Positions 1 through 20,000 of a stretch of 20,000 bases of DNA are shown in pieces. The position numbers and the translations under genes were made by a program. Source of the DNA: Chiloscyllium plagiosum (lineage: Eukaryota); the NCBI RefSeq assembly GCF_004010195.1, contig NC_057753.1, forward strand, positions 9,405,555-9,425,554. Reading direction: 5' to 3'. The first letter of the stretch is position 1; every line of letters starts with the position of its first letter. A model generated the notes under the pieces. The model ran no database searches. It saw only the letters and a program-made list of their open reading frames with translations, and had not been told where the DNA came from.

Positions 1-283
1 AATAACCTGCCTTTCCATCCCTTGATTCCCTTCCCAGCTCCCCCCTCCCTTCCACACCTCCTTGCAACCAAACAGATTCCTTTCTCCCATTGACCAACCA
101 GGTTGTACCCTCTACCTGTCTTCACCTATCCCCATTTTACCACCGTGCCCCTAGCACACCCTTGATCTGCAGCTCCCCCTACACCCACGTCCAGTCTTGA
201 GCAGAGATTACACACGAAATGTTGACTTCTCCACCTCCTGTTGATGCTTGGCTTGCTGCATTCTTCCAGCCTCCTGCCTCTAT
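1..283 (+). mobile_element. Penelope-like element terminal fragment with a decayed hammerhead-like motif
   Basis: Pyrimidine-rich segment, then agtc-TTGAGCA...CGAAAT-GTT-gact (193-227) and the tail 'gcttggcttgctgcattcttccagc'. Same architecture as 8990-9121 and, reversed, 19528-19820. Confidence 0.55.
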
Positions 284-299
284 TTTGCCAATTGAGATA

Positions 300-833
300 G
301 ACCTGGACCAACTTTTCCCAAGGCTGTCCCCTCCCTGGACTCACTCTCTTTCCTTTCAGGTGCTGCAAGTCAACAATTGAACCACAGAATGAGAAAATAA
401 ACGGAAAAGGGGGTGTGAAATAAAAGGGTGTCATACTCAGATGTTGGACAGAGGAAGGAAGTTGCAGTCTGGAGTGAAGTTCAATCTTCATTCAGAGAGA
501 GGAGCAAGAGCAGCAGCAGCTTCGGAAGCTCATGGTCCACCTTCTGCATTCAGATAATAGGTGAGCTCTGTTTGGCAGGAGGACAATTCTCCTTCCAGTC
601 CTCCAGTGCTCCCTGTTGGTCCATTAAAAGAAGGTCTTGCACCTTTTCTGCCTACAGCAAGGAACATGGCCAATGTTAAGGTTATACCAGTGAACATGCA
701 CCCTGCTTGCTGACACCAAGGAGTCTACACAATATGCTCTGTGGCAATGTTGATATTATTGACAGATTCCAAGTGTCCAAATGCCAGTGAGAAAAAAAGG
801 GTAGAGCCTTTTTTATCCCCACGTGGCTTGACA
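300..833 (-). repeat. Decayed paralogous copy of the promoter/first-exon module at 9241-9733
   Basis: Colinear similarity with 9241-9733 (shared 'cctggaccaac', 'gcagtctggagtgaa', 'tcaatcttcattc', 'cgtggct.gacat'). The splice donor and ETS, CCAAT and NRF1 motifs are mutated here. Confidence 0.8.
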
Positions 834-879
834 TTTTATTGCTTTTGCATTTTGTCTGGCTGCTCAACTTTTTATGTCT

Positions 880-1182
880 TTTCCCCAGTGTAGGAATGAA
901 GTTCAGAACTAGAGGGCATAGGGTGAGAGTGGCAAGATATAAAAGTGGCAACTTTTCCATGTAGAAGGTGGTGCGTGTATCGAATGAGTTGCCAGAGGAA
1001 GTGGTGGAGGCTGGTACAATTACAGAATTTAAAAGGCATCTGGATGGGTATATGAATAGGAAGGGTTTAGTGGGATATGAACCAAGTGCTGGCAATTGGG
1101 ATTAGATTAATTTGGATATCTGTTCGGCTTGGATGGGGAGGATGAAAAGGTCTGTTTCCATGCCGTACGTCTGCAACTCTAA
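880..1182 (+). mobile_element. CR1-clade LINE 3' end fragment
   Basis: 'agaactagagggcatagggtgagag...gaggaagtggtggaggctggtacaattacag...gggtttagtgggatatg...tctgtttccatgccgtac' matches the CR1 3' ends at 8350-8735, 15436-15905 and 17325-17983. Confidence 0.85.
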
Positions 1183-1499
1183 ATAATAGAGTACACTTTC
1201 ACAAATAACAAACTATATCCATGTTAACAAGGATTAGTACACCATGTACTTTACTAACCATCCTCAATAGGTCCTGCCCCTTCGATGACTGAACAACATA
1301 TGCTGGTGCATAATCTCCTTCACACACACTAGGCTGAACAATTGCACTAGTAACTGCAACAATAAACAGCATAAGGATAAAAAGAAAGCGAGGGTAAAAA
1401 TCACAAGCGCCAGTAAAAGCAGATGGAAAGTGAGTGTAAAATGTCACTATGACAGGACAGGCCCCACATTCCTTCCCCTCCGTCCCCCCACAACCTGCC

Positions 1500-1900
1500 T
1501 CACCTTTCACCTCCCGGGCCCAGTACCTTCCAGGTGGCCCCATAGTTGACACAGGGGCCGCCCCACGACCAGTAGAACTCCACCACCCAGGCGGCCGACG
1601 AGTTCCCAAGCAGGCCCTTAACCCCATCCGCCTCCAGAATGCTCACCGGCTCCTGCCTGCTGTACAGCCGGCCGGTGTGGCCGTGACACAGCAGCTGCGC
1701 CAGGAAGGCGGCGGTGCCCAGTGACGGGTGTCTGCCCCGGGCCGCACGGCGCCATCTTCCTAACGGCCGCCCTCCCGCCGCTTCCCCGCTCGAGCGACTT
1801 CTCCTCCCAACCGCCTTCGCCCCCGCGTGACGTCTGCACGGGGGGATGGGCGGGGCCGGGGAGCCTCACCGTCACCAAGCAACAGCCACCTCGCGCTACA
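1500..1900. promoter_or_regulatory. CpG island/promoter around the QSOX-like exon
   Basis: Very GC- and CpG-rich against a CpG-poor background. YY1-type GCCATCTT overlaps the ATG (1751-1758); TGACGTC near 1828-1834; GC box GGGCGGGG near 1848-1855. Confidence 0.75.
1504..1755 (-). pseudogene. QSOX2: Sulfhydryl oxidase (QSOX, most like QSOX2) exon 1, frameshifted, with CxxC destroyed
   Basis: Manual minus-strand translation: ATG at 1755 (ggaagATGgcg) MAPCG / +1 shift / RGRHPSLGTAAFLAQLLCHGHTGRLYSRQEPVSILEADGVKGLLGNSSAAWVVEFYWSWGGPCVNYGATWKVL / +1 shift / AREVK, then G|GTGAGG donor at 1503. This aligns with the recalled QSOX2 start RLY...[33 protein letters not shown]. Confidence 0.85.
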
Positions 1901-2334
1901 ACTGCTCATTCACAAAAACAAACTCTCCTGTCTCGCTCTGCAGCTGCAGGGGGGACACTGCCTGTTTCCAGGAGCCCTGTCCACATTACATTGAGCCGTG
2001 AGCTTTCACAAAGAGATATTCTTTTAAATTGTCATCTCTAAATGGGGAAATTAGCATTTTAAGGGGGCATGGACATTGTAAAGATATTTAAATGAACAAG
2101 ATTATATTTCAAAGGAATGTGGGCACATTCAAAGGTGTATCTTGTTATCTAAAGTGACGCCGTCAAATCGAAATGAAACTTCATTTCAAAGAGATGTTGC
2201 CCTATTTATAAACAGAAATATCCCTTTGAGACAATAGGTGTGAATTCTGTCTGTGTCCCAACGTTGAGTCAGACTGACATTTTTCTTAGAAAAGCTCTGC
2301 ATTTCAATTACATTCTTGAGAAGTTAATTGATAG

Positions 2335-2505
2335 ATTAGCGTGGATTGGCTGTGCTAAATAACCCATAGTGTCCAGGGATGTGCAGGTAAGGGTGGATTG
2401 GCCATAGGAAATATGGAATAAGGGGTTGAGTATGGGTGGGATGCTCTTTGGAGGGCCAGTGTGGAACAGATGGGCTGAATAGCCTGGTTCCACATTGGCG
2501 GGATT
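2335..2505 (+). mobile_element. HE1-like SINE, 3' half
   Basis: 'ggattggctgtgctaaataacccatagtg...gatgtgcaggt...gatgggctgaatagcctggttccaca' is the reverse complement of the 3' halves of the SINEs at 14573 and 15936. Confidence 0.7.
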
Positions 2506-2589
2506 TCCACACAAAGGTGCATTTTATCTGCATCTATCCTGTCAAGCCCCTTTCAGAATTCTGCTGGTTTCAATAAGATCAGTTCTGGT

Positions 2590-3360
2590 TCATAGAGACA
2601 TACAGCACAGAAACAGACTCTTCTGTCCAACTCGTCCATGCCGACTAAACTAGTCACACTTGCCTGCATTTGGCCCATATCCCTCTAAACCTTTCTATTC
2701 ATGCACCTATTCAAATGTCTTTAAATGTTGTAACTGTCCCTGTATCTACCACTTCCTCAGCAAGTTCATTCCACATGCAAACTTCTCTGTCAAAACTTTG
2801 CCCCCTCAGGTTGCTTTTAAAATCTCTCTCCTCTCACCTTAAAGAACTATGCCTCCTAGTTTTGAGCTCCCCTACGCCATGGAAGAGCCGTTTGCTATTC
2901 ACCTTAGCTCCACTCCTCACGATTTTATAAATCTCAATGAGATCACCCCTCAACTTCCTGTGCTCCAGTGAAGAAAGTCCCAGCCTCTCCTTATAACTCA
3001 AACCCTCCAGTCCTGGCAGCATCCTGGTAAATCTTTACCAAACCCTCTTTAACAGTATTCTTCCTATTACAGGCCACCAGAACTGCATTCAGTACTCTGA
3101 AAGTGGCCTCACCAACATTCTGTACAACTTGAACATGATGTCCCAACTCCTATACTCAGTGGTGTGAACAATGAAGGCAATGGTTCTAAATGCCTTCTTA
3201 ACCACCCTGTCTACCAGTGATCCAACTTTCAAAGAACTATGTAGCTGAACGCCCCCACACCCCCCATGTCTCACTGTTTTGCAATATGACCCAAGGCCCT
3301 ACCATTAACAGTACAAGTCCTGCCCTTCCTTGTTTTCGCAAAACACAACCTTCGCTTTTA
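2590..3360 (-). mobile_element. CR1-clade LINE 3' fragment
   Basis: Minus-strand peptides 'SWDIMFKLYRMLVRPLSEY' and 'MLPGLEGLSYKERLGLSSLEHRKLRGDLIEIYKIV' are typical of the CR1 ORF2 C-terminus. The 3' tail is near 2590. Confidence 0.9.
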
Positions 3361-3830
3361 TTCACACCACTCTCTCCTCAGACATACACACACACCCCAA
3401 CACACTCACAGGCTAAGACTCCATCACACTCTCACTTTACCAAACATGCACACACTCTCACATAACTCTACAGAGTGACTTTGTATTGGCAGAATTATTT
3501 GCAGATACATTCAATTTTGCTTAAAAAGCACACAGTCTGCAGGCAGTCAATCCATGTAATATTTCATAAATTCCTACTTTGGGAATAGAACCAGTCTGAT
3601 TCAAGACTGGGATACTGACAGACTCAAATCTCACATCTTTAATGCATTTTCTGAGCTGAATTGTCACTTTTTAAAAAATATAACCTTAAGTCATCTTGAA
3701 AACGTGACTTAAAAGATGTTTTAATATTAATGAACTGAAAACTGCAACCTATTCTAAAAGATGACTATAACCTGGTGTTGTGTGATTTTTAACTTTGTCC
3801 ACCCCAGTCCAACACAGGGACATCCGCATC
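3361..3830 (+). mobile_element. Penelope-like element fragment, internally deleted relative to 10211-10885
   Basis: CA-rich start, then colinear with 10390-10885. It lacks the 156 bp (10662-10817 in the paralog) that contain the hammerhead motif. Confidence 0.55.
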
Positions 3831-4053
3831 ATTTCTAGTGAACATAGCCCACACCTCCCGGTGCTGCTATTAAACTTTACAATGCAGATGAAACGACGCA
3901 GTCTGCAATCCTGAAAGATTTACAATTTCAAACAATACTAGCTACTCATTCATTGCTCCATCTGATACACGACATTGTAAGCTTAGTGCAGGAGGCTTTA
4001 AAACAAAAACTTCGAGTTCAAAGCTTTCAATGAGAGCCTGAGCCCAGATAACC

Positions 4054-4059
4054 TTTATT
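4054..4059 (-). terminator. Candidate polyadenylation signal AATAAA of the zinc-finger gene
   Basis: TTTATT on plus, about 550 nt downstream of the stop codon. Conserved in the paralog at 11129-11134. Confidence 0.55.
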
Positions 4060-4299
4060 GTGAACCAACTTTGTTACAACTTCCAATCCCCTCACCAAAG
4101 AGGCATACAAAAAGTAGCTGGTTTTTAAACAGCTGAAGGTCAAAGTGCACACGCTCCCCCACCACCTCACTTTCTTTACTATTGGTCAGCACTGAGTTGT
4201 TCTGTTGTAAATGGATCCTTGGTACAGCCTTAACCCAGAGGAAGTATTGCCTCACTCAACAATTTCAACCTTTATCTAAGTAAGTTTCTCCCCACTCAT

Positions 4300-4600
4300 T
4301 TGCCGGGGGCGGAGGCAGTATAGAGTCAACCAGACTGCTGTGGGGCTGGAGTCACGTGTGAGCCAGACAGGGTAAAGGATGCAGCTGGGACAACTGAGGG
4401 AATCCTTTGCCACAACTGCCGTTTCCTTCCCTAAAAAGGGCGTGAGTGAATCAGATGGGGTTTTTCACCCCCAAAAATGGTCTTATCGTTAGATTCTGAA
4501 CTCCAGATTTCTGACCGAATTCCAATTCCACCATATGCCATGGCAGGATTCAAACCTAGGCATCGCTGGAACTGGGTCAATATCGGCACTCTACCCTCAC
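4300..4600 (-). mobile_element. Old tRNA-derived SINE in the zinc-finger 3' UTR
   Basis: Minus-strand B-box-like GGTTTGAATCC near 4546-4556, followed by a body '...catctgattcactcacgccctttttagggaaggaaacggc...gactccagccccacagc' resembling a common shark SINE family. Family not confirmed. Confidence 0.6.
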
Positions 4601-4604
4601 TCCT

Positions 4605-5321
4605 TCAATCCCCTTGCGATGGTACATGAACCCGCTGGTGCCTCCGCAGGTTGGAGGAGCGGGTGAAGCCCTTCCTGCACTCAGGGCAGCTGAAGGGCCT
4701 CTCCCCGGTGTGGATCTGCCGGTGAGTCAACAGGTTGGATGCCTGGGTAAAGCCCTTCCCACATTCTGGACAGCTGTAGGGCCTCTGCCCTGTGTGGACC
4801 CGCCGGTGGGTAAGCAGGTGGGAGGCCCGGGTAAAGCCCTTCCCGCAATCGGGGCAGCTGAAGGGCCTCTCCTCTGTATGGACCCGCTGGTGCCTGAGCA
4901 GTATGGAGGAATCGCTGAAGCCCTTCCCGCACTCAGGGCAGCTGAAGGGCCTCTCCCCCATGTGGAGTCGCTGGTGCCTCAGCAGGTTGGAGGAACTGCT
5001 GAAGGCCTTCCTGCACTCGGGGCAGCTGAAGGGCCTCTCCCCCGTGTGGACCCGCCGGTGGGTCAGCAGGTCAGAGGAATGGCTGAAGCCCTTCCCGCAC
5101 TCAGAACAGCTAAAGGGCCTCTCCCCCGTGTGGACTCGTTGGTGGATCTGGAGGGTGGAGGCCTGCGTAAAGCCCTTCCCACACTCAGGGCAGAAGAATG
5201 GCCTCTCCCCGGTGTGGATGCGTCGATGAGTCTCCAAGGCAGATGGGACACAGAAACCTTTCCCGCAGTCGCCACATTTCCACGGTTTCTCCACAGGGCG
5301 GGATTCCTCGAGTTTCTCCAT
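4605..5321 (-). CDS. C2H2 zinc-finger protein, 8 tandem Kruppel-type fingers, 238 aa, no effector domain visible
   Basis: Eight C-x2-C-x12-H-x3-H fingers with TGERPFS-type linkers. ATG at 5321 in strong Kozak context (gccATGg); in-frame TAG upstream at 5361-5363; stop at 4605-4607. Confidence 0.95.
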
Positions 5322-5728
5322 GGCCGAAGCTTCAGCAGCACACAAATGAGTGTAGAGCCTCTACCCACCGTGAATTCCTCTTTCCAGGCTGTATTATTGA
5401 TTCAGGCTCCACACTCACTGCACTGCAACAGTATGGTCTCTCATCCAGTCCCACTGCTGCTGAAAACGTACTGAAATAAGAACCAAAAAGCTTTGCTCCT
5501 TTTCACAGAACCGTGGTAGAAAATCGTGGTCCAAATGGATTCAGTGACTGTCAGACATCGACATCAAAGTGAGGACTGCAGACACTGGAGTATCAGAGTT
5601 GAAAAGTGCGGCACTGGAAAAGCACAGTGGGTCAGGCAGCACCCGAGGAGCAGGACAGTCAATGTTTCAGACATAAGCCCTTCATCTGTTGATTTTGAAA
5701 CTTCTGTCTTCAGATCTCCAAATACTCT
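5322..5728 (-). other. Probable non-coding 5' part of the terminal exon, with splice acceptor
   Basis: TTTTTTTTAAG|AGTATT acceptor (AG at 5728-5727), positionally conserved in the inverted paralog (AG at 13931-13932). A second possible acceptor TTATTTCAG lies at 5472-5471. Decayed finger-like codons are present. Confidence 0.55.
5566..5686 (-). mobile_element. Short Penelope-like terminal fragment with hammerhead relic
   Basis: Reverse complement aligns with 8998-9117. Flanked by direct 'catc' (5562-5565 and 5683-5686). Confidence 0.7.
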
Positions 5729-6207
5729 TAAAAAAAAGATTACAAACGTCATCAATGTCAGTCCAGGGTAGAAATTCAGAACAACCAATTCTACTTTCTG
5801 TGGAATATTCTTTTCTTTTGTTATTCCACAAAATTGAAAGCACCATCCCACTCACTCTCTCCCCCTCTGTTCTCACTCCTCTCTAACTAATTCTCCTGAA
5901 GGTGCTGATTCAGGAACTCATAGGGCAGAAAAGCTCTCTGAATTTTGGATAACTTCACCTGAGAGTTAATATCTATCACAATATTGGGATAGTGCTGAGA
6001 GTGAGCAGGTCTGATTTTGGGAAGCAAAATTTAAAAAAAAGTGTCTCAATTCAGGGTGAACCTGCAAAGCAGCTTCTTGAGGAACAGCCAGACACAAAAT
6101 GGTTAATGTACCCAGGAACAGGGGAGAAAATGAGACATCAAGGTATTAACACCAACACCAGAGAGAAACTGAACATAAAGACGTGGCAAATGTTTGTGGA
6201 AAGCCAG

Positions 6208-6625
6208 ATTCACAGAGACATACAGCACAGAAACAGACACTTGGAGCAAACTCTTCCGTGCTGATCAGATATCCTAAATTAAGCTAGTCGCATTTGCCAG
6301 CACTTGGCCCATATCCCTCTGAACCCTTCCTATTCATATCCCCATCCAGATGTCTTTTCAATGTTGCAATTGTACCAGGCTGCATCACTTCCTCTGGCAC
6401 CATCCTCTGCGTGAAAACAATACCCCTTAGGTCTCTTAAATCCCCACCGCTCCCACCTCTGTCCTCACCCTAAACTTATTAACCTCCAGTTCTGGACTCC
6501 CCCAACCCAAGGAAAAGACTTGTTTATTTACCCTATCCCCACCCCTCTGGATTTTACAAAAGTCTTTCAGGTCACCCCCGTCCCGCTCCCCCGTCAGTCT
6601 CTGGCGCGCTGGGGAAAACAGCACC
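6208..6625 (-). mobile_element. CR1-clade LINE 3' fragment
   Basis: 'gagacatacagcacagaaacaga...cccatatccctctgaacccttcctattcat...ggtcacccc'. The same insertion junction is seen at about 11701. Confidence 0.85.
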
Positions 6626-6652
6626 TCCCACCATCCATCCGGCTCTCCTCAC

Positions 6653-6850
6653 CTTGAGTTTGCAGTGTCTGCTCCCTCCCTGGGTTCACTCCAGATTCCC
6701 CCCCACCCAGAATGAAGAGTTGCTCAGGAGGGAGGAAGTGGGTTTCACTCTGAAACGGACAGGGCCACTTCCGTGTTGTGACGTCACCAGTGCCGCACTG
6801 CGCCTGCTCCGGACGGCGGCCGCCTGGACCGCACTGCCCTTGCGCAGTTT
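6653..6850 (-). promoter_or_regulatory. Compact CpG-rich promoter and non-coding first exon of the zinc-finger gene (proximal)
   Basis: ETS CACTTCCG 6766-6773, palindromic CRE TGACGTCA 6779-6786, NRF1-like ACTGCGCCTGC near 6797-6807, and donor AAG|GTGAGG with GT at 6652-6651. Confidence 0.7.
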
Positions 6851-6879
6851 GCAAAATTCCTCCCCTTCAGAGAATCCCC

Positions 6880-7060
6880 AGGGTGTGGAAGCAGGCCATT
6901 CGGCCCACACCCATTTGCTTTACATTTAACCCTTACTAATGCACTTAACCTGCCCATCCCTAAACACTATCGATAATTTACCATGGCCAATCCATCCCAA
7001 CCTGCACATTCCTGAACCCGACGGGACAACTTAGCATGGCTTGTCCACCCTAACCGGCCA
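6880..7060 (-). mobile_element. HE1-like SINE 3' fragment
   Basis: 'gtgtggaagcaggccattcggccca...catggccaatccat...aacctgcacat' is similar to the SINE at 15936-16253. Confidence 0.65.
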
Positions 7061-7074
7061 GACATCATAAATTA

Positions 7075-7720
7075 ATGTAGTTCCACCTGCCAGCATTTGG
7101 CTCATATCACTCTAAACCCTTGCTATTCATGTACTCAGATGTCTTTTAAATTGTGTCATTTTCCCTCAGGCAGCAAGTTCCATACATCCGCCACCCTCTG
7201 CGTGAAAAAGTTTCACCTCACGTCCCTTTCCACATTCACCTTAAACCTAAACCCCTCTAATTCTGGACTCCCCTACCATGGGGAAAAGACCATGGGTATT
7301 CACCATATCCATGCCCCTTATAAACTTCTATAAAGTCAGCCCTCAGCCTCAGATACTCCAGAGAAAATATACCTGACGTATTCAGCCTCTCCCTGTAGCT
7401 CAAACCCTCCAACTCTGGCATCGGCCTTATAAATCTTTTCCCACCCCTTTCAAAGTTTCACAATATCTTTCCTACAGCAGGGAAACCCAGAACTGAATGC
7501 AGTATTCCAAAAGTGGCCAAACCAATGTCCTGTACAGCTGCAGCAAGACCTCCCAACTGCTATACTCAATGATCTGACCAATAAAGGAAAGCATACCAAG
7601 GTCTCTTTGATCTGCAACACTCCCTTTAACTGTGTCAGTCCTGCATGGATTGCTTGACCAAAATGCAAGCCACACATTTCTCTAAATCAAATGCCATCTG
7701 CCACTCCTCAGCCATCTGAA
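7075..7720 (-). mobile_element. CR1-clade LINE 3' fragment
   Basis: Minus-strand peptide 'SWEVLLQLYRTLVWPLLEYCIQFW'. Confidence 0.9.
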
Positions 7721-7872
7721 CAATATAATTTATATCAATTTCTTCTCTTATTCCAGAGAAGCTGCAAATCTCCAACCTATACACTCTCCCTCCATTCTCA
7801 CTTTGCTGAACCTAATCCCAGTTGTGTCTCATCCTAAAGGGTCTGGTTCATGCTGATTAACAGGCCCACACT

Positions 7873-8245
7873 CGGGGGATCTAATTGAAACATACAGAAT
7901 ACTGAACAGCCTGGACAGAGTGGATGTTGGGAAGCTGTTTCCACTGGTAGGAGAGACTGGGACCCGAGCGCAAGTCATAAAAAAAAAGGAAGACCTTTTA
8001 GAACAGACCTAAGGAGAAACTTCTTCAGCCAGAGAGCGGTGAATCTATGGAATTCCTTGACACATAGGGCTGTGGCGGCCAGGTCAATGAGGATATTTAA
8101 GACAGACAAATAGATTCTGGAGTATCAAGGGGTACCGGGAGAAAGTGGGAGAATGGAGTTAACAAACTTATCAGACACGTTTGAATGGTAACAGCAGACC
8201 CGATGGGCTGACTGGCCTAATTTCTGCTCCTACGTCTTAGTTTCT
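7873..8245 (+). mobile_element. CR1/L2-clade LINE 3' end
   Basis: 'gggggatctaattgaaacatac...aaacttcttcagccagagagcggtgaatctatggaattcc...gatgggctgactggcctaatttctgctcctacgtcttag'. Confidence 0.8.
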
Positions 8246-8349
8246 TACTGTCCTGGACACTGAGAATTGGGGGCAGGAGTATGCCATTTGGTCTTTCAAG
8301 TCTGCACCATCGTGGAACAGATCATAACTGGACATGGATCTACCTACAT

Positions 8350-8735
8350 CTAGGGGATAGGCTGGGAATTTTTCACAGAGGTTGAGAGGTGACCTTATAG
8401 AGGATTATAAAATCATGAGGGGTATAGATGAGATGAATGGCAGGTGTCATTTCAAGATGAGGGGCAAATTTTTAAGGTGAGTGGAGAAAGATTTTAAAAA
8501 GATATGAGGAGCACCTTGTTCTTTTAAGAGAGTGGTTTGTGTGTGGAATGACTGTCCAGAGGAAATGGTGGATGCAGGTAGAGTAACAACATTTAAAAGA
8601 CATTTTGATAAGTACATGAATAGGAAAGGTTTGAAGGAATATGGGCCAAACCAGGTGGGACTAGTTTAAGTTTGTGAATATAGTCAGCATGGACTTGTTG
8701 GACTCAAGGGTCTGTTTCTGTGCTGTATGACTCTA
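8350..8735 (+). mobile_element. CR1-clade LINE 3' end nested in an older minus-strand LINE tail (about 8260-8880)
   Basis: 'gagaggtgaccttataga...gggtctgtttctgtgctgtatgactcta'. The flanks on both sides resemble a reversed LINE 3' tail. Confidence 0.8.
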
Positions 8736-8989
8736 ACTGTTCTATACTGGTCTTAAAACCCTTTTATTGCCTTCGCCCATAACCATCCACTTCTTTGTTG
8801 TTCAAAAATCAGATAAACTTAGCTTTGAATATATTTTAAACCCCCCAACTGCAGGAAGACATCCCCACTTCTGAACTCAATTCCTCTTGCTAATATACCA
8901 CTTGCCTTGCTGGTTACTTGCTGTACCTGTCTGACAACTGGCATTGACTGGCATAGGAGGACACTGGTGCCCCTTTGTACACCCACGCA

Positions 8990-9121
8990 TTATTCCTGAT
9001 GAAAGACTCAGACCCAAAACATCGACTCTCATGCTCCTTGGAAGCTGCCTGGCCTGCTGTGCTTTTCCAGTGCCACACTTTTTGACTCTGATCTTCAACA
9101 CCTGCAGTCCTCACTTTCTCC
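8990..9121 (+). mobile_element. Penelope-like terminal fragment with decayed hammerhead motif
   Basis: attc-CTGATGA(8996-9002)-aagactcagaccc-AAAAC-ATC-gact, followed by 'gctgcctggcctgctgtgcttttccag'. Confidence 0.7.
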
Positions 9122-9352
9122 ACATCCCATCACCATTTAAACAATGCCCCTCCTTCCTGTTTTTTTTTTCGCCACAGCAAAGGATATAACTTCACATTGG
9201 AGGTATTGGATTTGCCATGTGTTTGCCAATTGACACACAGTCCTGGACCAACATTTCCCGAGTCTGCTCCTCCCTGGATTCAATCCTTTTCCTTTCAGTT
9301 GCTGTAAGTCAGCAATTGTAACCCACAATGGAGAAAAGAGAGTGCCGTACTC

Positions 9353-9620
9353 ACAGATGGTGGACAGAGGAAAGAATTTGCAGTCTGGAGTGAAACTCAA
9401 TCTTCATTCTGAGAGAGAGAGGTGCATTACAACTTCCGCATTCAGACAATAGGTGATGTTCTGATTGGCAGGATGACTACCGAACATCCGGTCCTCCAGG
9501 GATCCCCAGTGGCTTCTAAAGAAAGTCGCGCCCCATTTTTAGCGGACAACTAGGAGCATGCGCATTTTTTTGGTGACAAACTTTAACAAGCGCCATTCTT
9601 GCTAACACCGAGGAGCCCGT
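9353..9620 (-). promoter_or_regulatory. Candidate distal promoter and first exon (intact copy of the 300-833 module)
   Basis: Donor CT|GTGAGT (GT at 9354-9353), ETS ACTTCCG 9432-9438, NF-Y CTGATTGGC 9461-9469, NRF1-like GCATGCGCA 9556-9564, and locally retained CpGs. Confidence 0.65.
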
Positions 9621-9756
9621 GCAGTATTCTCTGTGGAAATGCTGCTATTACGAACAAATTTTAAGGGTCCAAATGCTAATAGGAGAAAAAAAAAGGGTAG
9701 ACCCACAATTTATTTTCCTCCGTGGCTCGACATAACCACGCATGCTCCTCACTATT

Positions 9757-10210
9757 TTTGCTAGTCACCTTACCTACACTCCTCATGATTTTACAAGTTT
9801 CAATAAGGTCACCCCCTCAACCTCCTATGCTCCAGTGAAAAACGTCCCAGCTTCTCCTAACTCAAACCATCCTGTCCTGGCAACGTCCTGGTACATCTTT
9901 TCCAAACCCTATATAATAGTGTTCTTCCTATGACGGGGCGACCAGAACTGTACTCAGCATTCTAAAAGTGGCCTCACCAACATCCTGTACAACCTCAACA
10001 TGATGTCCCAACTCCAATATTGAATGGTGTGAACAATGAAGACAAGTGTGCTAAATGCCGTAACCACCTTGTCTGCCAGTGATGCAACTTTCAAAGAATT
10101 ATGGACTTAACCCATGTCTCTATTCTACAACATGATCCAGGGCCCTACCAGTAATTGTACTAGTCCTGCCCTTTCTTTTTGTAGCAAAATGCATTCCTCG
10201 CTTTTATCAA
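9757..10210 (-). mobile_element. CR1-clade LINE fragment, duplicate of 2890-3360
   Basis: Colinear with 2890-3360 and ends at the same junction with the CA-rich Penelope-like element. Confidence 0.85.
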
Positions 10211-10885
10211 GACCTCTCTAATACACATGCTCTCTCTCAGACACCCACCCAATATTCACACCTTCTCACACTCGTACATTACCAAACATCACACAGGCAA
10301 ACACACACTCTTACGCGAACACTCAGACACAAACTCACATGTGCACACACTCTCTCATGCATGCACAGACACAAGTCTATGGGATAAATTTGCATTTGCA
10401 GATACATTCAATTTTGATCAAAAAGCACAATCTGTAGGGAGTCAATCCATGTAATATTTTCAAATTGCCTACTTTGGAAATGGAACCAGTCTGATTCAAG
10501 ATTGGGATACAGACAGACTCGAACCTCACACTGTTCATGTACTGAGCTGAGATGTCACCGATTTTTATAAAACCTTCAGTCATCTCAAGAACGTGACTTA
10601 AAAGTACTTCTGGGCTTTACATTTTAATTACCCGAGACCTGCAACCCATTTTAAAAGATGAAAGACTAAACTGCAATCTAGGTTTGTTCAATATAGCCCA
10701 TCAGTTGCACTACACTGTGATCTTTTCTATAAAATCTGTGTCTTATGATCCTGTTCCACAGCTACCTGATTAGGAGCAGCACTCCGAAAGCTAGTGCTTC
10801 CAAATAAACCTGTTGGACTATAACCTGGTTTTGTGAGATTTTTAACCGTATCCATCCGCCGTCCAACACCAGCTCCTCCACATTG
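10211..10885 (+). mobile_element. Penelope-like element fragment with near-complete minimal hammerhead motif
   Basis: tac-CTGATTA-GGAG-cagca-CTCC-GAAA-GC-TA-gtg at 10763-10796, then 'aataaacctgttggactataacctggt'. Confidence 0.65.
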
Positions 10886-10889
10886 TTTC

Positions 10890-11700
10890 CAATGAACACA
10901 GCCCACACCTCCTGTCTGTAAACCTTACAATGCTGATGACATAATGCAGTACCTGCACTCCTGAAAATTTTCTAATGATACTGGCTACGCATTCACTGCT
11001 GCAACTGATACACAACATTGGAAACTTAGTGTAGGAGGCTGAAAGAAATGAGCAGTTTTAAAACAAAAACCTGTTGCAGCTTAAAGCTTCCAATGAGTGT
11101 CTGAGACTGGTGGTAAGTTCAGGTAACCTTTATTGCAACCCAACTTTACTACAGCTTCAGATCCTCCCAGCAAAAAGGCATAGAAAAAGTAGCTGCTTTT
11201 TAAACAGCACAAGGTCAGAGCATTGTCAGTCCAGGGTAGAAATTCAGAACATGCAATTCTACTTTGAGGAACATTTTTTGCTTTTGTTATTCCACAAAAT
11301 TGAAAGCACCATCCCATTCTCCCGCTCCGTGTTCTCACTCTGCTTGAACTAATTCTCCTGAAGGTGCTGATTCAGGATCTCACAGGGACAGTAAAAGCAA
11401 AAAGCAAAACGGACATCTCTCTGAATTTTGGATAACCCCATCTGACAGTTAATATCTTTCACAACACTAGGGTACTGCTGAGAGTGAGCAGGTCTGATTT
11501 TGGGAAGCAAAAAAAAAGGGTGTGTCAATTCAGGGTGAACCAGCAATGCAGCTTCTTGATGAAGAACCAGACATTAAATTATTAACATCCCCAGGACAAA
11601 AAAAGGGTGGGTGTGGAGGAGGTGAGACATCAAAGCATTAACACCAACACTCAAGAGAAACTAAATATACAGACATGGCAAGCATTGTTGGAAAGCCAGG
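10890..11700 (-). pseudogene. Zinc-finger gene remnant with the entire coding exon missing
   Basis: 10890-11220 aligns with about 3840-4145 (3' flank and AATAAA). 11221-11700 aligns with about 5753-6207 (upstream intron). About 1.6 kb, including the CDS, is absent between them. Confidence 0.85.
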
Positions 11701-12056
11701 GTCATGGAGATATACAGCACAGAAACAGACCCTTCAGACCAACTCATCCGTACAGAAAAGATATTCTAAAATCAATCTAGTCCCATTTGCCAGCACCTTA
11801 GCCAACAACCCTTTGAACCCTTCCTATTCTCTTTCTTTATTCAGATGCCTTTTCAATGTTGAAATTGTACCAGCCTGCATCACTTCACCCCTCAGCCTCC
11901 CACGCTCCAGGGAAAATAGCCCTAACCTATTCAACCTCTCCCTATAGCTCAAATCTCCCAACCCTTCTTGTGAATCTTTTCTGAACCTTTTCAAGTTTCA
12001 CAACATCTTTCCAATAGGAGGGAGACCAGGATTGCATGCAACATTCCAAAAGTGGC
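11701..12056 (-). mobile_element. CR1-clade LINE 3' fragment sharing its junction with 6208
   Basis: 'ggaaagccag..tca..gaga.atacagcacagaaacaga' occurs in both units. Confidence 0.85.
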
Positions 12057-12309
12057 TGTGGTTCTGTTGGGCAATGGTAATTTAATTCCAAAATGTTAAT
12101 TCCTTCACGAGAAGGGAATAATTTGCAATGTAGCTGTGACAGGCCGCTTGCGGAAGAGTAAAGAACTGATTGGAGGTGGAGAGGAACAGAGTTGATTCGG
12201 AGACTGGGGACTTAAATCTAAAGCGAGAAAATTACAACGGCAGAGGCACGAACAGGCTGCAACAAATGAGGGAACATTATTGAAAGAAATGACAAACATT
12301 TACATAGCA

Positions 12310-12770
12310 CCTGGAGGAACTGCAATAGTTGTCCCTTACTGTCTGACAAAATAAAATACAAAAAGGTGGCCAGCCACAGCGAACAAGGGACAACATGGAT
12401 CGTACTGAATACAAAGAAATGGCGTACAAATTGGCTTAAAAAAAAAGCAGATCTGAAGACTGGGAGAAGTTCAGGTTTCAGTAAAAGGATTGATTAAAAG
12501 GGGAAAATGGGGTATGTGAAGACAAAAAAAAAAGGATTAGTGAAAATAATTACAATGAGAACAGGCAAAGTTCTCATGTGGAACAAAGAGATGGCAGGCC
12601 AATTAACCACATACGTTGCTTCTATTATCACAAAGGAGGGCACAAGTAACATCCCCAGAATGTTGGGAAACACATGGTCCATTGAGAGCAGAACTGAGTA
12701 GTTGTGGGGAAATAGTGTTGGGGAAATTGATGGGATTAAAAGTTTACAAATCCCCAGCACCTGGTAATCC
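12310..12770 (+). mobile_element. Degraded CR1-clade LINE ORF2 internal fragment
   Basis: Peptide pieces 'MWNKEMAGQLTTYVASIITKE' and 'VLGKLMGLKVYKSPAPG' resemble the CR1 ORF2 region before the RT domain. Confidence 0.7.
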
Positions 12771-13049
12771 AAACTCCACACTATGCACTGAGATAAGTCA
12801 TTCAATTGTCAAATCTTCCCCCGATTAACTCACCGGTTTCATCTTCCAAGGGACCAACATTTACTCTGTTCCCTTTGGCATACGACTAGAAGCGTTTGTT
12901 TTTCTTTTTGATATTTTGTGCTAGGTTTCTTTCGTAATTTACCTTATACATTTTATTAGTATCCCATTGTTTATGTTTCAGCTTTCCAAAGGTCTGGAAT
13001 ACCATTTCTGTACAGGCTGAAAATTGAAAACATCCCTTGTTCAAACTGA

Positions 13050-13520
13050 AAATAAACCCACCTATCAGGTGGCTGGGGGCGGGCAAAACTATCGCCCCGC
13101 CCCCGTTTTTTTTTCGAATTCTTGGCAGACTCCTCCAACCACGCCCCTTCAGCTGGTGATGACGCCCCCGTCATTCTCACTCCCAAACCCGTGACCTGGC
13201 GCATGTGCAATGTAAGTCCTGCAGCGCGACACAGGCAGTGATACTGAGTGCGGTGGAGGAACGGAGACGGCGGCTGAAGGAACAAGAACAGGACCCGCTG
13301 GAAAAGCTGAGCGGGTCCGGCAGCGCGTGTCGAGAGACTGGGGAGTTTACAAACTCCTAGGGGGAGGCCTGAGGTCGCGAATAAAAGCCCCACCGGGCTA
13401 GTGTTTATCGGGTTGCCCAGGTAATCTGCCGCCATGTTTGTGAGGGGAAGGCGCGTGTTGTCTTGGGTCGGGCGGCCATCTTGGTGAAGGCACCATCCGC
13501 GGTCATTTCCGGGAGAGAAC
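13050..13520. promoter_or_regulatory. CpG island promoter, possibly bidirectional
   Basis: GC boxes (GGGGCGGG, CCCCGCCCC), TGACG, NRF1-like GCGCATGTGCA near 13199-13209, YY1-type GCCATGTT and GCCATCTT, ETS-like TTTCCGG, and a candidate plus-strand donor CAG|GTAATC near 13421. Confidence 0.75.
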
Positions 13521-13789
13521 TCCAACCTCGTGACAGCCTTTGTGTCAACTAGAATTTCCTCATTTCACTTTGAGAGACCTGGCGCTGAGCTTGGTATATC
13601 TGCCCTTAACACAGGAAAAGGGAGTGAGAGAGAGAAAAACAGGAAGGCGGGCTGTGAATGTGATAATTTGTGACACTGGAACAGAAAGTGGTGATCACAG
13701 TGACCTGGAGAGCATTGACGTGTTGATGTTGTTTTCAGTTTGTTGACTGGAGGAAAAAAAGAACACCAGGAGTGGAAGAAAGACATGAA

Positions 13790-13975
13790 GTGAATTTGAA
13801 TTTCAATGCAGGAGGAGAGATAATGTGTAGGATTGAAATTTAATACTTCCAGCTAGTAGATAAGAAAAGTGTTCCATGGAAAGTAGAACTGTCCCCTGAG
13901 CTTTTAATCTTGACGTCTTTTGTACATTTTAGTGGATGTCACAAGTTTCAGATGGGAAACTCAAGACAAACATCA
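13790..13975 (+). pseudogene. Inverted paralog of the zinc-finger intron/acceptor/terminal-exon start, cut off by LINE insertion
   Basis: 'agaaaagtgttccatggaaagtagaactg...tgacgtcttttgtacattttag|tgg' aligns with the reverse complement of about 5700-5880. No finger codons follow within the window. Confidence 0.6.
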
Positions 13976-14210
13976 TAGAGATGTACAGCACGGAAACAGA
14001 CCTTTCAGTCCAACCCATCCATGCCAACCAGATATTCCAACCTAATCTAGTCCCATTTGCCAGCACCCGGCCCATATATCTTCAGACCCTTCGTATTCAT
14101 ATACCCATCCAGATGCCTTTTAAGTGTTGCAATTTCACCAGCCACCACTACTTCCTCTGGAAGCTCATTCCATACATGCAACACCCTTTGCATGAAAAAG
14201 TTGCCCCTTG
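13974..14210 (-). mobile_element. CR1-clade LINE 3' tail
   Basis: 'catagagatgtacagcacggaaacagacc...cacttcctctgg-like...caccctttgcatgaaaaagttgcccc'. Confidence 0.85.
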
Positions 14211-15425
14211 GATCCTTGGAGCCCAACTATTTACAATCTACATTAGTGACTTGGATACAGGGATAAAAGGCACTATAGCCTAATTTGCAAATGACACAAA
14301 TCTGCAAAGGCAGGATGGTAAATTGCAATGAGGAAATAAGAACCTTACAACTAGATATAGATAGGTTAGGAGAGTGAGCCAAAATTTGGTAGATGGAGTT
14401 TGGTGGATAATGTGAGGTCATGCATTTTGGTCACAAAAACAGGAAGGAGACCTATTATCTAAGTGGTGAGAGGCTTTGGCGTGCTCTGGTGCAGAGGGAT
14501 CTGGGTATCCTCGTTCATGAGTTACAAAAAACTAGTATGCAGGTACAGCAGATATTAAAGATAGCAAATGGAATTAGATTAGATTAGATTACATACAGTG
14601 TGGAAACAGGCCCTTCGGCCCAACAAGTCCACACCGACCTGCCGAAGCGCACCCACCCAAACCCATTCCCCTCTGCACCTAACACTATGGGCAATTTAGC
14701 ATGGCCAGTTCACCTAACCTGCTTTGGACTGTGGGAGGAAACCGGAGCACCTGGAGGAAACCCACGCAGGCACGTTGAGAATGTGCAAACTCCACACACC
14801 TGAGGCAGGAATTGAACCTGGGTCTCTGGCGCTGTGAGGCAGCAATGCTAACCACCGTGCCAACCACATGTTGGGTTTTACAGCTAAAGGAATAGGATAT
14901 AAGGTTAAGGAAGTGTTGCTGCAATTGTGCATGGCATTGCTGAGACCACACCTGAAGGAATTGCCCAGTTCTAAGCCCCCTATTTCAGAAAAGATGTAAT
15001 GAGGTAGTTCACAGGAGATCCACTAGATTGATCCTACAGATGAGGGAGTTGTTAAATGAAGAGAGATTGAACAATTTGGACCGATACTGTTGAGAATTTA
15101 CAAGAATGAGAGCAGATCAAATTGAGATTTTCAAGATGATAAAAGGTATGGATAAAGTAGACATGGAATGGATGCTTCCACTTGTGGGGCATTCTAGGAC
15201 GAGACGTCACAGACTTAGGATAAGGGGGAGCAAAGTCGAGGGGAAAGTACTTCTCCCAAAGGGATGTGTATCTGTGGAATTCGCTCCCCCAAAGTGGTGG
15301 ATGCTGGGACAGTGAGTAAATTTGAAGAGGTGTAAAATAGGTTTTTAATTGGTGATGGGTTGAAGAGTTATGGGGAGAAGGCAGGAAAATGGGGGTGAGG
15401 AGCATATCAGCTATGATTAAATAGT
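14211..15425 (+). mobile_element. CR1-clade LINE ORF2 (RT to 3' end), interrupted by a SINE
   Basis: 'LGAQLFTIYISDLDTGIKGTIA*FANDT' (degenerate FADD motif) and 'MRADQIEIFKMIKGMDKVDMEWMLPLVG'. Confidence 0.85.
14573..14865 (-). mobile_element. HE1-like tRNA-derived SINE, near full length
   Basis: Minus-strand head TGGCACGGTGG (A box) and GGTTCAATTCC (B box), conserved body, (TCTAA)n tail. It splits the host LINE sequence. Confidence 0.9.
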
Positions 15426-15435
15426 GAAGCAGTAA

Positions 15436-15905
15436 GATTTACAGGGATGTTGCTGGGACTGGTGGTTTTGAGTTGTAGGGAGAGGCTGGGGCTTTTTAAA
15501 CATTGGAGCGTCATAGTCTGAGTAGTAACGTTATTAGAGGTTTCTAAAATCATGAGCGTCACAGATAGGACGAATAGCCAAGGTCTTATTCCCCAGGGTG
15601 GAGGAGTCAAAAACTAGAAGGCATAGGTTTAAGGTGAGATGGGGAAAGATTAAAAAAGGACCTAAAGGGCAATGTTTTCACACAGAGGGTGCTGCTTGTA
15701 TGGGATGAGCTGCCAGACGAAGTGGTGGTGGTTGGTACAATTACAATATTTAAAAGGTGTCTGGATGAATAGTTTGGGTGTAGAGGGATATGGGCCAAAT
15801 GCTGGAACTTGGGACTGGGTCAGTTTGGGACGTTGGTCGGCATGGATGAGTTGAACCAAAGGGTCTGTTTCTGTGCAGTGTGACTCTGTCTCTCAATCTA
15901 TGACT
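15436..15905 (+). mobile_element. CR1-clade LINE 3' end
   Basis: 'agatttacagggatgttgctgggactg...aactagaaggcataggtttaaggtgag...gggtctgtttctgtgc..tgactct'. Confidence 0.85.
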
Positions 15906-15935
15906 GAAACCAGACCTTTTTTTACTGATAATCTT

Positions 15936-16253
15936 TTAGATTTAGATTACTTACAGTGTGGAAACAGGCCCTTCAGCCCAACAAGTCCACACCGACCCAC
16001 CGAAGCGTAACCCTCCCATACCCCTACCCCTACATTTACCCCTTACCTAACACTACGGGCAATTTAGCATGGCCAATTCACCTGACCTGCACATCTTTGG
16101 ACTGTGGGAGGAAACCGGAGCACCCGGAGGAAACCCACACAGACACGGGGAGAACATGCAAACTCCACACAGTCAGTCGCCTGAGGCGGGAATTGAACCC
16201 GGGTCTCTGGCGCTGCGAGGCAGCAGTGCTAACCACTGTACCACCGTGCCGCC
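15936..16253 (-). mobile_element. HE1-like tRNA-derived SINE, full length
   Basis: Minus strand GGCGGCACGGTGGTACAGTGGTTAGCACTGCTGCC...GGTTCAATTCC, nearly identical to 19831-20000. Confidence 0.92.
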
Positions 16254-16367
16254 TTGAACAAAATCCTATTGGATTTTTTTTTTCGTGCAGTTTCAGATTT
16301 GTGGTGGATGAAATTGGCACATGTCCTGTATCCTGGAAATTCTGGAAAATAAAAATAAATAATTCTG

Positions 16368-16750
16368 TGAATGGTACAATCCTCTCCTTCCCCTATGCAC
16401 CCCCCACCCTACCCCACCCCACCCCAAATGATACAATCCTCCTATCCTTTCTACCCCTCCCCATGAATGATGCAATTCTCCCCCTCTCAATGGTACAATC
16501 CTTTCCTCCCTCACCCGTGTAGGGTGCAATTCTCCCGTCTCCGAATGGTACAATCCTTCCAACTGTCAATGGTAAAGTTCTTCCCTACCCACATCCGCCA
16601 TGAATGAAACAACCCTCCCTGTCTGAACTGTACAATTCTCCTCTTCCCATGTCCATGGGATGATTCTTCCTCACCCCCACCCCCATGAATGACAGCATCC
16701 TTTTCATCCCCATTCGACCCCCGACCAGGAATGGAACAATCCTCCCTCTG
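16368..16750. repeat. Degenerate minisatellite: about 12 copies of an AATGRTRCAATYCTYCC core with C-rich variable spacers
   Basis: Cores near 16369, 16427, 16465, 16488, 16520, 16543, 16567, 16602, 16625, 16655, 16687 and 16729. Confidence 0.8.
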
Positions 16751-16779
16751 AGAATTCTGACTTGTGACTCACAAGTGTT

Positions 16780-17270
16780 TTCCTTTGTGTTTTCCATTTC
16801 CAAAGCCTTTCCCATTTTGAAAATAGTCTCTGCTTTTGGTCTTGCTACCAAACTACATAACCTCAGACTTTACCACATTGTATTCCATCTGCCCCTCATC
16901 TGGCCATTCTCCTGGCCTGTCCAAGCATTCCCAGCATGGACTCCACCTGTCCCATGCTGAAAAAGGCCCTTTATGCCAACTCTCTGCCAACTGCCAGTCA
17001 GCCAATCCTCTATCCATGCCAGTACCTTGCCCCTCACACCAGGAACTCTTATTTTGCAGCCATCTGCACTGCACCTTGTCAAAGTCCTTCTGGAAATCCA
17101 TGTCGCTCACATCCATTGACTCTCCCTTTGTTTAATGGACTTATTACCTTCTCAAAGAACCCAAACAGATTTGTCAGACATGTCCTCTTCTTGTCAAAGC
17201 CATGCAGACTCAGTCCTGTTTTACCATGCATCTCTAAATATTCCACACTCTCATCCTTCATAATGCCTCT
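16780..17270 (-). mobile_element. CR1-clade LINE RT-domain fragment
   Basis: 'HGFDKKRTCLTNLFGFFEKV', 'MDFQKDFDKV' and 'GKVLAWIEDWLTGSWQRVGIKG'. Confidence 0.9.
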
Positions 17271-17324
17271 TGAGTTTACCCATTTTATCCTAAGTAAGCT
17301 GTTCTGTTCATTAGAATGTCATCA

Positions 17325-17983
17325 AGTTTGGGAAGTCATGTTGCAGCTGCACAGGACATTGGTTAGGCCACTTTTGGAATACTGCTTGCAATTCTGGTCT
17401 CCTTCCTATCAGGAAGATGTTATGAAACTTGAAATGGTTCAGGAAAGATTTACAAGGATGTTGCCAGGGTTTGAGGAAATGAGCTATAGGGAGAGGTTGA
17501 ACAGGCTAGGGCTGTTTTCCCTGGAGACTGAGGGGTGACCTTATAGAGGTTTACAAAATTATGAAGGGCATGGATAGGATAAATAGACAAATTATTTTCC
17601 CTGGGGTCGGGGAGTCCAGAACTAGAGGGCATAGGTTTAGGGTGAGAGGGGAAAGATATAAAAGAGACCGAAGGGGCAATGTTTTCACACAGAGGGTGGT
17701 ATGAGTTCTAATCAACAGTCTAATAATGGCAAAACTGTTGTGTCGTGTGTTCAAGCTTCTGTATCTTCTGTCTGACAGAAGCGGGTGTAGGAGATCAATC
17801 CCGGGGGTGGGGGTGGGGGAGAAATGATGTTGGCAGCCTTTCCACGACAATGAGAAGTGAAGATGAATTCCATGGATGGAAGGTTGGCTTCCAGGATGGA
17901 TGGTACTGTGCACACAACCTTCTGTAGTTTCTTCTGGTCCTGGGCAGACCAGTTACCGTGCTGTACATCTCTATGACTCTATA
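17325..17983 (+). mobile_element. CR1-clade LINE 3' fragment whose 3' UTR is replaced by an inverted insert
   Basis: 'WEVMLQLHRTLVRPLLEYCLQFWSPSYQEDVMKLEMVQERFTRMLPG'. CR1 sequence stops at 17700 and resumes at 17958 ('gtgctgtacatctctatgactct'). Confidence 0.9.
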
Positions 17984-18556
17984 AGTTTAAAGACTTCATA
18001 TTATGTATGTACACTATCTTTGCCGCTTGTAATATTTCAACCTTCTGAAGAAATCGTTCAAAAAATATTAGCACCAGGTATGAAACTGACTGTGTGACTA
18101 CTTCAAGTGAAGGAGTTAGTAAGAATGAGAAAGGAGCGGCTGAATATCCAAACCTACCCATGCAACAGTCAAGAAGGCACAACAATGCATTTTCTTCCAC
18201 ATGAGGCTTAAGAAATTCAGCATGTCCATAAGGATCCTCACCAACATTTACAGATGCACCATAGAAAGCATTGGATCTGGGTGCATCACGGCCTGCAATG
18301 GTAACTGCTCTGCCCAGGACCAGAAGAAACTACAGAAGGTTGTGTGCACAGTACCATCCATCCTGTAAGCCAACCTTCCATCCATGGAATTCATCTTCAC
18401 TTCTCATTGTCGTGGAAAGGCTGCCAACATCATTTCTCCCCCACCCCCACCCCCGGGATTGATCTCCTACACCCGCTTCTGTCAGACAGAAGATACAGAA
18501 GCTTGAACACACGACACAACAGTTTTGCCATTATTAGACTGTTGATTAGAACTCAT
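17701..18556. repeat. 257-bp inverted repeat (arms 17701-17957 and 18300-18556, 342-bp spacer)
   Basis: Arms are reverse complements without indels. Only two mismatches were seen (17891/18366 and 17949/18308). Confidence 0.95.
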
Positions 18557-18711
18557 GAATTTGAAATCTGCTTGCTTTTGTGCACCTTCTGTGCAGCCGT
18601 AACCCTACACGCCACACTCTGACTATGCACAGTATGACCTGCATGTCCTTGTTTGCTAGGATCTGATTGTACTGCTCACAAATCAAAACCTTTGACTGTA
18701 CTTAGGTACAT
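18155..18711 (+). mobile_element. Rex1/Babar-like LINE 3' fragment
   Basis: Manual translation 'VKKAQQCIFFHMRLKKFSMSIRILTNIYRCTIESIGSGCITACNGNCSAQDQKKLQKVV' matches the recalled Rex1/Babar post-RT region. Confidence 0.8.
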
Positions 18712-19527
18712 AGAACTTAGAACAATACAGCACAGTACAGGCCCTTTGGCCCTCAATGTAGTGCCGGCCCTTTATCCTACTTTTTAGATCAGACTAACCT
18801 ACATATCCTTCATTGTACTAACTTCTACGTGCCTATCCAAGAGTTGCTTAAATGTCCCTAATGTATCTGACTGTACTATCACCACTGGCAGTGCATTCAA
18901 TGCACCCACCATTCACTGAGTAAAGAACTTACTCTGACATCTCCCCTGAACCTTCCTCCAATAACCTTAAGCCTATGCCCTCTTGTAATAGGCTATCCAC
19001 TCTATCTATGCCTCTCAACATCTTGTATGCCTTGATCAAGTCACCTCCATCCTTTTTCGCTCCAATGAGAAAAGCTTGAGCTCCCTCAACCTTTCTTCAA
19101 AAGGCATGCCCACCAGTGCAGGCAGCATCCTGGTAAATCTCCTCTGCATTCTCTCTAACCTTCCAGATCTTTCCGACAATGAGCAAACCAGAACTGAACA
19201 CAATATTGCAAGTGTGGTCTATACAGGATTCTACGGAGCTGCAGAATAGCCTCACAGCACTTGCACGAAGTCCTCCTGCTAATGAAAGCTAACATACCAT
19301 ACACCTTCTTAACAATCCTATCAATTTGCATGGCAACTTTGAGGGATCAGTGGAAATGGACCACAAGGTCTCTCTGTTCCTCTACACTGCCAAGAATCTT
19401 GCCTTTAACCCTGTATTCTGCATTCAAATATGACCTTCCAAAATGAATAACTTCACACTTTTCCATGTTGAACTTCATCTGCCACTTATCAGCCCAGTTC
19501 TGCATCTTGTCAATGTCTAATTGCAGT
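18712..19527 (-). mobile_element. CR1-clade LINE 3' fragment
   Basis: 'LQLDIDKMQNWADKWQMKFNMEKCEVIHFGRS...ILGSVEEQRDLVVHFH', with the 3' tail near 18712. Confidence 0.9.
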
Positions 19528-19820
19528 TGAAAAATGTGATGCTGGAAAAACACAGCAGGCCAGGCAGCTTCCGAGGAGCAGGAGAATCGATGTTTCAGGC
19601 ATAAGCCCATCTTCAGGAATGAGGCTGGTGTGCCAGGCGGGCTGAGATAAAAGGTAGGGGGGAGGGGATTGGGGAAGGGGCGCTGGGAATACGATAGGTG
19701 GAAGGAGGTGAGGGTGCGGGTGATAGGCCGGACAGCGGGTGGGGCGGAGAGGTCGGGAAGAAGATTGCAGGTCAAGAGGGCGGTGCTGAATACGGGGGTT
19801 GGGACTGAGAAAAGGTGGTT
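19528..19820 (-). mobile_element. Penelope-like terminal fragment with hammerhead-like motif
   Basis: Minus strand attc-CTGAAGA-t-GGGC-ttat-GCCT-GAAAC-ATC-gatt at 19620-19585, then 'gctgcctggcctgctgtgtttttccagc'. Confidence 0.7.
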
Positions 19821-19830
19821 CATCCCTTGT

Positions 19831-20000
19831 GGGCAGCACGGTGGCACAGTGGTTAGCACTGCTGCTTCACAGCGCCAGAGACCCGGGTTCAATTTCTGCC
19901 TCAGGCGACTGACTGTGTGGAGTTTGCACATTCTCCCCGTGTCTGCGTGCGTTTCCTCCGGGTGCTCCGGTTTCCTCCCACAGTCCAAAGATGTGCAGGT
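19831..20000 (+). mobile_element. HE1-like tRNA-derived SINE 5' part, runs off the window
   Basis: A box TGGCACAGTGG 19842-19852, B-box-like GGTTCAATTTC 19886-19896, conserved body. Confidence 0.92.

Follow-up and report, generated by a model that had tools for sequence, protein, structure and literature searches.

The window, i.e., the whole stretch of 20,000 nucleotides from Chiloscyllium plagiosum that was analyzed here, contains a C2H2 zinc-finger (ZNF) cluster with a CpG-dense fragment of a QSOX-like gene at its left-hand side. A first-pass annotation, made from the sequence, proposed that this fragment has replaced a dead ZNF promoter and serves as promoter and non-coding first exon of the next gene to the left. 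The locus thus raises the question whether a promoter was captured, and whether it is the copy in this window that is at work. The coordinates of the features are given in Table 1.

Table 1. Features of the window. Coordinates refer to the first nucleotide of the window as position 1; o/e, observed/expected CpG.
Feature	Position	Strand	Characteristics
Decayed module A	284..834	-	Paralog of 9222-9733 with few CpGs; former donor deleted
Candidate internal exon in module A	345..649	-	Acceptor AG 649-648, donor-like GTGAGT at 344
High-copy interspersed repeat piece between QSOX exon and module	870..1180		LINE-like (presumed label)
Intron start, inside the multi-copy unit	1374..1503	-	X1 depth 4570 versus 4.8 at 1302-1373
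CpG island	1490..1900		GC 0.693, 37 CpG in 411 bp, o/e 0.78
Splice donor GTGAGG	1498..1503	-	Used by family transcripts; 22 NCBI models diverge here
QSOX2-derived exon 1, native ATG (1755) to splice donor	1504..1755	-	CxxC lost, two +1 shifts
45-codon upstream ORF from native ATG	1618..1755	-	Strong context; stop 114 nt before junction
Internal alternative donor CCG/GTGAGC	1641..1646	-	Model P0018 breaks off there (1647/1646)
QSOX2 promoter and 5' leader, putatively captured	1756..1990	-	Motif scan, depth bins
AT-rich segment upstream of island, partly multi-copy	1990..2237		X1 depth 56 (2022-2093), about 900-1100 (2094-2237)
Terminal exon of intact 8-finger C2H2 gene	4605..5726	-	238 aa from ATG 5321
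Module B, comparison copy	9222..9733	-	CpG-richer; intact donor at 9355/9354

The Zinc-Finger Cluster and Its Decayed Module

The C2H2 cluster consists of two tandem units that are 73-86% identical. In unit 1, the minus strand encodes an intact 8-finger gene, whereas unit 2 misses the whole coding exon; this exon was lost at 11220-11221, where the equivalent of 5753 abuts the equivalent of 4145. Bamboo and epaulette shark proteins were the closest relatives in protein searches. An Rfam search returned no matches, and a metagenome scan gave a single weak match of 28 residues (L001). The intact gene has a CpG-rich first-exon candidate on the minus strand at about 6653-6850, without blastn similarity to the module at 284-834. 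This region, which carries a full CRE palindrome at 6779-6786, likely serves the intact gene as promoter and first exon; it shares the identical donor word AAG/GTGAGG with the QSOX copy but is otherwise unrelated to it. Elsewhere in the window, a second CpG island (13050-13600; GC 0.57, o/e 0.80) contains two minus-strand YY1-like words, has blastn matches of at most 27 nt within the window and encodes a 197-aa frame without Pfam match. This island may represent a further promoter, either native or captured. The inverted pair 17701-17957/18300-18556 (257 nt, 99% complementary, 342 nt apart) may represent a very recent inverted duplication or a small element.

Modules A and B share 78% identity (391 of 498 aligned positions). 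Module A retains only one of the 15 CpGs of module B, eight having changed to TG or CA (rough binomial p 1.6e-5). The GTGAGT donor of module B is missing through a 2-nt deletion near 440, as are its motifs that we take, by consensus, to be NRF1-like and ETS-like. The comparison with module B thus confirms that the module has lost its donor and putative factor motifs, as stated in the first-pass annotation. Its role as native first exon of the cluster is a presumption, given that the intact ZNF gene has an unrelated first-exon candidate. Module B carries a polypyrimidine tract and an AG at its 5' end. Two features are confined to module A and had been missed by the first-pass annotation: a donor-like AGA/GTGAGT (345/344) and an AG (649-648), the latter coinciding with the entry point of the sister-locus model P0012. 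The decayed module may have become an internal exon. The QSOX copy is located 670 bp upstream of it and in the same orientation, in agreement with the arrangement originally described.

A QSOX2-Derived Exon Without Coding Capacity

The minus-strand frame 1503-1865 matched human QSOX1 in the PDB (E 3.5e-11), and the intact genes closest to it are shark QSOX2 genes (72-82% aa identity). The CxxC motif of Trx1 is absent (WCGHC reads WGGPC), YAP has become YGA, and a +1 shift is found immediately 5' of the donor. The native ATG at 1755 is out of frame and opens 45 codons that are followed by a stop; neither the signal peptide nor the Trx domain is in the frame of this ATG. The exon has thus indeed lost its coding capacity, although calling it non-coding needs a restriction, since an upstream ORF of 45 codons in strong context is retained. 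The sister copies P0009, P0021, and P0022 keep the native frame up to the shift at the donor.

The expected donor AAG/GTGAGG is present at 1504/1503, and contigs of two runs, X7 and X17, have loose ends at 1503. With an o/e of 0.78 against 0.34 for the whole window, the fragment is also as CpG-dense as had been noted. CpG islands are commonly defined by a GC content > 0.55 and an o/e > 0.6 over at least 200 bp; six consecutive 200-bp windows (1551-2000) reach these values and the island is about 400-450 bp long. On the minus strand of 1756-1990 we located, by consensus, words that are presumably YY1-like (1758), GC-box (1772 and 1848), and CRE-like (1834). RNA depth drops steeply beyond about 1800. 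We infer that this upstream part descends from the QSOX2 promoter. The adjacent AT-rich stretch (1990-2240) contains three of the nine TTCAAAG words of the window, which we take to be TCF/LEF-like.

The persistence of CpGs had been read as a sign of either lack of methylation or recent origin. The underlying methylation logic, CpG decay, applies to sharks (PMC5437953), and the epaulette shark's rate of mutation is 7e-10 per base per generation (PMC10587355). A recent origin fits well, as the copy is near-identical to members of a high-copy family. The argument for function is weak: with this slow mutation rate and with 68 of 68 amino acids identical to a C. plagiosum sister model, the retention of CpGs is no proof of function.

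A Multi-Copy Family in Hemiscylliid Sharks

In total, 23 short NCBI models were obtained by two protein searches and two cluster look-ups; the species represented are C. plagiosum, C. punctatum, and H. ocellatum. The lesion block WGGPC/GATWKVL is common to 22 of them, with P0018 stopping earlier, at the internal donor 1647/1646. All 22 (86-192 aa) end soon after the donor and lack the downstream Trx2 and Erv domains. The family models lie on seven contigs, separate from the contigs with intact QSOX2. The short models XP_043538291.1, XP_072411752.1, and XP_060678593.1, annotated as sulfhydryl oxidase-like, are sister copies. The NCBI labels ‘sulfhydryl oxidase 1-like’ and ‘2-like’ in Chiloscyllium and Hemiscyllium therefore hide QSOX2 exon-1 chimeras without CxxC. 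As a separate annotation matter, QSOX2 and LHX3 were merged by NCBI in several sharks (names of P0006 and P0007), and the fused QSOX2-LHX3 model P0004 is either a read-through or an annotation artefact.

A tree over 68 columns splits ten copy rows from five QSOX2 rows at 100/99, with little resolution within the copies. A Leu kept in the copies is lost in three hemiscylliid QSOX2 genes and kept in Stegostoma and Carcharodon; judged from this single indel, the capture would predate the split of Chiloscyllium and Hemiscyllium. The lesions were found in none of 148 further representatives (annotated proteins), which together with the retained Leu fits an origin on the hemiscylliid stem.

Four of 24 sequencing runs (X1, X7, X17, and X21) were mapped to 150-2300 at 90% likeness. 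Many of the other runs contain about 0.64 of the query words, which equals the share of exon plus promoter in the query; no weight was given to this figure. X1 is of DNA type, X7 is of unrecorded type, X17 was guessed to be RNA, and X21 consists of raw single-cell RNA reads, about 2% of which were read. All runs read T at 1756, and the matching X1 contig shows a 69-nt gap in module A (691-759); given these differences, the runs do not stem from the individual of the window. The gap itself is either an indel polymorphism or a species difference. In X1, single contigs within the element reach depths of 502, 628, and 1740 compared with 3-10 for locus-specific contigs, which roughly suggests 50-350 copies, i.e., an order of 10^2, contig depth being a poor measure of copy number. 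The high depth extends from near 1374 to at least 2237 with a dip at 2022-2093, and 1302-1373 is single-copy in X1 at 90% likeness. The unit thus includes the start of the intron and upstream DNA in addition to the exon, which rules out a retrocopy. Exon, donor, intron start, and upstream DNA together, with intact QSOX2 on other contigs, correspond to the acquisition of a promoter by a DNA-level copy of a 5' end.

Splice Partners in Gene Models

The models are automatic predictions known as proteins only; the tails of all 22 were counted. Two of them, P0013 (C. plagiosum) and P0025 (C. punctatum), join the acceptor of a ZNF terminal exon, their tails aligning to 5728 from the first residue (scores of 111 and 109, against maxima of 75 and 60 after shuffling). 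This is the type of acceptor found in the terminal exon of the intact gene, which itself lies upstream of the QSOX copy and can therefore not be the partner of the copy in this window. Two others join module A, P0012 from 649 and P0015 near 619, with scores of 100 and 73, where shuffles reach at most 68 and 60, versus 33 and 35 against module B. Since module A is by far the better match for both, an A-type module was probably co-inherited with the QSOX exon. Thus, 4 of the 22 predicted models enter exons of ZNF units. The LINE exon is joined in five (P0003, P0019, P0022, P0024, and P0028). Among the remaining 13 tails, eight are too short and five do not score clearly above shuffles, P0011 (83 versus a shuffled maximum of 80) being counted among the latter. 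The tails RYLDT, RYLK, and RYLN are compatible with the 5' end of the module or the start of the ZNF exon.

No zinc-finger domain was present in the five models scanned, including P0013 and P0025, and the annotated CDS of these two is the QSOX remnant. A fused QSOX-ZNF protein was found in none of seven longer matches in the QSOX frame, and neither of two alternative-frame candidates scored; both are weak negatives. The modelled leader of QSOX and ZNF exons adds three upstream ATGs to the five in the native ZNF exon, the first of which has a strong context and a stop 114 nt before the junction. A stop more than 50-55 nt upstream of a junction predicts decay. The upstream ORF is thus predicted to cause poor downstream translation and decay; this would argue against efficient ZNF translation, although five upstream ATGs are present in the native exon anyway.

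Transcription of the Family

The exon bins (1518-1733) have a depth of 2867-4411 in X7 and 379-690 in X17. In X21, their depth is 17-28 for first mates on the plus strand against 3-5 on the minus strand, an excess of about 4-10 fold that fits RNA from the minus strand. At least two contigs in X7 and at least two in X17 depart from the window precisely at 1503. Their letters past this position best match the repeat piece 3073-3098 (score 16), which has the opposite strand in the window, and they translate as the start of the tail of P0003, P0024, and P0028. The junction in the reads thus leads into an exon that we label as LINE-derived, and neither into QSOX exon 2 nor into module A. Splice junctions from 1504/1503, which the first-pass annotation had named as a check, exist in family RNA and bypass QSOX exon 2, their partner being this LINE-derived exon.

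A contig of X7 with a depth of 25 and six differences in 1520-1600 probably represents the mRNA of the parent QSOX2. If so, family RNA exceeds the parent mRNA, very roughly, by one to two orders of magnitude, contig depth being a poor measure of expression. A sub-family with alleles at 1511 and 1656 that are apparently of QSOX2 type accounts for about 8-12% of the depth in X1, 37-39% in X7, and about half of the reads in X21. This difference in share between X1 and X7/X21 implies that copies differ in expression. The family as a whole is homologous to QSOX2, shares its lesions among many copies, and is transcribed and spliced.

Origin of the Family

We consider promoter capture the probable explanation for the QSOX2-derived family. 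In the lineage ancestral to both epaulette and bamboo sharks, a DNA-level copy of the 5' part of QSOX2, from the promoter through exon 1 to the start of intron 1, would have been inserted into a unit of the zinc-finger cluster, upstream of an A-type module. CxxC and frame would have been lost once, followed by repeated duplication of the copy together with segments of the cluster. In at least some copies, the CpG-island promoter and the donor would be functional and act as an exon trap for downstream acceptors. The commonest partner would be the LINE-derived exon, probably giving a non-coding RNA, while some models would include the decayed module as internal exon and others a ZNF terminal exon. 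The window carries one member of this family. We infer the capture beside an A-type module and the spread by segmental duplication, which is favored by downstream exons shared across genera, by the clustering of the models on few contigs, and by the absence of transposon termini.

Two other origins have to be weighed. One could suspect that we are dealing with the first exon of a real QSOX gene, in which assembly errors in GC-rich DNA mimic lesions, the more so as both shifts fall within G runs and the substitutions are clustered. Yet identical lesions recur in read contigs free of errors and in the 22 models, which stem from three species, and intact QSOX2 is located elsewhere; assembly error is thereby refuted for practical purposes. 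The fragment could also be cargo of a non-autonomous Helitron-like transposon, inserted beside the old module. Its anatomy of a promoter, a short coding piece, and a donor is that of HelibatN3 (PMC4778049), its copy number is high, it is a near-consensus copy next to a module without close relatives at 582-725, and the block 835-2890 is absent from unit 2. However, no end with CTRR plus hairpin, TIR, or TSD exceeded background at the presumed boundaries. The best Helitron 3' end near the left boundary had -3.9 kcal/mol (10th percentile of 152 sites) and lay outside the multi-copy part; for this terminus test, the right boundary of the unit is uncertain. The boundary zones have two direct and one inverted 7-mer in common, compared with 2.2 expected, and the best inverted pairs measure 12-17 nt. 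The end of the neighboring repeat is also missing in unit 2. This truncated repeat resembles a deletion and favors, as far as the sequence tells, a deletion from unit 2 over an insertion of the block into unit 1. Furthermore, sister loci share the A-type module and two genera use the same LINE exon 2, pointing to a larger co-inherited segment. A transposon origin is therefore quite improbable, and we retain promoter capture followed by segmental duplication.

Possible Activity of the Copy in the Window

Applied to the family, the proposal of a promoter and first exon yielding a ZNF chimera finds support in transcription, in splicing from the donor, and in P0013 and P0025. For the copy in the window, promoter activity is putative: the alleles read at 1399/1401 and 1857 point to other copies. 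There is about an even chance that it is a silent or near-silent passenger, CpG-rich through recent duplication from an active master copy. At 1401, the allele differs from that of the window in each of the four X21 reads and in every X7 contig; the contigs of X7 and X17 farther upstream have one base more than the window at 1857. The locus-specific bin 1302-1373 has a depth of 0 in X21, X7, and X17, as have the module bins 510-725 in X21 and X7. The identity of the exon over 68 of 68 amino acids to the C. plagiosum model and the slow decay at the above rate (PMC10587355) point in the same direction. On the other hand, contigs of X17 show no differences from the window at 1512-1644 and 1668-1755, and X17 has a depth of 3-5 over 510-725 (of which 582-725 is single-copy in X1), from either RNA or DNA carry-over. 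Moreover, the reads examined comprise about 2% of X21 and come from other individuals than that of the window.

The opposite reading, in which the copy has taken over from the dead module and provides an intact ZNF gene to the left with promoter and first exon, so that a zinc-finger protein results, is unlikely. Orientation and spacing fit, module A has lost its CpGs and donor and gained an acceptor/donor pair, sister loci show the predicted types of junction, and the repeat structure of the window places the module between the 3' flank of one ZNF unit and the next unit. However, neither a joint from 1504 to 648 nor any other joint from 1504 was among the best 15 of 28 joints listed, and the junction in the reads leads to a LINE exon. 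The QSOX upstream ORF predicts poor ZNF translation and decay, the CDS of P0013 and P0025 is a QSOX remnant without zinc-finger domain, and the absence of a fused protein in either frame searched adds weak evidence. Finally, unit 2 has lost its coding exon, so the neighboring gene need not be intact.

Known Parallels and Significance

The family adds a new example to a known process that is represented by LRRC37, NPEPPSP1-TBC1D3, and HelibatN3. No description of it was found in the titles and abstract openings listed by the literature searches. The features of DNA-level copying and chimeric splicing that mark LRRC37 and NPEPPSP1-TBC1D3 are found at the family level, while the test for Helitron termini was negative. 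The Cl3 and Cl8 promoters of LRRC37 were gained by segmental duplication, RACE demonstrating transcripts of the recipient along with promoter activity (PMC3371713). As in LRRC37, a promoter copy of less than 1 kb, taken from an unrelated gene, enters an expanding tandem family and supplies 5' exons (PMC3371713); unlike in LRRC37, the shark copy includes a decayed coding exon, seemingly exists in about 10^2 copies, and has a putative ZNF output. NPEPPSP1-TBC1D3 arose in one 110-kb event that drives one paralog, with a long upstream ORF, and its fusion RNA has two separate ORFs (PMC12871316). There too, an enzyme gene was partially duplicated at its 5' end, and the duplicate lies with its promoter beside a gene cluster (PMC12871316), but the shark unit takes exon 1 only, is multi-copy, and has variable splice partners. 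HelibatN3 of Myotis bats is an amplified element in which a Helitron captured the NUBPL promoter with a few codons and a donor (PMC4778049). It shares with the shark family the amplified promoter and donor acting as an exon trap, by which non-coding sequence is often turned into exons (PMC4778049); Helitron termini were not found in the shark unit, and the shark copies seem tied to segments of the zinc-finger cluster.

More than 20 ‘sulfhydryl oxidase-like’ models in hemiscylliid sharks are non-enzymes, and short reads over QSOX2 exon 1 are confounded by copies of the family. Provided that the family reading is correct, capture of a housekeeping promoter and its co-amplification is a route by which an expanding ZNF cluster gains a promoter, a kind of event with precedents in duplications of primates and in Helitrons of bats. 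In a bolder version, which we regard as possible but doubtful, the QSOX2 promoter, captured once, would be the working promoter of a hemiscylliid C2H2 subfamily, with the older module displaced to an internal UTR exon, in dozens to hundreds of copies that together yield more RNA than QSOX2 itself. If this is true, the QSOX-derived upstream ORF would tune zinc-finger output.
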